A DNA stretch of 64,000 bases from Hydrolagus colliei (Eukaryota). Position numbers and translations under genes: made by a program. The DNA is taken from positions 117,738,001-117,802,000 of the forward strand of contig CM068742.1 in assembly GCA_035084275.1 (NCBI GenBank), written 5' to 3'. The first letter of the stretch is position 1. Each line of letters starts with the position of its first letter. The notes under the pieces are model-generated. The model did no database searches, was not told where the DNA came from, and saw only the letters and a list, made by a program, of their open reading frames with translations. This document shows positions 1 to 64,000 of this stretch, piece by piece.

Positions 1-2200
1 ATCGAATGAATAGGTAATTACACAGAGTCTTAAGCCTGACATTCCTGTGTTCACTGATTTTTGGGACAAAGTGGACGTGTGTAAACAAGGGGTGGAATGT
101 CAGGATAAATATTCTGTGTTTGGTCCTACACTCAGCATTTCCGCTCCTCAGAAATCACAGTTAAATCTTTGGGAAAAGGGGAGGGGTTACCCTGTTAAAA
201 CCTTGTTAAACTCCATCACAGAGGAGCTCTTGCAAGTTGCACAGCTAAGGAGGCATATCCAAAAGAAGGGGACAACTCACAAGTCAAGCATAGTGCTGTA
301 TTGTACTTTATTTAGGAATGGGTGTCAGAACATGCACCTAAGCCACCACCAGTAGCAGAATAGCTACTGGCAGGAAGAGGTGCAAGGAGCTTCATTGCTC
401 ATTTCTACCAGTGAACTCTGCACCTGGGCACTATTTTCACATAGTGCCTACAAATTAAGTCACAGAACTATGGCCATGTGCAATGGGTGAACTAACACAT
501 ATGATAATTATGTTATTGTTTGACAAATGCAGTCAACTCGGTCGGTTGATAGCTAAAGATTGGGCCTGGGTTTTACACTCCCACCCCCCACATCTCTATC
601 ACAATACTGTAGAAACAGCCAGACTTTGCACTTCCTGCTGAAAGTGTCACTTTGCAGGATACCGTCTTGACTTTAAGCAGGCTGGTTAGTCTCATGATGG
701 CATGGGCTGGCGTCAGGCCCACTCAGTGAGGCAGATATGGTTGGAGGAGTTCTCACACCAGCATTCAGTTTATTTATCAACTGGCTCACTTCACACAAAA
801 TTAGTAGACGTCGCTGTTCCAATGCAACCATTGTGTTTGGCCACAAGTTGTTATTTAGTTTCTCGCACAAAATACACAGTCGATCCACTTTACAATATAT
901 TCCGTGAAGCACTTTGAGAAGTCTTAATGGCGTGATAAGGTGCAATATCAAATGCAGGGATTACTATTATCAGAAATTCTCATAACATGAAAGGCACTAT
1001 ACAAATGTCATTTTGTTAATGTTGTTGTTGTTGTTGTGATAAATAGACCATTGCTACATTTTACAGTACAACCTGTATATCCCTTAATATATCCTCATAG
1101 TGTGAAAGGCATTATGTCATATGCAGGGATTATTATAACAGTTCTCTTCTCTGGCAGACATTGCACTGGGTTCTACTTTTAGTTTGAAGAGAGAAAGAGG
1201 TAAGTTATCAGTATACATGTGCAGATGGACAACGGGTATTGCTTTGCACACTGTCTACTGATCTGACACTTCAACGTTGTAGGGAATGTGCTATTTTAAG
1301 CATGTGAACAATGACTGATTCACAGGCACTTTCTTGCAGTGTGATGCAATTGGTTGATCCATATGGTACCGACCATCAATATTTCTCTTTTTCAAGGTGA
1401 ATTCCAATTGCTACCTCCTGAAACAAATCACTATTTCCTTCTGAGCTGCTTCAGGTCCCTTCAGGTTGAAGGGATGTAGGGGATCTGGTTGTCTTTTGTG
1501 CTCTTCTGTTGGCACCAAATTTCCCTGTGAACATTACAGAAATGACATTTGAGATAAAGTATTTGGGCCTATTGTAAATTCCTATCTACAGTTCGTTAAC
1601 TCTAATTGAAAGTTTGCTTCAATTTTCAATTTCACAAAGGAACAGACATTTGGGGAAGAGTTGGAAAGTGAGATCATGCAAAAAATGGGAGATTTAGAAA
1701 GATGAGTAACATTTATTACCTTGTTGGGTAACATATTGTGTGTATCTATCTAGCTTTCAGCATGTATTATTTATAACTTCAAGTTTCCTTGATGTACATA
1801 TCTTTCCTACGGTCCAGCTGTGTTACTGTTCTTCTTCAAATTATGCAAGGTACTCCACATTGATTGGCTTTGTATTCTACCACACGTTGTGGTGGGAATG
1901 AAGGACCTCACAGATGAAACAGTATCAAGACAGAACGTTATTATTGTGGCAACTGGGATTTCCAGGCGCTTCTCCAAAAACATAGGTTTACGATTCGGTA
2001 TTTAACCATTTGCCTTAGAATTCATCACTGCACAGTATATGCTCAATCAGTTGCTTGCACAAGTTGAACTAGTCATTATTGCAGGCAGGTCACTACTGCC
2101 TGCTAAGCTTTCACTTCAACATAGATTTATGTCAGGAGTGAAAATAAAGGCTCAATCATCATATTCACCCACCCTCTCTCTTCCCCGGCCCCTCCTCACA

Positions 2201-2275
2201 CAAACAAACAAACAAAACTTACATTTATATAGCGCCTTTCACGTCGAGAGGACATCCCAAGGCGCTGTACAGTCA
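2201..2275 (-). mobile_element. L2 LINE 3' terminus with (TTTG)n tail
   Basis: Minus strand reads gcgccttgggatgtcctctcgacgtgaaaggcgctatataaatgtaagttttgtttgtttg, nearly identical to the 3' end of the young L2 at 10497-11264. Confidence 0.9.
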
Positions 2276-2329
2276 GGTAGGACAAGAGCAGGGTGGGAAG
2301 GCTCAGGGCAGGATAAAGAATAGTAGGAA

Positions 2330-2400
2330 AAGTAACTGTATTAGTGGGCGAAACGCGGCAGCCAAATTGCGCACAGCAGTGTCCTACAATCAGTCACGGA
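2330..2400 (-). mobile_element. DeuSINE-type core fragment, copy 1
   Basis: gtgggcgaaacgcggcagccaaattgcgcacagcagtgtcc is the reverse complement of the SINE core seen in full copies at 16346 and 44361. Confidence 0.85.
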
Positions 2401-2476
2401 AGTAGGACTAGGGGCAAAAGGGGGTAAAGAAGCAAAAGGGGAGGGGTCGAGGCAGGGGGAAGAAAGGCAGGAAAGT

Positions 2477-2550
2477 CGACTGTATATTTGTGGGCGAAAC
2501 GCGGCAGCCAAATTGCGCACAGCAGTGTCCCCACAAACAATCGCGAAAAT
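2477..2550 (-). mobile_element. DeuSINE-type core fragment, copy 2
   Basis: Same 41-nt core as copy 1, including the shared gccaaattgc variant. Confidence 0.85.
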
Positions 2551-2870
2551 GGGGCCAGGGGAGAAAGGGGGAAAAGAGGGTAAGGGGGGAGAGGGAGGGA
2601 AAGGTGGGATGGGATAGGGTTAGGGAGGAAGAGGGGGGAGAAAGGGGGGCAAGGAAGAGAGGGAGGGAAAGATGGGTGGGGGCAAGATCAGGAAGAGGGA
2701 AAAGGGAGGGAAGGGGAAAAGGGAGGAGAGAAAGTGGGGAAAGGGAGTGAGGGAAGAAGAAGATGGGGGCAAGGGTGGGGGGAATCAAACAACAATAATA
2801 AACAACAAAAGCAACAATATTAACAAAAACAGCAACGAACAATAACCAACAATCGTCCAACAATCGTCCA
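2551..2870. repeat. Low-complexity tracts (G/A polypurine, then AAC-rich)
   Basis: Almost only G/A from 2555-2785, then an aac/aat-rich tract ending in a duplicated caacaatcgtc. Confidence 0.9.
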
Positions 2871-3053
2871 GAAACCACTCCCTGTCCTCGCCGCCCGCCC
2901 GGACGATCCCTGAGATGGCGGGAAAAAAAGGGCGCGGAAAAAAGGGCCCAGTGTGGTGTCAGGCCCCAAAACCGACCGGCTCCTCAGTCGATGAACCCGG
3001 GGACTCGGTGATGGCCCTGGCCCCTCGGACATGGTGTGTCTGGCCAGCTCGCA

Positions 3054-3074
3054 CAGCAGCAGCAGCAGCAGCAG
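3054..3074 (+). repeat. (CAG)7 microsatellite
   Basis: Seven perfect CAG units. Confidence 0.95.
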
Positions 3075-3126
3075 CCCGATCGCCGTCTGGATCTCCCGCG
3101 ACGAGATGATCCGTCGCTTGCAGCAC

Positions 3127-3264
3127 CTGGGCGCTCTCCCCCTCGCGGAAGACGTGCGCCACCCGCTGCCCGAGGAAAGTGCCGAGGTCGCGGCCTTCCC
3201 AGGTCCTGTCGAGGGGCCGCTCTTCGCACAGCCGGAGGAAGCGCCGACAGCGAATGGCCGCCAT
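3127..3264 (-). pseudogene. UQCC2: UQCC2 (complex III assembly factor 2) first coding exon; captured/decayed copy or divergent true exon 1
   Basis: ATG at 3264 gives [46 protein letters not shown], colinear with recalled human [46 protein letters not shown] (31/46 identical). Similarity ends after codon 46 at CAG|GT. Homology is strong; pseudogene status is uncertain. Confidence 0.75.
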
Positions 3265-3338
3265 TCCCTCCGCGATACTCCCCGTCATCCAAAAAGATGG
3301 CATTCGTTGGCCGACCGCCCATAGAGGAAGAACCTCTA

Positions 3339-3709
3339 TGAATAGGTGTTAACCGTGCTATTAAAACGACTGTTGCGAGGTGGAGAGAGTGCAGCAATGG
3401 CAGCGATGGAAGCCGCTCCAGCTGGTGGGCTGAGCGGTGCACAGCGTGAAAGCTCTGTCCGCGATCGTTCCAGCCCGAAGATCTCTAGTCTCGGGAGCGG
3501 GTGGTCCGCGTGAAAAACATCACCATACATCCAATATATCACCACCAGACAAAACACTAGATTAAATAGATGATATAAAATGATATAAAATGATATAAAT
3601 GATATAAAATATCATCTATCGCCAGGCGAGGTGGAGAGAGTGCAGGATAGCACCTGCACTCTCTCCACCTCGCAACAGTCGTTTTAATAGCACGGTTGAC
3701 ACCTATTCA
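3339..3709. mobile_element. Fold-back/MITE-like module with 56-bp inverted repeats
   Basis: 3339-3394 is the reverse complement of 3654-3709 with one mismatch; internal 21-bp hairpin and TGATATAAAA x4. Confidence 0.7.
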
Positions 3710-4479
3710 CTTTCCACATAAATCACCTATACATCTTTCCTAGTCCTGGATAACCTTTTCTAAGGGAGGTGAAAAACAGAGGCGAGGAAAAACAAACATG
3801 GCCAACAAAGGGGAATAAAAGATTTTCCTGCATTTCCTAGGTTTAGAAATGTTCAGCCCTCATGCAATAGTCATTTGTCTTTTGCTGGCAAAAAAAATTA
3901 ATCAATATAATTTGGTGAAAGGAGGTATATTTTATAATATTTGTAAATCTAGTAAATGTAAAAGTCAAGGCTCCAGTGAGCAATATTTTGAGGTTAAGAC
4001 AGTTCATCAAGTTGGCTCCAGTGTGGCTGCACAGTTCAGTTTTGAATCAAAACCAATAGTTTTGTGGTTTTATTTGATCACCACAGCTGGTAGCTCATAT
4101 TCCCCTCCTTCACCCCCCCACTCCCATCCGCCATTATCTATAAAATTGCCTACTATTAAAACACTACTATTTCAATGTTATATTTAATGATACTCTGCAT
4201 CAATAGTGATTGCTTGGTTATTGTCAGCAATGGATTTGTTTATGGAATCATGTCCATGAGAACTGGGTGCAAGTTGCCAGAACTCAATTTACTCCAACAA
4301 CTTTAAAACACAGGAGATAGTCATTCTGTTTATTTGGATATAGTTTATATTCAGGGCTATAGACCTGGTTCTTGCCATTGTATCAAATGCTAATACATTA
4401 ATATACAGTACTAACATACGTGATTGTTGAATTTGTATGAATTTGAAAGCCACTTGAATATGTCACGCTTGTTGTTGTT

Positions 4480-4945
4480 GACTGAGTTGGTAGCACTTTC
4501 ACCTCTGAATCAGAAAATTGTGGGTTCAACAACAACAACAACAGAATTACATTTGTATAGAGTCTTTCACTTCGGGAGGACGTCCCAAAGCACTCATGAT
4601 GGCTCATTTTCAAGCATCATGTTGGAACTTATAATTCATATAGTCTAAGCTGCCACTCCATTGCAGTGTTGGGGGATGTCCAGCATTGTTGGAGGTGCCA
4701 TCCTCTTGATGAGATATGAAACCAAGGTTCCGTCAATCTATTCATGTGGATTTTAAAGATCCTGTTTGTAAAGAGATAGGAATTTCTTCCAGTGTCTGGA
4801 CAACAATATCCCTAAATAAAATTGGTCACTCGCTTCATGGTTGTTTTATGGGACATTGCTGTGCACAAATTATTCACCCACAAAACACACAGTTACTCCA
4901 CTTTACAGTATATCCTGTGAAACACTTTTGGGAACCCTCAAAAGC
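4480..4945 (+). mobile_element. Older tRNA-headed DeuSINE (SacSINE1/AmnSINE1-like) interrupted by an L2 tail at ~4529-4595
   Basis: Head ggtagcactttcacctctgaatcagaaaattgtgggttcaa, body ggaggtgccatcc...taaagatcc, core gggacattgctgtgcacaaat. Confidence 0.8.
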
Positions 4946-5554
4946 ATCCCCCCAGCATTACACTGGAGTGTCAGCCGAGACTATGAACTCAAAGTACCAA
5001 CAGGGGCCACTATTCATATCTCTTCAGAAATTTCTAAGTGTTGCAACAACGAGAGTGAGGGTTCAGGATATGAACCAGAAGATTAAAAATCTATCAGGTT
5101 AACTGTAATTAAATCTGATCTGTACTCTCCTGAAACAGGATCAACCAGCCAGCTTGGCAGCCAGTCACCATATCTAGGCTGGCTGGAGACGCCAGAAAAC
5201 ATTACAATCTCTCCCCATTTCTCTCACCTCTGCCAGCTCACACAGATGTTCCCAAAGTTATAGGCGCTATACCAAATGCAAGAGTGACTTGTACTTGAAA
5301 CTTACATTTCACAAGTTGAACTTTTCACCCCCTACATCATTACTAATCTGTGAACTAAACAAATGACAGTGGAAATTCATTATTGGTCTGAGAGACAAGT
5401 TTCCATCATTCCCAACAATCCAACAAGGTTTAACTGTTGTTCCAAATTCTAATTTTATACTTTGCTGTGGGTAGATTTCTAAAAGCGCCAGCAATTGTAA
5501 AATGTACAGTGACATGTTTTTAAATTCAATTCAACAAAAAACAGCAACTACTAC

Positions 5555-5900
5555 TTGTATTTGTAGAGCACCCTTCACAGAGGACAGCATCTCGGAGCAG
5601 TGCAAATACAAATCAAATCCAAAAAGATAGAATCACCTGAGTGCATTACAAAAAGATGCATCTGTGCAGCTCCTTTCACGAGGAACAATAGCTCAGAATG
5701 CCTCACAGGCATAGCACTGGACACTGCATGGGAGCATGAAAGAGTGGGGAGGATGGAGATGACCATAGGCACAATCAAATTTTGAAGAGAGAGGGGCTGA
5801 AATGGAAGGGTTGAGGGAGGGAATTTGTGAGGGTGGGGCCATTGTAGCTGAAGGCTTAACCACTGATGATAGGGAAGCAGGGGTTGAAGAAGGGCCAAAA
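5555..5900 (-). mobile_element. Old L2 3' fragment
   Basis: Degenerate L2 tail and 3' region similar to other L2 copies. Confidence 0.5.
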
Positions 5901-8659
5901 TAGCTACTTGCCCCTAACATCTGGAACCCCTACCTCTACCCTAAGGCTCCTCTCTATTTGCCTTTTATTCCTGCGTTAAAGCTTATCTCTTTAACAATAG
6001 TCACTCCCCTTCTGCCACTTTTCTCTCCTTCGCTTGGCCTCCAACCCTGTCTAAGATGTTCCGAGATGTGAAGAGTGTCACATACATGTGGTTTGTTATT
6101 GGCCACACAAAGGGAGCAAGCAGAAGATTGAGGCTTGTGAAGATCTGTAAATAGGTTGCAATGGGAATAAATTATGAAAACATAGATATTGGAGCAAAAA
6201 ATTAAGTAAGTGATGTGTTAGTCATCATTGTTGATAATTATCACTGGGGAGAGAACAATAGAAATTTACACCACAGCAGGTCATTTAGGTTCTTATGCTG
6301 GCTCTTTTGATTAACGAAATATTGGGACAAAGTGTTTCTAGAAATGTTTAAGTCAATGCTGTGTTTAAGTCAATACTATTCTCATGTGGTCCAGATGAAT
6401 GCTACACCCATTTAGATGACCTGTGGTGCCTTTCATTCTGTAACTGTATGACTCCAGGATAGAATTCTAAAAGGATTTCAAAAAGTAAACCCAGAAAAAT
6501 ATATTAGGACAAATCAAATGAGAGGACCCGGCCTTGATTTCTGGGCATGTGAAACCTTCGGCAAATGTCCTTACTCCACACGCCTGTTTACCTAGGACCA
6601 ACAACAACAACAAATTTACATTAAAAAAGTAATGATTAGAATTTAGTCACTTAATCCGTGAATATTTGTGGGACACCATTGTGTGCAATTGCCTGTTGTG
6701 TTTCACCCACATAATACATAGTGAATCTAATTTAATCCAATTTGCAATATATTCTGTGATGTGCTTTGAGATATTTCAATGACAAGATAAGGCACTATAA
6801 CAAATACAAGGATTATTATTATTAAGACAGTAAAACAAGATTTAGAGTTGCAAAGGGTAAGTTTAGGACAGATGCCAGAAAGTGTTTCTTTATCCTCTCA
6901 GCGTAAAGTGTCATTGATCTCCACATGTCATGGCGGTACTCTGGAGTACCTATTATCCAATTAGAAATCTATGAAACAGGATCTAAGACTGAATTAATTT
7001 TTTCTTAAAATATAAAAACCATACCAATGTCAAATTCAATATGGTTAGCACACTTTATTTTCTTAAAAAGCAAACATATATGTAGAAATTGGATTCTACA
7101 ATTCAAATTGTATTTGAAACAAAAATGATAAAATTATAACTAGCTCTGAAGGTTTGCATCACTTGAGGGTCAGTTGTCAATTATTTTAATGAAAAACAGA
7201 ACGATTTTCAACTTAAATCCACACAGCAATGTATAATTTACAAAATCTGGTACGAATATTGAAGAAACATTCAAAGATTTAATTTTGGGGGAACGTTTGC
7301 TGAAAATGATGAGTATTCATGCCATTGCTACTAGTGTTATTGTTTCTGACATTCAATGCATCTGGAAGTGGTGTTTCATGCAACACAATGCACTCAAATG
7401 GCATATACCTATCATTTAACAGTTAAACCATCTATAGATGTTGAATTGCCGCCGAATACAGTATGTTTCAGGTTATGTCTGTTCCAAGTTGTAGTTACAC
7501 CTATTGGTACTTAATAATTGGCAATAGGTCTTTGTTAAAAAAGGTAGTCTTCGCTCCAGGGAAACTTAATCCAAACTATGGCATTTGATGCTTGACACAG
7601 AATGTCAAGAAATGTCAGCCGTACTCCCCTCCCAAATGGTACAATTTCACCCTCTTTGCTTCTAGCTTCACAGAAGAATAAGAATGAGATCCCAGAAAAC
7701 TGTCAATGCCCGTGTAGACCATATTACAATGAGCATCTTTGGGAGAAAAATTGGAAAAATTGACTTTGAATCATTTCTTCAACATGGAATTACACAGACT
7801 GTACAAAACAGAAATCAGCTCAAATGGTCTGTCGCAGTATTCATTCTCCACATAAACATCCACTCATTATAATGCCTTGTCCCATATTCTCTTTTCCCCC
7901 AAATATCTAGTTTCCTTTTGATTATATTAATGCTTTCTGCTTCAGTTACAGCTTCCAGCATTGAGTTCCATATTCTCACCACCTTTGGCGAGCCCTTTGT
8001 ATTGGATTCATAGCCAATTAATATCCACTTTATTGAATTATTTCATAATGTAACCATTCTCTATCATGTCCTGCTCAATTGTTTCATCTTCAGAATGTAA
8101 AGCTCTAACCTCTCCATTCTGTATTCTATACATAATACAATATCCTGTCCACTGACTGTTCAGCGCCTTGTGATGTCCCCCTGACATGAAAGGCAATGTT
8201 ACAATTATGATTTTGTTGTTGTTGTATATACAGATATCAAGAAATAATAATAATCCTTGCACTTGATATAATGCCTTATCCTGTTGTTTTGATATATACA
8301 CAAGATATAGTCCATACACTTTACAGTATCTTCCTTGAAGAGCTTTGAGATATCTTATAGACATGATAAGTCACTATATCAAAAGCAAGGATTATAATTG
8401 TATATTACTATATTATACTGCAAGTATCATTATTAATATTATTATGCTGTAATTTTGTTGTCGTTGTTCTTGATAGGTGTAACTACTTAACCCGGTAACA
8501 TCTAAGAAACAGTGGAACTAAATAGATAGAAAAAATCCCCTCTACTGAGTGACTGATAATTTTGATTATAAAGTATGTACTTTTTTTTACAAAAAATAAT
8601 AAATGCTTATTTCTGATGTAGCACCATAGCATGGAGAAACATGGCAAATTTCTTTACAG

Positions 8660-8953
8660 AGTGGTCTGTATTTGTTAATGTGGCAGCCAATTTACCCAGA
8701 GCAATATCCCACAAAACATGTGGTCAATTTCGTATCTGAGGGATTGTAGGGCCAGAATAATAAGAGAAACTCCCTTCACATTTCAAATAGTATCACATGA
8801 ATAGGTAGAAGAGACATTGATTTAATGTTTTGTATGATGACCACTGCGCCCAACAATGCAGCGCTCCCCCAGCACTGCACTGGAATATCAGTCTGGACTG
8901 TGAGGCTCAAATCCCAATGGAGGCATTGAACGCACAAACTTCTGACTCAGAGC
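8660..8953 (-). mobile_element. Older DeuSINE
   Basis: Reverse complement of the head (cttctgactcagag) and body (caatgcagcgctcccccagcactgcactgga). Confidence 0.75.
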
Positions 8954-9054
8954 TCAGAATTTTACCAACTGATCTAGGCTGACAACTAAAATAGGAATTT
9001 GTAGAATTAGAAATAGGCTATTGGGGGCCATTTGACTAGACCCAAAATAACAAG

Positions 9055-9687
9055 TGGATTGAGCATCCACGGATGGTAATGCTGTCAATGCCTGAAATGT
9101 GGAGGTGCTGACGGAGCCAATCAGGTGGGCCTTGGTCTTGTTGACATTGAACTGTAGATTAGCTCTCATCCAGGCCTTGAACTCTGCAGCCCGTGTCCTT
9201 TACCGTTCCAAGCTCCATGAGCCCATATACCCCATTCTCGCCTGACTCCGTTGGCTCTCCATTCCACCGAGAATTCAATTCAAGATTCTCGTCCTCACCT
9301 TCTATGGCCTTGCTCCACCCTAACTCTGCGATTTCCTAATCCCCTACCAACCTATCTGCTCCCTTCACTCAGTGGGCCTTGGCCTGCTCCATGTCCCCTG
9401 ACCCATCCACCGCAAATCAGTAAACAACCCTCCAGTCACTCTTCCCCTAACCTCTGGAATTCCATCCTGCAGTCCCTCCATCTCGACCCCTCCCTAACCT
9501 CCTTAAAATCCCGCCTCAAGAACCTCCTCTTCGACAGTCCCATTAATAACCCCAAATCCCCTCCTTTCACTCCACTCTCCTCACTCCCGACCCCAGCTCG
9601 TGTCTGCAACATTGACTGTCCAGCACTTTGGGACGTCCTCCCAACATTAAAATCACTACAAATGTAGTTTTTTTTTTTTGTTGTTGA
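9055..9687 (+). mobile_element. L2 fragment with inverted 5' segment (9055-9179 minus, 9180-9687 plus)
   Basis: Minus part encodes MRANLQFNVNKTKAHLIGS; plus part runs from NSAARVL to the L2 tail ttgggacgtcctccc...ttgttgttg. Confidence 0.8.
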
Positions 9688-10496
9688 ATTGTCAACCTGA
9701 ACTATGCACTGAAAGCAGTGGAGAAGTTTGACCCCCAATCTTCTGACTTAGACCTGACTGCTTTTACACAAACTGTGTATTTGCTTTCCAGGTTATGTAG
9801 GAAATAGATTTACACAAAGTTGCTTTGCGCGAAAGCAATTATGAGCTGAAGTGAGAAAGCTCCCAGGATTACACAAATAAATCTCAGTTTTAGTTGGGAA
9901 TCTTTGCGATCTTTTTAATTGGAATTTTTAAGAAGTTCCTTTCAAAATTTCAATGTTTTTGAGTTACTTTGGGTTTACTTTTCAGTAAATTCTAACCAAG
10001 ATTTATATTTTGGTAGTTTTAAGTCGCTGCGTTTCATTAATTTACGTTGAAATTAGGGTTACAATTACTAGATTCGTTTTTTTTTTGGAATAGTTCCAGT
10101 AGCGATACTATATTGATCTAGCTTGTACCAAAAGACAGTAAATCAAAAGATCAGCATGGCTCTAGGAGAAATTAGAAGAAATAAACTACTGCACTTGGAG
10201 TGGAACAAGTTACGTAGCTGACTAAACATGTCATTGATTTTCATGTTTAATTTAAGAAACATCAGAAAATGAACGTGAGTGAAAATAGACAATAAAAATC
10301 TTCATTAGACAAATAGCTGGGAAATGCCAGGATCCGTGACGCCCAAAAGTTGCCAAGCAAAGACATAATTCTCTCACTGAGGTGTAATGTCAAACAAGAG
10401 GCCTTTGAACTTTCTGTGACTGTTCTACTTGATGTTGTCAAAGCGAAACAAATCTCATTTCATTCAAGATGCACTTTGAGTATTTTAACCTTTTCA

Positions 10497-11264
10497 AACA
10501 ACAACAACAACAACAACAATTTACATTTATATAGCGCCTTTCACGTCGGGAGGACGTCCCAAGGCGCTAAACAAGAGGCGTGTGACCCGAGCTGGGAGGG
10601 GAGTGTTTGGGAAGGGGTGAAACACGAAGGGGAGGTAAAAGAGTTCGGGGTGAAACAAAAGGCACGATCGAAGAGGAAAGTCTTCAAATCGGCCTTGAAA
10701 GAGGAAAGGGAAGAGGCGAAATGGAGGGATTGAGGGATGGCATTCCATAGGGTGGGAGCGGAGAAACTGAAGGCCCGGCCTCCGATGGTGTGGCGGTTCG
10801 GGCGGGGGGCTTGGAGCAGGCCAAGTCCTGTTGAACGGAGGGCCCGGGTGGGCGTGTAGGGGGAGAGTAGATCGGTTAGGTAGGATGGGGCAAGGCCATG
10901 TAAGGCCTTGTAGGTGAGGACGAGGATCTTAAATTCGATCCTCTGGAGGATGGGGAGCCAGTGGAGACGGGCGAGGGTGGGGGTTATGTGATCACGGAGG
11001 TGGGTGCGGGATAGTACACGGGCTGCAGAGTTTTGGATGGCCTGCAGCCTATGAATGGAGGAACTGGGGAGGCCGACTAGGAGAGAGTTTCCGTAGTCCA
11101 GCCGTGAGGTGATGTATGCGTGCATGAGTGTTTCGGCAGCGCGGGGGGTAATATAGTTGCGGAGCCTGGCAATGTTGCGCAGATGGAAATAGGCTGTGCC
11201 GGTCAAGGCGCGGATGTGGGGGAGGAAGGAAAGTTTTTGATCGAACATGATGCCGAGGTTCCTG
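10497..11264 (-). mobile_element. Young 5'-truncated L2 LINE (ORF2 C-terminal region, open frame)
   Basis: 235-aa ORF with L2 motifs YFHLRNIARLR, SRLDYGNSLL, QNSAARVL, LHWLP, GGRAFS; (TTG)n tail; CpGs retained. Confidence 0.95.
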
Positions 11265-11399
11265 ATTTGCCAAAATTTAATTTGAAATGAAAGTTCTTTT
11301 CACTCACTGTGTTGACGCATCACTTCACATTTTGATTATATGATACCTAAATGGACTGTTTTTTGAATGCAGCATCTCATCCACTGAGATTAGGAAAAT

Positions 11400-11582
11400 G
11401 CTTTTGGTCAGGCGTGTGTTTGTCGAATGAGGAAACCCATCAGCATGCTTAAGAGCATCTAAACTAGACTGAGTTCCACATATTATGCCACCTACTCATG
11501 GAAATTTTCCTGTGTCTGGAATCGAAATGCACACTCTCTCTCTGGAGGGATGCACCCTGCTTACCTAATTCCGGAAAGTATT
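11400..11582 (+). repeat. Unclassified old interspersed repeat, copy A
   Basis: Alignable by eye to 16110-16269 and, inverted, to 21095-21262 and 43655-43810. Confidence 0.65.
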
Positions 11583-11819
11583 ACACACAAGTTGGAAATG
11601 ACTGGTGTGCCCCTCCAGGTCCTGCCAACGAGCCAGGCTGCTGTCTACCTTCAGCATTGCCTTGAAATACTGGCTCAGGAACTGGACTACAGAGAGTTGT
11701 AGTCCAGTTCAGGGAGTTGACTCAATTCCACATTCTGCTGCCAAGCAAATCACCCTGGAGTCAGCTCTGTCTCGAGGAGTCCCCATTCCCCTCTCATTGC
11801 ATGGTAATCGGACATGTAA

Positions 11820-11969
11820 CAAGCACTAGACATTTATTTGGGGAGGACGTGTTTGCACAGTTATGGGGAGAGAGCTGGGGAGTGGGATTGAATTGCTCTT
11901 TTCAAAGAGTCGGCACAGACTCGAAGGGCTGAATGGCCTCCTTTTGTGCCTTAAGATTCTATGATTCTA
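11820..11969 (+). mobile_element. CR1 (HER1-like) LINE 3' end
   Basis: gggctgaatggcctccttttgtgcc followed by gattctatgattct, the CR1-type terminal octamer repeat. Confidence 0.85.
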
Positions 11970-14900
11970 GTTGGATAGCAGGTGTCAGGAGCTCACTGCA
12001 AGCTTTCTTGTTGAGCAGCTCAGCAGGAGATGCAGTCGATCATTACCACAACTTGGGTATCCTCCTGCCCATAACTTGGGCATTCCTACCAACTGAGCAA
12101 TGATAAGCCAGTCAGATTGATATTCAAGAGGTCCATACCCAATGCTGGGTTTGCTTTTCACCAACTACTAAATCTGGATCACACGGCACATGTGACTAGA
12201 ATGAGGAATCCCAAGTATGCGATTTTGTCTAACACAAATGGCTGGTAAAAGATCCTCATGTTATGTATGGCACAGGTCAGATGCAATACAAAACTCCCAC
12301 TGATTTCTTTCAAAGATGTGGCTCAACTTCAAACAAAAAACCCCCCACTTCTATGCCTATCCTTTTATTTACTAAAGTGCCTATAATGTTGAAATGCCTT
12401 AAAGCACTTTATAGTAAGTGCAGTGACTGTGTATTTATAGGCGCATTAGCGGAAACAGAGTGGAGAAATTATGCATGCACTGTAACCAGATGCCAAGCCT
12501 GAAGATATGTTGGCAATGGCACAGGCAATGGCAGTGCTACTGTACTGTAGCCAAATATTTTTCTGAATTACTGAAATATCAAATCCGAAAGAGCACTGTC
12601 TTCTCTTTCAATTGACATTTCAATTTCCTACATTCCGTAGTCCTGTGGCTTCACAGTGCGATTGCTAAATTGGTACAGATTAATACTGTATCTACTGGGA
12701 ACAGGATAAAAACTCCTGAAACACTTTTTATTTTAAACTCTTAGCTACTTTCAGAGATGAGATCTTTATCTAATATATTTGGACTGGGTTCAAAGTTGGG
12801 GCCTCGGAAGTAAATTAAATGTGTTGAAGCAGAGAGTTTTGCTTTGTGACTGTACTTATAGGAAACAAATTTTGGCAGTAATTAAATTCCAGTTCTTGCA
12901 AAAAAAAACAGCTAAAGAAGCGACTCTGTTGAAATGTTCTTTTCCAGGTGCCCTGGTATAAAGGTATTCATACATGAGAGCAGTGTGCAACTTTGCTGAC
13001 CTCTGCTCTTTGAACCTGGAGAATATGACTCTGAGAAGGATAACGGTAAATGTCAAAGGTCAGATACTGGAAAGGGGCAAAACACCCAAAGTTCACTTCA
13101 GCAAATTGTAGTCTACCTTTGTAACACTTGGCAATAAGAAAACATTTTCTTTTAAATAGGTGACATTACTGCCTCCCACATACAAGGTTAAGCTTAAAGC
13201 ATATTGGAATTAAGGTACATTACAAATTTAAGTCCAATTAAATGGTCTGGTAAGTTTTACAGGTGTCTGATCTACTTGGACATCACTGACTTTACAACAT
13301 TTTGAAAGTGATTTTTGAATGGAGTTTTTTTTAATGAGTGCAGAAATTTTCAGACATGATTATTAGTGTATGATATTATTGGAAAGAATTCCCTGTGGCT
13401 GAGAAAGGAGGATTAAGTGCAAAGCATTCCTTTGATTTTTTTCATGAAACCTCTGTTTAATCAAGTGTGATATTGAAGTTCAAAGAAATATGTTTCAGAT
13501 ACTCCCTCTGCCCCAGACCCTATCACTGTGGGGAGTTGAAATGATAGCAATAAGTTGCTGACTGTTTCCTACCATTGGGGTATGAATCATCTTCAGGCTC
13601 GCTGATGTGGGGTTGTGATTGGAGCTGTCCTGTACCAGGTTAGCTAATTTAATAACCATCCTGTCAACAGATGAAAGAGGATGATGTTAGGTGTTGTCTG
13701 TTTGAGGAGACTGCAAGCTTATGAAGGGGAACCATACAAACTGTTTAACACTGGGGGGAAAATTCCCATGAGTAGTTTCCATGGCCATGTACTAAAATAA
13801 CTTCTCTAAACTGATTCATGTATTTTTATGATTCCCTATTAATGTGAACCGTGTGACAAGACATCTGTGGGAGATGGACAGCTCTTACTGTTTTGTAATA
13901 CAGGCGACGCTGCTTATGAGAGCAGGCAGCCCTTTTCTGCAAATCTCTTTTGAACCGGAATAGGCCTGCGGCAGACACCCGTGCTTCTATTATCATTGAG
14001 ATCATCCATAAACTAACGCCTAGAAGGGTGATACAAACAAGAGTGTGCAGCAGTCCCCATGCGAGTATGCGAACATTACCTTGGGCTGCTTACATTACCT
14101 CCCGGCGTGAAAGGCGCTCTATAAATGTCATTTTGTTGTTTGTTGCTGTTGTTTTCCTGACCTAGGGCCGGGTTTTCCCAATCTTGGTGAACACAATCAG
14201 TTATTTTTGAAGTGGATGAAATGAGTAACACATCTTTTTTTCTAGATGGAAGATGAGTTAAGTAAGTACAATCTCCCTGTGGCTCAAATAGTTGTGGGGA
14301 CGCAAAGCCAACAAAGCCAGACACCTGCAGGGAACCCAAGGATTTCTGGATTTCCAATGTGGCTCAAGAATTCTGAGCAAGCCAAAGCTTGAATTGATAA
14401 GATATTCCTAACTGGACATATGCCATCTTTTATGGTTACCATTATTCTCAAATGCTTTGAGTTGTCTTCCCAATGTGAAAGTCCACTGTATAGATGAAAA
14501 TTGCATTGTATTATCTGCAGAATTCAATTTCCTTGGGTTGAATAATGCAGATTGTTAGATTGGTATCCTGCAGCTTCATTTAACTTCAGGAAGCAATTTC
14601 CCCAAGTTGTATCTTCTTTTTCATTAACATCTAACAAGATGAAACAAAGAGGGAGGTGCTTTGGTAGGGATCTGTTGGAAGGAGCTGTCTATACTATACT
14701 CTTTTATTGCTCCATAATTCATTTGTAGTTTGTATGTACACATTGTGAATGTGCTTTTGGACGTCCTCCTGATGTGAAAGCTGCTATATAAATATAAAAT
14801 TGTAATGTCTCTAAGAGCACAATATGGAAGGTTTGATGCAGTAATTGCGAAACACCAACATTACTCATAAGACAAAGGAATGTTTGCTAATTATCAGTTT

Positions 14901-15272
14901 GACATCAAGGGATAGCAACTATTTAATTCCTAACTTTTAATATAGCTATCAATGTTACTGAACATGGATTTGTGGCCATAAATTCTCACAAAGTGAGTTG
15001 CAAGCTTCCATAAGGAGGTGCTGAGTGGAAGCCAAGAATGAGAGGTCTGTGGTCTCCCATTTACTGGGACATACAGCCCAATATTTAACTGTAGTCTGGC
15101 ATTTCCTGAGGCCTGGGTCTGCAGATTTTATTCTCAAATTGGGAAAATCCCAAATGGAAAATAAATACATTTAAAAACAACAACAGTTTGCTTTTATATA
15201 ACGCCCTTAAATAGGTAGTGTCTTGAAGCGCTCATCTTAACAGTGGCAGAGCATGACAAAAACACTATAACA

Positions 15273-15458
15273 NNNNNNNNNNNNNNNNNNNNNNNNNNNN
15301 NNNNNNNNNNNNNNNNNNNNNNNNNNNNNNNNNNNNNNNNNNNNNNNNNNNNNNNNNNNNNNNNNNNNNNNNNNNNNNNNNNNNNNNNNNNNNNNNNNNN
15401 NNNNNNNNNNNNNNNNNNNNNNNNNNNNNNNNNNNNNNNNNNNNNNNNNNNNNNNNNN
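15273..15458. other. Assembly gap
   Basis: Run of N. Confidence 1.
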
Positions 15459-15542
15459 NATATTCAAATCTAAAGACTGTCAAAATCTAATAGACTTGTC
15501 TATTAACCCTACATTCAATTTACTTCACAGTTTATTCTGAGA

Positions 15543-15815
15543 CAACAACAATAACGGCAAAATTACATTTGTGTAGCGGTTTCATGTCGGGAGGATGTCC
15601 CAAGGTGTTGGAGTATCCGTGTTTGGGATCCGAGCTGGGGGTCGGAATCAGTGAGGGCAAGGAGGTGGGGAAGGAGGGTGATTGAAGGCATGGTCAAAGA
15701 GGAGGATCTTGAGACTGGTCTTGAAAGAGGCAAGGGAGAGGGCAAGGCAAAGGGACTGCGGGATAGAGTTTCAAAGGGTGGTAACAGAGTGGCTGAAGGC
15801 CCACCCGCCAATGGT
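15543..15815 (-). mobile_element. L2 3' fragment
   Basis: L2 tail (ttacatttgtgtagcggtttcatgtcgggaggatgtcccaagg) plus adjacent 3' region. Confidence 0.85.
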
Positions 15816-16109
15816 TTAGAAGATGTGATAGGACGCTATATCAAATGCAAGGATTATTATTAGTAGTATTATTTATTACAACAGGTGTACCACAAGCCAC
15901 TCAGACTATTTATCTCGAGTGTTTTGTGAGTGCTGCTCTGGTTTTGAGAAATTGGGGAAAATAAACTCACAAACAGTAGAGAGTAAATAGGATTAGAATA
16001 AATTAAGATTAAATGTGAGATGAAGTGGAGGAAAAAACCAGTGCACAACATGAACATTTATTCTAATTGGCCTGTTTCTGTGCCATAACATTCAATAATT
16101 GTAGATTTG

Positions 16110-16269
16110 TTTTTGGTCGGCCAGGTTCCCATCATCATGCTTAAAAGTATCCAAACCAAACTAAGAATTCCATACATCCCACCTTGCTTGGAAATCAACA
16201 TGTATTTGAACTGAATGCTCACTCTCTCCCCGCAGAATACATCCTGCTTACCTGATTCCAGAGAGTATT
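16110..16269 (+). repeat. Unclassified old interspersed repeat, copy B
   Basis: Shares catcatcatgcttaaaagtatccaaacc...atcctgcttacctgattcc with copy A. Confidence 0.65.
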
Positions 16270-16345
16270 GGATCCATATGGCAAGAGCTTGGGGATCCTA
16301 GAGGATATGTTGGGGATCGTTGGAGTTTATCCACCTAAAATTACT

Positions 16346-16674
16346 GGAGTCCTGTAGCTCAGTGGTTACAGCGCTCGCCTTACAAGCGTGAGACCCGTGT
16401 TCGAATCCAGGCAGGTCAGGACAAAACCTTGGGTCAGTTTCCTTACTCCACAAGCCTAATGATAATCCCTCCAAAAAAAAAGCACAATAATAAAATGGGT
16501 TATTTCAATCCACGACTGTTTGTGGGACACTGCTGTCCGCAATTGGCTGCCGCGTTTCGCTCACAAGTATACAGTCAATTCACTTCACAGTATTTTCTGT
16601 GAAGCGCTTTGAGACTTCTAGAAGACTTGAAAAGCCCTATATCAAATGCAAGGATTATTATTATTATTATTATT
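16346..16674 (+). mobile_element. Young full-length tRNA-derived SINE with Deu-type core and L2-like (ATT)n tail
   Basis: A box tagctcagtgg, B box gttcgaatcc, core gtttgtgggacactgctg, tail atatcaaatgcaaggattattatt; possible attac duplication. Confidence 0.93.
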
Positions 16675-17169
16675 ACATAGCTTGCCATTGGGTGACTGGA
16701 AAACCTCCTACTACTTGTCCAGCTAGGACCATCCTATCTCTACCCCAGTGTTTGGCCAGTCCCCCACTGCATGTTTGATGATCCACTCTGGTCTGCTCTA
16801 TCATTAACAATGCCCTGAGGTATTGTGGACCTATGTGGCTCAGAAACTGGACCACATAGACCACCACAGAGGGTTTATCCCATTCTGACACTCTATTGCC
16901 ACGCAAGTCATCTGTGAGCTAGATTATCGCCAAGAATCCTAATTTCAGATGAAATCATTTGAACTTAAATGATCATGGTGAGAGGGATTCTTCCCACATG
17001 GTTCGAGTTAACCATGCAAGCTAATGCCTTAAGTGGTAGGTAGCGCGGTGCAGCTGGAGTTAAGGAAGTGTGGTGCCTCCCTTGGGGAGAGGGTGCACAT
17101 TGCATTCTGTCACAGGGAATTTCCAGGTGTAAGTGGCATATATTATATTATTAGTACTCTCGAGTCTGG

Positions 17170-17365
17170 TTTGGTTGACCTTTGGAACTGTGCCCCAGAG
17201 TCCCTTCACCTATCTACCTCCTTGCCTCCTTCAAGGCACGTCTCAAGATCCTCCTTGCCATCCTCCTGATCCTAAACCCCTGCTTGGATCCAAATCTCTG
17301 ATTGTTCAGCACCTTGGGACTTCCTCTCAAAGTGAAAGGCGCTATACAAACATAATCTGTTGTTG
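17170..17365 (+). mobile_element. L2 3' fragment
   Basis: Ends caccttgggacttcctctcaaagtgaaaggcgctatacaaa...tgttgttg. Confidence 0.8.
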
Positions 17366-19559
17366 ATCATACTCTAAAGTATGGTAAAGGGCTTCTGTAT
17401 GTATCAGACAGACACCCGACTGCCCAAAACAAAAAGTGAAATTGTCAGAGTGCTGCGATCTGAAGGAAACACAGAGCGAGAGCATGGAACAGAGGGCAAA
17501 ACATCACCGGCATATTTCTATAGTAATTATCAATGGGGGAGGAGATACATGCTTTCTTATGGCCATTAATTGATAGTACAATACATTTAAAGTAACAGTG
17601 TGTTCTTCTCATATCTCTACTTTTTCTCAATAGCTTTGTTTGGACAGATTGATTTCCCAGAAGCATAAATAGTGTAAAGAGTTCTCTGGCAGCCCCTGGT
17701 ATCCCACAGTCCCTGATTGAGATCACACAGTCTACAGTGTTAAGTGCTGTATTTATACAGCATCTGATAGATTTACTTTTTTGTCCAGGCAAAGACAACT
17801 AATTGTGTATATTACTGTAAAAGTGTTACACGAGGTGTTTTTAAGATTTATTGAAACTCAAACAAACAGTAAATCCAGGGGTCAGCTAGCGTAGAGTTTG
17901 GCCCTGAAATGTTTTAAACTAGTTTGGACAGCTTTGAAAAACTGCCAGAACTTGTGGCACACTTGGGGCAGCTTGCCCTGAAGCCATATTTACAAAAAAC
18001 ACCTGCTCATAAACAAAACAAGACCTGTAGCGATGGAGCATGGCACTGGCAGTGTGGCCAGTTCAGCTCCAACATGATTTTTGTGTGGACCTACAGGTGG
18101 CTGCAGTATAAGAGCTTTGTTAAAGCGGTGTATTCCAGGTGGGATCAATTTCCTCTTTCAGTCAAGCATTATATTAGATATGGTCTGAGTATGGTTAGTT
18201 TAGGGCTTCAGACTGTGCGCTCTTGTGTTGTAGAGGAAAATGTTACACAGCTGGCTCTGAGCACCACTTTGCTCCGAGCTTCCTGCAAAGCCGTCCTTTG
18301 GGCAGAACAGGAGGTTTTATCTGTTTACTTGTAGTAATGTTATTTTAAAACCTGAGTAATCATTTGGCTGGAATGAATGGCAAACTCTACGTGATTACAT
18401 TAGGTAGGTAGATCTTGTGAAACAACACTGCAATAACACATGCCTTTATTCCTCATTACCGGTAATGTTCCCAAAATATGCTGATGGCATGCTGGTGACA
18501 TAATAGCAGCAGAGAGTTTATATTACCATTCATTTCAGTGGAGAAACTGAGCCATTTTTTCATATTTGTAGCTCACGTTCAATTTCACAATTTAATTGCC
18601 TCTCATAATACTCAGGAGTCCTCCAAGCAAAGAGCAACAGGCAGACCATGTTACAGTCACTTCTCTGTTGGACAATCAATAATCTGTCCTGAATTTATAT
18701 TGTGATCCAACATGATTAATTAATCCAGCACAGTTTATTTTCTTAGAAGCTCAGTGCCATTTTATTGAGTCCCCAGACTGGCTACACATTTCTGTAAAGG
18801 TAAATAACTGATGTCACGCTAGGGCACGTATTTGCACTTTGAAAACAGTGGAATCAGTGAATTATGTTATATCAGAGGCAGAAAGTAAACATAAGTCGGG
18901 TAATTAGTTCATTGAAATTTTTAACCCTTTGGCCATAGCTAGGCCTGCGGAAACTCACATTTGCAGCTCACACGCACTCTGGTGTTGAATATATTCCGAC
19001 TGCGGCAGTAAATCGGCTGAAAGAGCTTTGCGACTGGGACGTTCACCCTCAACCCTTACATAAATGTAAAAACCTTACACAATTTTAAATAAAAATAAGA
19101 CATTGGAAAAAAATGTTAGGATTTTTCTTGTTGGACTTTTTTTTAAAACCTTCTTATGTATTTCCCTCCCCTTTTACTCTTCCTGTTTGAACTTTAACAC
19201 ATAAGTTTCTCCTCATTTCTAACTGAAAGAGTTCTCATGCTCAATATGATTACAGTATTCTACATTATATAAGGATACCATTTCATCATTTGTATGCAAT
19301 TGCAATGCTGACTCAATTTCTGGGTTCTTTTTAATCCATTAACATGCTCTGTTAGAAGCTCAAAAAACATGTCATTTTAGAGAGATTTTGCAATGGATAT
19401 GTGGGGAGAAATTCCATGTGGTTCCACATTTACTCTATTTATGCAGCATTTCAAAGATTTCAGTGTATGTCATTTTTGTTGAAATCAGTTTTAACTCTGA
19501 AGCCCGTAATCTATAGTTCTTGAATTTAAAAAAATTCCCGCCAAGAAGTAGGAGAAAAG

Positions 19560-19810
19560 TCAACAACAATAACCTGCACGTATATAGCACCTTTTCACAT
19601 GGAGTAGTGTCTCTGAGCACTTAAGAGTGGTGGAGCTTGTCACTGAGCCAAAGTGGAGGTGACAGTAGACACAGTCGAAGTGGAAGATCTTCAAGTGTTG
19701 TATGAAGATGGACAAGAAGGGGGAAAAACTGAGGGATTGATGCAGAGAGTTGTTGAGTCTTGGAATAGTAACTGAAAGTACAGCCACCAATGGTGGATTG
19801 GAGGGCATGA
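19560..19810 (-). mobile_element. Old L2 3' fragment
   Basis: Degenerate tail and FIQHLKIFHFD-like C-terminal peptide on the minus strand. Confidence 0.7.
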
Positions 19811-20599
19811 GAGACTTACAGGACAGTAGAGCCAGCTGGGCAGAGGGAATGGGTAGAGGAATGGGGTGCAAGCTGGTTGGAGATCTTGAAATTATTTGTA
19901 TGAGAGTGTGAGGGACTTGAGATTAAAAAATGTATTCAAAGTCATGCAAAATTTTGTTTTCAAAACAATGTAAAAAGTCAGTTCCAGCCAATCCTCATGG
20001 AAAATCGTTTCTCGCCATCTTTGTGTAAAGTCGGTTCCGGCTTCAATAAACTACCGTTATTAACATTTCAATTAATCAGTTGAGTTTTGGCACATTTTAT
20101 TTGACACGGTTTCTTTTTTAATGGGTTATATTTTGTGTGGAGTGGTACCAGGAAGGTGCCGAATGTCTGCTCCTCATCTTAAATGGTGACAAAGATAAAT
20201 GTTGTCAGCTGATTTATGATGGTATATATATAGCTTGCAATGTTTACTCAGTCTCACTAATTCACTTGCAGGCCTGCAGGCAAAGCATCGCACATCCTTG
20301 GGATGCCACTTCACTAATCTCTTGTCATTAACAAAACAAGCTCTTTGATTGCTCATTGGTTCAGTCTCATCTGCCATTCTCTGAAAAAGTACATAATGAA
20401 ATACAATTTACATGTTTATAGTACCTTTCACATTGGTAGGACACCTTAAAGTGTACAAATGTACAATAAAAATATAATGAAGAAAAGTAACGGACACCAC
20501 TCAAACTGAAAAACGATACAATTAAAAAATAATGTGTTGGTACAGTATCTGAATGCATTGCTTGAAATAAATAGGAATTCATGTTTGGGTAATTTGATT

Positions 20600-20830
20600 C
20601 TAAGTGACTAGTGACTATCCTTCGGGAATGGAGTTGGGGAGGGATTGGGGGGTGATTGGGAGTTGGAGGAGTGGTGGAGGTACGCAGTCTTCTTGAAGCT
20701 GAACTGACTCCAAGGTGACATTTTTAGCAACAGAATGTTAGAATTGAGCCAGCTCTCTATGGCAGTCTCAGTAGTTCAGTTCCTGAGTCAGACAGGTCTG
20801 CAATTAGATCTGGACCTATTGACACTATAG
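20600..20830 (+). repeat. Second unclassified old repeat, copy 1
   Basis: gctgaactgactccaaggtgaca...gaatgttagaattgagccagctctcta matches 54043-54106. Confidence 0.6.
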
Positions 20831-21094
20831 CCAGCCTGGCTCATTGGCAGGACTTGGAAGGGCAGACCAGTCACTGGGGTGCAGGAAAGTATCGCACTTA
20901 GTTTCTATAAATTCTGCTAGCTAAAGCCCTATTTGGAAGGATGGTCCAAGCTGGACAAGCAGTAGGAAAGCTTGCCCGACAGTGAAATCAATGGCAAGCT
21001 GTGCATTCTTGGTTAGTTAGACTCCAGCAGTACCCCCAACAAGGTCTCCAAGCCTTGACTCTTGCCAACATGCACCTAATTTTTCCAGAATTAG

Positions 21095-21262
21095 ATATAC
21101 AGGATGTGTTCCTCCATAGAGTGAGTATGCATTTTATTCTAATAAATATCTCTTGGATTTTTATTTCTGTAGGTGGGATACATGGAATTCTCAGTTTGGT
21201 TTGGATACCCTTGAGCATGGAGATGGCTTTCCAAATGTGTCAGACACCCGGCTGACTAAAAA
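21095..21262 (-). repeat. Unclassified old interspersed repeat, copy C
   Basis: gaattctcagtttggtttggatacccttgagcatgg is the reverse complement of the copy A/B motif. Confidence 0.6.
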
Positions 21263-22686
21263 TTGTATTAAAAGTTAAAGATCTAATTTTAAACATTTAC
21301 AGTGACACATGTAAATGTTGGTTCTATTTACATCATACAGTGAGGTATATTTAGCAACAATAGGTGGGGAGACATCCATACCACAGAGAAGGGAAACATG
21401 GTAACAAATAGTAATGATAATTCTTACATTTGATATCGAGTTTTTCACTTTGGGACGATGTCTAAAAGTGCTTCAAATGATTTACTGTAATGTGGAGTGA
21501 CTGCATGTTTTGTGGGCAAACATGGTAGCTAATTTGCCCACAGCAGTGTCTTACAAACAACAATGAAACAGATGACTGATTTTATTGGTGAATTGTTGGC
21601 CAAGATACCAAGAGTAATTCCCATCTTTATTGACCAGAAAACCCTCCTAACATCAGAATTGCACACCACATCAGCTCAGGTGTCAGCCTCACTCTTGCAT
21701 GTGAGTCAAAAGGTTGTGGGATCAAATTTGATTTGTATCTTAAATTAACACACAGTCTGACATAGTCTGACACACCAATGCATAGTTTGAAGGACACTAC
21801 TGTATGCAAATTGGTGGCTGCATTTGTCAATACAGCCGCTAAATATAGAGCTGCTAAACTTAAGGGTAAAATCTTGTGAAGTGCTTTCAGATAGCTTCAG
21901 AACCTGATGAAGCTCTATATCAAATGTGACTATTCTTATGATTATTGTTTGTCTGAGATCTGAGATCAGAGTGTGTTTTGCCCCTTTTATCCCTGGAATA
22001 AGAATAACAATAATCCTTTGATAAAACACCTTTCACATAGGGAGGATGTCGTACATTGCTTCACAGCATTTTTACTGTAATGTGTAGCCCTCTACAAAAA
22101 AGCATAATGTAATTTTCAGTATGGAAATAGAAAAATGTCGATCTGTAATTCATGTGGAAATGTATTCTGTTAAGCGTGAACAATGAAACTATGATTGAAT
22201 AGTTTCCTAGCCTTTCTGCACAGTTTAGCATCAATGCCTCTGTTTTGTAAAGAAGTGTAGACCCATTAACTCTTCATCTAAACAGGTAAAAGCACACAAT
22301 TAGATCCACTTTCTCGAACAGTCATAACTATATGAATCAAAGACAGTACAGCATCAGTGGAGACCATGAGAGTCACTCTGGCTGCTCCAATACTGCCTAC
22401 CTCGAACACTGCTCCTCTGTTGGGCACAAAATATTACAGTGACATTTTCATGCTTTTAACCTTTATTAAATAAATTATAAGGAATGCAGCCCTAAATAAA
22501 GCGTGTGTGTGTTGGGGGTGGGGGGAAGGGGTGAGGGTGGACTGTGTGTGTATCACACTGGCTATGTAAAATCTTCTCCAACTTGACATGAAGTTAATAG
22601 CTGAGTTCCCATGAATTTATACAAAAGAGAGCTACGGGTTCAAGTCCCACTTTATTTCCTGAGGTACTTTTTTCCAAGTCAGAGGT

Positions 22687-22932
22687 ATAAGAACATAAGA
22701 ATTCCTAGATGAAAGAAGACCAAGGTCTATGCAGTCCGGCTTCCACTATCCTGGCAATGGCAAACACATATCATGTGGCAAACTATATACCCTGTACTGT
22801 ATCCCAAGATATTGTTTCTAAAGCAAATCTATTTAATTTGCTTTTGAAAAAATCAACACTTGCTGCTTCTACTAACTCCCTTAGGAGCCTGTTCCATTCA
22901 TTCACTACTCGCTCACTGAAATAGTGTTTCCT
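22687..22932 (-). mobile_element. CR1 LINE 3' end
   Basis: ataagaacataaga terminal repeat; minus strand encodes RVVNEWNRLLRELVEAASVDFFKSKLNRF. Confidence 0.8.
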
Positions 22933-23511
22933 TTAGAATATCATTTAAAATTTAAATATAGATATAATTTCTGTTGCTATTTTTCTGTCAAACACATTCT
23001 CAATTTCTTGTGAGGGCAAGGATGGGGGATGGGAGGAGGTCTCCTTGCTGGACCTTTATGTTTGTGAGGTTCCTTCTTCTTTTTCCTTTCTGTTTGGAGA
23101 CTATTTTTCCAGTTATGCCTACCCAAGGCATGGGTCTGGAGTTAGGTTTCCATGTACTGAAGATAGCTTCCTACTTTTTAAATAGCATTTTAATGAGAAG
23201 CTTTACCTCATCCAAGCTGAAACGTGGTTTTGTGAGTTGCTTTGTTTCCACTGTTTTTCAAACTTTTAACACCAGCAGAAACACGTTAGACTTATTGGGA
23301 AAGGTCAAGTGGCTCATTTCCAGATCATTAAACTGATTCATTTGCACAATTTCAGCTTCAATTTAATTGGATGGTTTGGCAGAATTAGTTCTGTGGTAAA
23401 AGGAATATATAAAAGCAGTACTTTGGCAGCACACCGACAGCAGTCCATTTACAGGCTAAATGCCACAATGTTTACCAGGTGCATATAGTCCTGCATTGCT
23501 ATTAATCAGAA

Positions 23512-24570
23512 TGGCTCAGTTAGGGGCACTCGCACCCCTGTGCCAGATGGCTGTGGGTTCAGTGTCTTGGGACGTCCTCCCGACGTGAAAGGCGCTCTAT
23601 AAATGTAATTTTGTTGTTATTCAAGCCCCAGGGCCGAATCACAAAGTCTAGTCTCATTGTCCAGTGCAAGACTGAGCTTTGCCCTGTCGAAGCTGCCATC
23701 CTTTGATTAAACTGAGTTCCTGTCTACCTGTGCTTGGGTAGTCATGAAAGATTGCTTGACATGGCTGATACAGGTACCCCTCCCCAACTGCGGGGTATAC
23801 GTTCCTGAAAACCTCCGTGGTTGGTAAAACCGCGGTTGGAAAATACAGGGCCTTTGAGAAACATGGGGATAGCGGGAGTACGTTTGCTTTGTCATGGTTG
23901 GAAAATGCAGGGCCCTATGGGAAACATGGGGATAGGAGGAGTAAGTTTGGCTGCCAGGATCTGCATCCGCGAGACTGTCTGATTGACTGATCTACACACA
24001 GACACAGAGAGAAAGAAAGAGAAATCATGGTGGGTGACACGGAGGGTGGGGTGGGGTGGGTGGGTGGGCAGAAGATGGTGTGGTGGGTGACATGGGGATA
24101 GGGGGAGTAAGTTTGGGAGCATTGGCTGCCTGGATCTGCAGACGCAGAGAGACACAGACACACAGAGAGAGAAATCAACGGAGATTTACCTTAATCCTAA
24201 GAGAGAAGCGACATCTCGCTGGTTGATTGTGACATCGCAACTGGGTCCTAGTGCCAGACGCTAGCGCGAAGCTGGTTAATGCAACTGGGTCCTAGCACCA
24301 AACACTAGTGTTAGTGTTAAAACCCGTGGATAAGCAAGGGTTAAGCAATAACCATTGCATGGTTAGCAAGGGTTGTCGCATTTAGCAAACTGTGGGTAAG
24401 TGAGTTTAGCGGTTGACGAGGCCGCGGTTGGGGCTGGGTAGCTGTATTTAAAAACAGGATTTTGTCTCCCTTTGGTCCTGGCTTTGGCTAACAACCTTTC
24501 AGATTGAATTTATCATTCACTCATGGCTGTTTCAGGCAGTTTTGCTGCACAGTTTTCGCCTTCGTAAGAA
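23512..24570 (+). mobile_element. Older DeuSINE split by an L2 tail (~23562-23619) and a Tigger-like MITE
   Basis: Head tggctcagttaggggcactc...gtgggttca; the SINE body resumes after 24446. Confidence 0.7.
23771..24444. mobile_element. Tc1/mariner (Tigger/pogo-like) non-autonomous DNA transposon
   Basis: Imperfect TIRs caggtacccctccccaactgcgg / ccgcggttggggctgggtagctg with TA on both sides; reiterated cgcggtt-like subterminal motifs; no transposase. Confidence 0.85.
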
Positions 24571-24630
24571 TGGATGTTGCATATTTGTCTCCAAAATAAG
24601 TTACTGGACTTGACAGTAATTATTGTAAAC

Positions 24631-24802
24631 AAAAACACAAAATACCTCTGATGCTGGAAATCTGAAACAAAAACAGAAATTGCTGGGACCACTGAGCAGG
24701 TCAGACAGTATCTTTGGAGAAAGAAAAAGTGACCTGAAACATTGACTCACTTTTCTTTTCTCCATAGATGCTGCCTGACCCGCTGAGTGTTCCCAGTGAC
24801 TT
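24631..24802. mobile_element. Penelope-type short element with inverted halves
   Basis: Halves are mutual reverse complements; flanked by cagtaattattg(t/c)aaac direct repeats at 24614-24630 and 24803-24819. Confidence 0.8.
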
Positions 24803-27800
24803 CAGTAATTATTGCAAACTGTTTTTGAGGCATTTTGGCATTATAGACTAGTGCAAGTTATATCTAACCTGGCTCCCTCATACTGTTAGGCTGAATAACT
24901 GCTTCAGACTAATCTCTTTTCACCATATCAACACTGGCTGTACAAATGAATGAAGGCTGTTTAATGTGTTTGATTTATTTTTGAATAAGATGCTTTGCTT
25001 ATTTGATAAGAGTCCTTCCAGAATATCCACCCTACCTTCCTCCCATCATAGCATCAAGCTGTTTCTAAGTACATCCAATGCCCTGGCTTCGATTGTCTTC
25101 CTGGTAACCTATTCTCGTCAGAGTGCCATGGGATCTTTAACATTCACCTGAACCAGGCAGGCAGGACCTTGTTTTATCATTGCTTCCAAATTTTGCCACT
25201 TCCGAGAATGCAGCACACCCCATCACTACATTGGAGTGTCAGCCTGGACTATACGAATGAAGTCATCATTGGCAGGGGAGTTGTGGGTATTGCTTAACTG
25301 ATTCCTTGTGCTAATTAAAACAAGGAAAATGTTAAGGAGTACCACAGATTTTAGCCTTACCATTTTATGAATGATACCTGATTGAAATATGTGGTAAGTG
25401 GTCTCAGCTAGTGCTTGCAATCCAATGATCAGGGAGCAATGATGCAGCAAAAGTGCTTCCCCCATACGTGTGTATCTGCATCCCTCGAGAGTTGCATGTG
25501 GATGTGCTTCACTCCTTATTTGTGAGTTTAAAATAACTAACATGGCTAATTAACAATGTTTATTTTGGAAGGATATCACCAAGCGAGCCTTGGATTGTAT
25601 GAAGCTAAGAAAACAATTTAGGGAGGAAAAAAGAACAGGGATTTCAATGAGCTGAAAAGGAATTCATTTGAGCAGTACATTACACTTAAAAATGTGTCAG
25701 CAATTAAAATGCACATTTCTCTTTCTTTGATCGCCATAAACAGAATAGTCACAAAATATAGGCCAATGAAGCCATGTCAATAATCAGTACAATATGCTTC
25801 AGCAAAAAGCAAATGGCATTTGGCAAACCTTCATATGAATTTAATGTAAGACATAAATTTGAGCATCACTAATGCATTTATCATCTATTTATGATCACTT
25901 GTTTTGAAATGTGGTAATAAGAAAGTACGGACTGTTACACTGGGATGGAATGTAAAGATTTGCCTCACTGTCACTAAGATTTTGTTGATATGTTTGGCAA
26001 GTCGTTGAATGATTGTCTGGAGTGAAAAAAGTATCAAATTGCAGGGTGACAATGTTATAAGGACTATGGTTTAGCACCGGTCCACTTATAGTGTAGATTT
26101 TCTGAATAAATTGACATCTGTGGTGTATGCAGTGGCATGCAGTGCATCAGAGATAACCTGGAAGGAGTTTATTATTCAGCACATCTTATTTTAACGTGCA
26201 GATCCAAACCACATTGGTAGGGTGGGTGCCCATACCATTTTAAGCCTAGCCTAAGAAATGTTTTACCTTTTCACTTGTGGTTCCCAACCGGAAATAAAAC
26301 ATAATGTAGTTTTTCTCAAAATTGCGGCCACTCACTTACTTGCCCCCTCCTCTTGTCATCTCATCCCCTTTAAAAGGAACGAGGTGTGAGATAACCATCC
26401 ATGTTCTTCCCCATATATAACAAATGCTTGAACATTTGAAGAATTTCTTTGATTGAGGAGCATCAAATGAAGAAAATACATAAGGGAAATGTAATGCTGA
26501 ATTGCAGTCAAGACAGACTCTGCATTGCTTCGTGGCAAAGTGCTGAACAATAACATGATTTGAAAATGAAGTGTATCCAGATGCAACAACTACAAGGAGA
26601 CAGCCTGCTTAGCGATCATTCATTGACATTTGTTTTTGGTCTGGTTACTGACTGAATAACTCTCAGTTATTTGGAGCAGCCCTGTCTATATCAGTGCGAA
26701 TGTAAAGATCTTTTCAAAATATCTAAAAACACTACTGAAAGTTAGTTTGCTTTCTCATGTGAAATATAGTCCAGTATTTAAAACTGTGTGTCAACAGGGC
26801 TCCAGTGAGGCCCAAAGTAATTACTTTTTAATGGCTGCAACATTAATGCAACCATATGTTGTTGTTATGATTTCAGCACATAAACCCTACATGTGAATGG
26901 ATCCAAACCACCAACCACCCATTGAGAGTATCCTGGCCCTAATTTTCCCTTCTCTTGGTGCAGGTGCAAAAATAGGCACTAATGGACTTAACTTTTGTCT
27001 TTATGAACAGCTGTAATTATCAACACACATCTTGTGGTTTTTGATGCTGGGTTCAGCTGATGTCTGCAAATGGAAAGATGATTGAGGCCCAAGTGGACAC
27101 ACTGACCATAAGCAGTTTTTTCTGTACCGCTTTGCACATAGTAAAGTAATAATAATAGTTAACAATAATAATCCTTACATATGATATGGCATGTGATCAT
27201 GTTATTGAAACATCTGAAAGCACTTCACAGGATTTGCTGTAAAGCATTGTTATTGTATACTTTATGCTAGTGAACACAACAACCAATTTGTGCAGGATTA
27301 CTACTGTAACAATGCATCATCACTAGTGTAAAACTAACCTGCCTCACAGTGATCTAAACCCGGTTAATGATCTATAGCAGTGAACACTTTGCCAATTCTG
27401 CTTCACAATGATAGGGAGAATTGACATAGAATTGACATTGACATAGAAGGATTATAAAGTGATACCACTGAGAATCCTTCGCTATCACAAACAGACAACT
27501 TTTTTTCTTTGCAAATATTTGTTTTGTAGCTCTACATTTAATTTACTCACAAATTCGAGAATAATACAAAACTGAGCCATTTTCACTCTGTGCAGCGTTT
27601 ATTTTGATTAATACACAGAAGCTCTTGTGTTCCTTCCATAAACATGAATCCTGCTGTTATCAAAATGTCCGAGCAGCATGAAAGTGGTTTAATGCATGAG
27701 AAACTCTTGTTGTTGAAGTCATCATCTTTCAGAGGGCTGTCAGCCCTGCTCTAATGTTGTATAACGGTGGACTCTAGCATGTGCTTGGTTATTTTCATCC

Positions 27801-28967
27801 AGCGCACTATTCTGAATTGTACTGCATCCAAGAGTAAGGGATAGATTTTCTCTGTTGCTTGCCAAACAATATTCCCTCTAGTCTAGTGAGATCATGCAGA
27901 GAGACAGCCTTTAGAATTGAATTAACAGAAAACATTCTTCCCCATTCTTCATCCCAAATGCAATCATTAATTAGAATGTGAGAGGAGGACAGTAAGTTTT
28001 ATACAAGGAGTTCAAGTTATCTTAAATGAGCATTAAAGGAAGTAAGAGGGCAATGAAAATACAGATTGTAGGCAGCAGCAGCAGGAGCAATACAAAGAAT
28101 ATCTTTGGCTATGTTAGCAGCCAATAGTCTGAAATGACTAGAGATGCCATATGTACTAAATAGATTTTTCAGTCAGTTTTTCAGAATTGGTCAAATCTCA
28201 GATTGATTAATTTTACCTCAGGATACTTGAACACAAGTTGACAAGTTTGCTGTGGAAAAATGCTTTAGCAATCGTACTGTATGTTACAACGATCACTCTG
28301 GATCAATGAGCCTCTTCTGGATAAGCTTTGCTTTAATAGTGCCCCGAAGGCTTATACATTCTAGTCTCTTGGCAAAAAACTCAATATTTGGGGAATTCAG
28401 TTAATGATTTCCTTTACAGATGTTCCCTTTATTGTTGAAGAAATTTTCTCATTAGATCTTGTTACAAACAAAACACCAATAAAACACAACATTATTACAT
28501 TAGAATCTTAACTGTTTTGCCCACAAAATATACAGTAAATTCACTCTACAGTATATTCTGTCAAGCTCTTTGAGACGTCTAGAAGATTTGATAAGGTACT
28601 ATATCAAATGCAAGCATTATTATTATATTAATAAAATGCAGCGCCAATTTTAATGTTGTTTCTTCAACACAGTGCTTAGTCTTCCCTCCTTACGTTATAC
28701 TTAAGTGTGCCCATACATTGAAAACTGAGTGTGTTACATTGAACGGTATAAACAGTGCGATTGGTTTAAGGAAGCTTGCAAATTGGGCAGAGATCAGAGT
28801 GACACATGTTAAAGAAAGCTGGGGATAGGGTACCAGAGTACCAAGTGTGCTTGTTCAGTTGGTATCCTCTACTGTGAAGCAATATCTGAGTATCCGGGAT
28901 CCACTACTGTGAAGCGCTCTGAGACGCCGTCCAGCGTGGAGGGAGCTATATAAATCGAAGTTGTTTT

Positions 28968-29540
28968 TGGTAGCACTCTTACCTCTGAGTCAGAAGATTA
29001 TGGATCGAAGCCTCATATTGGGATGGATTGAAGCCTCATAGTGGGACTTGGACTGCATATAGTCTATACCAACATTCCAATACTGTCCTGGGGGTGTACT
29101 GTATTGTTGGTGGTACCGTCTTTTGAATGAGGCATCAATCCAAGGTCCCATCTGCCTGTCTGGATGAACATTAAAGATTCTGAAAAGATAAGAGAGTTAT
29201 TCTGTTGTCCTGGCCAAAAATTCCCCAAATAAAATTAGTCATTCACTCCATGACTGTTTGTGGAACATTGCTAGGCACAAATTGGCTGCAAAATTTGCCC
29301 ATAAAATACACAGTTACACTACTTTAAAATATTCCCTATGGAGCACTTTGAGATGTCTCGACAATATATCTTGACAACCATGTCAAAAGGGAATTGGATA
29401 GGTACTTGAAAAGGAAACAATTGCAGGGGTATGGGGTAAAAGCAGGGGATTGGGACTAATTGGTAGTTCTTTCAAAGATCTACCAATTAGTGATTCTATA
29501 ACATGATAAGATGCAATATCAATGCAAGGGTAATTATTAT
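28968..29540 (+). mobile_element. Older DeuSINE with a CR1 3' fragment (~29380-29500) nested in its tail
   Basis: Head ggtagcactcttacctctgagtcagaag, Deu-type body; insert aaaagggaattggataggtacttgaaaaggaa...gattctat. Confidence 0.8.
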
Positions 29541-29811
29541 TACTTAGGGAAATAGCCAATAACATTTATTGTTATTAATAATTTATTGTTAATAATGGCA
29601 GGTATATTCAGGGAGCAGTACTGGTGCGTGAGGGTTGGAGAACAGGATGTGCAACAGAAATTTACAGAAAGGGGCAAATAATAACCCAGAGAGCTGCAAG
29701 CTGGTATATGTGATATCTCTTAGAGATAAGCTATTTATGGGCATTCTACAACAACAACAAAATTATATTAGGTTATAATAATAATCCTCTAATAATCCTC
29801 TAACACCCTAA

Positions 29812-30113
29812 AATTCTTGCATTTGATATAGTGCTTTTCACATCTTCCAGACGTCTCAATGTGCTTCACAGAATGTACTGCAAAGTGAATTGACTGTATA
29901 TTTGTGGCCGAAACGCGTCAGCCAATTGAGCACAGTGTCCCACAAACAGTCGTGGATTGAAATGACCAATTCATTATTGTTTTTTTATCTTGAAGGTTTA
30001 TTATCAGGCATGTGAAGGAAACTTGCCCAAGGTTTCTCCATGACCCGCATGGAACCGAATCCAGTCCTCTCGCTTGTAAGGCGAGTGCTCTAACCACTGA
30101 GATATAGGACTCC
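29812..30113 (-). mobile_element. Young tRNA-derived SINE
   Basis: Reverse complement of the 16346 family; head ends taaccactgagatataggactcc. Confidence 0.92.
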
Positions 30114-32024
30114 GCAATCATTTCAGCTAGATGATCTTGTTCTAAGATCACTGTATTTTAATAACATTCTCAAATGTCAGGCTAATGAATTGAATACAAA
30201 GCTACAAAATTAGCTTGTTTGTTTTGAAATTAATTATTTTGACTGTGGAGAAATATGTGAATGAAGGAGGAAAATGACCAGATTGTGGCTTCTATACAAA
30301 CTATTTAAAATATTTATCTTAAGGTTTTTGATTGCACATGCATATCCATTATATTGCTTAGGATCCATAGAGGAAAAAATACAGGCACCCAATGCTAAAA
30401 TAACAATTTGCTATTATTTCCAATGCAAACAAAGGAAAGTCTTTGTTTGCACAAATATAAATTTTGTTGAAATAAACACTGTAGTACTGACTTCCAAGTC
30501 AACAGTTTGCACAAGCTGGTATTACACTTCAGTTTGCGACTGCATTATTTGATACCAGACGTCACATAGATTTACTGATTCTTAGTTACTGTGAGACAAC
30601 ATTCATGAAATGTCATTGAGGAATGCAAAAGTATTGATGAATTAAAAATATTACTTTAATGAAGTATTGAGAGAAATATAGAATTATAGGCGGAGATTCA
30701 GTATGCCTTTATGAAATTGTGCATAAGAAACCCATTGGAGTTCTTTAATTAAATAATAAATAACAATAACAACAATTTGGATTTATATAGTGTCCTCCAC
30801 ATCGGACGGCGTCTCTGAGCACTTAAATAATAGTAATACCTGTAGTATCATTGCATTTGATATAGCGTCTTATTACGTCTTTGAGATGTCTCAAAGTGCT
30901 TCATAGAGTATACTGTAAAGTGAATTAACTGTATATTTTGTAGGTGAAAGGCAGCAGCCAATGGTGACAGCAGTAACATACAATCGTATTATGATCTTGT
31001 GGGCATGGCAAATTCAGAGGGTTTTGCAGGGCTATCTGTGTTTCACTGAGATGGGGAGGGGGGTGGGGAGAATTGGAAATAACCACCGTTGAACAAATAT
31101 AGAAGAATCAGAATATAATAGGGAGTTGAATTAACAAGGGGCAAATGCTATTTAGAGTGGATAAATTCGAAATGATGGTGTCCGGGAAAGGAAAATAACC
31201 TATTAGAGTTTAAGGGCACAAAGCAAGCCAGGGATTTAGAGATAACGGTGGATTTAATTTGTGACCAGATGGAATAAATCTAAGCAGAGGAAATAAATCT
31301 TTTCCATCCTGCATATTCTTATGATCCTATGATAAACATTCAAATTTAATTTTGTTTTAGGATTCAGACACAAATTCAAAGCAAAATAATCTGTACTGCA
31401 ATCTGAATTTTAAACTCTGAACATCAAATTGATGTTTGACAAGCAGGTACAGCTGGGTCTAACTTGTAGGTTGTGTTAACCATATCTAAACAAATGTGCG
31501 TAGAGCAAATTTGATTATTGAATTAACAAGTGCGAAAAAGGGATTGCAGTTTGTTTTTGTAATCCTTTCCAATGGTTATTAATTACATTAACAAAGGCAC
31601 CTCTAATTCCCATTTACACATTTGTTAACATATTGTTAGCATAACCTGCAAATTATATCCCAGTGACGAATGGGCGGATCTGGAGGTTGACGGTAAACCA
31701 GAGAAGTACTGTATCAAAACTACAAGTGAATTTGTCACAGAGAGGACAACTGACAGATTCATAGGTCACTTCCACTGGGAGCCAGATGCATTGACTTATA
31801 CTAGACCACCAGGAATTAGAAGCATTTTCAGGGAACCAGATGCAGACCACCACTGTACCAACAGGGAAATGAATGCTTTTTTCTTTAATTCGAGGATATT
31901 TCAGAACCGGTTCAAGTTATGAAATACTAAAGGTTCTGCTGGTTCCAAGTAGCCTGCCGTTTGTTTTTTTATAGCAGAATCCAAAGCATCAGCAAATGGT
32001 CTCAGATGTGTAGAACGAGGGCCT

Positions 32025-32295
32025 TCTGATGAGACGTTAAACTTAGGACCCATCTGTCTGTTCAGATGGATGTTAAAGATCCCATGGCATTATTCGAAAA
32101 GAGGTCCTGGACAACATTCCCCCAAATAAAAATTGGTCACTCACTCCATGGCTGTTTGTGAGACATTGCTGGGTGCAACTGGCTATGGCGTTTTGCACAC
32201 AAAATACAGTAACTATACTTTCCGATATATCCTGTGAAGTATTTTGAGACATCTCGAGGATGTAATAAGTACATGAAATGCAACAGTTATTATTT
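32025..32295 (+). mobile_element. Older DeuSINE, 5'-truncated
   Basis: gatgagacgttaaac...ggatgttaaagatcccatggca...gtttgtgagacattgctg. Confidence 0.8.
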
Positions 32296-32688
32296 ATTAT
32301 TCATTGTTTCTAAGTCACTAAATGGGACGTTCTGTTTCACAATAATCTGAAGTGAAACATAAACCTAAATTGAAAGTTACACTTCCAGTATGTAAGAAAA
32401 GTAGTGGGACCTAATTTACGAATTCTGCTAATGGTAGGTAAATGCATGTGTCCAGAGGGAATTAATGGTGACAGGTATACAGACAGTAGTGAAAATATGC
32501 ATTGTTTTGCAGTAAGGATGGGTTGGCTGTCCAGCCCATTCCTACTCTGAAAAATCACAGAGGTTTTATGTTTGAAGTTATTTTTAACTGTATTCACCAC
32601 ACAGCATAAAATGTGCTAAAATTGACATTACGTCTTGTAGATGCACAAAATAATTTAACTAGAATAATGCCTCAGGTTTATTTTGTAA

Positions 32689-33910
32689 ACAACAACAACA
32701 AGAACAACAAAATTACACTTGTATATTGCCTTTCGTGTCAGGAGGACATCCCAGGGTGCTGGACAGTCATTGTTTCAGACCTGGGCTGGGGTCGGGGATG
32801 AGGAGGGTGGAGGGAAAAGTGGGGATTTGGGGTGACCAATGGGACCATTGAAGAGGCGGAACTTGAAGAAAGATAGGGATGGGGTCGAGGCAGAGGTATA
32901 GCAGGATGGAGTTCCCGAAGTTGTGGGCAGAGTGGCTGAAGACTCACCCACCAATGGTGGAGCGGGAGGGTCAGGGGACATGGAGCAGACCAGAGCTTGC
33001 TGAGGGGAGAGGCAAGCAGGTTGGTAGGGGCTAGGAGGTCGCAGAGGTAGGGTGGGGTGAGGCCATGGTGGGCTTTGAATGTGAGGACCAGGATCTTTAA
33101 TTGAATCCTCTGTATAATGGGGAGCCAATGGAGTCAGGCGAGAATGGGGGAGATGGGATCACAGAGCTTGGAGCAGTAGAGGATATGGGCTGCAGTGTTC
33201 TGGATTATCTGCAGCCAATGGAGGGAGGAATTGGGAAAGTTGACAAGCAGGGTATTGGCGTAGTCAAATCAAGATGTGATGAAGACATGAATGAGGGTTT
33301 CAGTAGCCTGAGGGGTGAGGTAGTGGCGGAGTTGGGCAATATTTCAGAGGTGAGGGAAGGCAGAGTGGGTCATGGCTTAGCTGTGGGGCAGGAAAGACAG
33401 TTGAGGATCGAACAAGGCACCTAGGTTACTGACTGGCTTGGTGAGGTTGAGTATGCAACCATGGAGGTTGATTTTGTGGATTCTGCTGCATGAAGGTGCT
33501 GGCATGAGCCAATCAGGAGGGCCTCGGCCTTGTTGACATTGAACTGTAGAAAGTTAGTTCTCATTCTGGACTCGATGTCCGATAGGCAATCTGTCAGAAA
33601 AGCAGTGATCTTGGAGTCGAGGGTAGAGGCAGAAAGATAGACAAAACACAAAATACTACAGATGAGGCATTATTCTAGTTAAATTATTTTGTGCATCTAC
33701 AAGATGGAATGTTTTGTAATGAGTTGGGTGTCATCTGCATACATGTGGAAGTTGACCCCATGTCAGCGGATGATGTCACCAAGTGGGAGCTTGTAGTTGT
33801 TGAAAATTAGGGGGCCAAGGACAGAGCCCTGGATTATGCCGCAGATGACATTGTGGGGGCTGGAAGAGAAGCTGTTGGTGGCGACAAAGTGGAGATGGTT
33901 CAGAAAGTCA
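32689..33910 (-). mobile_element. Degenerate L2 LINE including the RT YADD region, with an 80-bp insertion at 33641-33720
   Basis: Minus strand encodes QGSVLGPLIF, FHMYADDTQL, FLQFNVNKAEALLIGS, LQIIQNTAA; (TTG)n tail near 32689. Confidence 0.92.
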
Positions 33911-36346
33911 TACACGACGAGGGCATTTCCATGAAGATTGAGCTGGGTGATGGCACAGAATTAGATGTGAAATTTGTTTCTCAGTAGGCTGGTGCAGTCT
34001 AACTCAACCAGCAAGTTAATACAATAGAAAATTACATTTGTGAAGCTTCTTTCATTTTGGGAAGTTGTAATGGCGGTTCAAAGTGCAACATTTGGAAACT
34101 GGTAACCACTGGACTAATTGGTGATCACAGTATTCACTTTGCTTTCTTGGCTATTTCTTGGCTGGGAAAAGACAGCAACAACAACAAAATTAGACCTGTA
34201 TAGTGCCTTTCAAGTCAGGAGGACGTCCCAATGCAATGGACCTAAAGAAACCAACAAAAGTTCCAAAAGCAAAACACGAGTCACAAAGAGGCTTTGCTGG
34301 CCTTCAGGATCCTGAATTTTTGTTTTGCATTTTTTTTCTAAATGCAAATTTGGGATCTGATCTCACAATTTCAGGTACAGACTGGATATTGCTGGCATTG
34401 CAACTATTTGCAATTTGCCAATGCTGCACTTTCAACCTCAATGTCATTTGCTCTTCTTCACAAGGTTGGTCTCGGCTAAAACTCTTATCAGATGTCTGTA
34501 ATGTCATTCCACTAAAAAATCTTGATTTTCTCAATTGTCCACGTTCCTGTTTCTGTGCTTACCTTTGATTCCAATGAGCTTAAGGACTTTGCAAAGGTTA
34601 AGCTTTATTGTAAAGCTGAAATATTTAGACACCAGAATGATGACTACAGTGCATTATATCTAAGTTTAAAGTTACAGTTTATGCATGTGACTGCCAGACT
34701 GTTCTTTGTAATACTGTATACTGAAGTGACATGATTGATAAGATCAATGTTTTAAGTATTTAAGAGCTCTGGGATTTCTAGAATTATCTCCCACTAACCC
34801 TATGTCTTGCCCCACCCCATCTGTCTTCAAATCGTACCATAAAACCTCTTCCATCCATCCTATAATGGTCACGTCCCCCTTCTTCTCTCCCCTTCACTCT
34901 CCTCCTCTGCTCGGTGAATTATCCTGTCTTTGTAAAGTGCTCCAAGATGTTATCCTACATGAAGTGCAAGAGATAAATGCAAGTTGTTGTTGACAAAATT
35001 CTTGTACAACATTCTCAAGAAACCTTTTTTTCTTTCAAGTGTCCGTATACCATTCTGATATTGTATTTGTTCAGTATCCCACCCAGGTTATCTGTGATGT
35101 AAAGATCACTGTTAAATTAAAGCAAAATTTGTACCATTAAGCTGATCTATAGTACATTTTATAAGAGGCCCCAAGTCACCACCTAAATTCAAGGGTCAGT
35201 CTAAAATTATATTACCTTTGAAGAATGTCTAGTCAGGAATCCTTAATGAAAACCTTCCTCAGAACAACCCAAATCTGCTAAAATGACCCATTTAAAATGA
35301 CTCATAAAACAGGCAAGCACATTGATGGCAATATCAGAATTAGGATATCCTGACAAACAACACAAGTGGCAGAAAAGAAAACATAAATCATAGATCATAA
35401 ATGAGTTTAATGCAACAGATGTAGCACTAACATCAAAAGCCCCTTTACATGGAACTTGTTATTTTCCCCATCGCACGGCTTACTTTATGACATGTTCACA
35501 TTTCATTTATTGCAAAAGGAGACATGTTCATTCAAATGCGGCTTTTTCTGCTAATACAGTGCCGTTGTTAATTGATTGATTGCTCCCCACAAGGTGTAAA
35601 ATGTCTAGACAAATGCTCCTACATGGTGATAGTAAACTAGAGGAGAGGTTGCAGCAGATTTTATTTGAAGATTTGGTTTGCGGTTGTCTTGCGTCAATTC
35701 AACCATAACATTTATCACTTCATATTTTACCACCAATCAAGTACATTTAATGGCAAATTTTCCACGCAAATTTTCAAGATAAATCATCTCTCTTTTTGTT
35801 TTTTCTAACTAGAAGCAAAAAATCAAAGATTGGAGGTGGGAGAGAAAAATGCTGAAACACACCATTGCAAATGTTCAGTGAATTCCAGCAGAGGTTTTTT
35901 AGGACACCAAAAAATATTTGATATTAGATGATGAAAACTGAAGTTCTCCATTCTCTAAGGTGGAAATTGTTTAGACAGATGAGACTGCAGAAGCCTCGTC
36001 CACTCTGAGACGTAGCAGGAGGTTGTTCAACACTACTTGACAGAAATACATGTCTGCTCTGAGTACAATGGATGAATACGTTGTGTGAAGTATACTTCGT
36101 ATCTTTTTGCCTTCAACCCTTCCTTTACCAACATTTATTTGGTGAGTTTTGTTTTCCTCCTTTAATTTTAATGAAGTCATATATTTTATTCATTGCCTTA
36201 TTTATTGATATATTGTTTCCTGTGAAATGCAACCTCTATACCTGCATCTCTGAATAATTGCTATGAGGTATCTGAGGAGACAATGAATTCTTGTTTAATG
36301 TACATATTCCAGAATTATTCCCAAGTACAGTAGTAGTCATAAAATA

Positions 36347-36550
36347 TCTAAAACAGAAATCGCTGGGAATAACTCAGCAGATCAGGCAGCATCTATGGAT
36401 AAAGAAAAGTGAGTCAATGTTTCGGGTCCATGACTCTTCATCAGTGTCATGACCCAAAACATTGACTCACTTTCCTTTCTCCATAGATGCTGCCTGAGCT
36501 GAATTCTGTTTTTGTTTCAGATTTTCAGCACTTGCAGTATTTTGCATTTT
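36347..36550. mobile_element. Penelope-type inverted element with hammerhead-like core
   Basis: Long palindrome; minus strand 36444-36411 reads CTGATGA-agagtcatggaccc-GAAAC-att; flanks tcataaaata / tcataagata. Confidence 0.8.
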
Positions 36551-37014
36551 TCATAAGATAGTTTTTCTTTAAAGAAAAGTCACAAACTTGCATTTAACTA
36601 TAGAATAAGATTTTCAGAATTCTAACGTTGGACTGTATGCCTGTCTACCTCCCTCTTGACAATGTATAATGACCTTCACCACCCTACTCATTGGGGTGTT
36701 CCACATTCCAACAAACTTTTTCAAAATCACTTCTATCAACAAAGCTATTAGAAGACGACATTTATATTCCTGTGATAGTCCAAACTAAGGACATTCTGCA
36801 CTTGTGCACTTGATAACAGTAAGGATTTTTCTTGCAATTGATATAGTATGTTGCCAAAACATTTCATGACACTTCACAGCATTTTGCTGTAAAGCGTAGT
36901 AACTGTTTATTAGTTGGTGAGGATGACAGATGTTTTGCGCAATGTCCCACAACAGCCATGATGTGAATGACCAAACTTATTTGGTGGATTGTAAGACAGG
37001 AAAATCTTGGAGGT

Positions 37015-37250
37015 TTTTTTAAACTCACCAAGCTGTTGGGATGTAGAACACCCTATTGAGGAGGGTAGTGGAGGCAGAGTCCACAAGTGCACGAGGGAAA
37101 TAGACAGGCATATGAAAGAAAGGGGCTTAAAGGAGTTTGGTGATCAGATAGAACCCATGGGATTGAGTTTGTGAGCTCCTTGCTTTGTGAGCCAGTGTTA
37201 CTAAGTGTGACCTTCTTCTAAGTATGACCTTCTTCTGTGCTGTAGATATT
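37015..37250 (+). mobile_element. CR1 LINE 3' fragment
   Basis: gagggtagtggaggcagag...gaccttcttctgtgctgta typical of CR1 3' ends. Confidence 0.7.
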
Positions 37251-37479
37251 TAAAGGTCACTTGAGCAGGTGGACAGGATCTTCATTTAACATCTCATCTG
37301 CAGGACGCCATCCCTGATACTGCAGTGCTACCATGATCTAATAGAATGATGTAAATAATAATAATTATCAGCCGTTTAGAATGTCATCCAGCAATTTTGA
37401 AAAATGTTATCAATATGGTGACCGATTCTGAAATAACATTAAAAACCTCAAGGATGATCTAAATGGATTGCTGTTATAA

Positions 37480-37815
37480 TAATAATCATTGTATTACATA
37501 TACCACTTTATCACATCTGCGAGATGTCTCAAAGTGCATCACAGATTATACTTACTGTGAATTTTGTGGGCAACACGCAGCAGGCAATTGTGCATAGCAG
37601 TGTCCCACAGTCAGGGATTGAGTGACTAAATTATTAGCATTACTTTTTTTTTATTTTGAAGGGATTATTACCCCTGGATCTGCCAATCGACTAACAACCC
37701 GGATTCCTATTTACTGCAAGGTAAACAGAGGAGGATAGAATAAGAAAATTTGTCTAACATTTTGCCCTGCTGGAAATCGAACCCAGGTTGCCTGCCTTGC
37801 GAGGCAAGCGCTCTT
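37480..37815 (-). mobile_element. tRNA-derived SINE, longer-body subfamily
   Basis: Contains gactaacaacccggattcctatttactgc also seen near 46620, 48140 and 59010; B box complement gaaatcgaaccc. Confidence 0.8.
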
Positions 37816-39779
37816 TAAACTTTTTTAAGATTAAAAGTTCATTTAAAATGGGCTACAGTCCAAACTCAATTTGTACTTCAGCCAATGATTGATTTGATTC
37901 CTTAAGTCACCACCTGGTTTGGCTTTGAAGTTCTTGATATATGATTTATACAACATTTGTAACATAGATTGATATTCAGTATGCATGGTAGATAGGGTAT
38001 AAAATTTATAATGGATGATACCGACTTGTTAACTTTAATTTATTTGCAACCAAATTGTATCTCATTACAATTTTGGCCAATAAGATAATGAAAGATCTCT
38101 TACTGTCACATGGGCAGCTTTAAGACCTGAAACATATCAATCACTGTCAGTAATGATAATAATCCTTGCATTTGATATAACGCCTTTTCACGTTGCTGAG
38201 ATATCTCAAAACACTTCATACAATATATTATGAAGTGGATTGACATGTATTTTGTGGGCAAATATTATTTAGTTGCAGGTAATAATAGGAGGGGATTAAA
38301 AAGAAGGAATCCCTTTCTGTATTCATTTCTACATACCTATGGATAACTCATTCTATGGGTTCTTTTTATCTCATGTCTATTTACAATAACAAGAACGGAA
38401 TGAAATTGAAACTGGGTCCTGGACAAAATCTATTGGAATTTCTTGAATCCTTGGAGGTGAACTATGAAGCCCTTCTTGGATTGAAGTGGCAGTAATGCTC
38501 CACTTTGCTATATTTGGCTGTACAGACATGTAAAAGAATGAAGACAGATGTCCAAGATGTTCCTTTATATTTCAGACATGAAAAATTAGGCTCGTTTGTT
38601 TTGAGTGCAAAGTGGCAGGTTTAGTATTTCCAACAATAAATTACTGTAAATGTCGATTGTCGCACTTTGCTTTGCTGGAGCAAAACAAATTAGTCTGCAC
38701 CATTTCTATGATTGCACAGTTTATGAGAATATTGGCTAAGAGCAGAATGATTTAGAAAGTGAAAATCTGCAGCTCCGTCCTCTCTGTAATGGGAGTGATG
38801 GCAAATCGCCAGCTTTTCTTCAAAATAAATGAAGGTTTATTTTAAGGAGAGAAAGCCCATCTTGCTGACGTTCACCATTGAAAAAAAATTCTGCGTGGCG
38901 GTCTCAATTTGTTATTAGAATAGGTGTTCCTGCTGGTAATAATATGTATTGGTGGAATATTGCTATCCTGTTCATAATGCATACTTAAATTCCAAGTAAA
39001 TAATCCTTACATTTGATAAAGCATCTTATCACGTCATTGAGATGTTTCAAAATGCTTCATAGGATATGCTGTAAAGTCGTGTGACTGTATGTATTTTTGG
39101 TGTGAACATGGCAGCCAATTTGCACTTATCAATGTCCCACAAACATCAGAATCAGATGCAGATATGGATCTTTTTGGTGAAGTTTAAGTCTTGCTGTGAA
39201 CTTGGCATTTTTTCTGGAGGAACAAATACACATTAAGTCAACAAATACACAATTACCAGGCTTTACACTGAATTCCGTGAAACATTTGAGATGTTTCAAT
39301 GACATGCCATAACATTTCTGATCCTCAACACATGGATATTGTATTTTCCATTTTGCCTCATCCAGTTTCTCGAAGCTCGGTACTGTGTCCTATATCAGAG
39401 GATTGACAGGTAACCTAGTAGGAGGTCTTTTCCAATGTCGCAGCACAGTAACAATTTCAGTTTGAAATAGATCATTGATTGTTTCAGCCCACTCATCCAA
39501 TTTGCCACAAGATTTAGTCAATATATTTATCTCCATGTACAATATTCCTGAATTATTTTCAGGGTAATCTCACCTGCACCAAACTGCATATGTTTATACC
39601 CCAATCAACACAGTGCTCCTCTGCTTCCCTGTTTCTGAATGGATTGACTTCAATGTCTTTACCTTCACATATAAACCCCCCAACACTTATCTTTGTTCTG
39701 ATTGAACCCTCCTCATCTGCTTAGCCCATCCATTCAGCTAACATATGTCTTATTATCACCCCTCTGACTTCTCGATTCA

Positions 39780-40065
39780 AGGCGGGAAATTCCTATTCTG
39801 CCATTCTGCGTCTTCCTATCCTGCAATTCTGGAAATAATCTCATAACTTTTCTGTTACCATCACTCTAATAGCTCAATATCCTTTTTGAGCTAGAGGTAA
39901 CAAAACTGCATATAGTACTCCAGATGTGGACCCACCAAGACCACATATAATTTTAAAGCCACTACTTTTGGCTTATATTGTACACTATATAAGTATAGTG
40001 TACTTAGCTATACATCATAACAATTTATTTGCCTTTTTAACTACCTGAGCACATGTCCCGAGGGA
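39780..40065 (-). mobile_element. CR1 ORF2 C-terminal remnant
   Basis: Minus strand encodes CAQVVKKANKLL and LKLYVVLVGPHLEYYMQFC, matching the CR1 LYxxLVRPHLEY motif. Confidence 0.8.
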
Positions 40066-40187
40066 ACCAGCATCCAGGAGGTGTGCAGTAATACACACAT
40101 AAACTTACTTGCCTTCTCTATCTGTGGAGTAACATTTGACTTACAGCACTCTTCTTTATATCTAGCATGCTAACAGATTGACCTACA

Positions 40188-40630
40188 GCATGGCTCAGGT
40201 GGCAGCACTCTTGTGTGGGAGTCAGAGGGTTGTGGGTTCAAGTCCCATGTGAGGACTTCACACTTACAGTCTGCTATGTTGGATGTGCTGTTCTTCAGAA
40301 AAGACATTTAAATCATGATCCCATCTGCCTGTTCAAGTGGACATTAAAGATCCCATGACATTACTAGGAAAGCAAAGAGTTTTTCCTGATTGTCTGGTCA
40401 ACAATACCCTGAATAAAATTGGTTATTTACTTCATTGCTGTCCTCCCAATCTGAAAGGCGCTCTATCAATGTAATTTTGTTGTTTGTTGTTTTTGTAAGA
40501 CATAATAAATGCCCACAAAATACATAGTCACTACATTTTACACTAAATTCTGTGAAGCTCTTTGAGGCGTCTTCCAGATGTGAATGAGATATCCGCCTGA
40601 TGTGAAAGGCACTATATAAAAATTCAAGGA
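40188..40630 (+). mobile_element. Older DeuSINE, near full length
   Basis: gcatggctcaggtggcagcactc...gggttcaagtccc head; taaagatcccatg body. Confidence 0.8.
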
Positions 40631-40794
40631 TTGTTTTATTTTTTAAATATTGCCATTCCTTTACCAGATAAAAATAACCAACTCTGATATATTCAGTAAT
40701 AGGTAACAGTAATCCTGTGGTAGGGAAGAGGTAAAATATTGCTCACAGTCGCTTCTACTGGAACGTGTGAATGTCAGCCTAAGATACAATTGGA

Positions 40795-40985
40795 AAATGG
40801 CAAAATACTGTACCGTATAAGCTTGAAATCTGAAATAAAAACAGAAGTCGCTGGGAACACTCAAAAGGTCAGACAGCATCTATGGAGAGAGAAAAATTCG
40901 TTTTTCAGGCGAAAATGTTCTAGCGAAAGGTATCAACCTCAAATGTTAACTCACTTTCCTCTCTCCCATAGATGCTGCCCGATTT
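40795..40985. mobile_element. Older Penelope-type inverted element
   Basis: Same family as 24631 and 36347 (cagcatctatggagag / ctcccatagatgctg), with a degenerate core at 40917-40950. Confidence 0.7.
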
Positions 40986-41189
40986 TCTAAATGTTCAGAT
41001 CAACTTTTGTTGTCATTATGATACAAGTGGCCTCGGCTTTGATGCCATCTGTGGTTCACCATCATTCAGTGCCTTGACTTCCTCATAAAGAATGCTCAAT
41101 GTATTGAATAAGGTGAAACCTTATGCAAGTTTCCTTACTTCACATGTCTCTGTTTACTCAGCAGGGAATAGGGACCAGTTGTTATAACG

Positions 41190-42740
41190 ACACAACAATA
41201 AAATTACATTTGTATAGTGCCCTTCATGTTGGGGGCGTATCCCTAGTAGCTGGTCAGTCAGTGTTTCGGACCCGAGCTGGGGTTGGGATCTGGGAGGGTG
41301 GAGGGAAAAGTGGGGAAGGGGGGTGACCGATGGCACGGTCAAAGAGGAGGGTCTTGAGGCAGGACTTGAAGGAGGCTAGGGAAGGGGGCATAGTGGAGGA
41401 ATTGTGGGGTGGAATTCTAAAGCATGGGGGCAGATTGGCTGAAGTTTCACCCCGTCGATGATGGAGTGGGTGGTTTGGGGAACATGTAGCAGGTTGGTGC
41501 TTGCTGAGCGGAGTGAGTGGACAGGTTAGTAGTGGGTTAGGAGGTCGCAGAGACAGGGTGAGGCAAGCCCATGGAGGGCTTTAAAGGTGAGGACCAGGAT
41601 CTTGAATTGAATCCTCTGAGTGATGGGAAGCCAGTGGAGTTGTGTTAGTGTAGGGTTGATAGGGTCACAGAGCTTGGTGCAAGAGAGGATACAGGCTGCA
41701 GAGTTCTGGATGATTTGCAGCCTATGGAGGGAGGAATTGAGCAATTATCTCACACCCCCACGCTGCCGAAACACTCATGCACGCGTACATCACCTCACGG
41801 CTGGACTACGGAAACTCTCTCCTCATCGGCCTCCCCAGTTCCTCCATTCACAGGCTGCAGGTCATCCAAAACTCTGCAGCCCGTGTACTATCCCGTACCC
41901 ATCTCCGTGACCACATAACCCCCACCCTCGCCCGTCTCCACTGGCTCCCCATCCTCCAGAGGATCGAGTTCAAGATCCTCGTCCTCACCTTCAAGGCCTT
42001 ACACGGCCTTGCCCCAACCTATTTATCCGATTTACTCAACCCCTATAAGCCCACCCGGACCCTCCGTTCAGCAGGACTTGGCTTGCTACAAGCCCCCAGC
42101 CCGAACCGCCCCACCATCGGAGGCCGGGCCTTCAGTTTCTCCGCTCCCACCCTATGGAATTCCATCCCCCAATCCCTCCACCTTGTTTCCTCCCTTTCCT
42201 CTTTCAAGGCCGGTTTGAAGACTTTCCTCTTCGACCGTGCCTTTTGTTCCCCCTGAACGTTTCGACCTCTCCTACGTGTTTCACCGCTTCCTGAACACTC
42301 CCCTCCCAGCTCGGGTCACACGCCTCCTGTGCAACGCCTTGGGACATCCTCCCGACGTGAAAGGCGCTTTATAAGTTTAAATTGTTGTTGTTGTTGTTGT
42401 TGAGGAGACTGACAAGCAGGGCATTGGCATAGTTGAGCCTGGACTTGATGAAGGCATGAATGAGAGTTTCAGCAGCCTAAGGGGGTAAGGTAGTGGCGGA
42501 GTCGGGCAATGTTGATGGAGTTGAGGGAAGATCATGGCATGGATGTGCGGGAGAAAGGAAAGTTGAGGATTGAACAAGACAGCTAGGTTCCTGACTGTCT
42601 TGGTGAGGTGGAGTGTGCAACCGTGGAGGTTGATGCTGCCAGTGCCTGAGGTGTGGATGCCCTGGCACGAGTCAATCAGGGTGGCCTTGGTCTTGCTGCC
42701 ATTCAACTATAGAAAGTCATCCAGGACTTGATATCCCTGT
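41190..42740 (-). mobile_element. Older L2 fragment (41190-41741 and ~42403-42740) split by a younger L2
   Basis: Minus-strand peptides KTKATLIDS...TVRNLAVLFNPQLSF and LHRLQIIQNSAACIL...LHWLP are contiguous once the insert is removed. Confidence 0.9.
41742..42402 (+). mobile_element. Young 5'-truncated L2
   Basis: 159-aa ORF nearly identical to the 10541-11248 ORF; (TTG)n tail; ttgag at both junctions. Confidence 0.95.
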
Positions 42741-43654
42741 CAGATGTTAATTTGGCGGATGGCTTTCCAGTACTAATACAAATGGTTACTTAATCCATGA
42801 CTGTTTGTGTGACACTTCTGAGCATGATTGGCTGCTGCATTTCACCCACAAAATACAGTCAATCCACTTTACAAAATATTCTGTGAAGCACTTTGAGACA
42901 TTACAACAATGTGATCAGGCACCACAATAAATGCTAAGATTATTATTATTAAAACCCTTTTGGTGTCTGTAGAACTGTATACCACAGTATGAGTTGTGGC
43001 CTTTAGGAGGGATTAGAAGAAAAAATAAACTGTGCGCTCTGCGGTTTATTTTGGATTTCTATGAGGAAGCCTGTGGAATGGACGGTACCTCACTTTATTG
43101 TGCTTATGGTAGGAATATAATAGTAACAGTGTGATTGTGATGGAAGGCAATTGTTAAAAGACTTGACAACTCAGAATAACATTTTACATTTGGCTTCACT
43201 TTATGCTATAAAAACCACATTTCTATCTGTTATTTATTATCTTCCGAAGCGTAGTACAATGCTACCTGGCACATGCGCAAATGAAGACGTGTAGAGATTG
43301 CAGAGGAGAACAGATCCATTCCTAGACATTTCTATGCTGTAAAGATTGAGTTGTTGGTAGGTGAAAAGTCTTTCAGAATTATTATTATTATTAAAATAAT
43401 CCTTGCACCCTGTCTCTGCTTTACACGGTGGGAGGATGTCTCAAATTGCTTCACAGGATTTACTGCAAAGTGTAGTCTAGTGATTGTGTATTTTGTAGCT
43501 CTAATAGTATTCTTGAAACACTTTTAGAACCTTTGTTGGATTTGTGATGATAGTTCTTCTGAAATCAACTCCCGCTACATTTGTTTAAAATAACAGCATT
43601 GGATCCTTTGGGCAGAAACATTTGCAAATACTAAGCACATTAAGGTCTTTCTTA

Positions 43655-43810
43655 TTAAGTGAGCAGGATGTGTGCCTCTAGGGAGGGAATGCATTCTAAT
43701 ACATAAGTTTTCTATGTGTAGATGGGAAACATAGAGTTCTCAGTTTCGTTTGGATACTCTGGAGCACGGTGGTACATTTCCACATGTGTAAGACACCCAG
43801 CTGATCAAAA
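43655..43810 (-). repeat. Unclassified old interspersed repeat, copy D
   Basis: gagttctcagtttcgtttggatactctggagcacgg...agacacccagctgatcaaaa matches 21095-21262. Confidence 0.6.
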
Positions 43811-44360
43811 CTAATTCAAACGCCTTCATGATCTTCCGCCTTCCCTATATGTTTGATCTTCTGATGGCCACTCCCTCTGTACTGATGCTTAGATTTTCTC
43901 CATGTCCCCTATTCCCATTACCTCCATCCAAGCATTGTGCTCTCCAATCCAACATTGCTAATCACGCTTTGAACCACTATGCCTCAAAACTTTGGAACAA
44001 TCTTCCTTTATCCCTTGGCCTTGCCTCCTTCCTTCCCCATCTTCATTTCTGTTTGAGGACCTTGCTTTTCAACGTATTGATACCACCCCATTCCCTCCGG
44101 CTTGGTGTGGTGCTCTGGGAAGTTACCTTGAGCAAGTGGCGCTGTATAATTGCAAGTTGTTGGTGAACATTCATCCCCTGCTCTCTTAAACTATTTTAAA
44201 TCCCTCGGCCTCATGCCTCATCTGTGCTTTCAAAACCTATTTAAAGACCTCTCTTTTACTCGTCTTCGGTCACCTTCATCCTCTTCCTCCTCCGCCCATC
44301 TCAGGTTTCCAATCTAGCTCTGTTGAGTGCTTTGAAACAGTCTCCTATGTGAATATTTGT

Positions 44361-44668
44361 GGAGTCCTGTAGCTCAGTGGTTAGAGCACTCGCCTTACAA
44401 GCGTGAGACCTATATTCGAATCCAGGTAGGTCATGGCGAAAGCTTGGGCAACTTTCCTTACTCCACATGCCTAATAATAATCCCCCCCAAAAAACAATTG
44501 TTCATTTCAATCCATGACTGTTTGTGGGACACTGCTATGCGCAATTAGCTGCCGCGTTTCGCACACAAATAAACAGTCAATTCACTTTACAGTATACTCA
44601 GTGAAGCACTTTGAAACGTCTAGAAGACGTGAAAAGCACTATTTCAAATGCAAGGATTAGTATTATTG
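44361..44668 (+). mobile_element. Young tRNA-derived SINE
   Basis: ggagtcctgtagctcagtggttagagcactcgccttacaagcg head through caaatgcaaggattagtattatt tail. Confidence 0.93.
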
Positions 44669-45762
44669 GTGTTATTTTACTGTGATTTGTCATAGAAACG
44701 TGGAAAGTTTTCTTCTAAATACAACAAGAGAGATTTTCATAACGTTGGCTCCAGATAAATGCACACAAATATCATTTAATCCAAGAAAATATTTCCTTTA
44801 ACCAAATCCCTTTAACATTTCTTCTTTCATAGTTCTCATCTGTGCACAGCAGATAAATTCAATACTCTGAACACAAATAAAGTTAACCCCAATACTAGTC
44901 ACCATATTAAATGGGATCAATTTCCTGGCAAGTACGAAGCAGCAAAAGGCAGCAGGTTGTTTTGAAAATCTAAAGATAAACTCTTGCAAAATATACAGTT
45001 TTGTTATGCGACTGGTGATAAATGTTATCTTGACAGGATTGCTTGCTGAATCAATGTATAAATGAATAACATGTGAATTTATTTTGCCAATTGCCTATTC
45101 CTGTTAAGAATTTACAGTGATACTGACCCAATCAAAAAATTTTCTTGGCAAAATACTTATTGTTTATCAAAGCTAAAATATGCAAATTACTTTGCCAAGA
45201 ATACTATGCCTGGAAAATGATTAAACTTGGATAGGATTTTTTTAATAAACTTCCAGATAACACTCCTCTCCCTTGACCAATTTGCATTTCTTTTACATAA
45301 GCCATTTATCTATATGGTTATGACATCCATCTTCATCAAAATTAAGAGAAAATTAGGAAAAAAAATTACATTTAACATGCAAAAAGGAGAGGACTTTGGA
45401 GTTGTGCACTTGTCTCTAGCTGACATTATTGGTGGTGTGACTATATAAGAATAAAAATAATAATCCTTGCACTTAGTATAGTGACTTTGATGCCAAGAGC
45501 ATGTCTCAACATGCTTCCCAAGTTTTACCATAATGTGTAGTGATTTGTATTTGTAGGTGAGCAAAGCAGCCGCAAATGTACATGAACAGCCATGAAGTGA
45601 GTGATCAATTTTAAGAGGTGAAACTACCTACACATTTCAATCCATGCCATGACATCTTTAATGTCCACCTGAACAAGCAGACAGGGCAGGTCCACCAGCA
45701 GTTTATTGCAGTGCCAGCATAGACCGTTAGCTCAAACAGTGGATTTGTGTGTTATGTGCATT

Positions 45763-46095
45763 GGGAGAAATTTCACCTTGGTCTAGATTTTTTAGATTTA
45801 CAAGTGTCACTGTGGCTCACTCTTGTCTGTGTCAGAAATTTGAGTGTTCAAGCCACATGGTCAAACTTTGAAAAGTATGGGTTGAAACTCCATGTACTGT
45901 TGGGGTGTCCTGAATTTAACAAATTGTTGAATTCAAACTTAACTTTGATGTTTTTTTTGTGGTTCTTCAAAGAAATTTGCAGAAAAAGTATGGAAAAATG
46001 GCTTGAACAGATTGAAACAAATTGTATTTAAGAATTTGCCTAATTCTGGATGCCGTAAAATAGAGTAAACCAAGAGCCAGGTGTGATTTCTCCCC
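45763..46095. mobile_element. Old MITE-like element with GGGAGAAATT termini
   Basis: gggagaaatttcacc ... ggtgtgatttctcccc imperfect inverted ends; related element at 51687-52067. Confidence 0.5.
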
Positions 46096-46516
46096 AGCAA
46101 AGTGCTCAAGTTGTATAATTGAAGGAACATTTATGCCTGTTTTTTACATTTTGTTGCACTCGGATCAAGAATGACATTGGATGGGAAATGTTTGAGCTGG
46201 ATCGGAATTCCATGTTGGATCCGAATTCTGTTTGGATAAGTTACTTCCTTGTCTGGGGTCAACTATTGAGTAGAACAAGCTTAAGCCACCAAAGAAGATT
46301 CTAGTAAAGGATTTCTGGGCAGTTCTGCATAATCCCCTGCATCTGCAAACTCAAGCCTAACGATACTGCTTGTTGCTTGGCTGAAGAAATAATTATGTGG
46401 AGCTATTGTAAAATTATGGTAAATTCCATGTGTGGTAGGTTTTGCAAATTTGTGTTGAATTCAATTGATCAACACACAATCTTATTTTTTCTTATCATTG
46501 ATTTAAAGATTTAAAG

Positions 46517-46838
46517 ACCATAGGTGAAATGGTTAAAGTTCTCATCTCCCAAGCAAGCAAACCATTGTTCGAATCCTGGGCAGCACAACATTTTAGGCCA
46601 GTTTCCTTACTCTACACACCTCAGTTTACCTAGCAGTAAGAAACAACCCGGTTGTTAGTCAAAGGATAAAAATCCCTCCACCACAAAACTCAATCTATGA
46701 CTTTTTGTATGCAATTGGCTACGCATTTCACTCACAAAATGCAGTCAATCCACTTTACAGCATATTCTGTGAAGCACTTTGAGATGTCTCAATGAAGTAA
46801 TAAGACACTACATCAAATGCAAGGATCATTATTATTGT
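46517..46838 (+). mobile_element. tRNA-derived SINE, longer-body subfamily
   Basis: B box gttcgaatcc, gtttccttactc, cagtttacctagcagtaa and (ATT) tail. Confidence 0.8.
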
Positions 46839-47298
46839 TAAAGTCCCTCTTTGCCTAACATGGGTCTTCTTTTCCTTTGTAGAAAGACATATGACCTCAT
46901 TAAAGACAGACATGGAGGAGATTGTCTCACGATGAAAGTAACTGGACAGATGTAGAAAACATTTATATCTCAATCTGAAGAATTTTGGCTTAATTTTGGT
47001 TGCTTGGAACTGCCTTGCCTTTTAACCCTTAAGCCTTTGACAGTTTTAAGACAAATTGTTTCCTTTAGTGCATGCAATTGCTAATTCTTAAGATTCTGAA
47101 ATAATGTAAAGTATAATTACAAACCTTTGAAGATTTTATTTGTCTTTATTACTATCCTCAATTTTTCATCCAAAAACTAGCCCAAGAGGGACTAGAGTTC
47201 AATTGAATTTCTAAATTAGTTTCCCACACAATAGGGAGGTGATTAAAAGACACTGGACGTGTCTGAATTAAATAACAAGACTGCACATCACTGTAATG

Positions 47299-47438
47299 CT
47301 AATGAAGGGTTGTGGATCCGAAACGTTGACTTACTTTTCCTTTCTCCACAGATGCTGCCTGACCTGCTGAGTGTTTCCAGCGATTTCTGTTTGTGTTTCC
47401 GATTTCCAGCATCTGCAGTAGTTTGCATTTTTGTTATT
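47299..47438 (+). mobile_element. Penelope-type short element with hammerhead-like core and 11-bp TSD
   Basis: ctaatga-agggttgtggatcc-gaaacgtt then tctccacagatgctgcctgacctgctgag; actgtaatgct at 47290-47300 and 47439-47449. Confidence 0.85.
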
Positions 47439-47659
47439 ACTGTAATGCTTGAGTTTTTCCCATAAAATACCATCAATCCATTTTCACAAGTATACTCTGT
47501 GATGTGTTTTTAGATGTCTCAATGACATGATCAGGCACTATATCAAATGCAAGCATTATATAATATATAAATATGATTTATCAGTGTGGCTCAGTTTGTT
47601 GCAGACGAAGAAAGCATGTGGGACTTAGTAGGTTATGTAAATGTTGTGTATGTCACAAC

Positions 47660-48010
47660 TTGACTCAGATGGTAACACTCTCATCTTTTTGTCAGAAGGT
47701 TATCAGTTCAAACCCCACATTGGGGCTTTGAGCTAATAGTCGTGACAGACATGGTAAAGTAGAAATGGGGTGGTGTCATATTGTTAGAGGTGGGGTCCTT
47801 CGGAAGAAGTCATAACCCAAGGTCAACTACCTATTGAAAAGAGAAGCAGAGTTCTCCAGATATACGTTTTGGCTGTCTGTGGGATGCTGCTGTGTGCATA
47901 CTGGCTGCTGCGTACATCTAAACAATTATATAGTCACGACACTTTAGAGTAAATCTGTGAAGCGCTTTGAGATGTCCTCTTGACTTGAAAAGTGCCAGAG
48001 CAATGCAAAA
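47660..48010 (+). mobile_element. Older DeuSINE
   Basis: Degenerate head tgactcagatggtaacactc...gttcaaacccc, core and tail. Confidence 0.7.
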
Positions 48011-49569
48011 GTTGATATCTGGGCCAGCAAAATATTTCTATAGCAATAAATATACTTCCTTGATAGAATTCCATTATCCTTGCATCTGATTATAGAACCT
48101 TATTATGTCTTATTACCCCCGGTAAAGTGATCCACCAATCGACTAGCAACCGGGTTCCTAGTTACTGCTGGATAAACAGAGGTGTATGGAGTAAGGAAAC
48201 TTCCCCAACATTTTGCACTGCCAAGAATCAAACCCAGGTCCTTTCCTTTGTGTTGTGAGTACTCAAAACATTCTACCAATCCATCAAAGATTTGATTAGA
48301 TTTTAACAGCTATGTTTATTTCTTATTCCTGTAATCATATGAGACTGCAGTGTTATCTTTATAAATACTATATTCTACAAAGTGTTGCGACACAGTCTGT
48401 TGTTCTGCATTCATCCACTTTTGTTTTGGCTCATGCTTCAGGTCATGGTGTATGAATAGAATTTCACTCCATTGACAATGGAATGTGAAGTATGTTTCAC
48501 CAGTTCTGGGGCTGATTTCCCACATGTCAGTTTATTGACCATCTAACATGCATTACTTCATCAATATGTAAAGTTGGGTTATCTGGTCTTTAAGAGGCTT
48601 CCTGACTGTAAAGTTATTTGAATCTTAGTTAAGGACAGCTTTATAATAATAATAATACTAATCCTTATATTTGCCAGAGTTACTTTCGGTTGTAATGATC
48701 ATAATCCTAGCATTTGATATAGCACTTTATCACTTCTTTGTGACATCTCTGGAATTTGTGACATCTCTTCAGTGCCTGGAGCCTTCTGCCTGACATGAAA
48801 AGTGCTATACAAATGTAATTTTGTTGTTTTGGTCTCAAAGATCTTCACAAAATTTACTGTAAAGTGAACTGACTGTATATTTTGTGGGCGAATGTAGCAG
48901 CTCATCTGTCCACAGCAATGTCCCACAAACAGCCATGACGTGAATTTTGCTTGGGAGACCATTGCCCAAGACCCCAGGAGAAACTCCCTTCTCCACATCT
49001 GGAAAGTGTGTGTCAGCCCTGTTGTAGCCTATGGGTGATGCTGGGACAATCTACATTTCATTCCAAACGGCTGTGATTTCAGCTTGACCTTTTAAAAATG
49101 CTTTGCAGTTTCCTTCCATCCCTTGCGTTTATCTCTTTGATGTGATGATGTGTGTGTGTCTTTGTAGTGATATTTTTGGAACATGGGGTAAAGTTTGTGC
49201 CATTTATTAACACAAGGAGCACATTATGGAATGCCACAGGTTTTTATTTCAACCTCCAAATACTATAACTGCATTGGGGGCCTGAGGGAGAAATAAAACA
49301 CCAAAATGATGGAAAATGTACTTGTAATGGTTTTGCTCTGAGGTGAAAGCTGAATGAATGAGCAAAAGTGTGAAAGGGGCGAGACACTGTGAAAATGGTG
49401 AGAGAGAAAGGCAGGATAAAGTTATAAAATCAAATAGGATGCGTGACAGAATGGAGTAGGGAGGGGAGTGGGAATCAGGTGCTTACAGCAGAAGGGAGAA
49501 ACAGCAATAAAGAAAATAAGGTGAATGATTGAATAATAAGTATCCATGCATTTGATACAGTGTCTATAG

Positions 49570-49795
49570 CAGTGGTCAAGCAATATTTACGGTGGGACAT
49601 CCAAATACATTTTTCTTTATTGTATTTTTCTTCATTGATGGCTGCACCATGTGTATCATGGCTTAGTAGATGGTGGAATTTTTTTTATTGACATGGCGCA
49701 GATGTGCCTAGACTTGTTTGTGTGCTCGGCCGGCCATTTCTTGTTGATTCCTGTGGGCCAAAAGTGGCCATTGGGTGACACGTTGCCGACCATTG
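49570..49795. mobile_element. hAT (Charlie-like) MITE inserted in a SINE tail
   Basis: TIRs cagtggtcaagcaa / ttgccgaccattg; 8-bp flanks gtctatag / ctttatag (6/8). Confidence 0.7.
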
Positions 49796-50199
49796 CTTTA
49801 TAGCATCAAAATGTTTCAAGGCACTTCAGAGCTTTCTGTAAAGTCTGGCAACTGTCGATGGATGGAGCCAACAATTTATTTACAGCAAATGTCCGTACGA
49901 ACAGCAACAAAGTGAATGACTATGTTTATCTGAGAATTGTTGGCCAGGATGCAGGAGAAAGCTCCTTTCTTTTTAACTACACCTGAACAGATAAACAGGA
50001 CCTCAGTTTAATGCTGCCTCTGAAGAACGGCACCTCTGACAATGCAGTACTGCAGTTGAGTGTCAGGCTAGAGACTATGAACCCAAAGACCAGCACTAAT
50101 AATTTAGGCCAAAGACCAAAAAACACATTCAGCAGCTGAATAAAGAAAGTGAGACTTAGGAAGTAATGTAAATGGTATGTGTGTCACAACTTGGTGTCA

Positions 50200-50800
50200 G
50201 GCTGGCTCAGTCAATAGCACTCTCACCTCTGAGTCAGAAGATTGTGGAAGGAATCCCAATGGTGGGACATGAGCTCCTGGAGCTCATGTGGAATCCTGTA
50301 GCTCAGTGATTAGAGCACTTGTCTTGCAAGCGAGAGACCTGGGTTCAATTCCAGGCAGGGTGAAACCTTGTGCAAGTTTCCTTATTCCACACGCCTAATA
50401 ATAATCCCTCAAAAGAAAAACAATAATAAATTGGTTATTTTAATCCATGTCTGTTTGTGGGACACTTCTGTGCACAATTGGCTCCCACATTTCGCCCACA
50501 AATATACAGTCAATTCACTTTATAGTATATTCTGTAAAGCGCTTTGAAATGACTCTAGAAGACATGGAAAGTGAAATTCACAGTATAGGCTGAGATTCCA
50601 ATGCAGTGCTGATTGTCTTTTGAATGAGATGTTAAACCTGTTTAGGTGGATGTTGAAGATCCCTAGTGGCTATTTGAAAAGACAAAGGAGAATTTCCTGC
50701 ATTCTGGCCACCAACCCACTGGGTAAAATTGATCATTTACTTCATTGATATTAGTGGGTCATTGCTGTGCACAATTTGCCTATTGTGTTTCTCTACAAAA
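50200..50800 (+). mobile_element. Older DeuSINE with a young SINE nested at ~50288-50572
   Basis: Old head ggctggctcagtcaatagcactctcacctctgagtcagaag, then young head ggaatcctgtagctcagtg; old body resumes near 50580. Confidence 0.85.
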
Positions 50801-50811
50801 CATTTTTGCTA

Positions 50812-51100
50812 CACAACAGCGACACAAAATTATATTTGTATAGTGTCTTTCAAGTAGGGATAATGTCCCAAAGCACTGGATAGTCAGAGATCTTGACCTG
50901 AGCTAGGCTTGGGATAGGGAGCAATGGAGGGGAGGGAGGGTAGGGATAGGGGGATCTTGAGATGTGCCTTGAAGGAGGTAAGGGAGCAAAATGAAAGTAC
51001 TATGGACTAGAGTTCCAGAGGATGAGGGCAGAGAGGCTGAAGTCCCGACACTGATGGTGGGCCATGTCGGACGGGGAAAGGAGGGAGTGGACAGGACATC
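50812..51100 (-). mobile_element. L2 3' fragment
   Basis: Tail ttatatttgtatagtgtctttcaagtagggataatgtcccaaagc and 3' region. Confidence 0.75.
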
Positions 51101-51686
51101 ATTGAGACATCTCAATGACATGATATTAACATTATATAATAATTATATTTGATATAGCGCATTATCACATCCCAAAGTGCTTCACAGAATAAACTATCAA
51201 GTGAATTAACTGTATATTTGGAAGCGAAATGTGCCAGCCAATTGCACACAGCAGTGTCCCAAAAACGGTAGTGGATTGAGTGACCAAATTATTCTTGCTT
51301 ATTTCCTTTTTTGGGCTTAATATATATTTTTTAAACGTTAATCTGCTGAGCAATGGTGAAACCTTCACTCTCTTTCTGCCTTTTTAACAATGGCTTGGAT
51401 ATCAGCCTGCTGTTTTTTATCCAGAGAAAGTGGTAGTTTGCAACAAGATAATATACTATATCAAATGATTATTATAAGGATTATTATAAAGTCAAATTAA
51501 TACTTTTTTCCTGGATACAGCTGACTCAGAACACTGCAGTAAAATATTTAACAATTTAATTGCTTCCATATGTTTTTCTTGTGCATTTACACAGAATCAA
51601 ATTCACAGGGAAAACAGAGGCCAGATAATGGAGAAACTGGTTTGTAGACAGAAAAGGCCGGATCACGTGAATGAAAGCACTGCTGA

Positions 51687-52067
51687 GGAGAAATTCCATC
51701 TAGGTGTAGATTTAATATTATAATTTTAGCAATTGTCTGCTGCATTTTGCCCACAAAATACAGTCAATCCATTTTACAATTCTTGTGAAGCACTTTGAGA
51801 TGTCTCATTGCTGTGATAAGTCGCTATTTCAAATGCAAGAATTATTACTATTCTATTTACATAAAATTTTTGAGCCTCCAGAATTTGACAAATTACTAAA
51901 TTCAATTTTTGTTTTGAGATCAGCTTTCTGTATTTTTTAAAGTAACTTACAGAAAACCAGCTTTAAAATGAGCACTGTGTGTAAGAATCTGCATACAATC
52001 CACAATTTTAGAGTCTCTGAAATTCTACATAAATATAATAAATCTAAATGCAGGTGGAATTTCTCTC
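51687..52067. mobile_element. Old MITE-like element (GGAGAAATTCC termini) interrupted by a SINE tail
   Basis: ggagaaattccatctaggtgtagattta vs taaatctaaatgcaggtggaatttctct. Confidence 0.55.
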
Positions 52068-52674
52068 TATTGTAAATGTTAAATAATATAATAATACAAG
52101 TGTCTTGAAACATCCTTTCAAAGTGAGTGGAGCTATATGTTGTTGTCACAACTACGTAGGCACATTTTAGTAATCACTGAAAGGAGCCAATGGAAAAAAA
52201 TTGGAGCTTGGGAAAGAGAGTAGTTGCATAGGAACATAGGAATGCTCAGGACTGGAAAAGACCATTGCCATCCATCTGGCCAGTCCCAGTGTTATCCCTT
52301 TTGTTATGTGATGTAACTAAACAAGAATCTGTAACTTATTAGGAGAAATGTTCCTTAGCAAAACCTTGCAGCTCCTCTCGTATCTCACCCAACATTTCAA
52401 TGGGGCGAGGGCTCTGGCAAATTGCTTCACATGACCTCAGCCACAGACTCCATGGTTGAACACTTCTGATGACTAATTGGAGATGGGCATCTCTCTGCCC
52501 AATAACACCTTGGCCCCACTCATGCCACTCTTATGCATTAAGTTTTTTGCTCTAGCAGCAAACTTCACCTCTGCAGGCAAGTCATAATATAAAGAGACTG
52601 GATGTCATGGTAACCAGACTTGGCATCAGACTCCCATTACCTCCTTGTGCAGCATATCCTTCCTACTTGTGGAT

Positions 52675-53167
52675 AATAAATTGTACAATAAATTGGTTAC
52701 TTCAATCAATGATTGTTGCTGTGCGCAATTGGCAGCCGAATTTCGCCCACAAATGTATAGTTAATTCACTTTACGGTATATTCTATAAAGCACTTTGAGA
52801 CAAAGCATTATCAGAAGATGTGAAAATCACTATATCAAATGCAAAGATTATTTATTACCTTTCTGACCTGCTTTCTCCCTACTCCACTACCCGCTGTCTC
52901 CACTCAGCTGGCTCTGGTCTCCTGCTTGTCCCTCATCCCCTCCTCTCCACCATCAGCAGTCATGGTTTCAGCCACTTAGCCTTGAAGCTTTGGAACTCTC
53001 CCTCAATCTCCCTGTCTTGCACTTTCAATTCTCTTCTAGATAACTCCCTCTTCGATCATTCTTATGATCACCTCCTGACCTACCCCTAGCTTGGTGTCAG
53101 GTTCCCCCAAGGCACTCTGAGACACTGCCGTGACTTAAGGATGCTATTTAAATGCAAGTTGTTGTTA
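52675..53167 (+). mobile_element. SINE 3' half followed by an L2 3' fragment (from ~52857)
   Basis: SINE core and tail, then YLSDLLSPYSTTRCLHSAGSGLL and tail aaatgcaagttgttgtt. Confidence 0.8.
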
Positions 53168-53914
53168 TTTACTATTTCAATTCCATTAAAAATTTTATAC
53201 ACCTCATTAAAGCTCCCATTGCGTCATCTTCTCTGAAGAAATGTTTAAACTTCTTGAGATTATCACATGAGGTAGCACAGTAACAGAAGATGTTTGTGCA
53301 GGCGTGAAATATCATTACAAATTCACTTGGGTGATGTCAGTCATCCAAATTACAAACAACAGTTGAATAAAGCCAGGAAGCAAACTCACCTGAACTCTGC
53401 CTCCATTATTTGTACATATATCAATTTGCACTCATGCACATGACATTCAGTGGATGCAATTTACTTGCATTGTGCAGCTAAATTGTATCCTAGTAATCTA
53501 GTATGTGTGTAACTGGATTTTCATTTGCCTGTAGCATGAAGGTAAATGTTTATGCTGTTGCATAGTATAGGATTGGCATCAGAGAAAGAAACACAGAAAA
53601 TCAGAGTGAGAGAAAGAAAGTTGGAGAGCAAGAGAATAAAAGAAAGACAGAGAGAGACAGACATAAAAAAGAGCAATAATTAACAGTCTTCAGGCAGGGT
53701 TGGACTTCCATCACAATGGTGAATAAAAACAGACTCTGTTTTGGGATATTGTGAGTTTGTTTCTAGCCTTGTCCCCTATTGAAGTTAGGAGCCTCTGTTG
53801 AGCCAACCAGCTTTTCCTGCTTCAGTAATTTCCTGCATTATTGGATCCTGGCTTTATTATGATCTATTTGTGGAATTAATTATGTATCCATCTCCAGTGC
53901 TAATAACTTCAACG

Positions 53915-54170
53915 TTTCAATCAGTCTAGTGTATGGCTGGCTTCTCAGTCCAGAAGTGTTTGGGGGAAGAGGGGGAAGCAAGGTTGCTTCCAGCAAACAC
54001 CCTTTATTTGTTGGGGGTTATAGTAAATGTGGGTCTCCAAATAGCTGAACTGGCTCCAAGGTAACAAGGCTTGGCAATGGAATGTCAGAATCGAGCCAGC
54101 CCTCTAGGTGGTTTCGGTTTTCCAGCTCCCAAATATACAAAAAGATCAGTCAATGTGTTCATTTAGGTCT
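53915..54170 (+). repeat. Second unclassified old repeat, copy 2
   Basis: gctgaactggctccaaggtaaca...gaatgtcagaatcgagccagccctcta. Confidence 0.6.
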
Positions 54171-55959
54171 TTAACTTGATCACCAGTTGTTAAATTTATT
54201 GAATTGTTAAATAACACATTATAATATTGCAAAGTTCAGTGCTTTATCATTCTACTGTGAATCTTAATTTAGTACGATGAGATATCGAGCCTATAGCACC
54301 AGTTCTCGTTGTTTACATAAGATGTGTCACCTGGAGTGCAACATGTCAGTGGCTTCCCCTAAAGAAAGCTTTGCCAGAGACTTCTTTGGGAAATCGCTCT
54401 GATTGTGAGGATTAAGCGCTCTGAGACACTGAGAAGGGTGCTACATAAAGGCAAGTTGTTGTTGGCAGTAATTTTCCATTGCAAGCTATACACAGCTGCT
54501 GCTCCAGACTTCTCCAGGACTCACAACATGAAGCATAATTCACTTCACTTCCTGATTAGATCTTCCCCATTTCTTGAAGGCTAATGCTCCAGACTTTCCC
54601 AAAATATATTAGAAAATTTCTCAAATTATAGTGACTTTCGCAATGCATGTTTAGAACAGCAGTCACCATGTTAGACACAAGACAGAATTGCAACTACTGG
54701 GATTATTTTTGTCCGTGATTAACTGTACGATTCCAGATGTGTATTGTACAAGGACTCATGGTTTCCAACCATTATTTTGTGTAAGTGGGATAAGGGGAAT
54801 AATATGGTGCTACAACCTCCACTGCCTTGTGTATAAAGTGTTCTTCCTTCAGGAGAGAAAAAGATTCTTGACAATATATTCTTGCACACCTGTTTGCCTC
54901 TGTCCCCACTAAATCCAGATTTTGGTAGATTATTTAGCCTGGATCCACTTCCAGTTCTAGGCCTGCATAAAATGAATAGAAGTAAGTGGAATGTACTGCA
55001 TAGGTCCAGATATTCTGTATAACTGTTTCCTTGTGTATAACTGTTTCCTGGAAACAGAAACACTCAGCAGTTCTTAACAACCTCTGTATTCAGACTGTAC
55101 ATAAAACATATTGTATGACTTAAAGAGTTTATTTTATACAAGAAATATTTAATTCAATCCCTGCCCCCTACAAAATGCATTCAGATACAGAACAGCTAAT
55201 GATCCTTTTATTAAAAGTGGATTGTGAAGCTTAAATTGAGTGGTCAGGATTTTGGTGTCTCTCTCTCTATCAGTGTGAACACATTCCATTGGATCCTGTT
55301 ATTTAGTGCCCAGATAACACAGGAGCTCTATTCCTCCCAACAGCAGAACAGTTCATTGAAAGGCTGTGTGAAAGGATGTGGGGGAGGGGAACACTCATCC
55401 CACAATTTCAAAAAATGCCTTTTAACATTTGTGATTTAAAAATGAATTGAACTTATTAAAGGGTGTTCCCATTAGCAATTGTTTGATTTAAAGCAGAAAA
55501 AAATGTTTTTCGGGAGGAAGGGCTGTTTAACATGACTTGAGTTTAAGCAAGTTATTTTCTTTTAAAAATGTTTCTTGTCTGCACATCCCCAGCAGACAAA
55601 CTTTAAGTAGATGGTTTGTGGTACCATGCTGCATTTACGCAGTAGGCTAAATAGAATAATAGAAGAAGTTAGCAGGAAAGACAGTAAAAAAGGATTGAAG
55701 AGCCATTGCAAAGTTTTGGTGAGTTTCACAAAAGTTTCCAATAGTCAACAGATGGTATTTATTCCATTTATTCTCCAATTTTCTGGGTTGCTTTAACTTG
55801 CTCAATGGCTTGTAAACAGTTACTACAGCTGCACCTGCTATTACAGAAAGGTAAGGAAGTGAATCTAATTTAACTTAACTCAACAAGCTGCACCAAATAA
55901 ATAAAAATGCCTCCCCACCCCCACTCCATTTTCACAAGAGTATCCTGCAATCACAATAG

Positions 55960-56380
55960 TCCCCCATTACCCCAGTCCTTGCCAGACTGCACTGGCTCCC
56001 TGTCTTGGGGAGGACTGATTTCAAGATCCTCACTCTTGTTTTCAAATCTCTCCACTCCTCTGCACCCACCTACCTCTCTGACCTCTCTCCTCATAACAGC
56101 AAACGTTGCCTTCACTCTACCAGGTCTGGCCTCATCATTGTCCCCTGAATTCTCCGCTCCACCATCGTCAGCCTTGCCTTCAGCTCTGGAACTCCCTTCC
56201 TCACTCTCTTCGCCTAGCCGCTCTCTTCCTATTTTCAGATCTAAAGACCTTGTTTTTCGACTGCACTTTGGTTACCTTTTTCCCCCTTCCCCTATCTTGG
56301 CCCCAGGATCCATTATTGGGAACCGCTCCGAGATGCCATCCGACGTGGAGGGCGCTACATAAATCCAAGTTGTTGTTGTT
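55960..56380 (+). mobile_element. L2 3' fragment, second L2 subfamily
   Basis: LHWLP...DFKIL motif; tail gagatgccatccgacgtggagggcgctacataaatccaagttgttg. Confidence 0.85.
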
Positions 56381-57131
56381 ATTACAATAATACACTTTAC
56401 AGTAAATCCTGTGAGGCATTGTGACAACAATAAGGCAACAACTAATTACATTTGTATTGCGCCTTTTATGTCAGGAGGACGTCTAAGGCTGCCGGTACAG
56501 TCAGAATTTTCCACCCAAGATTGGGAATGGGATCTGGAGGGCAAGGAGGGTGTGGATAGGAGGGTGGTCAAAGAGGAGGATCTTGCGGCAGGCTTTGAAC
56601 AAAGCATGGGAGAAGCAAGGCAAGGGGACTGTGGATTGCAGTTCCAAAGGCACTATATCAAATGCAAGGTTTACTGTTACAACATGGGGGCAGCCGTTAT
56701 GATCTAATGGATAGATCTGCAGTTTCCAGGCCCCAAACTGTCTGGTACTAATCCCTGTCTGTGCCTAGTTTGTTGTATGTTTTCTGTAGCTGTGAGAGTT
56801 CCTGGTTTTCCTGGGGTTAGGAAGGTTTCAATCAGCTGTATTCACTGATCCAAGTCCCCTTTCAGAAATATGCACTAGTCAGTGGCTACCAAGTGGGTAA
56901 GAGATGAAACTTGGCTGCAACACTCCCTGCAGTGAAGTGGTCTGCCAACACTTTCTACTGAGGCCTTTGCATGAACAATGACCACTTGTGTGAGGTGTCA
57001 TGTAAATCCAGATGTAAACCAGGTGATTGTTGTTAAAGGTAAACCATGTGATCCAGAAGATCCAATGGCGAAACATCTGGAGGGTTGGAAGTCCAGAGAG
57101 GATTGAGGGAAAAGAGAGAAGAGGCTGTGAT

Positions 57132-57372
57132 TAATAATAATCATAATCTTTGCATTTGATATAGTGCTTTTCAAGTCTTCTAGACATCCAAAAGTGCTTC
57201 ACAGAATATACTGTAAAGTGAATTGACAGTATATATGTGGGCAAAACGCAGCAGCCAATTGCGCACAGCAGTGTCCCACAAACAGTCGTGGATTGAAATG
57301 ATCAATTTTTTTTCTCCCGGGACTATTATCAGGTGTGTGGAATAAGGAAACTTGCCCAAGGTTTCACCTTGC
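57132..57372 (-). mobile_element. Young tRNA-derived SINE, head falls in the gap
   Basis: Reverse complement of the 16346 family up to ggaaacttgcccaaggtttca. Confidence 0.9.
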
Positions 57373-57379
57373 CTCACTT

Positions 57380-57515
57380 NNNNNNNNNNNNNNNNNNNNN
57401 NNNNNNNNNNNNNNNNNNNNNNNNNNNNNNNNNNNNNNNNNNNNNNNNNNNNNNNNNNNNNNNNNNNNNNNNNNNNNNNNNNNNNNNNNNNNNNNNNNNN
57501 NNNNNNNNNNNNNNN
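57380..57515. other. Assembly gap
   Basis: Run of N. Confidence 1.
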
Positions 57516-57641
57516 AACTCCACAATAATGTTGAAACTTAACTAATAATTAAAAAACATTGCTTGTGATATAGCGTCTTACCATGGTTGTTAAGGTATCT
57601 CAAAGTGCTTCACAGAATGTACCATAAAATATAGTGACTTT

Positions 57642-58818
57642 TAGGGTCTGGTGATATATCGATATATTGCTAAGACCCGATATAGTTTTCATATCGATAC
57701 GCCGATATAGGCATTTCAAAAATATCGATATATCGAAAAATCGATATATCGAGGTAAAAATTCGGAATGCGCGCACACTGAACTACAAGACCCAGAATGC
57801 TTATCTCTATACACAATGCACAGACCGAGGTGCAAAGCCACCATATTGTATTCATAGTCCTCGAATACAATATACAGGTATGCAAGGGGTGGGGGGAGGA
57901 GAGAAAGCTGTGGGGGGGGGGCGGTGAGGGGAAGAGAGATGGCTGGGGGGCGGGGGTGAGGGGGACAGAGACAGCTGGGGGTGGGTGTGAGGGGGAGAGA
58001 GACGGCTGGGTGGGGGAGAGAGATGGCTGAGGAGGTGTGGGGGAGAGAGAGATGGCTGGGGGGGTGGGGGGGAGAGAGAGATGGCTGGGGGGGTGGGGGG
58101 GAGAGAGAGATGGCTGGGGGGGTGGGGGGGAGAGAGAGACGGCTGGGGGGGTGGGGGTGAGAGAGAAAGAGACGGCTGGGGGGGTGGGGGGGAGAGAGAC
58201 GGCGGGGCGGGGGGAGGGAGAGAGCGACGGCTGTGGGGGGTGGCTGGGGAGAGGGACGGCGGTGGGGGTGTGGGTGGAGAAAGATGCCTGGGGGGGGTGG
58301 GGTGGGGGGAGAGAGAGACGGTGTGGTGGGGGGAGGGAGAAAGAGACGGCTGGGGGGGGGTGGGGGGGAGAGAGACGGCGGGGCAGGGTGAGGGAGAGAG
58401 AGATGGCTGGGGGGGGTGGGGGGGGAGAGGGACAGCGGGGGGGTGTGGGTGGAGAAAGACGGCTGGGGGTGCTGGGGTGGGGGGAGAAAGACGGCTGGGG
58501 GGGTTGGTGGGGGGAGAGACAGGGTGGATGTGATAATATACAGATAGATAGAGATGGGGGGGATGTGAGAGACACAGAGACACAGACAGAAAAACACAGA
58601 GATGGAGAGAGTGAGAGACACAGTGAGAGAAAGATATTTACTTCCTGAGGAGATAGGCCCCGAATGCGCGCGCACCCGGAATGCACGCGCACTCCGAATG
58701 CGTGTGCCCCTCGTGCATGCGCAGTACGAAAAACCCAAAAATATCGATATTTTGGTATATCTCGATATGAGCCCATCGATATATCTAAGTTGGAAAATTT
58801 CCATATCGACGGACCCTA
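57642..58818. mobile_element. hAT (Ac-type TAGGG termini) non-autonomous DNA transposon
   Basis: TIRs tagggtctggtgatat / atatcgacggacccta; 8-bp TSD gtgacttt / gtgactgt; many subterminal ATATCGAT motifs; splits a SINE tail. Confidence 0.9.
57885..58530 (+). repeat. G-rich minisatellite inside the hAT element
   Basis: Tandem degenerate ~29-nt units resembling ggggggagagagagatggctgggggggtg. Confidence 0.92.
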
Positions 58819-58967
58819 GTGACTGTGTATTTTGTTGGCTTGTTGCTGGACTATTGTCGCCTATTTGTAATCAAATAGTCAAGTTTGGAGCAGAAAGTAT
58901 TGTTCATTTTATTTGAGTGCACAGCAATGAATTATAAATAATCATGGCTTAAGGGTCCAAATCTTTT

Positions 58968-59152
58968 TTGAGGGATTATTAGCCCTGGAAAGCGATCCAC
59001 CAATCAATTAACAATTGAGTTCCTACTTACTGCTAGGTAAACATAGGTGTGTGGAGTAAGGAAACTTGCCTAAGGTTTCTCCCGTCTGGGAATTAAACCC
59101 AGGTATTCTGACTTGTGAGGTAAACTAGCTTACCAGTATGCTACAAGACTCC
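58968..59152 (-). mobile_element. tRNA-derived SINE 5' half, longer-body subfamily
   Basis: ggagtaaggaaacttgcctaaggttt...gctacaagactcc. Confidence 0.8.
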
Positions 59153-59310
59153 CCAAAAATGAATTAGATGCTAAATTTAGAAAGTTCACTATGCAAATTT
59201 GTTTCCAAAATCTAACTTTGCTTTCCTATTTATCTGTAAGCAGATTTCCAATGAATCATCTTTATCTTTTAGTCTTTTATGTTTCCTTTCTTTCTTTACG
59301 GAACACAATT

Positions 59311-59625
59311 AGAATTCCTGTAGCTCAGTGGTTAGAGGACTTGCCTTGCAAGCAAGATACTGTACCTGCACTCAATTGCCGGCAGAGCAAAACCTTGGGC
59401 AAGTTTCCTTACTCCACATGACTAATAATAATCCCTCAAAAACAATAATTATTTGATCGATCAATTCATGGCTGTTTGTGGGATACAGCTGTGCTCAATT
59501 ATCTGCCACGTTTCATCCACAAATTTACTGTTAATTCACTTTACTGTACAATCTGTGAAGCTCTTTGAGATGTCTAGAAGACGTGTAAAGCGCTACATCA
59601 AATGTAAGGATTAATACTATTATTA
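59311..59625 (+). mobile_element. tRNA-derived SINE
   Basis: cctgtagctcagtggttagagg head, core and tail. Confidence 0.88.
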
Positions 59626-60374
59626 ACTGTGATATAGTAGTGGAGTCTTTCACCTACCAATTTCTGTAATGCAATTTTCAGAGTGCTTTAGCATAATTTT
59701 AAATGAATTTAACTGTCTCATCTATGGCTGGCCAGTTGCATTACTTTAGCATATTGCCACATTTCTGTGCATTGAGTAGCTATTACAGGAATGCTGGTAC
59801 CCACATGTCCCACACTTGTTCATGCAATGTGCCTTTTATCTAGGGTCAAGTTTCAATGGGAAGAAAAAAACATTCTTTAAGGCTTTCTTTTTGCTGTATT
59901 TGAGGATTGGTAATCTAAATAACTCTATAAATGTTCAGTACTTTCTGCCCAGACAGAGTTACCATCACTTAGTTATTCAAATAGTGCACAAACGTATAGA
60001 ACCAGTTTGAAAAGCAGCAACTTTATGATCTATGCCTTTGTGTGTAACTTCTCCTCTCACACTGAATTTTTTGCCTTTCAAACATATTATTTTTTGGGGA
60101 TTGCAAGGTGCATAAAACTATTCACTAAACACAACCAACTTGCTCAGGTTGCTATTCATGCCTGCTGCCATTCTCTCACCCTTTCTTTATATAAAGTTGT
60201 AACCTGTTCTGGTATAGTACAGATCCATTTTTAACATAGATGTTATTTTTGTTGGCCACGTTGGCAAATTATTCTGAATGCTTTGGGGAATTGAAATACT
60301 AAACAATTAAATCTCATATTAAAACTCATATTAAACAACATAATGAAAATGGGATGAGTGCTGTGATAATTATC

Positions 60375-60878
60375 TCATCCAACTCATTCAAAACTCTGCC
60401 GCCTGCATTTTCACCCTCACCAAACTTCACTCCCCCATTACCCAAGTCCATTCCAGACTTCACTGGCTCCCTATCCCAGAGAGGATCAATTTCAAGATCC
60501 TCACCCTTGTTTTCAAATCCCTCCACTCCTCTGCACCCCCCTACTTCTCTGACCTCTTCTCTGCTCAAACCAGCATCTGTTGCCTTCGCTCCACAGTGTC
60601 TGGCCACCTCCTTGTCCCCCGAATACTTCGCTCCACCATCGGCAGCCGTGCCTTCAGCCACTATGCCCCAAGGCTCTGGAATTCCCTTCCTCACTCCCTT
60701 CGCCTCTCCCTCTCTCTTCCCAGTTTCAGATCCCAGCTGAAGACTTTTCTCTTCGACTGCACCTTTGGTCACCTTTCTACCCCTCCCCCTGGGTCGGTCC
60801 CGGGATCCATTATTGTGTAGTGCTCTGAGACACCGTCCGGCGTGGAGGGCACTATATAAATCAAAGTTGTTGTTGTTG
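60375..60878 (+). mobile_element. L2 3' fragment, second L2 subfamily
   Basis: STIGSRAFSHYAPRLWNSLP...LKTFLFD; tail gtccggcgtggagggcactatataaatcaaagttgttg. Confidence 0.9.
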
Positions 60879-61319
60879 TATCTCTTTGCTACAAATTGTG
60901 GTCAATTATTGACTGATGTAAAACAGACTTTGGTACTATGATTGGGCATAAGACAATCCAGCACTTTGGCACATCCTCCTGATGTGAGCAGCGTTATACA
61001 AATGTACTTTTGTTATTGTTGTGTTAAGACAGGTGAACACTAATCTGTGAAGCAGAACAATTCCAATGGCAGCTTCCAAAGGTTTGAGACAGCTGGCAGT
61101 CTATCCAATGTTCTGAGATTATGTGGTGCTGGGACTGAGGGAGCAGGAATTCACACCATATGTTTTGACCAAGTTTGATTGCAAATTTTGAAGGTGTTGA
61201 TATCACATGTCTTATTTCTCACCTTAAGGAGATTTGTTACTATACAGTAAAAATCCATATTTATATAGTGTCTTTCACATTGGGAGGACGTCCTAAGGAA
61301 CTTAACAATTACAATTTAG

Positions 61320-61790
61320 GTTAACTTTTATACCCGCACACAGGGTAGTGTCCCAGAACTTTTGACAATGGTGGAGTATGACCGCCAAGCCAGGTGGGAG
61401 GTGACCATAGGTACAGTCGAAGAGGAAAGTTTTCAGGCACTACTTGAAGTTGTGGAACAAAGGGCCAAGGTGGAGGAATAGAGGAAGAATGTTGTAGATT
61501 TTCAGGGTGTAATGACTGAATGCACTCCCACCAATAGTGGAACAAGGGCCCGAGGGACACGCAGGAGGCCAGAGCCAATCAAAAAGAGGCATTGGATAGT
61601 GGGTTGGGGAGTAAGCAAGTGGGCGAGGTAGGGAGATGCCAGGGCACGAAGGGATTTCAAGACGAGTGTGAGGATCTTGAAATCGATCTTTTCAGCCATA
61701 GTGAGCCAGTAGGCCCTGGCTAGAACTGGTGTGATGGGGGTACAGATTTTAGTACTTGTGAGAATGTAGGCAGCAGAGTGCTGACTGCTC
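61320..61790 (-). mobile_element. Older L2 3' fragment
   Basis: Minus ORF SAAYILT...ITPVLARAYWL...IDFKILTLVLKSL. Confidence 0.85.
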
Positions 61791-62739
61791 ACCTGAGCTG
61801 GGGATGGGAGCTTCATTTATTTTGTTTAGTTGTAGACGCCATCCGGCGTGGAGGGCGCTATATAAATCAAAGTTGTTGTTGTTGTTGTTAATAGATTCTC
61901 TCTGTTACATCAGAATTTAACTTGCAGAGCTGAAGACAGGTCTCTTGGTCTGATTCTACATGCCCTGTATTTCTGAGAGAATTGCTCTTTTTGCTCAGCA
62001 AACCTCCTCTTTTGTGGAATAATTTTTGTAACATTTTATTTTAGCGCTGACATAAATTTTACTTGGGTCAAAGAAAAGACATAAAATCTCAGCAAGACAT
62101 TAGTTCAAGAGAATCTAAGTAACATAGCTGAGGAAACTTGAAGCATGTTGGAAACAGCAGGTGGGAAAAAAGAGCAAAAATTCTGCATTTGTGCTCTGCA
62201 CTTGCATTGAGTACATTGAATAAAACTAATATTTCACTTGTACCAATCCTGTCAATTGCTTTTCTTTGGCTCTGAAAACTGGGCAAGTTCTGTACCACCA
62301 CCAACTACAACTCATATAGACTAGGTTGACAATCTGAAGCAATGCTGGGGGAACGCTGCATTGTCGGAGGTGCCGTCCTTTGTATAAGATGTTTCTTCAA
62401 ATAGAAGAGTTTCTCCCCGTGTCCTGGCCAACAATCCCCCTATTCGGCTAATTGTCGGACATTACTGTGTGCCAATTGGCTGCCGTTTTGCCCACTAATA
62501 CTTCACAATATGTGTGTTTTGTAGCATTCCCCGCAATGTAAAAGGCACTGTATCAAATGCAAGATCGTTATTTTTTACCATTTACATTTTTGGTATACAG
62601 TGTGTTCCATGTGAAACAATCACTTTACAGAATGAGATGACATGAAGTGAATACTGTTTTGTAGTCAAAAGTTTAACCTAATTTTGCATCCAGCAACGTC
62701 CTAGACTCCACATGAACAATAGTTTGTGACACAAAATTC

Positions 62740-63001
62740 CATATTCCAACATGTCTCTATATAAAGACTTATTTTTCCCTAACTCTATTTAATCCTTTTT
62801 ATCATTAAAGCTATTTCCTCTCTCATGTTGCTGACTTGCCAACTGGTGGACATATTCTTTTGCTATTTACTCTATGATTAACCCTTAATAATCTTGGAGA
62901 CATTGATCAAGTCAGCCCTTAATCTTCTCGGCTCCAGTGTATAAAAAAAGCTCTCTAACTTTTCAAGATTCTCTTCATAACTAACACCCATCATCCCTGG
63001 C
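62740..63001 (-). mobile_element. CR1 3' remnant
   Basis: Minus strand encodes PGMMGVSYEENLEKL followed by a frameshifted RRLRADLI motif. Confidence 0.7.
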
Positions 63002-63267
63002 TCAGTTTCCACTCAAAGGATCCCTTAAAAGTTCATTGCATCACCCAAGAATTTTTAAGGGACCATTTTCAATGTTATTAAAGAGCTGGTTATGAGATTA
63101 GTTAGCAGAGCCTCCCAGCCTCTGACCAATGCAATTTTGGAGCAGGAAATATAAATCAGTTTTCCCGCTCCTAATCGCTTTCCTGCTCTGCTGGAAGCAA
63201 TAATGAATCACTTCCAGCAGTATAAACTCGGCATTAAATGGAACAGTTTGTACAGCGTACTGCTCAG

Positions 63268-63590
63268 GAAAGAGATCAAGGGTTACTGTGGATAAATCGA
63301 TGAAACCGTCAGCCCACTGCTTTGGGGCAGTAAAAAAAAGGCAAATAGGTATTTGGTTGCACTTGTAGTGGGATAGAGTACAGATCAAAAGGAGTTACGT
63401 TGTCATTGTATAAGGCGTTGGTCAGACTACATCTGGAATGCTGTATGTTTTAGGTACTAAATCTTGGGAAGGATATTAAGATGAGAGGGTGCAGAGATGT
63501 ACAACCAAGATGGCAACAGATTATAGGAACCTAAATTGAGGATGTTGGGTTTGCATTCCTTGGGAATGTGAGGTGACATGATAGAAATAG
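63268..63590 (+). mobile_element. CR1 ORF2 C-terminal remnant
   Basis: Frameshifted VTVDKSMKPSAHC...IEYRSKGVTLSLYKALVRLHLECC...RGDMIE. Confidence 0.8.
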
Positions 63591-64000
63591 CCCTGTGATT
63601 GCTATTTCAAAGAACCCCAAAGTCTTTTTCCTAGTTATCTTGGTTTCTATCTTACATTCTCCCCCACCATCCTGCCCCTCTGCATTGTAAATTTACTCCC
63701 CCCACCCCAACTCAAATGAATTGTTTGTTCATCCCATTGTTGTCCTTAGGATGCTGTAGATTAGCAGTCGCTGTATAAGAACATAAGGTTTAATTTCTGA
63801 TCATTTATGTTTTGTCAAGTGGTTTGGGATGTTTATTTTCACATGGTGGGTGGATACAAGTTGTTCTTACTACCGTATTCATAATACATGTTCATGATTA
63901 TGAAGAGTATTGACAAGCTAAATCTTAACAAGCTGTGAAATATGACGGAGGTTCCAAACTTCAAAGGAAGTTAGATGCAAAAAAAACGAAATCAGACACA

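Follow-up and report, generated by a model that had tools for sequence, protein, structure and literature searches.

Evidence for a young composite retroposon family with an L2-type tail and pieces of four host genes in Hydrolagus colliei

The element at 2202-3698 and its modules

The window, a stretch of 64,000 nucleotides from Hydrolagus colliei (GCA_035084275.1, contig CM068742.1, positions 117,738,001 to 117,802,000 of the forward strand), contains a composite element at 2202-3698. Its modules were all found, co-oriented on the minus strand as an earlier note on this DNA had read them. An orthologous empty site is present in a relative, where one contig of run X10 bridges both flanks, aligning to 3699-3878 and 2021-2188 with 9 letters between them; across five flank contigs of this run the host flanks differ at 17 of 1,244 sites. 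The 9 letters would fit 2189-2197, implying a target site duplication (TSD) of 4 bp where the note had seen none, and the 4-mers 3699-3702 and 2198-2201 are identical. The empty-site contig and the implied TSD set the limits of the element at 2202-3698, with 3699-3709 being host flank. Runs X1 and X2 both contain a contig of the 5' junction (3649-4400). From the 5' to the 3' end of the element, the features are:

3699-3702: TSD on the 5' side, 4 bp, identical to 2198-2201 (run X10 empty-site contig)
3674-3698, minus strand: extra 5' nucleotides of this copy only, for which a distant site was likely the template (23/23 match)
3626-3673, minus strand: family 5' hairpin, 21-bp perfect arms and 6-nt loop, both orientations among copies
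3490-3625, minus strand: AT-rich palindromic head ending GC-rich and exon-like, donor-locus searches negative
3446-3489, minus strand: PEBP-family exon A, source C44:1388262-1388307, beginning at the natural acceptor
3399-3445, minus strand: PEBP-family exon B, first part, source C44:1393225-1393341, 4,917-bp intron absent
3335-3398, minus strand: private 64-nt insert, repeating in inverted form the 5' junction of this copy together with 11 nt of host flank
3271-3334, minus strand: PEBP-family exon B, second part, stopping at the natural donor
3127-3270, minus strand: degenerate UQCC2 exon 1 piece, 6-7 nt of 5' UTR and 46 codons, source C29:7649782-7649925
2986-3126, minus strand: histone H2B-variant C-terminal coding piece with an expanded Leu (CTG) run, closest intact gene C194:23628-23910
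2866-2985, minus strand: remnants of RUNDC1 exon 1, in two pieces separated by an internal deletion common to L111 and L114
2540-2865, minus strand: GTT-rich tract and polypyrimidine tract, common to older stages
2313-2539, minus strand: two SINE-core copies (2539-2478 and 2392-2330) inside a tandem duplication of ~147 bp, 77% identical
2202-2312, minus strand: L2-type 3' tail and (TTTG)n terminal repeat, aligning to the 3' ends of RT-encoding LINEs
2198-2201: TSD, 3' side, same 4-mer as 3699-3702 (empty-site contig)

The frame from the ATG at 3264 is a degenerate UQCC2 exon 1 (Pfam PF20180, E = 1.5e-5; 37/47 residues identical to Callorhinchus milii UQCC2), in agreement with the earlier note. 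The conserved Tyr6 and Trp16 are changed in this copy, and the gene state is ancestral, since Tyr6 is present in 120/120 orthologues. An intact UQCC2 gene was found on a separate contig (C29), with exon 2 ~3.2 kb beyond exon 1. Similarity between the element and this gene stops at 3125, which is the end of exon 1, so UQCC2 intron 1 was not captured. The segment formerly taken as intron-like, which includes the (CTG)7, matches instead the C-terminal coding sequence of histone H2B and then pieces of RUNDC1. Dispersal of a UQCC2 CpG island and intron 1, as first imagined, does not hold either: only 6-7 nt of 5' UTR and the 46 codons are carried. What had been called a short leader corresponds to two spliced exons (A and B) of a PEBP-family gene on C44, its donor being assigned to the PEBP family only; the matches to these exons led us to abandon degenerate H2B as an identity for the leader. 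The cargo comes from four genes rather than one.

The closest intact H2B donor, the variant gene on C194, is 81% identical. An older copy of the RUNDC1 piece is 80% identical to C. milii RUNDC1 (E = 6e-14), and the RUNDC1 pieces of the window copy align to it through L148, L111 and L114. Among the 56/56 candidates scored in G000, an intact RUNDC1 gene was not found, the matches covering only residues 1-115. The best protein matches of the captured pieces are from C. milii. A homologue search with the degenerate UQCC2 exon gave no match and a PDB search with the same exon only chance matches, and Pfam returned no family for five short pieces of the element. No RT frame occurs in the part translated, ARAGORN predicted no tRNA in the element, and Rfam gave no match at gathering score in 2000-4000; matches of the hairpin to miRNA families of Rfam were far below gathering scores and were rejected. 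The GTT-rich and polypyrimidine tracts are in place, and the two SINE-core copies lie 146 bp apart. CpG retention, reported before across the whole unit, was observed in 4/5 element segments (o/e 0.76-0.99, against 0.21-0.26 in the flanks) but not in the polypurine tract (0.21).

Some features are private to this copy. Positions 3701-3679, which take in 3 nt of the TSD along with part of the 25 extra 5' bases, match 23/23 a single other site (G000:C26:~2191960). The fold-back module seen earlier is real, but it joins two things: a 56-bp inverted repeat (3339-3394/3654-3709) of this copy only, and the 21-bp hairpin (arms 3626-3646/3653-3673) that forms the 5' end of the family. The 64-nt insert is missing from 28 other copies whose alignments reach or span the position (L029 is truncated before it), and as it contains 11 nt of flank, it arose at or after integration.

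A few neighbouring observations were made. Several divergent H2B variant genes, among them one whose N-terminus is Arg-rich, lie together at G000:C194:20000-55000 (L078-L080) and are possibly germline-specific. No RUNDC1 exon past residue 115 was found in G000, with an assembly gap or gene loss among the possible causes. In the window, a G-rich 29-bp VNTR of ~21 copies lies at 57886-58520, and the tRNA-like ARAGORN calls at 16348-16419 and 50293-50362, directly upstream of SINE-core matches, are probably SINE heads.

Copies, 5' hairpin and 3' tail

A 16-mer across the UQCC2|H2B joint has 241 exact matches in the genome, against 1 for the control, and a 176-bp query returned 319 candidates, 40 of which were scored, all at 96-100%. 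Altogether 79 copies were examined: 30 from the 176-bp query, 9 from a second search, and 40 taken in list order from the 16-mer matches. They repeat the module order at many loci as the note had predicted, with 77/79 reaching the same 3' end and with variable 5' truncation. The start lies in the first 14 nt for 43 copies; 9 have it in the hairpin or have the hairpin rearranged; and 8, 7 and 12 begin inside the head, PEBP and UQCC2 modules, respectively. Divergence from the majority has a median of 2.1% over a body of 679 columns; the rearranged L017 was excluded from substitution counts and from the tree. Flanks are unrelated in 5/7 copy pairs tested. A blind TSD scan was weakly above control, with matches of at least 7 nt in 8/68 copies and 12/600 controls under a loose window (11/79 copies were unscored). 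We are nearly certain that these copies form a young, non-autonomous, L2-tailed composite retroposon family of ~1.4 kb, with at least 241 copies and four captured genes. The hundreds of UQCC2-, H2B- and PEBP-like matches in this genome are copies of an element, not genes.

The exon similarity is all that speaks for a real UQCC2 first exon whose intron 1 received independent SINE and L2 insertions. This single-copy reading is refuted, since the intact gene, exon 2 included, is on C29 and the joint is found 241 times; Tyr6 and Trp16 are also changed in the window copy. Spread of the unit as DNA, by segmental duplication or as a MITE or Helitron acting through the hairpins, would fit the presence of 5' hairpins and the few copies with common flanks (the 3' side of L032 and L033; the C28 cluster). 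It is nevertheless very improbable, because most tested flanks are unrelated, copies are truncated at the 5' side, an intron has been lost, and a fixed 3' end is followed by a variable microsatellite tail without terminal inverted repeats.

The hairpin loop is oriented one way in 29/79 copies and reversed in 20/79, while 30/79 lack it or were unscored. On a tree of 48 copies the loop label needs 10 changes, at least 5 of them forced by supported branches, and it is more clustered than in shuffles. L007 and L011 have a common 19-nt 5' tag with opposite loops. It is likely that the loop was inverted repeatedly, either in DNA or during integration. For the head, a donor-locus search gave 67 matches, all ending in the element form of the joint, and a comparison with a phage collection gave none. 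L032 (C265) and L033 (C506) have 400 bp of 3' flank in common but different 5' ends, L033 carrying an extra inverted piece of the hairpin.

Over its final ~110 nt the element aligns with the 3' ends of 11/11 RT-encoding LINE copies examined, one with RVT_1 at E = 1e-35, in support of the L2-type 3' end with (TTTG)n proposed before. The element tail differs from the examined L2 tails at several positions, so these tails do not point to one exact partner LINE family. The core segment is also found in the common tRNA-headed SINE of this genome (30/31 nt). Fragments of the same LINE ORF2 family occur elsewhere in the window (10544-11266, 33026-33912, 41332-42721 and others), with 41-89% protein identity. 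These LINEs are probably of the L2 clade, judging from ORF2 features and from PMC5499810.

C. milii SINEs have a 3' tail in common with L2-2_CM (PMC5499810), insertions of the L2-clade ZfL2 show TSDs of ~5 bp and 5' extra nucleotides (PMC4245944), and L2/CR1 LINEs are thought to copy only RNAs with their own tail (PMC3747384). The tail, the short TSD and the 5' extra nucleotides make an L2 reverse transcriptase that recognises the tail the likely mobiliser. Of the earlier claim of a chimeric unit retrotransposed by L2, the single retrotransposed unit stands, and L2 as the mobiliser is an inference from tail identity. Transcription would be by Pol II, from the head or from upstream host promoters.

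Order of capture, joints and A>G changes

Older stages of the element survive. There are RUNDC1-only units (L139, L144, L148, L149), H2B+RUNDC1 units (L109 and the C28 cluster, the latter duplicated later with its flanks), and units of H2B with deleted RUNDC1 (L111, L114). All have the same GTT, polypyrimidine, core and tail back end where it is preserved, and additions are always at the 5' side, replacing part of the previous front. From these stages the order of capture would be RUNDC1, H2B, UQCC2, PEBP and then the head. In the C28 cluster (G000:C28:8.41-8.70 Mb; L082-L084, L088, L089, L096-L110) at least 14 H2B+RUNDC1 units are duplicated with their flanks; in some of these units the H2B-variant frame is still almost complete and might wrongly be annotated as a histone gene.

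The head meets PEBP-A at the natural acceptor of that exon. The natural donor of PEBP-B is joined to an AG in the UQCC2 5' UTR, the natural donor of UQCC2 to a CAG in H2B, and between H2B and RUNDC1 a cryptic GT of the former meets an AG of the latter. At UQCC2|H2B there is a single G beyond what clean splicing would leave, the ancestral exon ending in Gln in 119/120 orthologues; this joint also fits a switch at 2-4 nt of microhomology, and the H2B|RUNDC1 joint one at 1-3 nt. No element copy was found in the 60 kb of sequence surrounding UQCC2 or in the 100 kb surrounding the PEBP exons, and a search for a UQCC2-H2B intermediate with longer 5' UTR gave the gene and chance-level matches (9, against 8 in controls), so source loci for cis-splicing were not seen.

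That the PEBP/UQCC2 stage may be lineage-specific is no more than hinted at by run coverage. Runs X7 and X10 (97% cut-off) have no cover at 3149-3633 and runs X6 and X9 (85% cut-off) none at 3280-3663, though the tail and the RUNDC1/H2B parts are covered in all four. Run X8, labelled as another organism, has low-depth contigs across the UQCC2|H2B and PEBP|UQCC2 joints.

Compared with the PEBP and UQCC2 genes, the element shows a one-strand excess of A>G (25/72 sites, against 3/53 for T>C, p = 7e-5; G>A 1/80, C>T 3/95), a site being scored when G is read in at least 12% of copies. With H2B added, A>G reaches 34/100 and T>C 4/67. An A preceded by G is spared, being changed in 1/27 cases against 32/72 for the other neighbours (p = 7e-5), and avoidance of a 5' G is described in PMC5625713 as an ADAR preference common across animals. 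In the copy L171 the body contains 19 private A>G, and comparison with L184 gives 47 A>G against 5 T>C, with a weaker 5'-G avoidance (9/67 against 38/136). On the other hand, private A>G are absent from the body in 58/78 copies, so editing looks episodic. In the controls, 10 L2 copies have 3.0 A>G and 11.9 T>C per 1000, and 14 C28 copies 8.3% and 7.0%; neither set shows an excess of A>G. The later-stage L111, L114 and L117 have 15, 17 and 13 A>G against 4, 3 and 7 T>C, above the balance of L109 (5 and 5), so the excess builds along the lineage.

Each of these patterns has a competing explanation. The modules could have been joined by template switching of the reverse transcriptase or by DNA recombination at short microhomologies, as would suit the extra G, the microhomologies at two joints, the templated 5' insert from C26 in the window copy itself and the meeting of RUNDC1 with the GTT tract inside an exon. 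For the set of joints this is unlikely: three lie where a donor exon naturally begins or ends and the fourth has GT/AG, where random switching would rarely land. Such switching or recombination probably made the first capture (RUNDC1) and possibly one further capture; for the joints described here splicing is the likely maker, with host exons upstream being spliced successively onto older copies, so that the element would grow 5'-ward. The A>G excess, in turn, could come from RT error bias, transcription-coupled mutation asymmetry or GC-biased conversion, and in the case of H2B the reference is just the nearest intact gene, with 81% identity. Such causes appear improbable in view of the T>C that is not raised (3/53), the opposite tendency of the L2 copies, the 5'-G avoidance and the one copy with 47 clustered A>G. 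Since one-strand A>G, 5'-G depletion and clustering are all ADAR-like, the excess more likely represents ADAR A-to-I edits of element RNA that would have been written into DNA, judging from the substitutions themselves.

We consider it probable that the whole mechanism is that of a stack of host-gene pieces on a SINE core and L2-type tail, copied by L2, grown by splicing and carrying ADAR edits in its DNA. That this is an SVA-like, serially exon-trapping lineage outside primates, with a cumulative heritable ADAR record and a repeatedly flipping hairpin loop, is a bolder proposal that we favour with some reserve. If true, successive rounds carried edits into the germline and changed about a third of the captured-exon adenines, and if the A>G imprint is due to ADAR, the family would preserve a dated fossil record of how germline RNA edits passed into the genome via a non-viral retroelement.

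Comparison with known elements

SVA elements consist of hexamer repeat, Alu-like, VNTR and SINE-R domains. Our element has none of these, and no GC-rich VNTR, its modules being traced to other sources or to simple sequence; its tail is of the L2 type with (TTTG)n and its TSD of 4 bp, unlike the poly(A)/L1 tail and ~15-bp L1-type TSD of SVA. The likeness is with SVA_F1 (MAST2 exon 1) and chimpanzee pt_SVA_D6 (STK40 exon 1), in which, according to PMC6139936, the 5' part was replaced by a spliced GC-rich first exon and the subfamilies then amplified to 84 and 94 copies. All are composite non-autonomous non-LTR retroposons with a trapped exon, in our element likely also by splicing; here the captured ends coincide with the end of UQCC2 exon 1 (+1 nt), the end of PEBP-B and the start of PEBP-A. 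Unlike SVA_F1, the element has four donors nested in one family, surviving intermediates, a strong one-strand A>G and a chondrichthyan host. The mechanism resembles SVA_F1 exon trapping, and the element is not an SVA. The surviving intermediates make the steps in the assembly of an SVA-like element directly readable.

The L2-type 3' tail is also found in CmiSINE (SINE2-1_CM) and SacSINE1-CM, with LINE L2-2_CM, of C. milii, as described in PMC5499810. The element differs from them by an mRNA-derived body of 1.4 kb and by having no tRNA head or Pol III boxes; of the features of Pol III SINEs, the tail in common with a partner LINE is present and a tRNA, 5S or 7SL head is absent. With processed pseudogenes, which depend on L1 and its relaxed recognition (PMC3747384), it shares the intron loss of the PEBP piece. 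It differs from them in having no poly(A) or whole mRNA and in combining four donors with a LINE tail, and its host exons are mobile only through fusion to a tail of the stringent type. This is an exon-shuffling route for L2/CR1-dominated genomes, in which host exons acquire a LINE tail via retroposon fusion.

The platypus snoRTE is reportedly a host snoRNA fused to a non-L1 LINE tail and amplified. The element is similar in placing host RNA on a non-L1 LINE tail, the RNA being of protein-coding exons from four genes instead of a snoRNA. In the papers searched, neither a description of the family nor a case of ADAR edits fixed in copies of this kind was found, and the excerpt of PMC5974252 holds no account of either.

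In L034 (C19:~11609900) and L185 (C1:~104686400) a SINE fragment is fused at an identical point to a 5'-truncated copy of the element, the outer flanks being unrelated; the two represent a further chimera that was itself re-mobilised.
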